64,000 nt of DNA from a virus (IMGVR_UViG_3300006738_000004:1-64000); one strand, 5' to 3'. Numbered from the stretch's first letter, positions 1-64,000 are shown. The notes: generated from the sequence alone by a model not told the origin. Numbers and translations: made by a program.

Positions 1-438
1 CCTTTTGACATCAAGCAGCAGGTTGCCTTCAGCGTTGTTTCAGACGCGGATTACTCTGGCTCCTGGGACACTGGTGGAACAATCAGTGGTAGTGGCTTTG
101 ACGGGGGTGTCCAAACGCAGACGTACCCCGCAGTTACCAAAGACATCGCCATCGGTGACAACGTTGGTGGCAGCCCTGCGAATGGCGTTGGAAGCCACAC
201 GGTTCTCATCACCTACTACGAGGGGTGCTGGTGGTCCGATTGGAACACCACCTTCCAGCGGGACACCGCTGTGGTGATGGAAAACGGCACCATCACCATC
301 ACGGATGTACACGATGGAGCCAGCGTCTACGGTGAGTTCCTGGCTACGGGTAACGACCCGAGCATCGGTCAGTTCACTTCTGCACGCTTCGGCGGCACAA
401 GTGGCATGGTCGCCAGTGAAGCTAATGCCCTTCCATAA
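1..438 (+). CDS. Tail tube protein, C-terminal part (5'-truncated by window)
   Basis: Frame 1 is open from base 1 to TAA at 436-438: PFDIKQQ...LITYYEGCWWSDWNTTFQRDTAVVMENGTITITDV. The PFDI...YEGCW...E pattern is typical of T4 gp19-like tube proteins, and it lies upstream of chaperone and tape-measure genes. Not in the ORF track. Confidence 0.7.
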   Translation, partial: PFDIKQQVAFSVVSDADYSGSWDTGGTISGSGFDGGVQTQTYPAVTKDIAIGDNVGGSPANGVGSHTVLITYYEGCWWSDWNTTFQRDTAVVMENGTITITDVHDGASVYGEFLATGNDPSIGQFTSARFGGTSGMVASEANALP

Positions 439-518
439 GAACTGGCACCTGTCGTTTGATCTCGTAACAGCGTAGGCGGGTAGTATCTTCCTGGGCACGC
501 TGCCCTGGAGGTACTTCC

Positions 519-1724
519 GTGATCAACCTTGATACTTTGAAAGAGGCTCTCGCGCCTCTGGCTAAGATTGGTAAGGAAGAGCTTACCTTTGAGGTAGAGG
601 GCACCGTTGTCCATCTGGCCCCTCTCCTCCCACACCAGGAAGTTGAAGTACAGCGGTACTCCTCCTTGGTCCTGGAGGACACCCAAGACCTGGAAGGCAA
701 GGATGCTGATGACAACATGAGCAGAGCGGCTGCGCTGGACTATTTCGACAAGTTCCGTATCGAGGTCATCTCCTATGCCGTCATCCAAGTTGGAAGCCTG
801 AATCTTCGAGGGGTGGACATGGTGGAGACGGGAGAGGAACTGGACAACGGCGTCAAGGTCAAGGTCAAGCGTCATGTAGCTATGCGGGAGTTGGTCCTGG
901 AAAACTGGTCGCGCTCCATGATCACTTCCGTCTTCTCCCGCTACGGGGACCTTGTGGAGAAGCTCGCTCAGGAAGCAGATGAGATGACTGGCAGGGAGCC
1001 AGCAGACATGGATGTCGAGATTTCTCGCCTCCAAACTCGGCTCGACGGGCTTCGAGAGGAGCGGGCTAAGAGGGTGAAGGGTGATCCCAACGTCACCAAT
1101 CAACAGGTTGAAGACCTCGTGGCTTTGGGTGATGACCGTCAACGACGACTTGCGGAGGCTGCGGCGCAGCACCGGGAAGCAAGACAGGGGTCAGCAAAGC
1201 CTGTTGCCATAAAGACTCCTCAGGGAACCGTGGACTTGGAACACCGACAGGCCCAACCTCCTCCTCAAGCTCCACCGCCGCAAGCTCCACCGCCGCAAGC
1301 TCCACCGCCGCAACCGCCGCAAGCTCCTGAAGCAGGGCATCGGCAGACGCCTACACGCGCATCTGTGATTCCTGAGCATGAAACCCCAACCTCCTTTGAG
1401 GAGATGCGAAGTTCTTTTCAGGATGGGGAAGACCCCGACGTTTTTGCTGCGGAGCAAGCCCGAATCTTGGCAGCCCAAAGGGCAGCCCGTGAAGCAGCGG
1501 CAGTCCGGGCTGGGCATGTGCCTGAAGCAGAGGGGGAAGCTCAGCCAGAAGTTGCTGTGGATCTTGTAGGAGAAGCTACCCATGCAGGACAGGTGCATGG
1601 GGTGGACGCTTACCGCCTTCCTGCTCAAGAGGTGTCGCCTCGGGGCCGCAAGTCTAAGCCCAAAGCAAAGAAGCAAGGAGGTCCTCCTCCTGAGGTGAAT
1701 CCCCACTTCAAGCCTAATGGGTAG
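519..1724 (+). CDS. Putative tail assembly chaperone (401 aa) with low-complexity Pro/Gln/Ala C-terminal half
   Basis: GTG start with GGAGG SD at 507-511; located between tube and tape measure; helical N-terminal domain resembles that of the next gene. Confidence 0.55.
   Translation: MINLDTLKEALAPLAKIGKEELTFEVEGTVVHLAPLLPHQEVEVQRYSSLVLEDTQDLEGKDADDNMSRAAALDYFDKFRIEVISYAVIQVGSLNLRGVDMVETGEELDNGVKVKVKRHVAMRELVLENWSRSMITSVFSRYGDLVEKLAQEADEMTGREPADMDVEISRLQTRLDGLREERAKRVKGDPNVTNQQVEDLVALGDDRQRRLAEAAAQHREARQGSAKPVAIKTPQGTVDLEHRQAQPPPQAPPPQAPPPQAPPPQPPQAPEAGHRQTPTRASVIPEHETPTSFEEMRSSFQDGEDPDVFAAEQARILAAQRAAREAAAVRAGHVPEAEGEAQPEVAVDLVGEATHAGQVHGVDAYRLPAQEVSPRGRKSKPKAKKQGGPPPEVNPHFKPNG
1266..1310 (+). 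repeat. 15-bp tandem repeat (CAAGCTCCACCGCCG x3) encoding QAPPP repeats
   Basis: Three exact copies visible, with degenerate flanking copies. Confidence 0.95.
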
Positions 1725-1729
1725 CGGGG

Positions 1730-3010
1730 GTGGCTGGGAACACCACCCGAGAAGCCCTGCTTCGGGAGTCCGCAGAAGCCTCCCTTTTACAGGAAGCTCA
1801 CCGACGAAGGTTCCTTTACGCTGATGTAGAGCGGCTCATTGAAGAGGGATTTCTCACTCACAATGTCGTCCTGGACGGTGTTGTGGTGACTTTTCGTAGC
1901 CTTACGAGCAGCGACTACGCAGACCTCCTGAACGCGACATACCCTGAGATGGCGCTGGTCTATTTCCATCAGCAGTTGGTGACGAAGGCCATTTACAAGG
2001 TCATGGGACTTCCTGTCGCGGGGCATGAGGAGAACTTTTGGATCAGGCGGCTTTGGGTGGAGAAGCTACCCATACCTTTTCTTAGGGTCTTTATGTCAGT
2101 GGTGGACGGGCTGAATCTTCGCGCAGAGCGGGCTGCCAACCGGACGGAGGCTTATTGCTACGAGCCGTACAGTCGGCAACTTTGGCTCATGGTGCGAAGT
2201 TCTGCCCCTTACGGTCGAACCGAGATGGGGCTGGTTCGCAGGTTGTGGGTTGCTCACAACCTGCATGAGGATGAGAGAAAAGCGGATGCGCGACAGTGGG
2301 ATCACACCCGTGCAGTTGTCGCAACCCAGGCCCACAAGTACGCCAAGAAGCTGGCAGAGCATGATCGGAACTGGGATGAGCGGGAAAAAAGCCGCCGTAG
2401 ACGCATCATTGAGAACGCCGTCAACTACATCATCCAAGGACCCAAGGAAGAGCAAGAGGAGGTGTACATCACCATTGATGGGAAGAGCTACTTGGCTCCC
2501 AAGGTGCGTGAAGCAACAACCTTGGAAGACCTGGGAGACGAGTTGGATCGGTGGATTGCGGGCGAGAAGGATTACCACGATGTCGTGGTTGAAGAGTATG
2601 AGCGGAAAGTGCGGGCGCAGTTTGAGGGCCAGAGAGCGGCACGAGAGGCAAAGCGTCAGCAGGCCGAAGAAATGGATAGCCTCTTAGAGCAGGCTGGTAT
2701 TCAACAGCCCGAAACCAAGTTGGTGGGGTACACGGCAGAGCAGTTGAGGGAGATGGGGCATAAGTTCAAACCTGCTGGAGTGACCACGGAAGCAACGAGT
2801 CAAAGCTCTGGGCGGCTCTATGACCGCTACATGAAGCATGAGGCTCAGAAGGGGTGGATTGGTAGTGGGGGGTTGGTGGAGGTGGCAGATGAGCCTCAGG
2901 AGCCGTCCCCTAATGAGCCGTCCCTTCAGGAGCGCCTGCAAGACAGAAAGCCCTCTCTCTTCCCTACTCCTTCTATGGACCCCGACAAGGTGAGAGGTTC
3001 CGATGGCTGA
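1730..3010 (+). CDS. Second putative tail assembly chaperone-like protein (426 aa)
   Basis: Long ORF overlapping the tape-measure start. N-terminus (GFLTHNVVLDGVVVTFRSL) parallels the preceding gene (GKEELTFEVEGTVVHLAPL). Confidence 0.5.
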   Translation: MAGNTTREALLRESAEASLLQEAHRRRFLYADVERLIEEGFLTHNVVLDGVVVTFRSLTSSDYADLLNATYPEMALVYFHQQLVTKAIYKVMGLPVAGHEENFWIRRLWVEKLPIPFLRVFMSVVDGLNLRAERAANRTEAYCYEPYSRQLWLMVRSSAPYGRTEMGLVRRLWVAHNLHEDERKADARQWDHTRAVVATQAHKYAKKLAEHDRNWDEREKSRRRRIIENAVNYIIQGPKEEQEEVYITIDGKSYLAPKVREATTLEDLGDELDRWIAGEKDYHDVVVEEYERKVRAQFEGQRAAREAKRQQAEEMDSLLEQAGIQQPETKLVGYTAEQLREMGHKFKPAGVTTEATSQSSGRLYDRYMKHEAQKGWIGSGGLVEVADEPQEPSPNEPSLQERLQDRKPSLFPTPSMDPDKVRGSDG

Positions 3011-6000
3011 CACTACCTTGAAAGCTGAACTGGTTGTTGATGTCAGCATGGGGATGCTGCGAGGCGACTCCAAGGTGCGAAGTGCTGTTGAGGGGCTTTT
3101 CGACAATGCTGTTGGGGTGGGGCTGATTCGGGGTGTAAAGGGCAGCAGTCGAGAACTTCAGGCCGAGATGTTCAAGGTCATCGCCCACTCCATGAGGTCG
3201 GGCGGTAAGTCCGGTGCCCAGGAGTTCTACAAAGTCTTCAAGGCGGGGTCGAAAGAGATCGTGTCTGCCCGCGAGGAGATGGCTCGCCTTGATCGAAGAA
3301 TCATCACCGAAACCAACGACGCTCATAAGAAGAGGATGCAAGGAGACAGACAAGCTCTCGATGATGAGGTTCGCCGTAAGACCAAGCTGATGAAGGACCA
3401 GCAGAAGACAATCGCCAAAGAGACAGAGCGTATGTCTGATGTCCTCAAGGAGGCTGGAAAGAACCTCAAAGAGAGTATTTCCGAAGGTGCCGAGGACCTG
3501 AACAAAGAGATCGAGAAGATCACCGGGCAGGACTTCGGAGAGGGTTTCGGGAAGGCAAAGAAGACGCACGACAAGACGAAGGCTTTTGGGCAGCAGGCTC
3601 AAAACATGGGCGGTCGGATGGGGAAGATCGGCAAGAGCATGGGCGGTCGGATGGGCAGGGGGCTTGCCAGTGGCGGCAAGATGCTGGCAGCGGCAGGAAC
3701 CGTAGCCGCTGGAGCCGCTGTGGTGGTCGCCGCTGTTGCCGGACTCGGCATCATGATGAAGAAGGTCTACGACTGGTCCAAGGGCATGAACAAGGCCCTT
3801 TTGGACAACGTGGCCTCTGCGGACTTGTGGTCTGACGCGATGGATCGAGGCCGCCTCGATATGAATCGTATGGCAGGCACCCTGAGGGACACTGCCACCG
3901 ACATGGCCCTTGACTGGCGTATGCAGTCCGAAGAGGTCATCGGGCTGATGCGGGCAGTCAATGATGCGGGGCTTACCTTCAAGGAGTTGGAGCAGTTCTC
4001 AGGGGGCCTCTCTTTTCGGGACGCGGTGCAGGATACGGCTGAGATGGTCTTGGTTGCCTCTAAGAACTTGGGCATCGGCTACCAGGAAGCAGGGGAGTAC
4101 GCTGACAGGATGATGCGTGACTTTGGGATGGGGATCGAAGGTGTGACTGAATCCTTCGCCAAGGTCTTTGTGGCTGCACAGGGTTCTGGGATGGCAGTCA
4201 AATCCTTCTTCACCGCTGTCAACGAGGCATCCTCAGGGATGGCCCTCTACAACTTCCGTCTGGATGACACTCTCGGCCTTTTGGGCCTGATGACGGAAGT
4301 ACTGGGAGAAGACTTGGCGAAGGAGCAACTCAAGATGTCCGGGCAGTTCAGGAACATGGGTATGCAGGAACGGACGAAGACGGCTCTGACGACAGGGGTA
4401 GGCCGTACTCAGAGCATCCTCAAGGCTGACGCTGAAGCTCAAGCACGAACATTCACAGAGCAGTTCGGGCATCAAATAGCGCAGCTTGGTGGCACTGGGA
4501 TGATTAGCAGCATGGGCCAACTGGACGCGGCAGCAGTCGGCTCGATGTCCGAGAAGGACTTCCGCAACGCCATCGGAAAACTTCGGGAGACAGACGGCAA
4601 CGACCCCATGGCTCGAAGCTTGGAGAACATCCGTCAGTTGTCCCAAGGCACGTCAGGTGGTGCCTTGGGTGCCGCATCTGGTATGGGCGGCCTTTCCCGA
4701 AGTGGGGAGATGGCTATGCAGCTTGCTCAAGCCAGTGCGGTCCTTGGGTCGAAGGGTGTTTCGAGTATGCAGGGGATGGATCAGATGGCCTTTGAAGAAA
4801 TCACCGGGCAGTCCGGTGAGAACTTCCAGATTCTCCAGCGCCTCGACCGTCAGTTTCGCTATGAGTACGACAAGGCAGGGGGAGCGGAAGGCACCGGGAA
4901 GAGCTTCTTCGAGTTTGTTGGTTCGGGGCAGTTTGCGGATGAGCTTGAGCAAGCCGCCATGGAAGCTCAAGACCCGATGCGGAGACTCGCTGAAGCACAA
5001 CTCAAGGAAACCACCAGCGTCGTACAGACCCTCAAGAACTACGTCGGTGTCGGGATTGACAGTGTGTCTCAGGGCATCGACACCCTATACAGGCATTTCA
5101 CAAGGTACGGGGGAGGAGAGTCCGAAGAAGCGGCAGCGAGCAAAGCAAAAGTGGACCAGATGCAAGAGCAGTTGCGGCACCTTACCGACATCCAATCTGC
5201 GGACAGAACCATGTCCGCTACAGCTACAGGGGCAGAAGCTACCCGAATCGCGGGGGAGCTTGAGACACGGGCGCAGACGATCAAGGACCTTCGGGACGCG
5301 ATTCGGGAGGAGCGGGATGTTTACACGGAAATGGCTGGGGGCAAGACTGAGACTGCGGCGAGGCAACGTGCATCGGTAAAGGCGGCAGGTCGGGAGATGG
5401 GCATTGACCCCATGACTTGGGTTCGTTCGCTGTTCGACAGCGGCAACTACAACCAAGGGATGCAGGTTGCAAGGGATGCAGGTATCGGCACCGGCACCGG
5501 AAGCTCCGGTCTTGAGTTCGATTGGAGGGATCTTAGCGATGAGCAATACGATTCAGTAATGACTCAACACGCGGGCGGGGTGCTTCGAGACGATGATGGG
5601 GGCGTGTCGAGAAACCACATCTACGGGGCGCAGTACGGGGGCGCAGTAACGAGGAAGATGAATCGGGGTCAGATGACGGATGATGAAATCGGGGAACTCT
5701 TCAACACGGGGGCTGTGTCAGTCACATTGGCCGAGTCCAAGGAACTGGACCAGGAGCAGCTTGATGCGATCACAAGCAGCCATGCAGCAGTAACCACGCA
5801 GCAACAGACTCTTGCAGACCAGCAGAAGCGACGAGACGAGGATGAAATCGCTGCAATCCAGGCTCTGCGGAAGGTGTTTGACCGCGAGGAGATGGGCAAA
5901 CTGACTGCTGTCACCGGGAAGACGCAAGGGCAGTTGGCTCAAATGAAGGTGTCAGGGGGAGGCATTTCCGAGGGCGAGTCTCAGGACTTGGCTAACCGGG

Positions 6001-6368
6001 CGCGGACTCGCTACAACCAGATGAATCCCAATGACCCGAGGACGGCGGGGCAGAGCCTGCCTCGGGAATGGCAGTCCATCCTCACGCAGTACGGTGTAAC
6101 GCCAGCGCACGCCAGCCAACCCTTCAGGGATTTCGTGTGGGACCCGATGAACGGTTTCCAAGAGTTCACCGCTGGTGACATCCCGATGGGTCCGGGGATG
6201 GGGCTGCCCGGAGGACCCCTATCAAAGGCTTTGACGGGTGGGGTGACTACCATCAATAACTACATCAACGGCACAGACGAGATGAACGCCCAGTTCGGTC
6301 GGATCCTGGACCAGACCTTGATCGACGCGGGGGTCTCAAAGCGGCCCGGACCCTCGAAGCTCGTATGA
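3003..6368 (+). CDS. Tail tape measure protein (1121 aa)
   Basis: Ala/Gly/Met-rich helical protein with coiled-coil segments and a hydrophobic stretch (AAAGTVAAGAAVVVAAVAGLGIMM); C-terminal 'TTINNYING' motif; canonical position. Confidence 0.8.
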   Translation: MADTTLKAELVVDVSMGMLRGDSKVRSAVEGLFDNAVGVGLIRGVKGSSRELQAEMFKVIAHSMRSGGKSGAQEFYKVFKAGSKEIVSAREEMARLDRRIITETNDAHKKRMQGDRQALDDEVRRKTKLMKDQQKTIAKETERMSDVLKEAGKNLKESISEGAEDLNKEIEKITGQDFGEGFGKAKKTHDKTKAFGQQAQNMGGRMGKIGKSMGGRMGRGLASGGKMLAAAGTVAAGAAVVVAAVAGLGIMMKKVYDWSKGMNKALLDNVASADLWSDAMDRGRLDMNRMAGTLRDTATDMALDWRMQSEEVIGLMRAVNDAGLTFKELEQFSGGLSFRDAVQDTAEMVLVASKNLGIGYQEAGEYADRMMRDFGMGIEGVTESFAKVFVAAQGSGMAVKSFFTAVNEASSGMALYNFRLDDTLGLLGLMTEVLGEDLAKEQLKMSGQFRNMGMQERTKTALTTGVGRTQSILKADAEAQARTFTEQFGHQIAQLGGTGMISSMGQLDAAAVGSMSEKDFRNAIGKLRETDGNDPMARSLENIRQLSQGTSGGALGAASGMGGLSRSGEMAMQLAQASAVLGSKGVSSMQGMDQMAFEEITGQSGENFQILQRLDRQFRYEYDKAGGAEGTGKSFFEFVGSGQFADELEQAAMEAQDPMRRLAEAQLKETTSVVQTLKNYVGVGIDSVSQGIDTLYRHFTRYGGGESEEAAASKAKVDQMQEQLRHLTDIQSADRTMSATATGAEATRIAGELETRAQTIKDLRDAIREERDVYTEMAGGKTETAARQRASVKAAGREMGIDPMTWVRSLFDSGNYNQGMQVARDAGIGTGTGSSGLEFDWRDLSDEQYDSVMTQHAGGVLRDDDGGVSRNHIYGAQYGGAVTRKMNRGQMTDDEIGELFNTGAVSVTLAESKELDQEQLDAITSSHAAVTTQQQTLADQQKRRDEDEIAAIQALRKVFDREEMGKLTAVTGKTQGQLAQMKVSGGGISEGESQDLANRARTRYNQMNPNDPRTAGQSLPREWQSILTQYGVTPAHASQPFRDFVWDPMNGFQEFTAGDIPMGPGMGLPGGPLSKALTGGVTTINNYINGTDEMNAQFGRILDQTLIDAGVSKRPGPSKLV

Positions 6369-6380
6369 GGAGGATGACCT

Positions 6381-7028
6381 ATGTCTACTGATGTTCCGAT
6401 TTTTCGCCCTGCTTTCCCTGCGGGGGCCGCAGATGTTGCATCCAGGAACGGCACGCAACCCGTCATCTTCGACATCCTGGGACCTGACCGAGAGACGAGC
6501 ATCCTTCCAGCCGAATGGAGGCTTGTGCTTCACGTCAACCCGTCCTCGATGAAGATGTCCTACAGCAAGAAGATCGAACGTATCCAGACGAAGGGTGGCT
6601 GGGTTGAACAGCATTGGGGGGATGACGCCCAGAACATCGCGTTCGAGGCGTCCACAGGCTCGTTCATGAGGCTTTATTCGGGTCTTTCTGATACCACCTC
6701 CACTACCTATGGGGGTACTCGGCGCGAGACCCTCGCCTATGACTCCTATTTGGACTGGCTGGCGCTGTTCCACAACAACGGCTCAGTTTACGACCACTCG
6801 GGTCAGGTTGTTTTCCAGGGCATCATCCAGGTCACTTTTGCGGCGGGGGTGTATCGGGGTTGGTTCACTCAGTTCTCTGTCACTGAATCTGCCGAAAAGC
6901 CTTACGCCTTTCAGTTGTCCTGCGCCATGGAAATCGCAGAGGAGATTCAGGTATGGCGTAGTGCTTACGGCGGTGAAGCCGACGGCGCTTACGAAGGCTA
7001 CGCGGACCTCGCGGACTTGAAGAGTTAG
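6381..7028 (+). CDS. Tail tube initiator / baseplate-tube junction protein (T4 gp48/gp54-like), 215 aa
   Basis: SD GAGGAGG; motifs LHVNPSSMKMSY...HWGD...YRGWFTQFSVTESAEKPY typical of tube-fold initiators; follows tape measure. Confidence 0.65.
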   Translation: MSTDVPIFRPAFPAGAADVASRNGTQPVIFDILGPDRETSILPAEWRLVLHVNPSSMKMSYSKKIERIQTKGGWVEQHWGDDAQNIAFEASTGSFMRLYSGLSDTTSTTYGGTRRETLAYDSYLDWLALFHNNGSVYDHSGQVVFQGIIQVTFAAGVYRGWFTQFSVTESAEKPYAFQLSCAMEIAEEIQVWRSAYGGEADGAYEGYADLADLKS

Positions 7029-7032
7029 GGTA

Positions 7033-8466
7033 ATGGCTACTATCGGATACGTTGAAATCGCGGAACGCTACGCTTCGGTAACGACGGGGCCACGCCTCAC
7101 CTACTCGTTTGAAACGCAAGAGGGGCAGCCTGTTGACGGGTCGAACCCGATGCTTCGGGACTTGTCCCCGTTCACTATGTTCCTCCTACCTCCCGGAGGA
7201 GGCACCGGAGCCGACTTGGTGGCCCCTTATGTGGAGGCGGTTGGTGAAGAGGCTTTTGCCTATGTAGAACCCTTTACACTCAATGTTGAAGCCTACACAG
7301 GAGCATCATCAGTCAATACAGCTTCTCAGCAGGCGGCCAACAACATCAGAGCGACGTTTGGGATGTCGATGGTGGATCCCAACAATAGCCAATCGTATGA
7401 CAACACCATCTCCAACCTTGAGTCCACCGTGAGCGTGGCCCAAGTGACCCGGTACCAAGGAGGATCTGGGGAAGTCATTCCCACAATGTGCGATGGCTTT
7501 ACCGCAGCGGATATTGCGTTGCAGGTTGCTCAGATTCTGAATGTCCCCCCGCTTACGTTGCTGATCAACCCCAGTGAGATGGCCATCACCTACCAGTCCA
7601 TTCAGAACTACACGGACAGGGGACGAAACGGGTTCATTTTCCAACGATGGGGAGAGGGACAACCTACTATCTCGTTCTCGGGCAGTACTGGCGCTTACAT
7701 GGCCGGGGAAGGCACCTCAGGTGCGGGGTTTGGAGGACTTGAGGGCCTTACCAGACACAACGTGGGAGGTGCGTTGCTCAATGCGACCTCTGGGTTGAAT
7801 GAGGCACAGGCCAGTGATGGCTACACCAACGTCGCCACAGGTGTGCAGTTCGCCACCATGAGGGACTCTGCGGCGTTCCAGAACTTCATTTCCCTGTACC
7901 ACTTCTACCGTAACAACGGACTCATCTACGACACCATCGGGAAGTCTGAAGCACACCTTTTCGTGGGGTCCGTTGCGATTTCTTACGACCAGTGGATTTA
8001 CGTCGGGCACATCGAGAGCTTCGAGTTCTCTTTCACGGAAGAGAGCCAGCACCGCATGGAGTGGTCCATGGAGTTCGTCTGCGATGAGATGTACGACACC
8101 GCGACCTCTCCCTCTGTGGTCCTTCCTATGTACACCCCTGAGCCAAACCCTGCGTATCCAGGCCGTGCCAGTGACCGGGGAGGGGGTTCCCTGAGTTCTC
8201 ATGACGCAGTGGTAAGCAGTAATGGGACGGCTTGGCTGGGAGTCACCGGAGGTCCCGACTCTTTCCAAGACAACTCTTCGTTCGACACCAGTGCTTACGG
8301 GAATGACTTGGTGGCAGCTTGGGAAGACCATGGGGACGATCCTGATGTCCCCGGTTCCCAATGGCCCACTACTCAGTGGGAGAACTCAGCCTACACCAAC
8401 CAAGAGGACCGGGACCGTGAGGAAGAGATGCAGCAATGGATCGAAAACCTCACCAAGGATGACTGA
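7033..8466 (+). CDS. Second tube-initiator-like protein (477 aa), paralogue of the preceding gene
   Basis: LLINPSEMAITY...QRWGE...YRNNGLIYD...YVGHIESFEFSF aligns by eye with 6381..7028. Confidence 0.6.
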   Translation: MATIGYVEIAERYASVTTGPRLTYSFETQEGQPVDGSNPMLRDLSPFTMFLLPPGGGTGADLVAPYVEAVGEEAFAYVEPFTLNVEAYTGASSVNTASQQAANNIRATFGMSMVDPNNSQSYDNTISNLESTVSVAQVTRYQGGSGEVIPTMCDGFTAADIALQVAQILNVPPLTLLINPSEMAITYQSIQNYTDRGRNGFIFQRWGEGQPTISFSGSTGAYMAGEGTSGAGFGGLEGLTRHNVGGALLNATSGLNEAQASDGYTNVATGVQFATMRDSAAFQNFISLYHFYRNNGLIYDTIGKSEAHLFVGSVAISYDQWIYVGHIESFEFSFTEESQHRMEWSMEFVCDEMYDTATSPSVVLPMYTPEPNPAYPGRASDRGGGSLSSHDAVVSSNGTAWLGVTGGPDSFQDNSSFDTSAYGNDLVAAWEDHGDDPDVPGSQWPTTQWENSAYTNQEDRDREEEMQQWIENLTKDD

Positions 8467-11400
8467 TGGGAGTTGGAGATCGACCATATGCAGGTGGCTG
8501 GAAGCAAAACCAGAACTCGGTAGTACGCCACACTCCTGATGCGAGGGTTTTCTTCAACGGGATGCTCACGCTTCCAGGGTGCCCTGCCTGTCACGGCTCC
8601 GTTGATGTTCAGAAGTACATCACAGGCGTGTCGGTGGACACCAGTGTGGAACCGGTGGCGAACTGCACGATTTCCATGTCAGTCCCGCGATTCGCTTCCG
8701 ATGTCTTTGGGCAGGACGGCTCTTTCATCATCACCCCAGGCATTGAAGTCGTGGTTTACATGCGGGGTTATTTTCCGATAGCGGGTGGTGCTGTTACTCC
8801 TGGTTGGGCTGAGGGGGTAGTTGAGGGGGAGATCAACACCAACGAGGTGGTTGCTTACCCTTACTATCAGGTCTTTCGCGGAATCGTTATCGAGGCGTCC
8901 CATGACTACAACGGGGGGATGTACAACGCTTCTTTGACCTGTGCGGACTTCTTGCATTTTTGGCAGAATCTCCAACTGGCGACCAACGGCGCTGTGTTGC
9001 AGAACTCCACTAACGATTCGAGCATCCAGGGCTACATGACGGGGCACCGCTTCACCAGGATGAACCCCTACGCCATCATCTACACGCTTTTCAAGGTTGG
9101 GTATGGCTCCACTGGGGGTGCAGATTACATCATGTCGGGGAAAACGAACCATGACGCTACTGCTTGGAAGGGTGAATCAGGCACGCAGTTGAACAAGCTC
9201 GCTGCGTTGAACATGGAGAGGATCCTGGCTTCGCATCAGATGAGCCTGAAGATGTTTGCAATGGACGGCACTCTTTACAGTGCCATGGAGATGGCTTTTA
9301 TCGGCACTTTCCATGACGACCAGAGCCAGGGCAGTCAGCTTTGGGAGAACGCGGGTGCCGACCATGGGACGGTGACAGGTCGGATGCTTGAGTTCCTGCG
9401 GAAGTACGGCTTCAACAGCGCGGCTGCCAACGCTCAGCTTCTGGATAGTAATGAGGGGGGTGATGCGGCTTACCTCAACATCCTGAAGCAAAATGCGTTC
9501 ATGATGGACATTGGCGCACTGGGCGCACTCAATCTTTGGGAAACGGAGTACATGACCAAGTTGGAGATTGGGGCTGCTGTCACCGACATCACAGGCTTCG
9601 AGTTGTACATGGACGTGGACGGGGACATTGTCTTCAAGCCTCCCTTTTGGAATATGGACACCTCTTCCGATCCGACGTACCGCATCGAGAACCGGGACCT
9701 GATTAGCCTGTCCCAGGCTTCCCGAGAACCGGAAGCAACCTACGTCAAAGTGACGGGCACTCACTTCAACGCTCAGGGAACAGGTACGGACGGTTGGGTG
9801 GCTCCTGGAGCCACCTACATCGACTACCGTTTGGTGGGGATGTTTGGGTGGCGGGAGCACAGCTTTGAGGCTGGGTACCTCTCAAGTGCCAAGCAGATGT
9901 ACATATCTGCCATTGCCCGGTTGGATGTCATCAATGTGGGGACACATACTTGTAGCGCCACGATCCCGATCCGTCCTGAGCTTCGTCCCGGATACCCCGT
10001 GTACATCACGGAAGCCCAATGCTTTTACTACATCCAATCCTTGAGCCACCAGTTCCAGTTTGGAGGTCAATGCACGACCACCATCAACGGGACAGCGCGT
10101 CGAGGTAAGTTCCATCCTCCAGGGACACCCCCGAAAGACCGTCCAGTCGCAATCTCAGACATTCGGCTCGACCGCCCAGACTTGCCAGCACTTCCCATTC
10201 TCGCAAGCGGTCAGGGAGGAGAGACGGCATCTCAGACGTTCGAGGCCCGCACCGTTGGGTTTCCTAACGTAGTGATGGCCTTGGACCCATCGCAGCAAAA
10301 CATACAGGGTTGGATTACAGATCCTTTCACCCAGCTTGAGTTGGGAGGGGACCAATCCGTGTGGGCCGAGAAGGCTGTTATTGAGTGGCTTCTTACCAAG
10401 GGGTACATAGAGGCAGACCCTGAAAACGCCCCCTCCACTGACCTCCACGTCGTCAGAACCGAAGGGCCGTGGAAGTTCCGCACGAGCAACACCGACTGGC
10501 AGACGATAAGGAAGGCTGAGATCACCGAGGGGTACGCAGCATACGCGGCGGCTGGTCAGGCGTTGTCTAAAGCACGGGAGGGTGACAACAGAACCGGCTA
10601 CGCGAACGCGCAGCGCATGTACATCGAGGCGATTTCAGGGCCATTCGGAACCTTGATAGGGGCTATCAAGAAGGACGACCTCAACAAGGATGAGGCCCTC
10701 AGAAACTGGATTGCTCTGTTAGAAACCCAGAAAGCCCGTTGGGCACCGAAAGCGGAAGGCCGTTACCGCTACTACTCAAGCTCACACCCGGACCCGGCGC
10801 ACCAAGGTCCAGACCTGATTCGGTGGGACAAGCTCGGTGGGACGATGAACCTCGAAACGCCCAGGTCCCCGGAGTCAAGCGGGAAGCTTCATATCCTCAA
10901 GGATGGGGGGACGGCCTACCCGCTGGTCGAGGAAATATCAGCATCAGATGTGGAAAGAGGGCTTACCGTTATGGCCCTGGATTCTGACGGGGAAGAGGCG
11001 ACACAGGCCATCATCCTGACCTCAGAACTCCACTTCGTGAACTTTTGTTATCACACCGCAATACCAAACCCTACCCGGCTCGTGGGAGCCAAGGGGCAAG
11101 ACTATCTGGCTGGGTTTTTCATAGACACTGGGCGTCTCGAATGGTGGGTGAGGGTTATTCGTGTGAATGGCCCAAACGCCCAAGCCGCCGAGAACAACCC
11201 CAAAGCATGGTTCTACGGGGATTCCGGGGACCCCCAGACTGGCTTTGATTCTCTCAAGCCTGCTGATGGGGTCATTGGTGCCCTCTTCGGGCTTATGGCT
11301 GAAGCAGGCAAGCAGATGAAGACCCCGTCGGGGAAAAACGCATGGGAATCTATAAAAGAGGGCGCTCCTTCTGGCGCAAGGTCGATAAAACAAGACGTGG

Positions 11401-13094
11401 AGACTTTCTTTAGTGCTGAAACTGGGTTTATGGGTTTATGCGGGGAGGAGGACCTAAACCCCAACTTCACATTGATGGCGCAGTACAACGCCTGTATGAA
11501 GTGGACGCCAGATAAAACTGACGACGACTACGCGGAGTGCGTAGACCCTTCCAAGAACAGCCCCAACTGGGAGGAGGATGCGGAGATTGGCTACTACAAC
11601 TGCGGGTGTGTGTTTGTATCCGGTCTGAAGGGTGATCTGGTGGTGGACCTTCGTGGCACTGGGTTGGAGTGTGAAGACCGGAGCATGGTAGACGCCAACA
11701 GGTGGGGGTTCCCTGTCACCGGGTGGTGGGTGGAGCCTCACAACCACGGCGGCGGGAACGCCCAGAACTGGTACAGCAGAAAGTTTGCGTACTACGTCCA
11801 GACGGCGTGGGATGCTTTGGGTAGGCGCTACATGGACTTGCTGAAGGCTGAGGGGATGAAGAACGACACTTCCTGGGAGCATCCTGAGTTGATGAATGAT
11901 GCGTTTGATGCGAAGCAGGAGTTCTACGATCAAATCGAGGAGAACTTTGGGGGTGATGATTTTGAGATCGGCCAGGGCATCCCCGACTTTGCTGCTCGGC
12001 AGGTGATGATTCGCTACGCCTCCGATGAGCAGCTTCGGGAGGAAGAGCCTGCGAGGCTTGTCCCAAGCCCGGTTTTTCCCGTTTCAGACAACGAGGGGTT
12101 TGAGGTGATTGGGTCCCAGGCTTACGGTCGCGGACTCAATGTTCTTCTCTACTCGGACCTTGTGGCGGCAACGGGCTTTGACTCCTCACGGGTGGTTGTT
12201 GGGAACGGCGACACGGGATCTCAAGCGTCTTTTCAAGCCGCCGAGGAGTTCCTGTGGACCTTTGCCACACAAAGTCGCCAAGACCCTGCGGCTGCGCTGT
12301 CAGCCATGAAGAACAAGGATGCGAGCACCTGGGCGAATGCGTCGATGGCGTTGGGGGTAGCGGGTGTCGATGTGCCCATGGAAAGTTGGACGCTCGACCA
12401 CTACACTGCCGGGATCAAACCGGCGACCACAGTCTCTGCGGTCACACAAGTGTTGGGAAAGACTGAGAGGGCCTTGTCCAACCACTCGACCGATTCTGAT
12501 GGGGCGTACCAGAGCCTTGTGGCAGGCAACATCCCGGTTGCGGTTGCTGAGATCACTGCGGGGGCTGAAAACGTATGTGCTTGTCGAGGGTTCCAGGGGG
12601 AGATTTACATGGCGATGTTGCAGGATTCGACTGGTTTGGCGCTCGCCTCTGAAGGGCCTATGCACCTGAGTGAGGATTTGGATGCGGATGCACTCATAGC
12701 CCAAGCGTCGAAACTTGAGGCTTGGTGGATGTCAAAGGATGCTTTGGCGGGCCGTCACTTGGATACGGAGAGGACCAACATCGCAACGATGATCTCAGAC
12801 ACCTTTGGGGCAGGAGGCCAGTACGACACGATGATGGGGATTTCGGAGGAGACTGGGTTGAGGGCGGGTGCAGTGGAGGCAAAGGAAAGGTACCACCAGT
12901 TGAAGATCGAGATCGAGGCTACAGCACGGGATATAGCCACAGGTGCTGTCTTTCAGGAACCCGAGGATGTGGTCCAGGAGGAGGGTGTCATCGCTACCAC
13001 TGAAGGGGAAAGCGGAGGCCCCCCTATGCCCGGACCTCCCGACTTGACCTACGGGGCGAGTTCGACTCCTGGGTATGATTTAGGGGACGACTGA
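8466..13094 (+). CDS. Baseplate hub protein (T4 gp27/Mu gp44-like), enlarged to 1542 aa
   Basis: Hub-type motifs FELYMDVDGDIVFKPPFWN and ATIPIRPELRPGYPVYI...YYIQSLSHQFQFGGQCTTTI; TGA/ATG coupling with the upstream gene. Confidence 0.75.
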   Translation: MGVGDRPYAGGWKQNQNSVVRHTPDARVFFNGMLTLPGCPACHGSVDVQKYITGVSVDTSVEPVANCTISMSVPRFASDVFGQDGSFIITPGIEVVVYMRGYFPIAGGAVTPGWAEGVVEGEINTNEVVAYPYYQVFRGIVIEASHDYNGGMYNASLTCADFLHFWQNLQLATNGAVLQNSTNDSSIQGYMTGHRFTRMNPYAIIYTLFKVGYGSTGGADYIMSGKTNHDATAWKGESGTQLNKLAALNMERILASHQMSLKMFAMDGTLYSAMEMAFIGTFHDDQSQGSQLWENAGADHGTVTGRMLEFLRKYGFNSAAANAQLLDSNEGGDAAYLNILKQNAFMMDIGALGALNLWETEYMTKLEIGAAVTDITGFELYMDVDGDIVFKPPFWNMDTSSDPTYRIENRDLISLSQASREPEATYVKVTGTHFNAQGTGTDGWVAPGATYIDYRLVGMFGWREHSFEAGYLSSAKQMYISAIARLDVINVGTHTCSATIPIRPELRPGYPVYITEAQCFYYIQSLSHQFQFGGQCTTTINGTARRGKFHPPGTPPKDRPVAISDIRLDRPDLPALPILASGQGGETASQTFEARTVGFPNVVMALDPSQQNIQGWITDPFTQLELGGDQSVWAEKAVIEWLLTKGYIEADPENAPSTDLHVVRTEGPWKFRTSNTDWQTIRKAEITEGYAAYAAAGQALSKAREGDNRTGYANAQRMYIEAISGPFGTLIGAIKKDDLNKDEALRNWIALLETQKARWAPKAEGRYRYYSSSHPDPAHQGPDLIRWDKLGGTMNLETPRSPESSGKLHILKDGGTAYPLVEEISASDVERGLTVMALDSDGEEATQAIILTSELHFVNFCYHTAIPNPTRLVGAKGQDYLAGFFIDTGRLEWWVRVIRVNGPNAQAAENNPKAWFYGDSGDPQTGFDSLKPADGVIGALFGLMAEAGKQMKTPSGKNAWESIKEGAPSGARSIKQDVETFFSAETGFMGLCGEEDLNPNFTLMAQYNACMKWTPDKTDDDYAECVDPSKNSPNWEEDAEIGYYNCGCVFVSGLKGDLVVDLRGTGLECEDRSMVDANRWGFPVTGWWVEPHNHGGGNAQNWYSRKFAYYVQTAWDALGRRYMDLLKAEGMKNDTSWEHPELMNDAFDAKQEFYDQIEENFGGDDFEIGQGIPDFAARQVMIRYASDEQLREEEPARLVPSPVFPVSDNEGFEVIGSQAYGRGLNVLLYSDLVAATGFDSSRVVVGNGDTGSQASFQAAEEFLWTFATQSRQDPAAALSAMKNKDASTWANASMALGVAGVDVPMESWTLDHYTAGIKPATTVSAVTQVLGKTERALSNHSTDSDGAYQSLVAGNIPVAVAEITAGAENVCACRGFQGEIYMAMLQDSTGLALASEGPMHLSEDLDADALIAQASKLEAWWMSKDALAGRHLDTERTNIATMISDTFGAGGQYDTMMGISEETGLRAGAVEAKERYHQLKIEIEATARDIATGAVFQEPEDVVQEEGVIATTEGESGGPPMPGPPDLTYGASSTPGYDLGDD

Positions 13095-13105
13095 GGAGGT
13101 TTGTA

Positions 13106-15571
13106 ATGGCCGGTAAAGGTAAAAAGACCACAGGGAGACGTAACCGGGGGGAGGTTCGCGGGAAGCTGACGAATCGTCGTAGGAAAAGGCTTGAAGCAGA
13201 AAGCCTGAACTACACCGCAGGGGTACTTCGGAAAGGCTACGTCGTCCTGGTGAATGCCGTGGACATGACGGTGGACATCCAGCTTGTTCAAGGTCCCAAC
13301 AACAAGCCTTACAAAGGCATCCCCATCTCATTCGGAGCGTGCGGCAGCCGTACTTTCATGGGGGTGATGCCAGAGATGAACGACCAGTGTGTGGTGGGGT
13401 TCGCTCCTGCCACCATGGCAAACACTCGGCCCTACATCGTGGCTTGGATTCCCAATGCCCCTCGCATGGGAAGGGATTGGGTTCCTGTTTCCATCCATTC
13501 CCAGGCTGAGGTGGAAAACACTGTTCGTGTCAGGAATCAAGCGGGACCTTACGCCCCCCTGATTCGGAACAAGACACCTCGTTTGAATGAGGGGAATGCT
13601 TTTGTCTCGTCCGGGCAGGGCGCGGATTTGATTCTCGATGAGTCAGCCACCTTGACAAACCGCAGGGGCAACGAGGTGATCCTGCGCGACCAGGACCAAG
13701 CATTGGTTGTCCGTAGCGTGCAGCAGTTCCATGCGGGTTCCGGTTTCCGTATCTACGGAGGCATCGTCCAAAGAGACGCCGAGCTTCTTCCCACCACACT
13801 GTTCAATGCTCACTATTGGTGGGCAGCACCGGGACAAGCTCTCACTACGGATGAGGACGTCAAGCCATCCCAGTTCCCCACGGACTACGCGACCGCAGAC
13901 ACTCTTGCACCTTCGATGCTTTTTCAGCGGCGGTCAGATGGCACCAGGGTTCACCCTGATTACGGCAACACGAGCCTTGGGTTGGACCCATACAAGCTCT
14001 TAGAGCGGGGGTTGTTCATCTCCCCCTCCGGGGTGCTGCTCGGGGGCAAGATCAGCGATGCTGTTTACGGGGGCAAGCCCGTTTACCGAGTGAGCGAGGC
14101 TTTGGGGAATGCTTTTGGAGACTCTGAAGCAGAGACGTTCACAGAATACAGGATCGAAGTAACCCACACTTCTGACGGAACGCTCCCTGTCACGGAAGAA
14201 ACCGATGGGTTTGATGCCGACCGCCTTCCTCTTAGCGGCTCTGCCCGGTTGGCTCCTACTGGAGATGATGATTCCGAGGGGCAGCCCGAGATGGACAATC
14301 CTCCTCCTGTCCCAAGCAACAACGTCCCTTTTGTAGAGATGGTGATGGGGACTTACATCGGCAACGACCCCTTCTATGGCGGGAAGGAGCTTTACGGTCT
14401 GCCCATCTGCCCTCAGCTTGTTGGCAGTGACGGGTCTAAGTCTCCAGGGTTGGTGTCTGGGGTCGGTAAGCCAGTTAGCGAGCACGCTGCTTGGATTGTG
14501 AAAGTCCAGAACCCGGAAGACCCCACCCAACCTCCTTCTTGGATGGCTATCACCAAGGGGGGAGCTTTCCGGCAGTACTTCTCTGGGAAGGGTTCACCTG
14601 GAGGCGTTGCCGTCTATGACAACAGCCAGACCGACATCTATGGGGGTGAGGGGTACACCGTCCAGGCAGGTGGGGGGAATGCCTCAATCGACCTGGAGCA
14701 TACGGACGGTTCAAATCAAGACGGCTACGGGATCACGGCCACTTCGCCCGCTGCCATCCTGCTCCATGCAGGTGCTGCGTCTACCTCCATGGATGCCACG
14801 AACGCCTCTATGGCGGGCGAAGCCGCCTCCATGGTCATCAAGTCAGACACCAACACGAGCGTTGTGAGTGCGGGTGAGGAAAAGCATAGTTGCGCCAAGT
14901 TTACGGTGACGGACTGCGACGTGATGGCACAGTCGATCACCAAGAACTGGAATGTGAACAGCGGTGGCGGCATTGGGTTTAGCGGGGCGACGGGCAAGGA
15001 GATGTGGACCGGGAGTAAAGACATCGCCTACGGGGGGAAGGGGAACAGTGACCCCACCGGGCCTCCCCCCTTGGTGGAGACTTTCAGTGCCAATGCTGCC
15101 ACAGGAATCCTTGGTGCGGCAAAAGTGCGAGAGCAGACCCTCCAGATGGGGGCGTGGGATTGCTCAGGCCCAATGGTGAGGGAGGATCACACCTACAAGG
15201 TCGGCTCCATCAACCTCAAAGGGACAGGCACCGCCGCAATGGCTGCGGGGTTTGGGACAGGGGTGCGAGTCGGATCTGGTGTGGGGTCCCAAGACAACAG
15301 CACCTCCCACAAGCCTACTGGCATCAAGACGGTCGGTTACATCGGAAACGTGACCAGCAAGGCGGTTGCGGGGGGCACCTCGTTGACGAGCACCCTGGCC
15401 GCAACTGTGAAATCTGCGGCCAAGTTTGGTGCCAGCGCCCCTTTGATTCAACTGACGTCACCGGGGGTTTTCGCTGGCGCTGTCTTGTCGGAGGGGTGCA
15501 TCGACAATCTTACCGGATCTTCATTCATCTCCAGCGGTACAGTCGGATACTCGACCTGTCGTATCGGCTAA
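13106..15571 (+). CDS. Baseplate central spike (gp5/gpV-like OB-fold N-terminus, beta-helix-like C-terminus), 821 aa
   Basis: SD GAGGAGG; GYVVLVNAVDMTVDI...MPEMNDQCVVGF...PYIVAW matches the gpV OB-fold pattern; Gly/Ser/Thr-rich beta-strand C-terminus. Confidence 0.7.
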   Translation: MAGKGKKTTGRRNRGEVRGKLTNRRRKRLEAESLNYTAGVLRKGYVVLVNAVDMTVDIQLVQGPNNKPYKGIPISFGACGSRTFMGVMPEMNDQCVVGFAPATMANTRPYIVAWIPNAPRMGRDWVPVSIHSQAEVENTVRVRNQAGPYAPLIRNKTPRLNEGNAFVSSGQGADLILDESATLTNRRGNEVILRDQDQALVVRSVQQFHAGSGFRIYGGIVQRDAELLPTTLFNAHYWWAAPGQALTTDEDVKPSQFPTDYATADTLAPSMLFQRRSDGTRVHPDYGNTSLGLDPYKLLERGLFISPSGVLLGGKISDAVYGGKPVYRVSEALGNAFGDSEAETFTEYRIEVTHTSDGTLPVTEETDGFDADRLPLSGSARLAPTGDDDSEGQPEMDNPPPVPSNNVPFVEMVMGTYIGNDPFYGGKELYGLPICPQLVGSDGSKSPGLVSGVGKPVSEHAAWIVKVQNPEDPTQPPSWMAITKGGAFRQYFSGKGSPGGVAVYDNSQTDIYGGEGYTVQAGGGNASIDLEHTDGSNQDGYGITATSPAAILLHAGAASTSMDATNASMAGEAASMVIKSDTNTSVVSAGEEKHSCAKFTVTDCDVMAQSITKNWNVNSGGGIGFSGATGKEMWTGSKDIAYGGKGNSDPTGPPPLVETFSANAATGILGAAKVREQTLQMGAWDCSGPMVREDHTYKVGSINLKGTGTAAMAAGFGTGVRVGSGVGSQDNSTSHKPTGIKTVGYIGNVTSKAVAGGTSLTSTLAATVKSAAKFGASAPLIQLTSPGVFAGAVLSEGCIDNLTGSSFISSGTVGYSTCRIG

Positions 15572-15600
15572 TGATGCGGGGTGTCCGCATTGGAGTGTAG

Positions 15601-16173
15601 ATGGCTGTTACCGGTAAGGCTGTTTCGATGGCCATCATTGCAGCGGGGCCTAAGCTCGTAGGCCCTACTTGGCTCAAGGTGGCAGATGCCGTTGGGGTTT
15701 CGGTAGCCCAGTGGCTCAAAGCAGCAGGGGTACGAACTACTGGAGCTACCGCAGGCGTTGCAGGAGGAGGCACCGTAACCGGCAAGGTTGGCGTGGCTCC
15801 GATGGCGTTGCCTGGGACGATCCAAGCGGCTGGCTTGGTTGGAATCACCGGAGGCCAAATCGCCACTGCTGTTGGTATGGGGTTCTCGTCTGCTTTCAAC
15901 GCCAGCAACCAGTTCACGGGCGTCTCTACTGGGGTGGGGATTGGGGTGGAGGTCGTTACCAAGGTCACGGCGGCTAATGCTGGCTCTCTCATCACGATTC
16001 TCACGGGCAACCTCGCCGCCAAGAAGATCACTGGCTTGAACGCGGCCAAACTTGCCGCTGGGATCGGCAACGGTATTGCCGCTATTGCTTTGACTGGAGT
16101 GGGTGCAGGCGTAGCGGCGGGGTCTCCCTCCCCTGTGCCTGCGACGGGTACAAGCAAGTCCGTGGTGGTGTGA
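15601..16173 (+). CDS. Gly/Ala-rich small virion protein (190 aa), candidate spike tip
   Basis: Immediately follows the spike gene; GGAG SD; very high small-residue content with internal pseudo-repeats. Confidence 0.45.
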   Translation: MAVTGKAVSMAIIAAGPKLVGPTWLKVADAVGVSVAQWLKAAGVRTTGATAGVAGGGTVTGKVGVAPMALPGTIQAAGLVGITGGQIATAVGMGFSSAFNASNQFTGVSTGVGIGVEVVTKVTAANAGSLITILTGNLAAKKITGLNAAKLAAGIGNGIAAIALTGVGAGVAAGSPSPVPATGTSKSVVV

Positions 16174-16176
16174 GAG

Positions 16177-19100
16177 ATGGGTCTTGAGATCGACGGTTAT
16201 GTGCTTCGACCTGCGCGAAGTGCCCCTGCTAATGCCATTACGACTGGCGAGGCGGTCACTGGTGTTGACCGCACGCATGTCGATTTTGAGATGCCGTCGA
16301 ACTACGGCTACTACCTTTCTGTTGCTCAACGGCCAGTAGCTCCTTTTGCAGACCAGTATCGTTCTGCTGTGCTTCTGCGCCCTGAAGCAGGGAAGGAGGA
16401 GTTCCTGGTTTGGGCGGCCAACACGAGCAACTTCTCAGTCCTCGCAGAAGACACGGAGTTTGGGCTGTGGGATGTGCTTGGAGACCCTGATTTCGTCACT
16501 GCTTCAGCAGGAAGTCTGGAGGCAACCAACCTCATTGAGCCTCTTGAGCCTTACGCCGACGGCACCGACAAGCTGATCGTTGCGGATGAGTACCAACGCA
16601 GCCTGTATGAAGTGGACGCCGTGGTCATCAGGCGGGGTGACCTTCCCCTTGTTCCCTATGGGATAGGGGACAAGGCAGTTCTCTTCAACCCTGATGGCGT
16701 CAACTTCTCGGGCGGCATTGCTGAGCAAAACCCGGTCACAGGGGCGATTACCCTTAGCGATGCTGCTGGCAACATTCTGGAGGCTTTGGGAGGGGGGTTT
16801 TCCGTAGCCCGTGGGGACACGGTCACGTTTGTAGCCTACCGCCTTGCCCCTCCTACCTTTTGGTGGACCAAGAATGAACCAAACCTCACTCGCTTCGGGT
16901 GGAACGGCAAGGTGAGCCGCTGGGAGCCTCTGAAGGGGAGCCTCCCGCAGCATCTGGGGAAGGTAAAGGAAGACGAGACTTACCAGCTTTTCCCTCGCCC
17001 TGTCCGATTCGAGGCGGGGAGTGAGCTTCCCCATATCGTCGGCCTCGCGGATTCTTACGCCCTGGTACGAGTGGGTCTGGCGTTTGATGCAGGGTCCGAC
17101 AACCCCACTGTTGCCGTTGTCGCGGATGCCGCCATCGAAACCGGGCCGGACTGGGTGACCTTGGGGACTGACGCAGCCGTAGGCCAGAAGAACGGCGTCC
17201 TTATCTTCTCACCGGACTACATCGAGACCTACGGGGGCCTGGATGTCTGGTATTCCCCCGAGGACTTCACGCCTTCCAACGACGGGGACCTTGGGGCACT
17301 TCGGGAAGCGGCCACGTCTGACATCGCCTTGTCTCCGATTCCAGGACCGACTGACAGACCGCTCTTGAGGCTTGGGTTCCGGCAACACCTTGAGCCGATC
17401 ATGCGCCTCGATGATTCAGGACTCAACGTGGCGGGTGCCATATCATCCGGGTACTTCGAGTGGTCCATGACCACCGGCAAGGTTGTCTTCAGTCAGGTGG
17501 ACATCGACAAGGCGACCCCAGGTGAGGGGGGCTACGAGCTTTCCTACTTGGGAGCACGGGTCTACTACGACGGCATTGCCATGTCGATGCAGCCTGTCCC
17601 TCTCAAGGCCCCTGTTGCATGTCAGAACCTCGGCGGGACCGAGATGACAGGGGAGACACCGGTCGAGGGCATCCCTTCTGACGGCCCCTTGTTTCTTCCT
17701 CTTGCCGATCCGTTTCCGTTTCCGGGGACTTCTGGGGTGCGGTGGGTTCCCGATGAGACTGGAACAATCCCCAAGATCCACCCTTTGGTCCCTGCCCCTG
17801 ACACGCGTCCAAATGAGTCGGGGTTGATGCGTGAAGTAGAAGGGATTGGTGACTCGTTTTTCTTCTGTGGCAAGCAGGCTTGGGAGTTCACCAAGGTCAT
17901 GGAGTACTGGAGTGACCTGACGCCACTCCATATTGCGGTGCCCTTTTTGAGGGCTGAGGTGTCGAGACAGCGGGCCTCCCCCTCCCCCGCATCGAACACG
18001 ATGTCCAAGGTTCAGATCAAGCGGGCGATGTTTGTGGGGGAGCCATTTTACTTCGTCCAGGCAGAGATCCTCCCCGCGATTTACAGCGATGAGAAGAGTG
18101 GTGCGAGGCTCTGGTCTCGTGTTCGAGAGCCGTTCATCTTTGCCGACGGCGACGAGAAGATGCGGTTCTCTCTCAACAACACCACGGAGGTGATTTGGGA
18201 CAACGCTGATGCTGGATATGGGCTGGGGGCCGGGGAGTTCTCCGCAGAACTGGTCGTGGCCTCCCTCGAAGCAGCTATCTTGGCTGCTGGTGCATCCGGT
18301 ACCCACTTTGAGGTGACGGCATTCCGGGGTCGGGTGTCCATTGAAGGTAAGGGTACTTCTGCCACCGATCCTTCAGTAGAGATCAGTTGGCTCGACACGA
18401 AGGTTCATGTGGGGGACCTTCGAGGGAACGCAGCCTTGGGGTTCCTTCCTGCTTGGCGTGTTGATTTCACCAAGGATCAAGTTTGGCAGCCGGATAACGG
18501 GATGGCTTTCGGGCTTCACCGCAGCCCTGAGAACTTTGCCCGTAAGAACTCCAGGCCCGATACCAGGGCCGTCCATAGATTCGGCGGTAAGACAGGCAAG
18601 ATTCTCACGAAGAACCTTCCAGCGACCCCCTTCTACAACATCATGAACCACCCTTTGGTGGATCTTCCCGGCTTCGATGAGGACGTTCATTTCCAGAGGA
18701 CGGAAGGACTGTTCGTCCGAGAGTTGAAGAACTACGATGGCATCTACTACGAGTTTGCAGATGACCGTGTCCAGTGGGTGGATGTAGCCGAGACGTCGTC
18801 TGATCGAATCCTGTCCCCGACTAACCAGCTTTCGCTGGCAGCCCTCTACGCTCTTCCTGACACGCTGTCCTCTGCGGCTATGGAGCCGATTGATTCAGGC
18901 TACGGCCTCTATCTGAAAGAGCCTGCGGGCATTTACACTGAGCAGGTGTGGAAGGAGGATTTCCTTCTCCCAGGCGAGGGTAGCGCAGGCCAAGCTCTCC
19001 TGATTGATGTCATCGGGGTGCAGATTGTTGAAGGGGGTGCAGGGAAGTTTGTTGCGGGCACCACGACCTTCGAGGACAACAATATCTCGGACTGGTCCGA

Positions 19101-22100
19101 CCTCGTTCAGGTTCCTGAGGGTCCTCCTGAAGCAGGCTATTTGCTCCATGTCCTCAATGGGGACGCAGAGGGCATCTACACTGTGGTCTCGGTGGGGACG
19201 GGCGCAAGTGCGAACAAGCTCCTCATATCTCCTGCTTTTCCTGCGGCTGCTGGCCCGGATGAAGGGGAGGCATACGTTCAATGGAAGCTGTACCACGGGT
19301 ACACGCGGGAGGTGTACGACCCTGCGGTAGTTGCTGATGTCGTTCTCGATGTCTTCAACCATCTCCCAGAGGAGCCATTTGAGATCAAGGTCCTGACCTC
19401 GATGGGGACCATTGAGCATCCTTTGGGCTACACCGCTGAGATAGGGAAAGCCCGTGAAAATGATCGTCTGATTTGGCTCCGCTTTGGCTTGGAGGGTGGT
19501 GAGGTAGTGCCTCGCTACCTGGAGACCGGGGAGGAGATAGGCCCCATCGCTGAATCAGGGCTGGTAATCCCGGACCTGACTGACCCGTTCTTCATCAACG
19601 AAGACTTCGCCATCCGTGTGGAAGGGCGAAAGTTCACGACGGACTTTCCCGCAAGCGGGGACGGTTTGCTTGTAGTTACCCCGGCTGCTTTGATTACCCC
19701 CATTCCAGGGGATGGGGTGTTCGTCTGCGGGGCTACGGGAACTGACCCTGGAATCATCCAGTTCGGGGAAGACACCCTGAGCGAGAACGATGGGGCCATG
19801 ATCTACTACGATCAGGTGCTTCCTGCGGTTGCGCCAGCCGGGGAAGCGTTCATTGACCCCACCACAGGTGATGCGGTCATCTCCGCTAATGCGGCCACCG
19901 AGTTTCAGGGCGAAGAGCTTTACTTCGTTGAGCAGATGATCACTGAGAATCGTCTTGATGTTCGGCTTAGCCCGATAGGAGGGTCCCTTTTCTTCCAAGC
20001 CCCGCTTCGGGAATATCAGATTGTGGAGTCTCACTACTTCCAGGCTGATACCGATGGAGACAAGCTCGTTGAGACAGATGACGATGGAGTAGATAGCTTC
20101 GTGGAAGTAACGGAGTTCCTGCCCCTCTATGTCCAGTTGGAGGAGGCCACTCGGGTAGACGACAACACCTTCACGTTCAACCCGACAGGCAGAACGATTG
20201 CCGAAGAAACGGAACCCATGATTTGGGCTGGAGTAGAGCTTCAGAACTACCGGGGGTTCGTGACCGCTACGGTGAGTGGAAGCACCATCACTTTTGAGGA
20301 GGCGGTTGACGAGGACGACGTAGTGAAAATCAACTACGGCGTGTACGAGGCGTTCGGCGGCGAGATGGCCTACGAAGTCTCGAAGAAGCCTGTCTACCGC
20401 CCTCCTTTCATGATTGATTCAGGGGTGAGCGACTTCACTCTCGTCGGGGACCGCACAGATGTGCTTCAGGTAGGGCAGCTTTTCGTCTTGGCTGAGCAGC
20501 CGTTCTACATCCAGGATGTCAGCTACAGCCATAGTACAGAAGAGACAACGGTCACGATTTGGCCTCCCACCGTAACGAAGGTAGGGACGCGCTCCCCTGG
20601 AAACGACGGCGGGGTTCTTATCACCATTGATCCGGTGGCTGTGGTGATTGACCCTGCGGGGGGTGCCATTTCAGGCGGTGGCTACGAGGGGTTCATGATG
20701 ACCCTCCTGCTCCCGGACGGCGTCACTGAAGTCCCCTACTTGGAGGTAGACAAGTTCGCCACTGAGATCATCTTCCAGGGGGACTGGAGGGAGTACATGC
20801 GGGCAGGCCACCTGCTCGAAGTCGGCGGCTACCCGATCATCTTGATTTCTTCGACTCTGTCTGAGGACGGAAGGTACACCATCGCGTCTTTCGGCACACC
20901 CATCCCAAAGAAGATGGTGTACGGCACGGATGGCGTTCGCATTTCCGTGCGCCCCGTGTACGGCCCCCTTCCTTACCAGTTCACAGGCGTGGCCCCTTTC
21001 ATTGAGCGGGAGGACTATGCGTTGTTCTTGCTGGGGTCAGTTGATTCAAGCGGGCAGGAGTTGCCTGGAAAGGTCCTGAGAGAGGGCACCCACTACATGG
21101 CTGACCCGGAAACCGGGGACATCGCCCTCATGCTTCCAGAACAGAAGGCTCTCAAGGGAGGGGAGCGGCTTCTGTTCCAGTACATCCAAGGGAAGGTCAT
21201 CCATCCGATTATCGAAGATGAAGCCATCATCGCCCCTGCTTTCAAGTCAAAGCACCTTGCGATGGCTATCCCCTCAGCGGAAAACGCCATGTTGGGGGCT
21301 ACCTTCCTTGCCAAGTACGTCTTCAGGAACCCTGATTCGTTCTACGCCCAGACCATTCCAGTTGAGGAGTACTTGCCTGAGGTCCAGGAATCGGCTGTGG
21401 AGAAGGTCCAGAACTCGGGACCTTCCACAGGAGGTCCCCCTGAAGCATTCCCCGGTGACCCTGACATCCAGAAGCAGGGGATTCTTGGCCTCCGAGGCGA
21501 AGTGCATGATCTGTACGACCTGGACCGAGGAGGGCGGCTCTATCTTTCCTTCTACAACAACGTGGTTGTTGCCTTCGAGCAGATCCTGGAGAACATCGAC
21601 GGAAGAATCATTGGGGACCGGGACGGCAAGTTCAAGTTCTTCGTTGGGCGCGGGGTTCGGTATGCCTTCCGGGGGTACGAGGACGAGATTACTGGGTTCC
21701 TCAACCCGCGTCTGATTTGGCGGGATTTGATCGAGACCTGGGCCGCAGGACTTGGCGACGGCTACTACACCGAGGAAGACTCCCTTTACTTGCCTCCTAC
21801 TGCGTTTCCCTTTGACCTTACCGGGACTTTGTATCCCAACAAGACTGCTGGGTTACCGCCTGACCCGTTTGGGTTGGGGTTCTTCATGGCGCGGCAGAGG
21901 TTCCGCGTCAAGAACGACATGGACGACATCCTCATGGTTGGGATGAAGGCCGTCTTGTCGGTCAACCTCTTCCCGCCTTTCCCTGCTGTTGAACTCAAGC
22001 CGAAGTTCGAGAAGATGTGGGAGAAGAACCTCTTTTCTCGCCTTTATCCCCAGCGCACGAAAGCCTTTACGCGCTTGCTTCCAGGGCTTGAAGCAAACTC

Positions 22101-25100
22101 AGAGTTGCAGATTCCTGGAGAGTACGCCTTCTCCAGGATGACGCCGCAGTTCGGGCCGTTGCCGGGGGTGGTGACCCCCAAGATCACCAGCACCTTTGCT
22201 ACCAACATCGGGCCGATTGCCAACCCTGCCTTGGGGCAGATCACCGGAATCGTGTCGGTCCTTCCGAGGAATCGGCTTCCTCGTGCCCGCATCTGGGCCT
22301 ACTACCCAGAGGGGGACGCAAAGCTGGACCAAGCCATTGCGGATGCGGGAATCACGGCCACAGCGACGGTTGGCACCGCCACCCTGATTTGCACGCCGTT
22401 GGACTTTGTGGATTTTCCCATTGATAGCGAGACAGGGTTCCCTGACTTCATGCAGCTTGCCTCACTGCTTGACGGTGGCGTGTACGACCTTGCTTCCGGT
22501 AACTTGGAGTTGTCCACCCCTGGCTTCGAGGCAGGCCAGATGGTGCAGTACGGCCAGCCCACGGGAGACACCTGGAGCCTCTTCGACACAAGCCTCACCT
22601 TCCCGACGGTCTTTGGGCTTACCCCTCCCTCTCCGATCCCAGGGCCTGTGTTCGTGAAGGAGGTGATTGCTGGGGCTGTCATCACTCTCGGAAAGCAGGA
22701 CGGCACCCAGCTTATCGGGTCTGACATTCAGAAGAGCGATGAGACCTCTTTCGAGGCCGAGTACGGAGACACCATCTTCATTGGCTCGAAGCTGCCATTG
22801 GACGAAGCAGGAGGTTCGTCCAATGACCCCCCTGCTATGGAAGAGGTGGCCTTGGCCGCCGCTGCGTTGCCGGACTACCGCATGGGCCATGACTTGGCAG
22901 TTGGGCGGTTGAGGGGTGTCTACCGGGACATGACCTTCCCTTCAATGAAGGACTTCTTCGCCTTCCCGCTCAAGGAAATGACGGGACAGCAGCCGCCCGC
23001 GCCTCTTTCATGCCTTGAATCAGATGTGACCTTCATCAACACCAGGGACACTCCGGTTGAGCTTCCCTGTCTGAAGGGAGAACCACGGGATGATTCAGGG
23101 GATGTGCAAATCCCCTTCATGTCCACCACACTGACGGAGCTTTCGGTCTTGTACGAGGTGGCCCAGAGCTTGGAGTTCTTCGCCAACGCTGAGACTCCTT
23201 TTGACCTCCTCGCACTTCCAGGCATCCCTACTTTGGTGCCTCCAGGTCTCCCGAATCAGTACTGGAACTCGATCTACCCGGACGAGATTCTGCTCATGGA
23301 TGGGTCAATCCTCGCAGAGACCGATTCTGGGACGAATCGTGACGCTGGCAACTTGTACACGGAGCACGATCTCCAGCCTGTCAGCGCCATGGTTCCCTAC
23401 GTCGATGGCTCCCTCGTCGGCTCGTTGCGGGCTTATGATCTTGTTTTCGTGGAATGCCCAGATGATGGAGGGGCCGGAACTCCTCAGGACTCCTCAGGAC
23501 TCCCCGCAGGCTCGCAGGGAATCCTGACTGTCGGCACCGTTGATCATGGTGACTGGATTTCTAACGGCATCACGAGCTTTGCCCCTCCCCGCTTTATAGC
23601 CAGGACACGGCCTACTACCCCGGCCACCTCAACTGAACCCTTGCATAAGTACTATGCCCGGAACACCTACGGCTTCAATGAGGGTTGGGACGCCGGGACC
23701 AGCAGCGCCACCAGAGGGTGTGAGTTTACCGAGACTTTCGGCGGGGGCGTCTGGCAGATCGAGTTCAACTTCTCGTCGGCATGGCTGCACGATCCGGCAA
23801 ACCGGTACATCCTCGATGATGGGAGCAACACGCCTTGGGCAGCATGGCCAGCAGGAACGACGGGAGGGCTTCGGGAACTCATGTTGGGGCCTTGGCACCG
23901 CCACTTCCCCCCAAACCACTACACCAATGCCGTAACCCTCACCCTTTACCAACCAGATCCTGACCATGTGGGTGACCCCACCATTTGTAAGCTGACTTTC
24001 AGGTCCATTGAGCCTCCCGGTACCTATTCCCTTTGGATACCCGGACTCGGTGCTATCCCCTTGTTCTTGGCTGGCCTTGGTTGGGATATTGACGGCTCCT
24101 TCAAGATGCGGTTTGAGTCATCTAACTCTCTTATCGCTGCAACTACCGCCTCCCCTGCTGGCGGGCTGTCGGACGGGGAAAGATACGACTTCAACATCAA
24201 CATCGACACCTACATGACCAATGAGACGAGGAACTACATCTCGTCTCCACCTGCGGTTGGCTCCAACCACGGAAGTCATGGGGCCTATGTAAAGTTCGAC
24301 CGCCTGACGTTTGAGGAAGAGGTCTCTTTTGCTACCGCACTCCCACGGCAGACGCGACCCGCTAATGGTTGGGCGGCTGTGGATATGGGGATCCAACTCA
24401 ACGTCATCCAGTCCGTTGTGGGAGCGCCTGGAGTCAGGGCAGCGACTTGGGTGAATCATATTTCAGAGATCAATGGGGGGAAACGCCTTCAGTTCCGGGA
24501 GCGTTTCGGCACGCCGCGCCCGGACATCCTCCCTGCTGCAACCTTGCCTTACGTCGGACAGTTCATAGGGGGTGGGTCTGGGATAGGCCGCATCAAGACG
24601 ATGCCCTTCGAGTGGGACAACGAGTCCATCGTGGAGCAAGCAGGGGAAACAGTCCTCGACAACATCCTGTTGTCAGCGGCTCCTTCGTCTGACTTGGGGT
24701 TCAACGAGTCTCCGTCAGGCACGGGGAGCTACCAGCTTCTGATGGCCCACGGGACAATGTGGGATTGGGATCATGACACGGACCCCGCCACCTACATTGG
24801 TGCTCGCTTCTACATCACCGGGGTTAGTGGCGCGGTTGCCCCTATGGAGGGGGCTGTTGGAGAGGTGGAGCCTGGAGACATTGTTGTAGTTGGAGGACAG
24901 TACGACGCCGTCACCAACAGAACCTACGGGGCTGTCAAAGCAGGCACCTACTTGGTTCGCCATGCCGTAGAGCCTGATGTCGTTGATGCAGGGACGCCTT
25001 CCCTGCGGGGCCTCAACGCCAAGGTGAGCGGGGGGGATGATGGCTGGCTCAACCTGACCTTCCCTACCGTGAAGTCAGTGAACTACGACTATGATGCTGG

Positions 25101-27951
25101 GACGTTTGACATCACGATTGATGGGCTGTTGCCCGAGGTGTACGGAAGTGACAGCGGGCACACCTTCGAGATTCCTACTCCTGGCAACACACGACCCATC
25201 TACTTCATCTTCAACACCTCTTACGCAACCCAGAACGTAGCACAATGGGACATCGAGGAGGATTGCGTGTGGGCAGCGATGTACACGGACATCACTGTCG
25301 ATGCGGACGGCAACCATGTCTTTGAGTTGTCCATCAGTGATTCCCCTGAGAACGCCCAAGGAGACGTGCTGGCTTCAGGATCTCCTGAACCGGCCTTCGA
25401 TATGCTGGCAGCGGCCTTGGCCCAGGGAACGCGCATCTCAGGGATGACATGCCTCCCCATCGGGTCAATGGGGACATACCAGGACGGCAACGGGGTTTAC
25501 CGGGACCTCCCGGACAACAACCTGATTGGAGCCAATAAAGACTGGATGATGGATAACTGCTGTGCGGGCTTCAGGTTCCTCACCATACGGAACAACAACG
25601 CACCCGCTGACCCTACGAACACTAACTTTTCCAACGAGGGGCGGCTTTGGCTGTGGGATAGCGATGTTGCGGTCACATACAACACCTTCAGAGAGAGTGC
25701 ATCAGCCGCCAACTATGAGATTGGAGTCAGGGTTCCTACCCCCGTGAACCCGACAGAGTTCCAGCTTGACCAGAAGGCCCCTGTTTACTGGAAAAACAGG
25801 CTCTCCTCGATAGAGATCGAAGGGGTCCCTACTTTCATAGACATCAGCCACATCGGAAACGATAACACTGCCCCAAGCACACAGCCGCCCACTGGTTGGG
25901 ACGGCTCCGACCAGTGGAATCAGATCAACTTCGACCTGAGGATGGGGATGAGTGTGAACGCTGCGTATGCGTATGACCACAACCTGACTTGCATCCTTCC
26001 CGGCACTACCTTCTGGCTCGGCAACAACCTCGACAGCACGGCTTATCAGGACAGAGGGTTTTCCACGGTGGGGGGCATCATGCTGGAGCCTTCCTTCCCT
26101 CGAACCGGGGTGAACTTGCTCTCGGCCTTTCCTCATGTTGTGGATGCTGACCACACGCTGGAGGACGAGATGGTTGGGTCCCGCAACTATGATGACTTCA
26201 CGGGGGGTGGGATCAACTTCGAGCAAGTCTTTTTCTATGTGCGCCGAATCAGACGCTGGCACGACATCCAGGACAATCTGGCCCTGGACATCCAGAAGCT
26301 CAAGAAGGTGTACGAGATCCGGCGTGGGCGGCTACCTGCGGGCGGCTATGCACCACTCACGCGGATTTACACTGCTGACACCACAGTTCCTGGCTACGAC
26401 GGCAAGGCCACCAATGTCGGGGATTTCGATGACCCGGATGTGAACATCAACCCAGGTGACTTCCTACGGGTGATCGATAACGACGGCACCGTCCTGGAGA
26501 GGGTGGAAATCGAGAGCGTGCTCTCCTCGAACCAGTTGGTCATCAAGTTTCCAGGACTCGATGGGGGAGCGTTGCCGGGAAGCGTGAATGCGGGGGCCTA
26601 CTTCGAGATTTACCTCCAGCAGGCCCCAGTGCCCCACGAGCAGTCCAATGAGCAGTTGCTGACCTACCTGACGGATGAGGTCATCCACGAGCGCAAGGTT
26701 GAGTACAACCCGGTCAACCCGGACACCGACGGCGGTTTCGTAGACCTCAACAACACCTTGAGAGATACGGACGTGTCAGGGGCCGGGGCTTGGGCGGCCC
26801 TTGGAGTTGAGAAGGACGACATCCTCATCATTGACCCAGCGGGTCGAGATCCGTTGGGCATCCACAATAGCGGGGACCCACGCAACGCTCTTTACCTGGA
26901 CACGGAACGCGGAACGCGGCCTTTTGGAGACAGGGGCATCGTTGAGCGTAGCGCAGCCCTGCCAGACTCCTATGAAGTGGGAGGCCCCACGCCGCTGGAC
27001 GATAACCGAGGGTTTTACCGGATTATCGGGGATGAGGATTCTTCGGTGGGTCGCCTGGAAGTGGACGGGACATGCCGTTTCGCAGGTGGCGGGGAGGATG
27101 CTTCAGACAGCATCGTCTTTGGGACCATTCCTGAGGAGAACGGCTACGTCGTGCTTCCGACGATTCACAACTCTTTGGGGCCTCCTGATCCAAGTCTCCC
27201 CGGCCAAGAGGGTCAGCAGATGCTTCGGACTACGGCATACGTTGACCTCTCGTTGCCTTCGCCTGACGACATCTCCTTCAAGGACCGCCCCTACGATGCA
27301 GTCAACCTTATCTACGACAGGTATCAGAGCATCGCCCCATTCGGATACAAGATCATCCGACCCTCCCCGGTCTTTTCGGACGAGGCCGCAGAACTCATCC
27401 TCTTCATCCGGGAGAGGATGCTCTCGTGGATGGAGGAGATTGCTGCTTGGTGGGAGCACTATCGGGGCGGCTCCTACTACATCTTCCAGCGGGATGAGCA
27501 CATTGATGACTTGGGTGACCCCAACGACCCTGAGGATGGGCTTGGCCTCATCTACAACGACTTGTTCATCGACCTTGCAGGCCAGATCCTTGTACAGCCC
27601 TTTGCCAACGTAAAGGATTGCCTTTCCGTCTTGGACCGTAGGTTCTGGATTTTGGATACGAGGCTGGACAGCGAACCGACAGGCGGCGGCCCTTTCCCGT
27701 CTTATCCCTTCTACTCCACGCTGATTGACGGGGAGGGTCGTCCTGTTGAGGTGGACTTGATCGCTGATGTCCTGGACAACGACGACGATTTCCGTGGCGT
27801 CCGGTACGCCTGGATTCAGTTCCGTGCTGATTGGGGGGATGGCTCCATTCAGATGGCTCAGCGGGCCGCAGACCGCTTGGACCGTAAGCTCCTGAAGGAG
27901 AAGCTGCTGGTTGCGAAGCGAAAGGCCATGGGGAAGCTAAAGAGTAGTTGA
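16177..27951 (+). CDS. Giant virion structural protein (3924 aa), probably baseplate-associated
   Basis: 11.8-kb uninterrupted ORF, acidic and beta-rich, embedded among baseplate genes. Confidence 0.75.
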   Translation: MGLEIDGYVLRPARSAPANAITTGEAVTGVDRTHVDFEMPSNYGYYLSVAQRPVAPFADQYRSAVLLRPEAGKEEFLVWAANTSNFSVLAEDTEFGLWDVLGDPDFVTASAGSLEATNLIEPLEPYADGTDKLIVADEYQRSLYEVDAVVIRRGDLPLVPYGIGDKAVLFNPDGVNFSGGIAEQNPVTGAITLSDAAGNILEALGGGFSVARGDTVTFVAYRLAPPTFWWTKNEPNLTRFGWNGKVSRWEPLKGSLPQHLGKVKEDETYQLFPRPVRFEAGSELPHIVGLADSYALVRVGLAFDAGSDNPTVAVVADAAIETGPDWVTLGTDAAVGQKNGVLIFSPDYIETYGGLDVWYSPEDFTPSNDGDLGALREAATSDIALSPIPGPTDRPLLRLGFRQHLEPIMRLDDSGLNVAGAISSGYFEWSMTTGKVVFSQVDIDKATPGEGGYELSYLGARVYYDGIAMSMQPVPLKAPVACQNLGGTEMTGETPVEGIPSDGPLFLPLADPFPFPGTSGVRWVPDETGTIPKIHPLVPAPDTRPNESGLMREVEGIGDSFFFCGKQAWEFTKVMEYWSDLTPLHIAVPFLRAEVSRQRASPSPASNTMSKVQIKRAMFVGEPFYFVQAEILPAIYSDEKSGARLWSRVREPFIFADGDEKMRFSLNNTTEVIWDNADAGYGLGAGEFSAELVVASLEAAILAAGASGTHFEVTAFRGRVSIEGKGTSATDPSVEISWLDTKVHVGDLRGNAALGFLPAWRVDFTKDQVWQPDNGMAFGLHRSPENFARKNSRPDTRAVHRFGGKTGKILTKNLPATPFYNIMNHPLVDLPGFDEDVHFQRTEGLFVRELKNYDGIYYEFADDRVQWVDVAETSSDRILSPTNQLSLAALYALPDTLSSAAMEPIDSGYGLYLKEPAGIYTEQVWKEDFLLPGEGSAGQALLIDVIGVQIVEGGAGKFVAGTTTFEDNNISDWSDLVQVPEGPPEAGYLLHVLNGDAEGIYTVVSVGTGASANKLLISPAFPAAAGPDEGEAYVQWKLYHGYTREVYDPAVVADVVLDVFNHLPEEPFEIKVLTSMGTIEHPLGYTAEIGKARENDRLIWLRFGLEGGEVVPRYLETGEEIGPIAESGLVIPDLTDPFFINEDFAIRVEGRKFTTDFPASGDGLLVVTPAALITPIPGDGVFVCGATGTDPGIIQFGEDTLSENDGAMIYYDQVLPAVAPAGEAFIDPTTGDAVISANAATEFQGEELYFVEQMITENRLDVRLSPIGGSLFFQAPLREYQIVESHYFQADTDGDKLVETDDDGVDSFVEVTEFLPLYVQLEEATRVDDNTFTFNPTGRTIAEETEPMIWAGVELQNYRGFVTATVSGSTITFEEAVDEDDVVKINYGVYEAFGGEMAYEVSKKPVYRPPFMIDSGVSDFTLVGDRTDVLQVGQLFVLAEQPFYIQDVSYSHSTEETTVTIWPPTVTKVGTRSPGNDGGVLITIDPVAVVIDPAGGAISGGGYEGFMMTLLLPDGVTEVPYLEVDKFATEIIFQGDWREYMRAGHLLEVGGYPIILISSTLSEDGRYTIASFGTPIPKKMVYGTDGVRISVRPVYGPLPYQFTGVAPFIEREDYALFLLGSVDSSGQELPGKVLREGTHYMADPETGDIALMLPEQKALKGGERLLFQYIQGKVIHPIIEDEAIIAPAFKSKHLAMAIPSAENAMLGATFLAKYVFRNPDSFYAQTIPVEEYLPEVQESAVEKVQNSGPSTGGPPEAFPGDPDIQKQGILGLRGEVHDLYDLDRGGRLYLSFYNNVVVAFEQILENIDGRIIGDRDGKFKFFVGRGVRYAFRGYEDEITGFLNPRLIWRDLIETWAAGLGDGYYTEEDSLYLPPTAFPFDLTGTLYPNKTAGLPPDPFGLGFFMARQRFRVKNDMDDILMVGMKAVLSVNLFPPFPAVELKPKFEKMWEKNLFSRLYPQRTKAFTRLLPGLEANSELQIPGEYAFSRMTPQFGPLPGVVTPKITSTFATNIGPIANPALGQITGIVSVLPRNRLPRARIWAYYPEGDAKLDQAIADAGITATATVGTATLICTPLDFVDFPIDSETGFPDFMQLASLLDGGVYDLASGNLELSTPGFEAGQMVQYGQPTGDTWSLFDTSLTFPTVFGLTPPSPIPGPVFVKEVIAGAVITLGKQDGTQLIGSDIQKSDETSFEAEYGDTIFIGSKLPLDEAGGSSNDPPAMEEVALAAAALPDYRMGHDLAVGRLRGVYRDMTFPSMKDFFAFPLKEMTGQQPPAPLSCLESDVTFINTRDTPVELPCLKGEPRDDSGDVQIPFMSTTLTELSVLYEVAQSLEFFANAETPFDLLALPGIPTLVPPGLPNQYWNSIYPDEILLMDGSILAETDSGTNRDAGNLYTEHDLQPVSAMVPYVDGSLVGSLRAYDLVFVECPDDGGAGTPQDSSGLPAGSQGILTVGTVDHGDWISNGITSFAPPRFIARTRPTTPATSTEPLHKYYARNTYGFNEGWDAGTSSATRGCEFTETFGGGVWQIEFNFSSAWLHDPANRYILDDGSNTPWAAWPAGTTGGLRELMLGPWHRHFPPNHYTNAVTLTLYQPDPDHVGDPTICKLTFRSIEPPGTYSLWIPGLGAIPLFLAGLGWDIDGSFKMRFESSNSLIAATTASPAGGLSDGERYDFNINIDTYMTNETRNYISSPPAVGSNHGSHGAYVKFDRLTFEEEVSFATALPRQTRPANGWAAVDMGIQLNVIQSVVGAPGVRAATWVNHISEINGGKRLQFRERFGTPRPDILPAATLPYVGQFIGGGSGIGRIKTMPFEWDNESIVEQAGETVLDNILLSAAPSSDLGFNESPSGTGSYQLLMAHGTMWDWDHDTDPATYIGARFYITGVSGAVAPMEGAVGEVEPGDIVVVGGQYDAVTNRTYGAVKAGTYLVRHAVEPDVVDAGTPSLRGLNAKVSGGDDGWLNLTFPTVKSVNYDYDAGTFDITIDGLLPEVYGSDSGHTFEIPTPGNTRPIYFIFNTSYATQNVAQWDIEEDCVWAAMYTDITVDADGNHVFELSISDSPENAQGDVLASGSPEPAFDMLAAALAQGTRISGMTCLPIGSMGTYQDGNGVYRDLPDNNLIGANKDWMMDNCCAGFRFLTIRNNNAPADPTNTNFSNEGRLWLWDSDVAVTYNTFRESASAANYEIGVRVPTPVNPTEFQLDQKAPVYWKNRLSSIEIEGVPTFIDISHIGNDNTAPSTQPPTGWDGSDQWNQINFDLRMGMSVNAAYAYDHNLTCILPGTTFWLGNNLDSTAYQDRGFSTVGGIMLEPSFPRTGVNLLSAFPHVVDADHTLEDEMVGSRNYDDFTGGGINFEQVFFYVRRIRRWHDIQDNLALDIQKLKKVYEIRRGRLPAGGYAPLTRIYTADTTVPGYDGKATNVGDFDDPDVNINPGDFLRVIDNDGTVLERVEIESVLSSNQLVIKFPGLDGGALPGSVNAGAYFEIYLQQAPVPHEQSNEQLLTYLTDEVIHERKVEYNPVNPDTDGGFVDLNNTLRDTDVSGAGAWAALGVEKDDILIIDPAGRDPLGIHNSGDPRNALYLDTERGTRPFGDRGIVERSAALPDSYEVGGPTPLDDNRGFYRIIGDEDSSVGRLEVDGTCRFAGGGEDASDSIVFGTIPEENGYVVLPTIHNSLGPPDPSLPGQEGQQMLRTTAYVDLSLPSPDDISFKDRPYDAVNLIYDRYQSIAPFGYKIIRPSPVFSDEAAELILFIRERMLSWMEEIAAWWEHYRGGSYYIFQRDEHIDDLGDPNDPEDGLGLIYNDLFIDLAGQILVQPFANVKDCLSVLDRRFWILDTRLDSEPTGGGPFPSYPFYSTLIDGEGRPVEVDLIADVLDNDDDFRGVRYAWIQFRADWGDGSIQMAQRAADRLDRKLLKEKLLVAKRKAMGKLKSS

Positions 27952-27991
27952 CGGTAGAGTGTGTTTAGAGGTCCTGGAGTAGGAGTCACCC

Positions 27992-28228
27992 ATGTCTGTT
28001 GAAGATGAGATTCGCCGTATAAAGGAAAAGCTGCACAGTCGGGGAGTTCCTACAGGTTCGTGGGTTGATGTCGAAGAGAAAGATGTTGTGAGTCCCACCC
28101 TGGAACGACAGAAGGAAGCTCTGGGGAAGGTGTCCGAGCTTCTTGAGAGGCAAATCGAAGATGACCAGAAGCAGATTGCCCAGCTACATGTCGCGCTCCA
28201 ACGACTGAAGCACGGCGGTGGGGCGTGA
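27992..28228 (+). CDS. Small coiled-coil protein (78 aa)
   Basis: SD AGGAG; heptad pattern LERQKEALGKVSELLERQIEDDQKQIAQL. Confidence 0.7.
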   Translation: MSVEDEIRRIKEKLHSRGVPTGSWVDVEEKDVVSPTLERQKEALGKVSELLERQIEDDQKQIAQLHVALQRLKHGGGA

Positions 28229-28231
28229 CCC

Positions 28232-30922
28232 ATGGCTGAAGGCGGCGGTAGCGGAGAAGCAGGCTGGCTTACAGTACAGCCAAGCCTTGAGCCGTTGCTG
28301 GAACCTATCCGGCCCATCATCGAGGCCATTGATTCGGTGTTGGCGGCTCTCATCGCCATCCTCAACGTCGTTCAGTTCATCCTCAACATCATCAAGGCGT
28401 TCCTCTTGGGGTTCTTGGACCCTATCCGCAAGATCATTGAAACCATCATCCAGGAAATCCGCAACATCATCAATGATCTGCGGCAAGCGGGTTTCTACTT
28501 GAACGGTGATTGGGACCTCTTCAAGTTTGAAAACAAGTTCGCTGACCTTCGAGGTGGTTTCCAGGCTTACCAGAGAAGAATGATTGCACGGTTGGTGGAC
28601 CGTCGAGACCCCAAGCGTCCCGACTGGTCTTCTTCTTCTGCGGCCTTGTGTGCCTTCTTCTACATCAACGCGGGTGACATCGACCTCATCATCAGGTTCA
28701 TCATGAAGATCATTGCGTTCTTCAAGGGTGAGCCTGGGCCGCAGCCAGTGTCCCTTCCCCGTGTCACGACGCCCAAGGTTACATACGGCACTGAAAACGC
28801 AGGGCTGGCTGCTTTTGGGGCGCTCAACCCAAAGACTTTCTCGGCGGGCACCCCTGACCAAGCCGTGATCGAGTGGTCGTTGCCCACCCCCACAGGGGGT
28901 ATCCCTGGCATGAAGATGACGCCTCCTCGTGGCTTCATCATCGAGGTCAGCACCGTAGAGGGTGGCTTTGGGGTTCAGGGCATCATGCCAAGACCGCAAG
29001 GCACCGGGGCTTTTCAGTACACCAATGCTATGGACCCGGCCAATAACCGGGTCCTACGGGTCTACGGAATGAACTCCGTGCTGGGGTTCGGGGCAGGCTT
29101 GAAGAAGATCGGGGGCTTCGTAGAGCACACATCAGGGGTCAGTGGAGAGGTGGTTGGAGCGTGGGTAGACGACCAAGGCAACACCTTGTCCCAGTCTCAA
29201 GTTCCGAAGACCATCTTCTACAAGCAGGACGCCAACACCCCTTGGATTCCCCCGCACCTCTGCTCTGAGGATGACAAGGAGTACTTTGGGAAGGCTTGGT
29301 TTGTCTCCAACAGTGCCATTTCCAAGATCCTTGGAGGGGGCACCTTCAAGATGCTGCTCAAGCGGGAGGATATGCCGGTCCATGCCACTGTGAAGTCAGA
29401 GGCAGGGGTGATTTCTCTCGAAGAAAAAGAGAACCCAACCTACTACGTTCGAGTTCGTGCAGTCGGCAAAGCCATCTACAAGGAGTTGGGGGAACCAACT
29501 GCCCCAATGGCTATCCCAAAGGACCTGTCAACGGAGTCACTCAAGCTCTACCGCTTTGATGGCTCTTCTGTGGCTAAGATCCAATCCCCTATCGGCTTTA
29601 TGCCTTATGGTCCTGGGGAGGCGGGGAAGGCTGAGGAGGACCAAAGTTGGCCTGCCGCTAATCCTGATGGCCCCAGCCCCGCTGATCTTGGGCCGATCTC
29701 GGCTCCTGTGGAAGTCAGCTTCCCTAACGAAGCGGCGATGGAGTTCATTGAGACGGTTCAGTGTGCTCTGACAGTAGCGTTGATCAGTTCTTCCTCCACC
29801 CCCCCTGCTGACGACGGCGGCCTTAGCGAGAACAGTTGCGGGGGCGACGGTGCCGGGGATTTGTTCATGCTGAACCAGTCTTTTGAAATGGCGACAAGGG
29901 TTTCCGTCGCAGGGAAGCCGAAGAAGAATCTGTGGTCAACGAAGTTCTATAACGGGAAGGACCCTAAGAGATGGCGCGGTGCCGTGCGGCGTATGTCGAA
30001 GATGTGGGCCAGCGACCTGTATCGGAAGATCAACCCCTCAGATAACTACATAGCCGTGACCGTTGATTTGGGGCGAGAGATGATGGAGTGGAAGTGGGAG
30101 GACGGAGACCCACAGCTACCGGGCATCACCATTCTCCAATCCGTTGGCTACCCCTCCTCCGATGACGTGGCAAAAACCGCGATGAAAAATAAGTGGGCTG
30201 GGATAGCCCCGTCCTTCAAGGCCCATCCCGGCTACAACGCCCTTACGTTCTGTAGCACCGACCCCGAAATGTCCGACGGCACTCCGATAACTTGGAAGGG
30301 GCCGGGACCGCTGTTTACCCAGGACGCGACCCGCGAGGGCTACATGACGGAGTCCTATGCGCCCGTCAACACCCCCATCGTTTACAGCACCGACCCCGAA
30401 ACCATGAACTTTGCGTCGAACGTCCTTTACGAAGCAGGGATGCTCATACACGCACGCAATGTGTTGAGCTTGATGGCCGCCGTGGCTCCTGAAGGGGACT
30501 CGGGTTGGATCGCTGTCCGACCCTTCAACAAGGTGCTTGCACCCGTAGACCAACTCCTCGACAAGATTGAGAAGTTCCTCATGGCTATCTTGGATGCGTT
30601 GCAGGGGCTTATTGACGAGATCATTCGCTACATCGAAGGTATCCAATCCAGGATTGGGCAGCTTCAAGCCCTCATCGAGTACATCAGATCCCTTCTGAGG
30701 ATGATTGATGTGTTTGCGTTGCCCTCTTGCTCAGCTTTGGTGCTGGTCGAGAACGGCACGGATGGCATCCTTCAGGGCTTGGTAATGGCTGAAGATGCAC
30801 CCTCCGATAGCCGATCCTCTTATGGCGGCGGGGTGGTGGTGGCGTTGGGAGGGTTGCCCCTGCTGATCCTGGAGCTTTTTGCTGCCATCATCGCTGCGGG
30901 CAATGCGGAGGATGAGGACTGA
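28232..30922 (+). CDS. Virion-associated protein with amphipathic helical termini (896 aa)
   Basis: Long ORF in the structural operon; hydrophobic or amphipathic helices at both ends. Confidence 0.65.
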   Translation: MAEGGGSGEAGWLTVQPSLEPLLEPIRPIIEAIDSVLAALIAILNVVQFILNIIKAFLLGFLDPIRKIIETIIQEIRNIINDLRQAGFYLNGDWDLFKFENKFADLRGGFQAYQRRMIARLVDRRDPKRPDWSSSSAALCAFFYINAGDIDLIIRFIMKIIAFFKGEPGPQPVSLPRVTTPKVTYGTENAGLAAFGALNPKTFSAGTPDQAVIEWSLPTPTGGIPGMKMTPPRGFIIEVSTVEGGFGVQGIMPRPQGTGAFQYTNAMDPANNRVLRVYGMNSVLGFGAGLKKIGGFVEHTSGVSGEVVGAWVDDQGNTLSQSQVPKTIFYKQDANTPWIPPHLCSEDDKEYFGKAWFVSNSAISKILGGGTFKMLLKREDMPVHATVKSEAGVISLEEKENPTYYVRVRAVGKAIYKELGEPTAPMAIPKDLSTESLKLYRFDGSSVAKIQSPIGFMPYGPGEAGKAEEDQSWPAANPDGPSPADLGPISAPVEVSFPNEAAMEFIETVQCALTVALISSSSTPPADDGGLSENSCGGDGAGDLFMLNQSFEMATRVSVAGKPKKNLWSTKFYNGKDPKRWRGAVRRMSKMWASDLYRKINPSDNYIAVTVDLGREMMEWKWEDGDPQLPGITILQSVGYPSSDDVAKTAMKNKWAGIAPSFKAHPGYNALTFCSTDPEMSDGTPITWKGPGPLFTQDATREGYMTESYAPVNTPIVYSTDPETMNFASNVLYEAGMLIHARNVLSLMAAVAPEGDSGWIAVRPFNKVLAPVDQLLDKIEKFLMAILDALQGLIDEIIRYIEGIQSRIGQLQALIEYIRSLLRMIDVFALPSCSALVLVENGTDGILQGLVMAEDAPSDSRSSYGGGVVVALGGLPLLILELFAAIIAAGNAEDED

Positions 30923-40168: not shown

Positions 40169-40741
40169 ATGTCTGTCGTTCGTAAACTTCTCGGTACTAT
40201 TGAAGACCGGTTCTGGCTCTTCCAGGACTCCACCGCAAACCTTCTTGGCGTCTACGCCGTGAACCCCGACGGCGATCACATCGAGTTCAGGGATGCCAAC
40301 AACGTCTTCATTCGGCTGTCGGGCGCTGATGGCGTCGATCCTGAAGACTACGCCACCATGAACCAGATTGGCGGCGGTGGCGGTGGCGGTTCGGCCTTGG
40401 AGTGGATCAGTGTCCCTATCGCCTTTGGTGATGTGGGAGGGACGCCACCCGTAAGCATCGCAACGGTCCCTGATGGCGCAATGGTCCTCGATGTCCGCGT
40501 CAATGTTACTGCTGCTTGGGATGTTGATTCGACCGTCACAGCGGAGCTTACCGGGCAGACACCCTTCCTCGCTGCCTCCGACAGCCAGTTGGACGACATC
40601 CCAAGGGATTACTTGTTGTCTCTCGTCAGTGCGAACGGTACCGGTGGGCCTCTCACCATCACTTGCACCGTGGCTTCGGGAGGGACCCCGACTACTGGTG
40701 CTGGCACTGTCCTTGTTGGCTACGCGACTCCCGCCCTCTGA
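40169..40741 (+). CDS. Small virion appendage/decoration protein with jelly-roll-like domain (190 aa)
   Basis: SD AAGGAG; poly-Gly linker then VPDGAMVLDVRVNVTAAW...GAGTVLVGY. Confidence 0.6.
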   Translation: MSVVRKLLGTIEDRFWLFQDSTANLLGVYAVNPDGDHIEFRDANNVFIRLSGADGVDPEDYATMNQIGGGGGGGSALEWISVPIAFGDVGGTPPVSIATVPDGAMVLDVRVNVTAAWDVDSTVTAELTGQTPFLAASDSQLDDIPRDYLLSLVSANGTGGPLTITCTVASGGTPTTGAGTVLVGYATPAL

Positions 40742-40786
40742 TTCGGGACCGCTTTTCCCATAACGGGGTGATCCAATGAGGTGACC

Positions 40787-40873
40787 ATGAACGCACTATT
40801 TTCAGAATCCGGGACCTTTCCTGATTCCGTAGTGCGCTCATGGCCCTCGTGGTTCGCCGCTGAGGTGCCTTGA
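40787..40873 (+). CDS. Possible 28-aa micro-ORF (MNALFSESGTFPDSVVRSWPSWFAAEVP)
   Basis: SD GAGGTG; its TGA overlaps the ATG of the next gene (TGATG). Confidence 0.35.
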   Translation: MNALFSESGTFPDSVVRSWPSWFAAEVP

Positions 40874-43695
40874 TGGCTGTCGCAATCATCGAGGCAACAA
40901 TCACCCGACCTTCGGGTGGCCCCCCAGGTCCGTTTACCGGGGTTAGTAGCGACGACATCTGGGTAAACGACACCGTTGCGTGTCACTCGGCGTCCACGGG
41001 CACGACCCCTTCGACCACTTATGCGTGGTCCATCGCCTACCAGCCTGACGGGTCCACGGCCTCGTTCAGCGGGGACGTTACGACTGACCATCCGGGTGAT
41101 TTCCTCGTCACCCACGGCGGCCCGTATCTGGTTCGGCTTGTCCTGGATGCAGGACTCCCGACGGAGAACGAGCAGTTCATCCGGCTTCGGGTCAAGGTCA
41201 CTCTTGATTCAGAGAGCCTGTTGCTGGTGGCAGCAGGAGAGCAATACGGTGGCGCTGCTACACCCATCCCGGTAGACATCGACCCGATTGGATGGACGAA
41301 CGAGCAGAACAACAACCTGCTCGCACTCCTCGAACTCATCAAGCCTTCCTATGCGGCGGGCAACGTCGTGTATGTCGATGCCAATGGGGGCGGCGACTAC
41401 TCCACTATCCAGGCAGCTATCAACTACGCGGTGGGCGAAGGGCCTACGGCAGTGGCTCCGTGGATTGTTCTCGTCCGTCCCGCTACTTACGACGAGAGCC
41501 TGATCTTCCAGCCTCATGTCCATGTCTATGGCTGGCCCGGTTCCGACCGGATGTGGTCCCCCTCGAACGGAAACCTTGTTCGGATACGAAACACCAACGC
41601 TTCGGGAAGCGTGCTCGCAACGACGGCAAGCACGCAACGCATCTCGATTGCCAACCTCCACTTCCTTCAACAGCACACCGACACGTTCCCTGCTCTGAAT
41701 GTCCAAGGGGCAGGTGGCCTTTCTGCGTACCGCTGCCTGTTTGATGTCCAGGGAGTTGCTGCCGTACAGGGGCCTGGGCTTCTCAGTGAGGGGGGTGGCT
41801 TCACTGAGCTTATCGAGTGCTCCTTGCGCCTCAACACCGCTGCGGGGAATGGAAGAGCGAGCGTTATCGCTAACTCCAGCTTGGTCACCCTCGACCAGTG
41901 CCTTGTCCAAGGACCCTCTGGGGCGATTCTTTCAGGGGCGAACAGTGTCCTGACACTCCGTGACACCCAGATGGTGCTGAGCGGGGACTTCGGCGTCCAG
42001 ATCGAGGAGGTGGGCCAAGCGGACCTCTTCTACACGCAGATCGAAGGGGCTACGGAGTCCATCGTCGTGAATGACGCTGGGACAGGAGGGGGTGACCCTG
42101 CAACGGTCACTGCTCGATGGTCACGCCTGGACGCGGGGGTGCGCTTCCGCACCTTGAACATCACCTCCAATACGACTTTCACGCTGGGGTCCACAGAACA
42201 TGGAGCCATCACCTTCCCAGACGGTGCCCCTACGTTCTTTGCGGCAACCACCCCTTCTGACAGCATCCTCTACGACCCCAACCTCGCACCGACCGCTCCT
42301 GACATCACCGCCACGAATGTCCAAGATGCCCTGGACCAAATCTTCACCTACGCCAGTCAGGTCAGGACACTGGACGATGCCTACGACGGCGGCCTGGGAG
42401 CAGGAGGTGTTGGGCGCACCATCACTGCGGATGCCGGGGCTGTTCAAATCACGGACGCTCCTGCGCCGTCACTCATTCCTCCTCCCAACAACCCTCAGGG
42501 CAAGCTCCAGGTGGTTGGCGCGGTGGAAATCGGAGGCGTGGACAAGCCCGAGATAGACCTCGACCCCAATGCTTTCGGAGTAGGCGCAGACATTTCCCTT
42601 GGCTGGCAGATTTGGCCGGATCAGGCGCTTTACGGGTCCACGGCCTTCCTACGCGGATCTTCCATTGGTGACCCTCACTGGAGGAACTACAACCTCTACC
42701 TGGGTACCAGCCCTTCTGACGGTGGTGGTCTTGGCGTTGCTCAGGGCCGCATCGGGAAGGTGGTGGTCGCTGGTGGGCAGGGCCTGGAACGAGGCAAGGT
42801 CGCCGCGCCTCACGCTGGTGATGTCTATGTGCTCGGTGGGGATACTTCGGAGCCTGTTGAAGTCACTGATGGCGGTTCGATCTTCCTTGGCCCAGGCGGC
42901 TCCATCACAGGAACTCCTGGATCTATCTTTTTGGGGCGGCCTGAATCAGCAACCGCAGCAACTCTTACAGCATTCCAGGCAGCCACTGACCCCTTGACCG
43001 TCAATGGGGAGTTCACGTTTGGCACTGAAGCAGGCGGCATCACGGTTACTTTTGTAGGCGGGGACACCCTCGGGGCGGTCCTTGGCAAGTTCAACTCCAC
43101 AGGTCGTGTTGTAGCTACTGAAGCAGCCGGGGTCATTACCCTCACCACGACATCAAAGGGTCCCATCACGGACCTCTTCTGGATTAGCTCCGATGGCGGC
43201 AGTGGTGCGGGCATCGACTTGGAACTGGGTAGGTTCTCAACCGAGAGTGCCGTTGGTGGTGCCTGGGTTGACCATATGGAAATCCGGGTCACGGACCACA
43301 ACGAGATCACTTTCGGGCCGCTCCCTGGTCCCGCCATAGGCCCGATGATCTACAACGCGGATACCGGGAAGCTCACTGTTCCGGGACTTATCGACCCCAC
43401 AGGCATCGTTTTTGACGATGCCCCCATCCCGCCCACAGGTGGGGCAAAAGGGGCGATTTTTGTCGCGGACGGCCTCAATCCTCTCGCTCCCATCAGAAAC
43501 AACCCCTATTACGTTGATGAGAACCAGATCGTTACCGATCTTTTAGGGGGTGGTCCCGGTGGTTTGCCTGTTCCCGATGATGAGGGACAGATCCTTTACG
43601 CCGCTACGTCAGCAGCATTCATCAAAGCGACTCCCGTAGTCGATGCCGATGGGTATTTATTGACCAATAGCGACGGGCACATGGTGGTGACATGA
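40873..43695 (+). CDS. Fibre/spike protein with pectin-lyase-like right-handed beta-helix (940 aa)
   Basis: VYVDANGGGDYSTIQAAINYA...VLVRPATYDESL is the N-cap of parallel beta-helices; ATNVQDALDQI fibre motif. Confidence 0.7.
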   Translation: MAVAIIEATITRPSGGPPGPFTGVSSDDIWVNDTVACHSASTGTTPSTTYAWSIAYQPDGSTASFSGDVTTDHPGDFLVTHGGPYLVRLVLDAGLPTENEQFIRLRVKVTLDSESLLLVAAGEQYGGAATPIPVDIDPIGWTNEQNNNLLALLELIKPSYAAGNVVYVDANGGGDYSTIQAAINYAVGEGPTAVAPWIVLVRPATYDESLIFQPHVHVYGWPGSDRMWSPSNGNLVRIRNTNASGSVLATTASTQRISIANLHFLQQHTDTFPALNVQGAGGLSAYRCLFDVQGVAAVQGPGLLSEGGGFTELIECSLRLNTAAGNGRASVIANSSLVTLDQCLVQGPSGAILSGANSVLTLRDTQMVLSGDFGVQIEEVGQADLFYTQIEGATESIVVNDAGTGGGDPATVTARWSRLDAGVRFRTLNITSNTTFTLGSTEHGAITFPDGAPTFFAATTPSDSILYDPNLAPTAPDITATNVQDALDQIFTYASQVRTLDDAYDGGLGAGGVGRTITADAGAVQITDAPAPSLIPPPNNPQGKLQVVGAVEIGGVDKPEIDLDPNAFGVGADISLGWQIWPDQALYGSTAFLRGSSIGDPHWRNYNLYLGTSPSDGGGLGVAQGRIGKVVVAGGQGLERGKVAAPHAGDVYVLGGDTSEPVEVTDGGSIFLGPGGSITGTPGSIFLGRPESATAATLTAFQAATDPLTVNGEFTFGTEAGGITVTFVGGDTLGAVLGKFNSTGRVVATEAAGVITLTTTSKGPITDLFWISSDGGSGAGIDLELGRFSTESAVGGAWVDHMEIRVTDHNEITFGPLPGPAIGPMIYNADTGKLTVPGLIDPTGIVFDDAPIPPTGGAKGAIFVADGLNPLAPIRNNPYYVDENQIVTDLLGGGPGGLPVPDDEGQILYAATSAAFIKATPVVDADGYLLTNSDGHMVVT

Positions 43696-46600
43696 GCGCA
43701 TTTCACGGCGAACAAACTTCAGCACAAGGCATCCACACCCTGACGGCGTGGGAGCATGTTGACATAGCGGCTCGAAACGCCGGGACCTACGCCGCAGGCG
43801 ATGTAGGAAAGGTCTCGCGGGTTGGCACGGGCGTTGGCCCCTTCACCTTCTACATCTTGAAGGATGCCGGTGGCCCCATCACTGATGCGAACTGGGATGA
43901 CGTAGGCACCAGCACTGGAAGCACGGTGGCCCCCCTCACGGGACGCCTCTATGTAGACAGGACTTATGCTGGCCCCGCAGCTTCTGACGGATCGATTGCC
44001 GCTCCTTTCACCACCATCCAGGACGCTGTCAATGCGTGCAACCTGGGAGGCGCAGCTACCCCTGCGGAAGAAGAAGCGCAGTCGTGGCTTGTCGTTATCG
44101 CAGGCGGCTACTACGACGAAGCTCTCGCCCTCCCGGAGAAGCGGTCGATCTGGCTGAAAGGTGGTGCGGGCGTCTACCTTTCAGACGGCATCTCAAATCA
44201 ACCCGTCACCATTCCTGGTACGGTTCTCCCTTCCTCGAACGCGCCCTACACCTACACGTTCGAGAACATCATCTTTTCGGACACGGTAACGGTCACCTCT
44301 GGGGTTGCTCTTACCTACCACCTTTCGTTCCGTAGTTGCGTCTTCTTTGATCCTGCGGGAACTGCCGTTGGACCTGCGGTGGACGGCACAGGATGGGCCG
44401 GAGGCAGTGCCCTTCGCGTTTACGCGGAGAAGTCGGTTCTTCGCGCCTTTGACGGAAACTACGCCATTCAGTTGGTCGGGGACACCCAGAATACTGCCGT
44501 TGGAATGGACGAGTGCCAGCTTGAGGGCGGCATTACTTGCGCTGGATATGGGCGCATGAGGTCGTGTCAGTTCGGAAACGGGCCGTCTGGGACATGCGAC
44601 TTCGACTTCAACGCAGCGGGTATCGGGCTGACCGCAGTCACTCTTTCCAATGTTGAGCGGCCTGTTGGAGTCTTTGACTCGCAGTTTGCGGGGTCCACCC
44701 AGTTCAACGATGCCTCGGCAAACCCTAACACCAACCTCTATGTAGACAACGTCTCTGACAAGTCTTTCAGCGATGCCGGTGGCACTTTCGGTGCCAACAC
44801 CAATGCTACCCACCCCCTCTGGAATGCTTCAGCAGGAGGACCTCCCACTGGAGCAGCAGGTGGGGACCTGGGCAGTAACTACCCCAATCCGGCAGTCACG
44901 GCTGTGCATAGCGGGGCCAACCAACTCGCCATCGCCAATGGTTTGGCTGGTGATGAAGTCTTGGTTGTCAATGGTGCAGGTACGTCCATTACAGGATCTG
45001 CGCTCACAAACTTCGGAGACTTGTCCGGCCCAGCAGGGGCTGCGGATACAGCCCTGGCTGTCTTTGATAGCACTACGGGCAAGCTCATCAAGGATGTAGC
45101 GACTACCACCCTTGAGGACACCACAGGTCCAAAGTTGAAGCTCGCTGCGGCTGCGACAGCGGGGCACAACGCACAAATCATCCTGGATGCCGGAACCCTC
45201 GCGGATAAGTCTCAAATCACTCTGTTGCGTGGCGGTGTGACCGATTGGGTGTTCGGCGTGACCGCCTCTGACGAGTTCCACTGGGCAGACGCTTCCGGCA
45301 CTGTAAGGCTGAAGCTGGACCAGACCGGGGCCTTGACGTTCAACGAGGCGTACACCTTCCCCACAACAGACGGTGGGGTCGCTGGCGAGGTTCTGACCAC
45401 AGATGGTGGTGGAACAGTCACTTGGGCTGCCCCTGCTGGAGGCGGCACGGTCACCTCAACCGCAGCGACCACAGTGGCAACACAGCTTGCCTTGATGACC
45501 ACGGACACCAACATCTATAACGCCCCTGAAGCCACCCTTGTAGGCGGGGATTTCGCTCTTGATGCGTCTTCGCTCGGGGTGGGCCATACGGCATCTCTCA
45601 CGCTGAAGTCTGGCCACTCCACCGATCCCTCCATCCTTATGTTTGAGGATGCGTCTACTGCCCGGTGGGCGGTAGAGACCATCAATCCTGCCACGTCAGG
45701 CAATCTTCGATTCAAAGAACTGGGCACTAACCTCACTGTTATGTCTGTTTCGACCACGGGTGCCCTTACCCTTGGAGACCATGCAGGCGGGCATGAGTTC
45801 ACCCTCCCCGATGCTGACGGAACTATAAATCAAGTTCTCCAGACTAATGGTGCAGGTGCCGTTTCTTGGGGTTCTGTCGCCGGTGGTGGAACAGTCACCT
45901 CCTCAGCGGCGGGGACAACGGCAACTCAGCTTGCCGTGATGGCGTCCGACACGGACATCTACAACGCCCCGGAAGTCACCCTTGTGGAAGCGGGGCTTGC
46001 CCTTGATGCGTCCGCGCTGGGCGTGAACCATGACGCTTCCGTAACCCTGGCATCCGGGACCACTGCTGACGATGCAGTCATCAACTTCAAGCAGGCGAGT
46101 ACTGCCAAGTTCACTGTGGGAATCACTGATGTAGCCACCACCCCAGTCGGGGAGCTTCTGTTCTGGAGCGGGGTTGGAACGCAGTTGATGTCGCTGTCTG
46201 ATACCGCTCACCTGACGATTGCCCCAGGGGTCAACCAGTACACCCTTCCCTCTGCCCGTGGAGCAGCCCTCGAAGTTCTCCAGACTGACGCCGTGGGAAA
46301 TGTGTCCTGGGCAGCCGTGGCTGGAACTGGGGACGTATCAGGTCCAGGTGCGGCAGTTGTAGATGATGCCCTGGTTCGCTGGGACACCACTACCGGGACT
46401 TTGGTCAAGGACAGTTACGCCGTCTTGACGGATGCCCAGCTTACTCTGACTGGCGTTGCTGCCGCAGACGCCGCATCACTGACCCTTACGGCTGGAACCA
46501 CGGCAGACGCCACCCTGAACATAGACGCAGGGTCTGCCACAAACCGTGGAACGATTGCCTTCAAGCAGGCAGGCACCGACGTGATGAGCCTCGGCGTGGC

Positions 46601-47933
46601 AGCCAGTGCCACGTCGCTTGGCCTCTTGGACTCTGGGTCGGTTCAGAGGTTCGCCTTCAGCCAAACGGGTGTTCTCACGATCAACCCCGCAGCCGCCGAT
46701 TTCTTCGCCTTCCCCAGTGGCGATGGTGCTGCATCCCAAGTTCTCCAGACTGATGGTGCAGGTGCTGTCACTTGGGCCACGATTGCTGGAACCGGGGATG
46801 TTGTAGGCCCTGCGGGCGCTACAGACACGGCCTTGGCCCGTTTTGATACCAATACCGGCAAGTTGCTTCAGAACAGCGAGGCCACTCTCACCGACCTTGC
46901 CACTGACAACAAGGTGGTCTTGACCTTGGATGGTGGCGGTGCGGGAGACGCTGGCTTGACTCTCACTACGGGGGCCACACCGGGGCACGACGCTACTGTT
47001 ACTTTGGATCACGGTGGGGCCGCAGCCGATACAGCACTCCTCAAGTTCCAGAGCAACAGCACTCTCTTGTGCCAACTCGGCCTCCTTGGAGACGGCGTTA
47101 CCGCTCTTCCTGGAATCACACTCCAGGACGACGCAGGCAACACCAACCTGACAGTCACCTATGAGGCAGGTGCTCCCGTAGCAGGCTTGCACACCACGGT
47201 GGCGACGGTTGATGCGTCCGGGTATGTCGGTGGCAGCATCGCCTCACTTGTCGTGGACGGCGGCCCGGCGGGTGGTCCGGGCTTGGAGACGCACGCTACC
47301 TTGGAGTTCAAGCAAGCAGGGGTAGCAGGCTTCCACTTCTTGAGCCGCATGGGCGGGATGCACACGACCCCCACGCTCATGCTCAGGAGCGGGTTTGGCG
47401 ACGACGTACTACAACTGGATGCGACCGCAGCGGGTGCGCCTACCATCTGCATCAACGGGTCTGACCTTGGGGGTGACCATTGGTTCCTTCCTACGGTGGA
47501 TGGAACTGCCGGACAGGTTCTGACCACAGACGGCACCCACAATGCTGGGGGTGCCGCTTGGGCAACCCCGGCAGGCTCCAACGTCGAAATCCTGAAGGCT
47601 GATTTCTCCTACGCTGATCATGGAGGGACAGTCACAGTCATCCCTGACCTTGCGGAAGGGGATGTCGTTCTTCAGGTCTGGGTACGGTACACCATTGCTT
47701 TCAACAACGGAGTTGACCAAGTCGAAGTCGGGAACACCGGCTCGGTAGATGCGTACTTCGGGATGTCCGACACTGCCCCACACCACACCGCCTCAGGTTT
47801 CAGTACGGAGCCTGTGGACTTGGTGACGGTAGGTCCTTCCCCCGCCGATGTGATCGTTACCATCACCCCAGGCATTGGACTACCATCAACAACCGGTACT
47901 GGTTTCGTTTGTGTCCTGGTCCACAGAGCGTAG
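43692..47933 (+). CDS. Long repetitive tail/head fibre protein (1413 aa)
   Basis: DGSIAAPFTTIQDAV beta-helix cap; five (L/F)P-x3-G-x2-3-(Q/E)VL(T/Q)T(D/N)...W repeats; three GD(L/V)xGP...TG(K/T)L repeats; C-terminal jelly-roll-like domain. Confidence 0.75.
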   Translation: MSAFHGEQTSAQGIHTLTAWEHVDIAARNAGTYAAGDVGKVSRVGTGVGPFTFYILKDAGGPITDANWDDVGTSTGSTVAPLTGRLYVDRTYAGPAASDGSIAAPFTTIQDAVNACNLGGAATPAEEEAQSWLVVIAGGYYDEALALPEKRSIWLKGGAGVYLSDGISNQPVTIPGTVLPSSNAPYTYTFENIIFSDTVTVTSGVALTYHLSFRSCVFFDPAGTAVGPAVDGTGWAGGSALRVYAEKSVLRAFDGNYAIQLVGDTQNTAVGMDECQLEGGITCAGYGRMRSCQFGNGPSGTCDFDFNAAGIGLTAVTLSNVERPVGVFDSQFAGSTQFNDASANPNTNLYVDNVSDKSFSDAGGTFGANTNATHPLWNASAGGPPTGAAGGDLGSNYPNPAVTAVHSGANQLAIANGLAGDEVLVVNGAGTSITGSALTNFGDLSGPAGAADTALAVFDSTTGKLIKDVATTTLEDTTGPKLKLAAAATAGHNAQIILDAGTLADKSQITLLRGGVTDWVFGVTASDEFHWADASGTVRLKLDQTGALTFNEAYTFPTTDGGVAGEVLTTDGGGTVTWAAPAGGGTVTSTAATTVATQLALMTTDTNIYNAPEATLVGGDFALDASSLGVGHTASLTLKSGHSTDPSILMFEDASTARWAVETINPATSGNLRFKELGTNLTVMSVSTTGALTLGDHAGGHEFTLPDADGTINQVLQTNGAGAVSWGSVAGGGTVTSSAAGTTATQLAVMASDTDIYNAPEVTLVEAGLALDASALGVNHDASVTLASGTTADDAVINFKQASTAKFTVGITDVATTPVGELLFWSGVGTQLMSLSDTAHLTIAPGVNQYTLPSARGAALEVLQTDAVGNVSWAAVAGTGDVSGPGAAVVDDALVRWDTTTGTLVKDSYAVLTDAQLTLTGVAAADAASLTLTAGTTADATLNIDAGSATNRGTIAFKQAGTDVMSLGVAASATSLGLLDSGSVQRFAFSQTGVLTINPAAADFFAFPSGDGAASQVLQTDGAGAVTWATIAGTGDVVGPAGATDTALARFDTNTGKLLQNSEATLTDLATDNKVVLTLDGGGAGDAGLTLTTGATPGHDATVTLDHGGAAADTALLKFQSNSTLLCQLGLLGDGVTALPGITLQDDAGNTNLTVTYEAGAPVAGLHTTVATVDASGYVGGSIASLVVDGGPAGGPGLETHATLEFKQAGVAGFHFLSRMGGMHTTPTLMLRSGFGDDVLQLDATAAGAPTICINGSDLGGDHWFLPTVDGTAGQVLTTDGTHNAGGAAWATPAGSNVEILKADFSYADHGGTVTVIPDLAEGDVVLQVWVRYTIAFNNGVDQVEVGNTGSVDAYFGMSDTAPHHTASGFSTEPVDLVTVGPSPADVIVTITPGIGLPSTTGTGFVCVLVHRA

Positions 47934-47941
47934 AGGTAGTC

Positions 47942-48634
47942 ATGGCATACAAAAAGATTGATGGCATCATCGACACCAAGCTCAAGGTGATGAAGACCAC
48001 GGGTCTTAGCGGTGATGTTTGGGCCGACGATGGCAACTATTTCCAAAATGATGAGACCGGAGGCTTCTCCGTTAGGACGGGCGCAGCCAATGCCTTGCAG
48101 GTTCTGCAAGTTGCAGACCCTGCCGCTACTACGGACTCAGCCACCAAGGACTATGTGGACACCAACGCTGGCTCGGTGGCTACCACTGAGCAGGTTGTCA
48201 CCATCGAGTTCGACTACAATGATTTCAATGCCCAGGTGCCATTTTCTACGACGGGGTTCCAATACGCGGTGATGCAAGCAACCTTCACGCTTCCAGACGG
48301 GGCTTATGTCACTGGTTGTGGGGTTTGGATTGATCCAACCAGTCCGTGGTCCAACACGGCTGAGTGCATTGTCGGTGATGCCACTACCCCGGTTCCTGCT
48401 GGGCCTCCCCCGGCCCAGGCAGGGAACGTCATGCCGGACAGGTGGATGCTCAAGACCAACAACAATGCTTCTGCGGGAGGAAAGGTCTTCTGGCAGCCTA
48501 ACTGGGACCTTCTCAACGACAATGTAGCCAAGACCATCTTCGTGTGTATCGGTGAGACCCAGGTCGCTGATCCAGGGATCACGGTCGGCAAATGTCAGGT
48601 CTTTCTCAAGTACGTCGAAGCTCCGAGGACATAA
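47942..48634 (+). CDS. Virion appendage protein with jelly-roll-like domain (230 aa)
   Basis: SD GAGGT, ATG 47942; VADPAATTDSATKDYVD fibre motif; LPDGAYVTGCGVWI. Confidence 0.6.
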   Translation: MAYKKIDGIIDTKLKVMKTTGLSGDVWADDGNYFQNDETGGFSVRTGAANALQVLQVADPAATTDSATKDYVDTNAGSVATTEQVVTIEFDYNDFNAQVPFSTTGFQYAVMQATFTLPDGAYVTGCGVWIDPTSPWSNTAECIVGDATTPVPAGPPPAQAGNVMPDRWMLKTNNNASAGGKVFWQPNWDLLNDNVAKTIFVCIGETQVADPGITVGKCQVFLKYVEAPRT

Positions 48635-48637
48635 CCA

Positions 48638-49444
48638 ATGCCAACTGCAAAAGTCGTAAACGCCATAGAAGAACTCAGAGTCGCTGACCGGATCGTCCTG
48701 AACCATTATCCTAACGGGACCTACGACCCGTTTGAGCTTCTTCAAGATAACAACGGGAATGTTCGTTGCCAGAGAAGGGACACCGAGCACCTCGTACCCA
48801 TCCTCTTTGGGGAGGATTCGGGAGAGGCGGATAGCGGAGTCACTCGGGGCACTTTCGACACCTTGGCAGCCACTGTCACCACACACGGCACCGACATCGG
48901 GGTCAACGCTACTGACATCACCACGAATCAGGGCAACATCACCACGAACACTGGGAACATCACCACGAATAGCACTGACATCGGTGATAACGGCACCGAC
49001 ATCACCACGAACACGGCTGACATCAGTACCCTCAACAGCGCCGTCAGCGCACTGGGTGCCCAGAACGATGCCCAAGTATTGTGGTTGAAGCAGACCAACA
49101 TAGACTTCGCAACGGCTGGCTCGACTCCGATCACCATCGGGCTTCCCACTAACGCGAGGGTGTTTGATGTGAAGTTTGTCTTCGACGGGACTGATGCCCA
49201 AAGGACCCCGCAGACACCGCCTACTCTTACCGTGGAGTTCACCAACGGGGCAGCCGCCACTGTCCTGGACTGGACGAGCGCGGCCATGGTCATGATTCCA
49301 GAATACGTTTTCACTATCCCTCAGTACACAGAGAATGATGGTGGGGCCGGGTCGAACATTCAGGTGACCACAAGCCAAACTACGTTCAACACTCTCCCGG
49401 CGTTTACTATTTTGGTCGGCATCATCAAAGACCCACTTACTTGA
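48638..49444 (+). CDS. Short trimeric coiled-coil fibre with C-terminal jelly-roll-like domain (268 aa)
   Basis: Seven heptads, six with the I-x-x-N pattern; LPTNARVFDVKFVF. Confidence 0.65.
   Translation: MPTAKVVNAIEELRVADRIVLNHYPNGTYDPFELLQDNNGNVRCQRRDTEHLVPILFGEDSGEADSGVTRGTFDTLAATVTTHGTDIGVNATDITTNQGNITTNTGNITTNSTDIGDNGTDITTNTADISTLNSAVSALGAQNDAQVLWLKQTNIDFATAGSTPITIGLPTNARVFDVKFVFDGTDAQRTPQTPPTLTVEFTNGAAATVLDWTSAAMVMIPEYVFTIPQYTENDGGAGSNIQVTTSQTTFNTLPAFTILVGIIKDPLT
48890..49036 (+). repeat. Degenerate 21-bp tandem repeat (7 units) encoding heptads such as TDITTN
   Basis: ACATCACCACGAA recurs in four units at 21-bp periodicity. Confidence 0.85.
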
Positions 49445-49457
49445 TTAGAGGTGACAT

Positions 49458-50210
49458 ATGGGATGCGAATCTCCACAGTTAGACGCGGTCATCATCCGAG
49501 ACACGATTTCTTGGAGGCTTGATCCTTCCGGCGATCCGATGCCAAGCCTCTACCAAATCGAGGGGCAGGGCCAACCTGCGATACACCTCAGTGCTGATGC
49601 GTCTGGGAACCAGCGGTGGCTCATCACGGACAGCAAGGGCCTGAGCGGGAACTCCACCGCAGAGCTTGCACCCGGTGACATTGCCCAGGTTGCGGCAAGG
49701 GATCACTTTTTTTTACTCAACAACGCCACAGCGGCCCAGGAGTTGAAAGACACTCTCCAGTTCGACACCACGAGTACTGGTGCCAAGATGATCGCCAATA
49801 CGTTTACGTCCACGAACACCTGGGCGACCGTCACCATCACCATCCCTTTCTTGTGCGCCTTCGACAACCTGAAGGCCACGCTGCAATCAGGGCAGGGGAT
49901 GTCTTTTGGGAGGGTGTACTTGGGGGTCAAGGACATCGCAAATGCACCTTCGTTTGGTATCAAGCTGATAGATTGCAAGGGGACGGCCCACGCTGGCCCC
50001 ACCATTTCCAACTTCTCGGTGAACGATAAGTTGGAAGCCTTCAACCTTTCGTTCACCGATTTCTTCGGTGCGGGCAACATCTCTACTGCTTCCATGCTGA
50101 AAAGGGAGACGGCCAACATCGTGGTCGAGATCAACATGCCGAGTGCCGAGTTGGTCGCCTACGTTGGAACAGCTTTGGTAGGAACCAATCCACGCGCTCT
50201 TGTGCCCTGA
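49458..50210 (+). CDS. Hypothetical virion protein (250 aa)
   Basis: SD GAGGTG; beta-rich; within the structural operon. Confidence 0.6.
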   Translation: MGCESPQLDAVIIRDTISWRLDPSGDPMPSLYQIEGQGQPAIHLSADASGNQRWLITDSKGLSGNSTAELAPGDIAQVAARDHFFLLNNATAAQELKDTLQFDTTSTGAKMIANTFTSTNTWATVTITIPFLCAFDNLKATLQSGQGMSFGRVYLGVKDIANAPSFGIKLIDCKGTAHAGPTISNFSVNDKLEAFNLSFTDFFGAGNISTASMLKRETANIVVEINMPSAELVAYVGTALVGTNPRALVP

Positions 50211-50229
50211 TACTAAGTAGGGTGACTGA

Positions 50230-53200
50230 GTGCCGGTTTTTCTACCAGGGTTGATGGGGGGGTTTGGATACGGAGGCAATGCCTACGGATTCTCACCTTA
50301 CGGTAGTGCGGCACATCCCAGGCTCCCGGTCCCACCGGGTGGAGGCTACGGCGGGGCTGCTTACGGCCTCTCGTCCTACGGCTCTGTAGACATCACCCCT
50401 CCAAGGGTGACAGGAGCGAACCCTATCGACGGGTTCACCGTGGAAGTCCTCTTCAGTGAAGAGATGGCCCACGACAGCCACCTCTTCCTGTCTACTAACT
50501 ACACCTTTGGGGCCACTTATGGCGTCCCTCTCACGACCGTTTCGGTTGAGGGGGGAACCCCAGGCTCCCACGGGGGCTTTACCTCCGTCATCATCACCCA
50601 TACGGGTACGACACTGGGAGGCTTGTACCTCCTTACGGTGAATGACGGCCTCACTGGGCCTCGTGATTTGGCGGGGAACATCGTTGGGCCACCACCAACG
50701 AACTCGGCATCGTTTTCTGCTTACGGGGACCCCACGACGTTCAAAGTCGAGGTTCCTCCTAACAATGATGACGGCCACACGGTGCTTCTGGAGTTCTTTG
50801 ATTCAAGGCAGCAGTTTCAGCCCTTGCTCCCTGAAGCAGAGTTTACTCCTGGAGTAGACGACACGGTCTCGTACTCGCTCGACACCGAGTACCCCGTCGT
50901 CCCAACCATCAACTCAGCGGAGCAGGTCACAGCCCTTCCAGCCAAGGTGTTCTTGGACATCAGCCCGATGACCAAGACGACCTACGGGCTAACGGTTGGC
51001 CCCGCAAGGGCGCTTACCTACAAGGCTGCCGTGCTGCCTGATGTTGACCCGGATTTCGACGGGGTTGAGGTAGGGACGGGGACTTCCACCCTTGGGGAAG
51101 GTCAACTCCTTCTTACCAAGGATCAAGGAGTCACTTACGGCTGGTCCTTTGGGGATACGTCTGGTCGGCTTGTGGGAGGGACTTCCTTCCGGGCAGACAT
51201 CAACTTCGATGCAGGCTCGGCGGCTATCTACCCGCCGATGTCGAGTTCCTCACTCTTCAGCTTCACGGTGAACGATGGGCAGCGTCAGGTGACGCTGACG
51301 CTGGCCGACATCGCTGGAACCAAGGTCATCGACATCAGCACCCCTCTCGGGGCCATTGGGTCGGTTCCTGCTGAATGGGGGGAGGTCGGGACATCAGACA
51401 CCCTCTCCCTTGTCAGAAACCAGAAGGGTGCCTTCTACTCGGTCCTGTTCAACGGGGTGCCCCTTCTTACGTTCCCTGTGGGGGGCGTGACTCCCACCAC
51501 AATCCCAGTGGGGGTGCAGGCCCTCCTCCTGAGTGCCCACAAGGTAGGACTGTTCAAGATCGCCTATCTGGGCGTTTCAGCTTCCACGACGGTCTTTACT
51601 GACACTTGGAACTTCATCCACGACCTTGCGGGGATCTTTGTAGGTTCTGGGGTTCTGGCACGGGACAGGATTCTCACTGACCGTGGGCCTTTGGTTCGTG
51701 GGTGGGGTGACGCTACTCCCGCTACCAAGGATGAGGTAGCGGTATGGGTCGAGGGTGTGGAAGTCGAGGTAGCGGATGTAAATCCCTACGTTGGGGAGAT
51801 TTACCCCGCTATTCCCATACCCTTGTCTGCTCCTGGCACGGTTTCTGTGGCCTTGGACTACATTTGGTTCTCCAACCCTCCAATGAAGATGGAGGGCCTG
51901 AACACGAGGGGCCTCACCCTCAACAAATGGGATCGCTCGGTAGGCCACACACCTGGGGCGCTCGCCCCACTGCCCGCATCTTCAATGGGGGCCTTCCGGC
52001 ACCACCGTTTCCCCATGGGAACGGCTTTGGGTCCTGTAGCCCGGAAGTCACCAAAGCAGATCGGCCACAGGTACATGGGTTTCCAGTTGGGGGGCTATTC
52101 TGCCCTTTTGAACCAACCGACGACCCTTTTGACGAACCAAAACCCTCACGAGTTGTCGGTTGGGGGCCTAAAGGCGCAAAGTCAAGCAACGTCCGTCTTG
52201 TTCGACGGGGAGACCTCTCCTACTAATGCTTCAACCCCGTGGGTTTTGCACGGGGTTGATTCAGGAGCAGTCTCTGCTAACAGCACCTACACCTTAGTGG
52301 ATGCCAGTGCTGGCTCTTACGCCACGGGGACCGCTGCCTTTTACGAACAGAACATCGACCTATCCCTGGATTGCCACGTTGAGTTAGGGCTTCGCCTAAA
52401 GGTGGACGACTCTGCGGGGACCTACGACGGGGTGTTCTCAGGAATCGCATGTGGGATTCATGATGGCCTACACCTGCTCATGGTCGGCTTCCTCAAGATT
52501 GATGGGGTTCGATCTCTCGGGCTTCTCAAAAACGCATCCCGTCCCGACTTTGAGGAGTCCTGGGAGGTGGGTCCTTCAGTAAGCGGGACAGCCACCACCG
52601 AAACGACGATAGACGTTCCTTACGACCCCATGCTCAACGGGATCAAGAGTGGATCTAAGGTTCGGATTCCCTCAGGCCCGCAGACAGGCGTCTACACGAT
52701 AGCGGAGTGTGGCCTTTATCTGAACGACCTGGGCACCGTAACTCTTGTGCTGGAGGAGGCCCTTCCTGAGCCTGTGCATCTTCTCGGGAACGACACAGTT
52801 GACCTCTTGTTCGATGTTCCATGGAACGAGGAGTTCGTTTCACTTCGATCCGTGTCTTTATTCCCAGCAGGGACAGCCTCAGTTTCGATTGGGGGGTCTG
52901 TCTCGGGTCCCTTGGCAGAGAACTTTGAGGTCACGGCCTACCCAGCCGACACTGCTTTACTGATTCCAGCAGTTCCCAAGGGACCTCAGAATGGAGTCGT
53001 GTTCTGGGGGTCCGTTTCACGGCCTGCAATCAACACCTCAGTCTGGGAAACGGTCCAGTACTCGGTCATCCCTAAGTACCTCGTAGAAGCCTCTCATGGA
53101 ATCACAGTTCTAACAGAGATGGGGGTCGTTCCTGAAGAGGACATGAACACCCCATGGTTCATCGCCGGGGGCTTTGGATTGTCACGAGTGGACTCAACTG

Positions 53201-56067
53201 GGGACACCCTCCTCCTCAAGTCTACTTCTTGCACAACCCCACCCCTTGGGGAGGCTCCTCTTACCTTCTCTTACAACCGGGCGGTCCCTTACCTTAGCCC
53301 CAAGGTGCGGACAGAGGTGGAGGCCACCTTCCAGGTGGACTCCTCTATTCGGGGGAGCGGCTCTGCCTCCCTGCTGATCGAAGACACAGAGAAAATGGCT
53401 GAGGCCACAACGCTGTTCTTTCGAGAGGGGTCCGTTGCTGGCGTAGCAGGGGATTTCAGAACCCTGCTCGATCTTCCCTTCTGCTCGTTGTCCGGGTTGC
53501 TGGACCCTGAGACAGCGGGGTGGGCACCATTCTCCTGGAACAGTGGCATCAACACAGCCGTTCCTTACGGGCAAAGGCTCGTCGTTTCCCAAGGCGGTAT
53601 TGGTGGCTCTCAGTGGCAGCAAGAGGCCACCCTTGATGCTGCCACGACCCTCTTTTGCATCACGGAGGGGGTGATTTTCGAGGCCACTGTAAAGGTGCTC
53701 GCAACTACTCCCGACCTTGGAAAGGCAGGCCCCAGTTTTGGCGGCCTTGTGCCTTGGGGCGGCGGCCACAGCCAAGTTATGCTGGACTTCCTCTCAGACG
53801 GGTTTGTCGGGCTGATCAGGACCAGTGATGCTGCGATTCTTGCCTCATTCTATGTGGGTTGGGAGGACGGAACAGAACAGTTCTATCGGCTGGTCTGCGA
53901 CCCCAGTGCGAACCTTGTAGTTCTCTCGGTAAACGACACTGTTGTAGGAACCGTCTCCCTTTCCTCGTTCACCATCGTCCCAGACCTTGACCCGCTCATG
54001 TTTAGGACGGTGTTTGGCGTGGTTGGTTCGGCAGTGTCCCTTTCATCTTGGGACGGCGTCAGCGGCGTTCCCCTGAAGGTTCGCGGAAGAGCAGAGGGGG
54101 ACATCACCCTGAAGCGCACTCTTGGCATTTACCTCGGGGGCGGTCGTGAGGACATCAACCATTACCGGATTCCTCGTAGTGACTCGTCAACTGCTGCTAA
54201 CTCCAGTAGCAGTGCCCAGCCCATCGAGATGGACTGGACAAACCCCCTGCGGGTGCGGCTGTACCACGACCCTGAATGGGGCGTATGCCTTTACCGTCCC
54301 GACCTTCCCCCTCCTCCCTGGCACACCGGGGACTTTGCTACGGAGACGACTGACCCCAGCGCAGCTTGGATCAGTGTGGAAAGTGCAGACCTCCCCTTCC
54401 ACAGCACCCTAAAGGGGGCGATCCGTTGGGGGTCCGTCAACCCCCGCTCCATCACGCAGCAGCGATGGGATTCAGTGAGGTACCGCTTGAGGGGCGCACC
54501 CGACGGCTTCGGCATTGCTCCTCAAAACATGCTCCTGAACCGATCCCACCGGATGACCTCGGGGGAGTTCCTGTACGACACCACCCCTGAAGTGGTCACA
54601 GTCAACTCTGCGGGTGCGAGAGAGGTCAATGTACGGGCTTGCGGAATCTACGCTGACCGGGTTTTTTCGGTCCAGGTGGATGGCGCTTTGCTCCCGTTTG
54701 CGGATTGGAACTTTGACTCCGACACCCAACTGCTGGTGCTGAGAACAGCCCTTCCTTCTGACACCTACCCCGTCACAGTCACGTTTGCCGCTGCCCACCC
54801 CATCACCGAAACTTACCTGTGCTCGCAGCCTATTGAAGGATCGGTCACCCTCCTCAACGAGGGGACACCTCCTATTCCCAAGAGCTTGGATACCGCCAGC
54901 ATCAGGGAAATCTTGGCAGGTTCCCGCCTGAACGACCCCCTGGATGTACTGGATGATGCTGAAACCCTCATCATCAATGACCCCCACCGAGTCATCAAGT
55001 TTAGGGAAACGGAGACCTCTCTCTATACGGACCTGACGTTCTGCGAGGTGGAAGACGGCGAGAACATCTGGATTTCCACCTTGTGCGACGGGCCGGGGAT
55101 TGGGGAGGGGTTCTCGGACATCAAGATTGAAGGCACCGATTACGCCAACTCCTTCTCAGTGCCGGAAGGTCCCGTGGGTCCATGGGGGAAATCCTCTCCC
55201 ACAATCAAGGGGTCCGCGACCCACTTCGACCAGTCTTCTGTGCTCCTTGCTTCAGGCGGTGTGATTCAGGGCGGCGTGCTCGGACCAGGAACTGCGGTTC
55301 TACACCCCAACGCGAGAGGTCCTTCAGGTAAGCCTCCTCCAGGAATGGGCCTGAATCAGGACTTCCGCATTGTCCTCTCTGCCCAGGCCGTATTGACGGA
55401 TGCGACAGTAGACCCTCCTGTTGAACAAGCCCTGGAAGAGAGATTCGACACCCAACGCCCTATGGGGGATAACGTACCTCCCACCGAAGCTCTCCCGGTC
55501 TCAAGCAACCCGGATGGGGTCCCTGGACTCCACAACCTGGGCAAGTGTGTGGCCCGTCTTGAGGACTATGGGTCGGATACCTCCACTTCAAGGCTGGGGC
55601 CATGGGGAGCCAAAACGTGGTTCGGGGAAGTCACTGTCCTGGACAACGCCGCTATCCTGGACGGGGACACCATCACTATCGCGGGGCTTCCGCTCACTGC
55701 TCGAATGTTTGCCCCTCCTGGAGGAACGGACGAGTTCCAGATTGGGATTGATGCTGCGGAGACTGTGGCAAACATTCGAGATGCGATCAACGACACCTCG
55801 AACAGCTTTGTGGGTCTGTGTCACTCCCAAGTGGAATCACTCCCCATTACAAATCAGGCAAACATCTCATCATCACGAGAGCTTACGTTCGTCCTGAGTA
55901 ATGGGGCTGCCTTCCGGCCTAACCCCAGGACCGGGCTGTTCAGCAAACGGTCCCTTCTGGGCGGTGGCGCACAACTGGATGGCTACCAGTTCATTCTGGG
56001 CGGGGGTGTTGCACTACCAAGCCCAACTGTTACAGAGTTCACCATCGAAGCGACTCCCCCGCCATAG
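50230..56067 (+). CDS. Large virion structural protein (1945 aa) with N-terminal GYG repeats, an Ig-like (SbsA/Big-type) domain and beta-sandwich repeats
   Basis: ITPPRVTGA...VEVLFSEEM...DLAGN is an Ig-like signature; 5.8-kb ORF. Confidence 0.7.
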   Translation: MPVFLPGLMGGFGYGGNAYGFSPYGSAAHPRLPVPPGGGYGGAAYGLSSYGSVDITPPRVTGANPIDGFTVEVLFSEEMAHDSHLFLSTNYTFGATYGVPLTTVSVEGGTPGSHGGFTSVIITHTGTTLGGLYLLTVNDGLTGPRDLAGNIVGPPPTNSASFSAYGDPTTFKVEVPPNNDDGHTVLLEFFDSRQQFQPLLPEAEFTPGVDDTVSYSLDTEYPVVPTINSAEQVTALPAKVFLDISPMTKTTYGLTVGPARALTYKAAVLPDVDPDFDGVEVGTGTSTLGEGQLLLTKDQGVTYGWSFGDTSGRLVGGTSFRADINFDAGSAAIYPPMSSSSLFSFTVNDGQRQVTLTLADIAGTKVIDISTPLGAIGSVPAEWGEVGTSDTLSLVRNQKGAFYSVLFNGVPLLTFPVGGVTPTTIPVGVQALLLSAHKVGLFKIAYLGVSASTTVFTDTWNFIHDLAGIFVGSGVLARDRILTDRGPLVRGWGDATPATKDEVAVWVEGVEVEVADVNPYVGEIYPAIPIPLSAPGTVSVALDYIWFSNPPMKMEGLNTRGLTLNKWDRSVGHTPGALAPLPASSMGAFRHHRFPMGTALGPVARKSPKQIGHRYMGFQLGGYSALLNQPTTLLTNQNPHELSVGGLKAQSQATSVLFDGETSPTNASTPWVLHGVDSGAVSANSTYTLVDASAGSYATGTAAFYEQNIDLSLDCHVELGLRLKVDDSAGTYDGVFSGIACGIHDGLHLLMVGFLKIDGVRSLGLLKNASRPDFEESWEVGPSVSGTATTETTIDVPYDPMLNGIKSGSKVRIPSGPQTGVYTIAECGLYLNDLGTVTLVLEEALPEPVHLLGNDTVDLLFDVPWNEEFVSLRSVSLFPAGTASVSIGGSVSGPLAENFEVTAYPADTALLIPAVPKGPQNGVVFWGSVSRPAINTSVWETVQYSVIPKYLVEASHGITVLTEMGVVPEEDMNTPWFIAGGFGLSRVDSTGDTLLLKSTSCTTPPLGEAPLTFSYNRAVPYLSPKVRTEVEATFQVDSSIRGSGSASLLIEDTEKMAEATTLFFREGSVAGVAGDFRTLLDLPFCSLSGLLDPETAGWAPFSWNSGINTAVPYGQRLVVSQGGIGGSQWQQEATLDAATTLFCITEGVIFEATVKVLATTPDLGKAGPSFGGLVPWGGGHSQVMLDFLSDGFVGLIRTSDAAILASFYVGWEDGTEQFYRLVCDPSANLVVLSVNDTVVGTVSLSSFTIVPDLDPLMFRTVFGVVGSAVSLSSWDGVSGVPLKVRGRAEGDITLKRTLGIYLGGGREDINHYRIPRSDSSTAANSSSSAQPIEMDWTNPLRVRLYHDPEWGVCLYRPDLPPPPWHTGDFATETTDPSAAWISVESADLPFHSTLKGAIRWGSVNPRSITQQRWDSVRYRLRGAPDGFGIAPQNMLLNRSHRMTSGEFLYDTTPEVVTVNSAGAREVNVRACGIYADRVFSVQVDGALLPFADWNFDSDTQLLVLRTALPSDTYPVTVTFAAAHPITETYLCSQPIEGSVTLLNEGTPPIPKSLDTASIREILAGSRLNDPLDVLDDAETLIINDPHRVIKFRETETSLYTDLTFCEVEDGENIWISTLCDGPGIGEGFSDIKIEGTDYANSFSVPEGPVGPWGKSSPTIKGSATHFDQSSVLLASGGVIQGGVLGPGTAVLHPNARGPSGKPPPGMGLNQDFRIVLSAQAVLTDATVDPPVEQALEERFDTQRPMGDNVPPTEALPVSSNPDGVPGLHNLGKCVARLEDYGSDTSTSRLGPWGAKTWFGEVTVLDNAAILDGDTITIAGLPLTARMFAPPGGTDEFQIGIDAAETVANIRDAINDTSNSFVGLCHSQVESLPITNQANISSSRELTFVLSNGAAFRPNPRTGLFSKRSLLGGGAQLDGYQFILGGGVALPSPTVTEFTIEATPPP

Positions 56068-56113
56068 GGAATCTGCTTTATAGGCAGGTTCAAAGGCGAA
56101 CATGAACTACCGT

Positions 56114-56128
56114 CGGTTTTTCCCTTAT
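56114..56128 (+). promoter_or_regulatory. Class I promoter motif CGGT-N7-TTAT (a degenerate second copy GGGA-N7-TTAT at 56067-56081)
   Basis: CGGT TTTTCCC TTAT upstream of the membrane protein gene. Confidence 0.55.
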
Positions 56129-56170
56129 CGGAGGCGTCGGTGAGCACAAAACTTTTCCAGGAGGAAACAT

Positions 56171-56674
56171 ATGCGACACTTTCTAACCTTGATCGTGCTG
56201 GTACTCGGTCTGACGGTTCCAACCGCTGCTTTTGCGGAAGAACCTGCTGCGGCTGAAGCAACGGAAGAGGCGGCTCCCGCTTCAGATGAAGCCGCACCTG
56301 CGGGGGACGAAGCTGCGGCAGATGAGGCTGCTGGTGACGAGGAAGTCCCGGACACTCTCGATGATGCCGCTGACGACATCAGCTTGCTCGTGAAGGCAGT
56401 CCAGGACAAGAACTGGTCCCTGGCTCTTGGTTTCTTGCTGATGCTCCTTGTCATGCTTGCCAACAAGTTCGGCCTGAAGGACAAGGTTGGCTCCAAGGCG
56501 GTCCCGTGGGTCGCTATGGGCCTCGCTGTGGCCGCTACCAGTGGTATTGGGCTGGCTAACGGTCTGGCGCTGATGGATGCTGGTATGCAGGGTGTTCTGG
56601 CTGGCGTGGCTGCCATTGGTGGCTGGGAGTTGCTTTTCAAGCACATCCTCCAGAGCAAGCCCGCTGCTGACTGA
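56171..56674 (+). CDS. Membrane protein with N-terminal signal peptide, acidic linker and about 3 TM helices (holin-like C-terminus), 167 aa
   Basis: Strong SD AGGAGG; MRHFLTLIVLVLGLTVPTAAFA signal peptide (A-x-A site); Glu/Asp/Ala linker; hydrophobic helices. Confidence 0.7.
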   Translation: MRHFLTLIVLVLGLTVPTAAFAEEPAAAEATEEAAPASDEAAPAGDEAAADEAAGDEEVPDTLDDAADDISLLVKAVQDKNWSLALGFLLMLLVMLANKFGLKDKVGSKAVPWVAMGLAVAATSGIGLANGLALMDAGMQGVLAGVAAIGGWELLFKHILQSKPAAD

Positions 56675-56696
56675 GTAACCTCAGTCCACAAACTCA

Positions 56697-56728
56697 GACG
56701 CCCCCCGGAGAGATTCTCGGGGGGCGTT
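56697..56728. terminator. Strong GC hairpin, probable (possibly bidirectional) terminator
   Basis: ACGCCCCCCG...CGGGGGGCGT inverted repeat just after the stop codon; weak U-tracts on both sides. Confidence 0.55.
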
Positions 56729-56945
56729 CTGCGCTTACCGCCCCAGGTTTTTGCCGACTGGGGGCTTCGGCCCTAATGTGGTGGGTCCATGGGGACCTCC
56801 AGGAGAGAGGAAGTTTCAGCGGACTCCTTTGGCCTGCCGCTGCGTCAGGGGTGCGACCTGAGCTTCGCGCACCGGAAACCGCCTTGGGTGGGGACACTGG
56901 CGAAGGCCCCTAAATCTAATCCATCGAGCTTCTCTCCTCTTCTTG
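56729..56945. ncRNA. Candidate structured non-coding RNA (strand uncertain)
   Basis: No credible ORF; dense helices and pseudoknot-compatible pairings; bounded by a class II promoter and a terminator-like hairpin. Confidence 0.4.
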
Positions 56946-56950
56946 AACTC

Positions 56951-56981
56951 TCTACGGGAGCCGCTGGGAACGGGAACCCCT
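56951..56981 (-). promoter_or_regulatory. Class II promoter AGGGGTTCC-N16-CGTAGA
   Basis: Exact motif and spacing match to the other two copies. Confidence 0.6.
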
Positions 56982-56986
56982 TCTCT

Positions 56987-57001
56987 CGATGATTTGGCTA
57001 T
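56987..57001 (+). promoter_or_regulatory. Class I promoter motif CGAT-N7-CTAT
   Basis: One mismatch to consensus; upstream of a structural gene. Confidence 0.5.
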
Positions 57002-57069
57002 GAGTCAGGGTGTTCGACACCATGTGCGGAGTGTGCTCGGTAGAGTGCCGGACATGGAGGCAAGGTGAC

Positions 57070-57708
57070 ATGGGTTCAATGATGAAGGACAGGTTCCAAT
57101 CTCCTCGTGGCCGGGTAAGCCTTGGTTTCACCATGGAGCAAGCTGCTGTGATGGCCCTTCCCAAGGGAGAGGTCTTCATTGAGATGGTGGATGGCAAGAC
57201 GGGAGAGGTCCTTTTCAAGGAACATCGCCCCAACGTCATCACCGCTGACGCAGGCATTCAAGCCGCTCGCTACTTCAAGGACCCTTCGGAGCCTGCCAGC
57301 GGGGCCAACATGCTGGCTGTGGGCACCGGAGCTACGGGTGCCCTGTTGTCTCCCGACGCCCCAAGCCCTGACCAACGGGGTTTGAATGCGGAGATTTCCA
57401 GGAAGGCGTGGGCTTCCACTACGTTCAGGAACGCCGATGGTGGCGCGTCAGAGATCCCCACCAACGTGGTGGATTTCACCTGCACCTATGACGAGGCAGA
57501 AGCAGTCGGTCCTCTGAATGAGATGGGCATCCTGTCCACACGCTCGGACAACCCGTTGATCACCTACCCCAACCCGGACATCTACCCGGCTCGGGAACTG
57601 TCACGGGACTTGCGGGACTACGATGTGCTGATCAACTACCTGACTTTCGCGGTGATCTCGAAGCCCAGCACCGCTCGGCTGACCATTACTTGGCGAATCA
57701 CGTTCTAA
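57070..57708 (+). CDS. Baseplate/fibre-attachment protein (tail-collar/P2 gpH N-terminal-like), 212 aa
   Basis: NVIT..G...MLAVGTG...LNAEISRK...EAVGPLNEMGI...FAVISK...LTITWRITF pattern typical of fibre-attachment domains; start ATG 57070 after GGAGG/AGGTG. Confidence 0.6.
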   Translation: MGSMMKDRFQSPRGRVSLGFTMEQAAVMALPKGEVFIEMVDGKTGEVLFKEHRPNVITADAGIQAARYFKDPSEPASGANMLAVGTGATGALLSPDAPSPDQRGLNAEISRKAWASTTFRNADGGASEIPTNVVDFTCTYDEAEAVGPLNEMGILSTRSDNPLITYPNPDIYPARELSRDLRDYDVLINYLTFAVISKPSTARLTITWRITF

Positions 57709-58435
57709 GCACGGCCTCCAACTCCTTGGCAGCAGCTTCGGTTAGCTCCATGAGGAAGTCTTCTTCCTCGTTGTAGGCAAGGTAGTGCCCTTCGTGAAGG
57801 ACGATGCTGCGGATAGTGCAGTAGGGATAAGGGAGGCTTTCCCGACCAGTGCCGGGATTTCCCATGGAGCCGGACTCATCGACTACGACCATGGGAGGAC
57901 TCGGCTCTCCAAAGGTGGAGAGGGGAGGCAGTTCCCCGACTCCTCCCACCATGTTCTGAAGTATTTGGGGCTTGTCTTCCACCACGGTCACTTCATGGCC
58001 GTTGGCCCATACAACATCATCCTTGCCGGGTCCTACACGGAAGCCAAGGCGGTCACCCTTGACCCAGAAGACCTTCCCTTCCGAAGAGCCGTCGAGAGTG
58101 CGGACATGCTCTCCCTTGGAGGGCATCTTGGGGGTGACGAGGGCCAGAATCCCGCTCCAGGTTTGTCCTGCGGGGGGTTGGGGGTTTCGGCAGAGGTCAT
58201 CAGGGAAACCCGGCAGAACTACCTCGACGTTAGAGGCCGCAGTCCAATGGACTGTGTCAGCCGCATCTTTGATGCCGATGCGGAGACCGTGGTTGTGGAG
58301 ACCTCCCTCCCCTTCCCAAAAAACGACGCCTCGTACTCCATGAGGAACCTTCCGGCCTTTCACCACAACGACGCTCTTCCCCTTCTGGACCGAAAAGAGA
58401 GTGTCACGGGCCTCTTGTTCTGCTGGAGTGGTCAT
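57698..58435 (-). CDS. Hypothetical protein with tandem SH3/KOW-like beta-barrels (245 aa)
   Basis: SD GAGGA and class II promoter; duplicated G.VFW..G.R(I/L)G.......W motif. Confidence 0.65.
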   Translation of the reverse strand: MTTPAEQEARDTLFSVQKGKSVVVVKGRKVPHGVRGVVFWEGEGGLHNHGLRIGIKDAADTVHWTAASNVEVVLPGFPDDLCRNPQPPAGQTWSGILALVTPKMPSKGEHVRTLDGSSEGKVFWVKGDRLGFRVGPGKDDVVWANGHEVTVVEDKPQILQNMVGGVGELPPLSTFGEPSPPMVVVDESGSMGNPGTGRESLPYPYCTIRSIVLHEGHYLAYNEEEDFLMELTEAAAKELEAVLRT

Positions 58436-58461
58436 CTTGTGGTTTCCTCACCTTTAGGGGA

Positions 58462-58494
58462 TCTACGGCAGCAAGAGGCCAATGGAACCCCCCT
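58462..58494 (-). promoter_or_regulatory. Class II promoter AGGGGGGTTCC-N16-CGTAGA
   Basis: Third copy of the bipartite motif, upstream of the 245-aa minus-strand gene. Confidence 0.65.
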
Positions 58495-58498
58495 TTCT

Positions 58499-58513
58499 CG
58501 GTTCCATGCCTAT
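58499..58513 (+). promoter_or_regulatory. Class I promoter motif CGGT-N7-CTAT
   Basis: CGGT TCCATGC CTAT upstream of the 59-aa basic ORF. Confidence 0.6.
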
Positions 58514-58539
58514 CGAGATGGACAAGCGGAGGTGGCTCT

Positions 58540-58719
58540 ATGGGATGCGGATGTCGCAAGAAGACTGGTCGCAAGAAGACGGCAAGTCATGTGAAAAAGC
58601 CCATCGCATCAAAGCCATTGCCAAACAACTTCGTGTCCAAAGCCTCCCCGAAAAGTCGAGGTGTGAGAAGGAGCGGGACGTATACGCGCACTGCTTCAGG
58701 GTCGGTGGTGCGGAAATGA
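58540..58719 (+). CDS. Small, very basic protein with MGCGC N-terminus (59 aa)
   Basis: SD GGAGG at 58528-58532; MGCGCRKKTGRKKTASHVKKPIASKPLPNNFVSKASPKSRGVRRSGTYTRTASGSVVRK; own promoter motif; missed by the ORF track. Confidence 0.7.
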   Translation: MGCGCRKKTGRKKTASHVKKPIASKPLPNNFVSKASPKSRGVRRSGTYTRTASGSVVRK

Positions 58720-58734
58720 ATCAGGAGCGCGTTT

Positions 58735-58749
58735 CGGTGTCCCGGCTAT
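58735..58749 (+). promoter_or_regulatory. Class I promoter motif CGGT-N7-CTAT
   Basis: CGGT GTCCCGG CTAT upstream of the 1134-aa gene. Confidence 0.6.
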
Positions 58750-58797
58750 ACGCCGCGATGCCGTAGGTAAGGTACTCCCTCGGAGCGGGAATCCCGG

Positions 58798-61700
58798 ATG
58801 GCTATCAGAGATAAATACTTCACAGGTTCCACAGTCTCACGATACCTCCCGCCAGGGGAGCATTCGTGGGATGAGGCTGTGTACCAGTCCGGCAAGCCGG
58901 TTCTGGACGCTGAACTGAACCTATCCCAAGAGGTCGGGCGTCAACTCCGGTCCTTGGTACAGCAACGCACTGTCCCGTCTGGGTGGTTGCGGGGACCTGT
59001 TCCCCCTCGCTTCAACGAAGGGATTTCCTTCCTTCCCACCTCCAACCCCAACTTCGCCCCCAACACGTTTTGGATGGGGAAGAGGACCGCTCTCGTTGCG
59101 GGTGCCCCCATTGTGGTGGAGTTTTCCAACACCGACCTGCCTAACATAAACCGGATCGACCTGGATGCGGCCACCGTTTACGAAGGGACCGGCACCTCCA
59201 TCAAGCGCACGGACTTCGTGTTCCTTGAGGTATGGCGTTGCCTTGTCTCCCACTCCCCCCGTGCTTCAGCGACGGTCGAGGTGGTGACTTGGGGTGACCT
59301 GGATGCGGCTGATCAGATCCTCATCAACGCGGTTGTCCTGCAAGCGACAACGGGTGGGCCAGCACTCAACACGTTCAACCTGGGCCTGAATGCCAATGAG
59401 ACTGCCGCGAACATCGCCGCAGCCATCAATGAGCCTCTGAACGCCTTTACGGGGATCTGCACGGCTGCGGTGGACGTATCGGACCCCACCCAGGTGAACC
59501 TCACCACTGTCGATGCTTTGGCCGGGGCCGCTGGAAATGCAGTGACCCTGAGCCTTGCCCTCACCAATGCAGGCAGCATGACGGTGAATGCGGGACCAGG
59601 ACCCACGACCTTTGCGGGTGGTGCGGACACGCCCAACAAGCCCACGCAGTTCTCCCTCTATCGAAACGGAAACGTCCAGTCCCCCCTTGCCACCAACCTC
59701 CCTGACGAGATCGCGGACCCCACCATCGGGACCGAGACAACCAAGCGAGTTCAGTGGCAGTACAGGATTCGAGCCACCGGGGCGGCTGAGGGCGTCAACT
59801 TCAAGACCCAGCACGACGGTTTCTCGCAGCCCAATGTCCAGGCTCAAGGGTCCCAAGCTGCTCCTCTTGGGGCGCTCTTCCCCTTTGTCAAAGCAGACAT
59901 GACTTCGGTGATCGACAACAGCAGTGCTGTTGCCTACGACATCCGTGATCCTGGCCTGTGGATTTCCGGTGATGGGACTTCTGCTTCAGCGACCGCCCTT
60001 GGAACTGTCGATGGCTATGTCTATGCAGTGCCCATCGGTTTCGTGTTCCGTAGAAACGATGCCTACAACGGCGGGGTATCAGCACCCCCGCTGGGTCAGG
60101 GGTTTTCCCCTCTGGACAACACGAATGGAGGGTTGCCTTTCACCCATCCCTTGTTCGTGAACCCGTACATTGGAACCATTGAACCTAACGAGTCAGACCG
60201 CCCTGACGGTCAGTTCTATGATGTCATCTCCGACACGGACTTCCTCGACCTGCGGAAGAACGTGTATCCAGGAGGTATTGACCTCAAAGCAGAGCTTGAG
60301 CGCCAGATGGGCTTGGTCCTGGACAACACGCTGGGGACCTGGGCGATTGATTCAGGGGATAAGTCCGGCGCGATGGGCGGTGGCTCTGGGGATGTGAGTT
60401 GGAAGTACATGGTCTGCAACGAGATTGGTCGTGCAGATGCAGAAGGAGGCAACCCGCAAAACTCCGGGGACACCCTCCGGGGCAACTTCATCGCCAACTT
60501 CGATCATGTTCGCCGTCGTTTCGGAGACCAAGCTGTCGTAGAGCTTCGGGTTTTCCCGATCCTGCCAACCGACATTGCGATCAATGAGCCTGGGAAGTTC
60601 GTCATCAAGGACAACCCAGCTACGCAGCCCCTTTGCTGGGCTGAAGATGATGTCATCCACATTGACCTGAGCAGTCTGAACGCTACCGGGGATGGGACTT
60701 GGGCTGAAGCAACTGAAACCTACCACGGCGGCTCTGGCGGTTTTGTTTCCAACTTCTTCCCGTCAGGCACCTTGATCACTGGAATCAACACCATCCGACA
60801 TGACGACGGGCAATCCACCGCTGTTGTGGTTCCCGAAGTCCAGATGAAGCTCGTTACTGGGCTGGGCACGGACTACGTTCAAATCACGCTGGATAGGAAT
60901 GACACACCCTGTGATGGCGGCGGTATCGCGGGCTATCCAGGCACAACGATTTCCATGTCTGCTCCAACAGCAGCCAACGACACGGGAAGCCCTCGACGCA
61001 TCTTCGTGGAGTTGGAGATCACCTACCCGGTAGGCTCTGGAACTTCCGACACGCCCTGGCTGGACGCCAATGACGAGTCCGTGGTTCCAGATGCTCCCAC
61101 CTCTGTGGGGGTGTATGACTTCGGCCCTGCTGTTGAAGACGGCGACGTCAGTCAGAGGCCCCCGGATTTCAATGAGCAGTTGCCGCCCTTGTTCCGGCCC
61201 TCACACCGGGAGATCCAGGTTGAGTATGCGTGTGGCGACCCCGGTGCCCCCGGATCTGCGTACACGGACATACTCATCTCCGCAGATCCGCTGAACATCA
61301 CCGTGCCACGACGCATGTACGGATCGAAGAACACGGAAGCCACTGTCACAGACCTTATTTCAGGAACCGCCCGTGCAGTAGACCATTCAACCACTCACTA
61401 CGGGATGTCCTCCCGGCGTCTGGTTCTCAACGACACGGGGACCGCACCTGCCATCCCGCTTACCAATACAGGCTCTACGCCCGTTACTGTGAACTGGTGG
61501 CCTCAGGACCCCATCCCCAACTCTGGGGGTAGTGACGGCTACCAGCTTGCCTTCTACTACCGGACCCAGGCAGAGCAGACGGTAGGGAGCCAAACGGGTA
61601 TTCCCAGTCTCCCCGAGAACCTTGTAGTGGAGCCTCTGGTGATGGCCCGTAGCCTGTGGACTAACACGGTTTCCGTAGGCTCAGTAGATGTCCCCTTCCC

Positions 61701-62202
61701 GTACCTGAACCCGTCAGACCAAATCCCAGTCAACGCCGACACACCCGTGAATGATTTCCCAGGTGAGTGGGCACTTCAAGCAACTGCCGACATCTCGGTG
61801 ATGGATTTCGACGCTGACGTTGGCATCTTGAACCTGCATCAGATGGTCCCTGTGGCTAACGCACCTGAGTTTGACTTCAGGTTCCCCGACAAGGATGTGG
61901 AGTTCCGCTCCCACTACAAGTTCTTGGACACGAACGCTTACCGTCCCACCGCGATGGCACAACCGTTGTCAGGAATCGCCACACACAAGGTGAGCTTTCC
62001 CTTCCTTGCACGGGTGACGAGTGGCTTGGACGGCACGGCTGGAAGCACCCTGTGGAGGGAGAACGAGGTTATCCTGTTGGTTGTTACTCGATACGCCATC
62101 CTTGATGAGGACAACACCGTGCTTTTCACTGATGGTGCAGGGAACCGGACTTGTGTAGGGGTGTACCGCACTGAGGGCCTCACCCTTTTGGCCTCGGAGT
62201 AA
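58798..62202 (+). CDS. Baseplate-associated virion protein with DUF4815/DUF6519-like N-terminus (1134 aa)
   Basis: VYQSGKPVLDAELNLSQE N-terminal motif; RTDFVFLEVW and ETTKRVQWQYRIR motifs typical of baseplate-attached fibre proteins. Confidence 0.65.
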   Translation: MAIRDKYFTGSTVSRYLPPGEHSWDEAVYQSGKPVLDAELNLSQEVGRQLRSLVQQRTVPSGWLRGPVPPRFNEGISFLPTSNPNFAPNTFWMGKRTALVAGAPIVVEFSNTDLPNINRIDLDAATVYEGTGTSIKRTDFVFLEVWRCLVSHSPRASATVEVVTWGDLDAADQILINAVVLQATTGGPALNTFNLGLNANETAANIAAAINEPLNAFTGICTAAVDVSDPTQVNLTTVDALAGAAGNAVTLSLALTNAGSMTVNAGPGPTTFAGGADTPNKPTQFSLYRNGNVQSPLATNLPDEIADPTIGTETTKRVQWQYRIRATGAAEGVNFKTQHDGFSQPNVQAQGSQAAPLGALFPFVKADMTSVIDNSSAVAYDIRDPGLWISGDGTSASATALGTVDGYVYAVPIGFVFRRNDAYNGGVSAPPLGQGFSPLDNTNGGLPFTHPLFVNPYIGTIEPNESDRPDGQFYDVISDTDFLDLRKNVYPGGIDLKAELERQMGLVLDNTLGTWAIDSGDKSGAMGGGSGDVSWKYMVCNEIGRADAEGGNPQNSGDTLRGNFIANFDHVRRRFGDQAVVELRVFPILPTDIAINEPGKFVIKDNPATQPLCWAEDDVIHIDLSSLNATGDGTWAEATETYHGGSGGFVSNFFPSGTLITGINTIRHDDGQSTAVVVPEVQMKLVTGLGTDYVQITLDRNDTPCDGGGIAGYPGTTISMSAPTAANDTGSPRRIFVELEITYPVGSGTSDTPWLDANDESVVPDAPTSVGVYDFGPAVEDGDVSQRPPDFNEQLPPLFRPSHREIQVEYACGDPGAPGSAYTDILISADPLNITVPRRMYGSKNTEATVTDLISGTARAVDHSTTHYGMSSRRLVLNDTGTAPAIPLTNTGSTPVTVNWWPQDPIPNSGGSDGYQLAFYYRTQAEQTVGSQTGIPSLPENLVVEPLVMARSLWTNTVSVGSVDVPFPYLNPSDQIPVNADTPVNDFPGEWALQATADISVMDFDADVGILNLHQMVPVANAPEFDFRFPDKDVEFRSHYKFLDTNAYRPTAMAQPLSGIATHKVSFPFLARVTSGLDGTAGSTLWRENEVILLVVTRYAILDEDNTVLFTDGAGNRTCVGVYRTEGLTLLASE

Positions 62203-62206
62203 GTAG

Positions 62207-64000
62207 ATGCCTCGTAATGTAGATCCCGGAACTATCGTAGTCGGCGCAGGGCTTGCTCCTGAAGGGACTGTTGAGGACAACTCCCTCCGGTACCCGGAAA
62301 GGGATGTAGACCCCCTTCGGGTCCACCTCCATGACACCAGCCGTGCCCACATGGCTGTGGCTATCGGCATTGACGATGCAGGCCATTGCTACACCTCGGA
62401 TGAGGTAGAAGGCGCACTCCAGGAAATCTGTGCTGCTGCTGGCGCGAGCCGCATGAACGGCATGGTCAACGGCGGCTACTTCGTTGAGCTTGGGCCACCT
62501 TCCACCGCAGTGATTCAGGCGGCTATCTCTGGTGGTGGTGTGGGCACGACGCTCACCTTGGTGGAACCCACGACCGTGTTGGTCAACACCCACGTCCTGC
62601 ATTTGGGTGGCATGACCATCACGCTCCCCGATGACGCTGTCAGCTTTGTCTATGTGGACTGCGATGGAACGCACGCCACTTACGAGACTCTCGTCTCCAC
62701 TTTGGCACCTCCTCCCCAGATTGATTCAGGGGGTTGGCCCGGTGTCGAGCATGTCATGATCGCCAAGATCACGACCGTGGGAGGCATTGTCACCGCATAC
62801 CAGGATGCCCGGTTCTTCGTGGCTGACCTGGACCGGAAGCTCGCTTACTCTGTGCGGGCCGTTCCAGGTGAGCCAGACAACGACCTCTATGCAGAGGCGT
62901 GCTTCGTTACCCTTGAAGCATCCCTTTTCTGGATGGAGTGGTACCACACCAATGCTATGGACGGCCAAGACACCAGGACTCGGATCCTGCTGCGAGGGAC
63001 CCAGACAGTCTTCGCGCCCCTTGTGGTACCGCTCAATAACGTGGTGTTCCAAGGGGACGGGGACGCGAAGATCGTATTCCCCGGTGGTTTTGCAGGGACC
63101 ACGTTGTTCGATGTTTCGGATCGTATAGGTGTTGAGTTCCGTGACCTTGAGTTTGTCTCAAGCGTGGCCACCAACAACACCGCCATCTGGGCGAACGGGG
63201 CAACGACCGCTTCCAGTGGGCTGAGGGTTACCAACTGCCAGTTTGCCCATACTGGAGGGGTAGCAAACCGTTGGACGACTGGTATTTCCGTAGAGTCCTC
63301 AGCGTCCCCGCCGTCCTGGATATTGGTCCAGGATTGCCAGATGATGGTGAGCGGTGCGGGGGTCCGCATTGATTCCGGTGCCTCCTGCACTATCCAAGGG
63401 TGCTTGGTAGCGGGGGTGGCTGGGGTCACCCCCGTGGGGATTGACCTCCCCGCCACTCAGCATGGGCTGGGTAGTGACAACAGGGTCTTGGATTGCGAGG
63501 TCAAGGACTGTGCAACCGCTATTCGAGCCACCGACAGCAAGAGGCTCCATGTAGAAGGTTGCCAGCTTGAGGCTGACGACGACGGCATCATCATCCGGGC
63601 GGCGACCCAGAGCTTCGATCTCGAAGAGAACGTGATCGAGGGGACCGTCATCAAGCTGGCCGATACCACCACTGCCTTGTGTGGCATCGTTTTCGACCAC
63701 TCTGCCATTATCGGCCCGATGACCAAGAACGCCGTCATCGACTGCCTTATCGAGAACCAACGAACTGCGGGCTGGGCCGCTGGGGATTTCTCGTGGGGAA
63801 TCGACTTCCGTAGCTTTGGGGGCGACGAGATCGGGGTGCTCAATCGAATCTCTGGCTGCACAATCCAGGGATTCAACAACCCTGCGGCTGCCTTGCTGGG
63901 CATTAGCGGGGGTGTGCGGCTTGACGCCGCTGCTGACCAGACTCGAATCGTAGATACCGCCTTCCACCTGTGCGCGAACGGCATCTATTTCGACGCTGGC
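62207..64000 (+). CDS. Tail fibre/tailspike with right-handed beta-helix (3'-truncated by window)
   Basis: ATG 62207; HLHDTSRAHMAVAI...DEVEGALQEI fibre motif, then beta-helix repeats (NNVVFQGDG, VEFRDLEF, LRVTNCQF, VQDCQM). Not in the ORF track. Confidence 0.75.
   Translation, partial: MPRNVDPGTIVVGAGLAPEGTVEDNSLRYPERDVDPLRVHLHDTSRAHMAVAIGIDDAGHCYTSDEVEGALQEICAAAGASRMNGMVNGGYFVELGPPSTAVIQAAISGGGVGTTLTLVEPTTVLVNTHVLHLGGMTITLPDDAVSFVYVDCDGTHATYETLVSTLAPPPQIDSGGWPGVEHVMIAKITTVGGIVTAYQDARFFVADLDRKLAYSVRAVPGEPDNDLYAEACFVTLEASLFWMEWYHTNAMDGQDTRTRILLRGTQTVFAPLVVPLNNVVFQGDGDAKIVFPGGFAGTTLFDVSDRIGVEFRDLEFVSSVATNNTAIWANGATTASSGLRVTNCQFAHTGGVANRWTTGISVESSASPPSWILVQDCQMMVSGAGVRIDSGASCTIQGCLVAGVAGVTPVGIDLPATQHGLGSDNRVLDCEVKDCATAIRATDSKRLHVEGCQLEADDDGIIIRAATQSFDLEENVIEGTVIKLADTTTALCGIVFDHSAIIGPMTKNAVIDCLIENQRTAGWAAGDFSWGIDFRSFGGDEIGVLNRISGCTIQGFNNPAAALLGISGGVRLDAAADQTRIVDTAFHLCANGIYFDAG

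Follow-up and report, generated by a model that had tools for sequence, protein, structure and literature searches.

The window, by which we mean the whole 64,000-nt stretch of DNA that was analysed, comprises the first 64 kb of the 100,935-bp IMG/VR record G000, to which CheckV assigns a completeness of 22%. Relatives of the genes it carries are found on contigs of 150–620 kb, so that the record is a fragment of the genome of an uncultivated jumbo phage, and a 180-kb record from the closest relative of the window phage, G001, was taken for comparison. Towards the end of the window, two late genes follow one another on the plus strand. The product of the upstream gene (56171–56674) is a membrane protein of 167 aa that combines a signal peptide and an acidic linker with transmembrane segments at the C terminus. 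An earlier note on this DNA had described the gene as holin-like; PHROG holin families match the protein only weakly, at E values of 0.0035 and 0.0064, so that it is no more than weakly holin-like. The downstream gene (57070–57708) encodes a 212-aa protein of the phrog_5417 family (PHROG E value 2.7e-19), has 738 homologues at E ≤1e-40 and begins with an ATG at 57070 that is preceded by a GGAGG site. The two genes are syntenic in dozens of relatives, and homologues of the neighbouring gene product include the proteins P0001 (96% identical) and P0003 (76%). Among the related loci, L020 is the same virus as the window (99.7% identity), and L002/L003 show 88% amino-acid identity to it in the neighbouring gene.

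The gap between the two genes measures 395 nt in the window (56675–57069), whereas at least 16 relatives that keep both flanking genes space them by 22 nt or less. The genes nearly abut in L004, and in L021 and L025 the gap holds a terminator hairpin followed directly by a class I promoter, the late-type promoter described below, and nothing else. Compared with these arrangements, about 250 nt of the window gap are an insertion. The additional sequence occurs only in the window virus (together with L020) and in L002/L003, and in each case it lies between the terminator and the class I promoter. Its interior has diverged unevenly. A core of about 120 nt is conserved, and its flanks within the insertion cannot be aligned to those of L002, from which they differ by indels of 34, 22 and 46 nt. 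On the terminator side, a lineage-specific spacer (56729–56812, taken on the minus strand), which contains the helices CCCCAG/CTGGGG, GGGC-UUCG-GCCC and GGTCC/GGACC and the purine run AGGAGAGAGG, is replaced in L002/L003 by some 30 unalignable bases, and on the other side L002 has 46 nt extra between its class II promoter and the core. A relative with 67% identity, L022, carries a different insert of 170 nt at the same junction (L022:2250–2430), in which two units of about 60 nt stand in tandem and the minus strand carries a diverged class II-like motif; by eye these tandem units gave the impression of being tRNA-like, which neither ARAGORN nor Rfam supports.

The boundary of the insertion on the membrane-protein side is a GC-rich hairpin of about 13 bp with one bulge (56697–56728), which probably terminates the membrane-protein gene and would presumably also stop a unit converging on that gene from the minus strand. 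This strong GC hairpin, already placed at the end of the unit by the earlier note, is real. L002 has a hairpin at the same position with a different stem sequence, and hairpins also follow the membrane-protein gene in L021, L025, L022, L043 and L047. A scan for canonical terminators returned no site in the window, because the U-tract of this hairpin is weak. The U-tract is poor on the minus strand in the window, which counts against a discrete small RNA ending here, and it is better in L002 on both strands. The asymmetry of the U-tracts was considered as a sign of bidirectional termination and set aside, as A- and U-rich flanks are also present in L043 and L047, which have no minus-strand unit. 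Bidirectional use of the hairpin is presumed in what follows.

Two classes of promoter meet at the opposite end of the insertion, and both of those proposed earlier stand. The late-type class I promoter of the phrog_5417 gene (CGAT-N7-CTAT, 56987–57001) is on the plus strand. Its motif, CGRT-N7-CTAT, occurs eight times on the plus strand of the window against 1.34 expected copies, where it precedes structural genes, and dozens of metagenomic relatives, with GC contents of 51–64%, have it in front of the homologous genes. Plus-strand copies of the late-type form CGGT(A)-N7-CTAT lie at window positions 16071, 31772, 39242, 40083, 56987, 58499 and 58735, and the loci L021–L098 have the late-type motif upstream of the homologous membrane-protein and phrog_5417 genes; from its distribution, CGGT(A)-N7-CTAT appears to be a late promoter common to the clade. 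A class I-like variant, CGGT-N7-TTAT, is also present before the membrane-protein gene (window 56100–56135), where L002 has the canonical CGGT-N7-CTAT. The membrane-protein gene is therefore likely to form a late unit by itself, monocistronic and closed by a terminator of its own.

Back to back with the class I promoter of the phrog_5417 gene, a class II promoter (a G-run and GGTTCC-N16-CGTA, 56953–56981) lies on the minus strand and points into the insertion, with a predicted start near 56946. The motif GGTTCC-N16-CGTA is present in three copies in the window against 0.03 expected, a number that none of 100 shuffled sequences reaches, in seven copies across the whole of record G000 and in 39 exact copies in G000 and G001 combined. 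For 22 of these 39, the next 45 nt contain a Shine–Dalgarno sequence and the beginning of an ORF of 40 aa or more; with the interval widened to 110 nt, the number rises to 27. The focal site has every element of the class: the G-run with GGTTCC, the exact 16-nt spacer, CGTA and a short leader. Both halves of the motif are kept in L002, where the 16-nt spacer has diverged, a pattern that counts in favour of the unit being transcribed into a small RNA. In G001, the class II motif clusters in non-structural regions, on both strands; from location, the sole basis for the assignment, class II promoters would be early or middle and class I promoters late. A further class II cassette is situated on the minus strand of the structural block (window 37790–39226) and comprises several small genes, including one for an HNH endonuclease (38544–39092; phrog_5200, E 7e-54). 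With this example, the minus-strand units resemble mobile insertions in a back-to-back arrangement with class I promoters.

Downstream of the focal class II promoter, on the minus strand, the leader contains a Shine–Dalgarno-like sequence, GAGGAGAG (56939–56932), and a mini-ORF of two codons, ATG-GAT-TAG (56924–56916), located at the start of the conserved core; the two elements together span 56916–56939. This layout is the same as in the protein-coding class II units. In the alignment, L002 keeps the ATG, a GAGGA 8 nt upstream of it and an ORF of four codons. The focal leader, gagagttcaagaagaggag, closely resembles the leaders of coding class II units, for example the one at G001 +59730. The resemblance can be read in two ways: it counts for a small RNA, and it counts against one since leader, Shine–Dalgarno sequence and ATG resemble what a protein-coding cassette, since lost, would have had at its 5′ end.

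The conserved core itself (56813–56933, minus strand) is 81.5% identical to L002/L003 over 119 nt (E 5.5e-26), with one 2-nt and one 3-nt indel. By comparison, fourfold-degenerate sites in three flanking genes are only 38–46% identical between the window and L002, so that neutral sites are saturated, and the persistence of the core at 81.5% identity under such divergence indicates that it is under purifying selection. The best-conserved flanking gene reaches a nucleotide identity between window and L002 (80%) similar to that of the core. The core is narrowly distributed. Searches for copies beyond the window lineage with three DNA patterns in IMG/VR and one in GTDB recovered L002/L003 and chance matches confined to the pattern; a scan of metagenomes through the neighbouring protein added a core copy only in L020; a covariance model, R1, gave nothing credible (best E 0.09) in 27 records of related jumbo phages, of which five have a completeness of at least 90%; and blastn against the INPHARED phages gave no match. 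The core is thus known from two lineages only, window/L020 and L002/L003; further copies would be expected above all on the contigs that encode P0001 and P0003. A role as the template of a diversity-generating retroelement (DGR), or a paralogous origin, was rejected, since the 100-kb and 180-kb records contain no second copy of the core.

Selection on the core is unlikely to act through a conserved protein. The statement that the region holds no credible protein is upheld, in that no ORF of the 395-nt gap is kept in the related phage and no open frame on either strand is common to both lineages. The 2-nt indel within the core rules out a shared reading frame. Pfam and PHROG hold no family matching the ORFs of the gap, and a six-frame tblastn comparison with the relatives and with both genomes returned nothing that would point to a hidden or relic protein. 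One faintly coding-like candidate is a 67-aa ORF on the plus strand (56789–56992), which would make the element a small protein-coding gene. Each of the three ungapped core segments, when translated in its frame, matches L002 best or nearly best at the amino-acid level, with six synonymous and eight non-synonymous codon changes, and the 3-nt indel leaves it in frame. The 2-nt indel, however, reframes in L002 the first third of the core, which is the most conserved third at the nucleotide level, and the N-terminus and the start codon are absent from L002. The ORF also crosses the promoter of the opposite strand, a terminator precedes it and no plus-strand promoter feeds it, none of 5.8 billion proteins shares three 5-residue words with it, and it matches no Pfam or PHROG family. 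A small protein-coding gene is therefore very unlikely here.

The earlier note had regarded the interval as a highly structured RNA, and every pairing that it listed is present in the window where it was placed. Taken together, however, they amount to no more than chance would give. A structured RNA was taken to be one whose folding energy is clearly below that of dinucleotide shuffles, and neither the gap nor the core shows such an excess: for the gap, the plus strand gives a z-score of +0.13 and the minus strand one of −1.04, and the core, with z-scores from +0.4 to +1.7 on both strands and in both phages, folds worse than its shuffles. The predicted minus-strand transcript (56946–56692), terminator hairpin included, has a z-score of −1.24; its counterpart in L002 reaches −2.25, a value that owes much to the terminator hairpin and to a hairpin specific to L002. 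The consensus fold of the two sequences is likewise indistinguishable from column-shuffled two-sequence alignments (plus strand, z −0.06; minus strand, z −0.69).

What the core does contain is two ordinary hairpins in a stretch conserved mostly in sequence. Hairpin 1 (CAGCGG/CCGCTG with a 14-nt loop, 56817–56842, minus strand) has an invariant stem and three loop substitutions in L002. Hairpin 2 (GGTGCG/CGCACC with a 12-nt loop, 56850–56873, minus strand) reads GGTGTG/CACACC in L002, one pair being changed on both sides, and its loop is 2 nt shorter there and of other sequence. Over the two hairpins, the stems differ at two of 24 nt, and these two changes form one compensatory pair, which counts in favour of a small RNA; the loops accumulate about eight changes and a 2-nt indel in 26 nt. 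RNAalifold adds one further compensatory pair, in a short long-range helix, for a total of two from two lineages only. The conserved pairs are all Watson–Crick and so do not tell the strand.

These comparisons bear directly on the idea, put forward in the earlier note, of a compact tmRNA-like RNA with three tandem pseudoknots, possibly on the plus strand. The pairings do exist in the window sequence, and the z-score of the L002 transcript might be cited in its support, largely a contribution of the terminator and L002-specific hairpins as it is. Nevertheless, only one helix is fully kept in L002 in each of the first two units; the partners that would complete the pseudoknots, AGGAG/CTCCT and TCAGG/CCTGA, retain three of their five pairs, and in the third unit CGCC/GGCG and GGGG/CCCC lose one pair each, so that the second helix of every unit is eroded. 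The long-range helix AGGAGAGA/TCTCTCCT, described as competing with the first unit, retains four of its eight pairs. The helices at 56741–56797 are absent from L002, and the UUCG loop that had been taken as evidence for the plus strand belongs to a hairpin within the part deleted there. Rfam 15 identifies no family at the gathering threshold in the whole window, and in the gaps of the window and L002 at E ≤10 the best scores, 11–19 bits against thresholds of 43–95, are noise; with both thresholds, the gap of L022 and three other loci likewise gave nothing. Neither a tRNA nor a tmRNA is detected by ARAGORN in the window, in L002 or in L020, and at a relaxed threshold of 70% it makes only meaningless calls. 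With no folding excess in gap or core, a consensus fold that equals shuffled alignments and no match to Rfam, tRNA or tmRNA, an RNA built on tandem pseudoknots is highly improbable.

The main rival to a small RNA sets the selection at the level of DNA. The insertion would be the relic of a mobile minus-strand gene cassette whose gene has been lost, the core would serve as a DNA or cis element for the two back-to-back promoters, and any RNA would be a by-product. The focal unit resembles moron and homing-endonuclease cassettes in being inserted between genes that are adjacent in relatives, with its own promoter and oriented against the late genes; unlike such cassettes, it has no gene left and still keeps 120 nt conserved. 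In line with a relic, the class II leader, the Shine–Dalgarno sequence and the ATG are all retained in front of an ORF of merely two codons in the window and four in L002, and other minus-strand class II units of the structural region carry genes, the HNH endonuclease (phrog_5200) among them. Promoter and 5′UTR DNA is, moreover, generally very conserved in the phage pair, exceeding 90% in the intergenic region at 58.4–58.8 kb. Several observations weigh on the other side. An early stop (fifth codon) is common to both lineages, so that any ancestral gene would have been truncated before the lineages split, and with neutral sites saturated since then, a dead remnant should not have stayed 81.5% identical. 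The two lineages also space the core and the class I promoter differently, by 54 nt in one and 120 nt in the other, and this speaks against a DNA site that depends on its position. In hairpin 2, both the compensatory change and the variable loop length are better accounted for by a nucleic-acid hairpin than by a protein operator. A relic with a role in DNA is, in our judgement, unlikely, albeit more of a contender than the coding and pseudoknot readings.

A second alternative concerns the direction in which the unit faces. If transcripts begun at the class II promoter extended into the hairpin or beyond it, they could oppose the late membrane-protein gene, and the unit would be an early or middle cis-antisense regulator that would act through an RNA duplex at the 3′ end or through polymerase collision, by analogy with the OOP RNA of phage lambda and cII. 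The layout is convergent, the hairpin is shared by both units and the weak minus-strand U-tract makes read-through conceivable. Like OOP RNA, the focal unit is predicted to be short, to have its own promoter, to converge on the 3′ end of a neighbour and to end at a hairpin. OOP RNA overlaps the end of the cII coding sequence and acts through RNase III cleavage of the duplex. In the window, unlike in lambda, any overlap would be limited to the terminator hairpin: termination there would confine it to about 30–40 nt of the 3′UTR, outside the coding sequence, and the conserved core is antisense to no known gene. The presumed target is itself only weakly holin-like, and the timing of class II promoters is read from their location only. 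The type I toxin–antitoxin pairs bsrG/SR4 and txpA/RatA of Bacillus offer another parallel, in which a convergent small RNA and the mRNA of a membrane protein share a terminator region. Type I toxins are small peptides, typically of less than 60 aa. The membrane protein of the phage departs from this pattern, with 167 aa and a signal peptide, and relatives that have no RNA unit conserve it as part of their structural block.

A documented precedent comes from a lytic phage. In the Pseudomonas phage PAK_P3, RNA-seq found intergenic small RNAs and early antisense RNAs, the latter over structural genes (PMC4933390), which lends some plausibility to antisense regulation in the window. The RNAs of PAK_P3 have been proposed to act in RNA-based timing of gene expression (PMC4933390). 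The focal unit is comparable in that it is predicted, from sequence, to yield a short ORF-less transcript, intergenic or antisense within a structural region; it differs in having no sequence relationship to the PAK_P3 RNAs and in occupying its own inserted gap, whereas the antisense RNAs of PAK_P3 are mostly inside genes. Taking these points together, antisense control of the membrane-protein gene is possible, and as an explanation of the whole unit it is distinctly improbable.

The reading that we favour, at a confidence somewhat short of even, is a lineage-specific small non-coding RNA of about 250 nt, transcribed from the minus strand and ending at the shared terminator hairpin. The unit would then be a non-coding minus-strand insertion with the membrane-protein gene's terminator on one side and, on the other, the class I promoter that serves the following structural gene. 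The RNA would start near 56946 under the class II promoter at 56953–56981, pass through the leader with its Shine–Dalgarno-like site and two-codon mini-ORF, continue into the 120-nt core with its two simple hairpins and stop at the hairpin at 56697–56728, which also terminates the converging gene, to give the length of about 250 nt. The minus strand is preferred because on the plus strand the core comes after a terminator and before the next promoter, which leaves the minus strand as the one with a feeding promoter; the minus-strand class II promoter announced by the earlier note is real, given the excess of its motif in the window and its 39 copies in the two records. As it is sequence rather than a compact fold that is conserved, such an RNA would be more likely to act by base pairing or protein binding than as a folded scaffold. 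The original suggestion of a structured RNA is therefore retained in part: a non-coding function of the conserved portion is plausible, its conservation being above neutral, and dense structure is not supported. As regards base-pairing targets, blastn-short detected no significant complementarity to the core in the 100-kb and 180-kb records, both from genomes that are less than half complete, and in a duplexfold screen of 551 start regions in both genomes the minus-strand RNA performed no better than the plus-strand control. As matters stand, it is a modest, lineage-restricted small-RNA candidate that falls within a general type already known, rather than a new class of structured RNA.

The same record contains a second ORF-less class II unit, on the plus strand at G000 98600–98975 (L100:800–1175), with its motif at 98732. 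It is about 95% identical over some 330 nt to G001 84.7–85.0 kb, with one 17-nt deletion; the conservation, much better than that of the focal core, extends about 130 nt upstream of the promoter. No Rfam match and no ORF were found in it. A similarity between the focal unit and this one was examined and is not significant (p ~0.09). This second unit is convergent with a minus-strand gene, whose 3′ end it faces; the gene encodes a glutamine synthetase of 376 aa (L100:1174–2304, that is, G000 98973–100103; Pfam Gln-synt_N, E 1.5e-12, and Gln-synt_C, E 3.1e-21) and is a probable auxiliary metabolic gene of the phage. Close by, a 27-nt element, GGGGTTCCAACCCACCTTACGGGGGCG, occurs twice, 48 nt apart, at L100:700–780 (G000 98500–98580), and these repeats are found in a 1.1-kb gene-poor region with two class II promoters.

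The presence of a second, highly conserved ORF-less class II unit suggests that such units may recur in the phage. In its broadest form, which we consider doubtful though worth stating, the proposal would be that this clade of marine jumbo phages carries a small set of conserved, class II-driven RNA genes without ORFs, the focal unit and the one at 98.7–99.0 kb among them, which would run counter to the genes around them, act as early or middle regulators of late and auxiliary genes, here those for the membrane protein and glutamine synthetase, and would constitute a new family of regulatory RNAs with no relative in Rfam. The two promoter grammars, an early/middle-type GGTTCC-N16-CGTA and a late-type CGGTA-N6-CTAT, help to annotate the clade. 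Little has been mapped of the regulatory RNAs of jumbo phages, and next to nothing of those of uncultivated marine members. If it is transcribed, the unit described here would provide a defined promoter, core and genomic setting in which to study RNA-based timing in jumbo phages.
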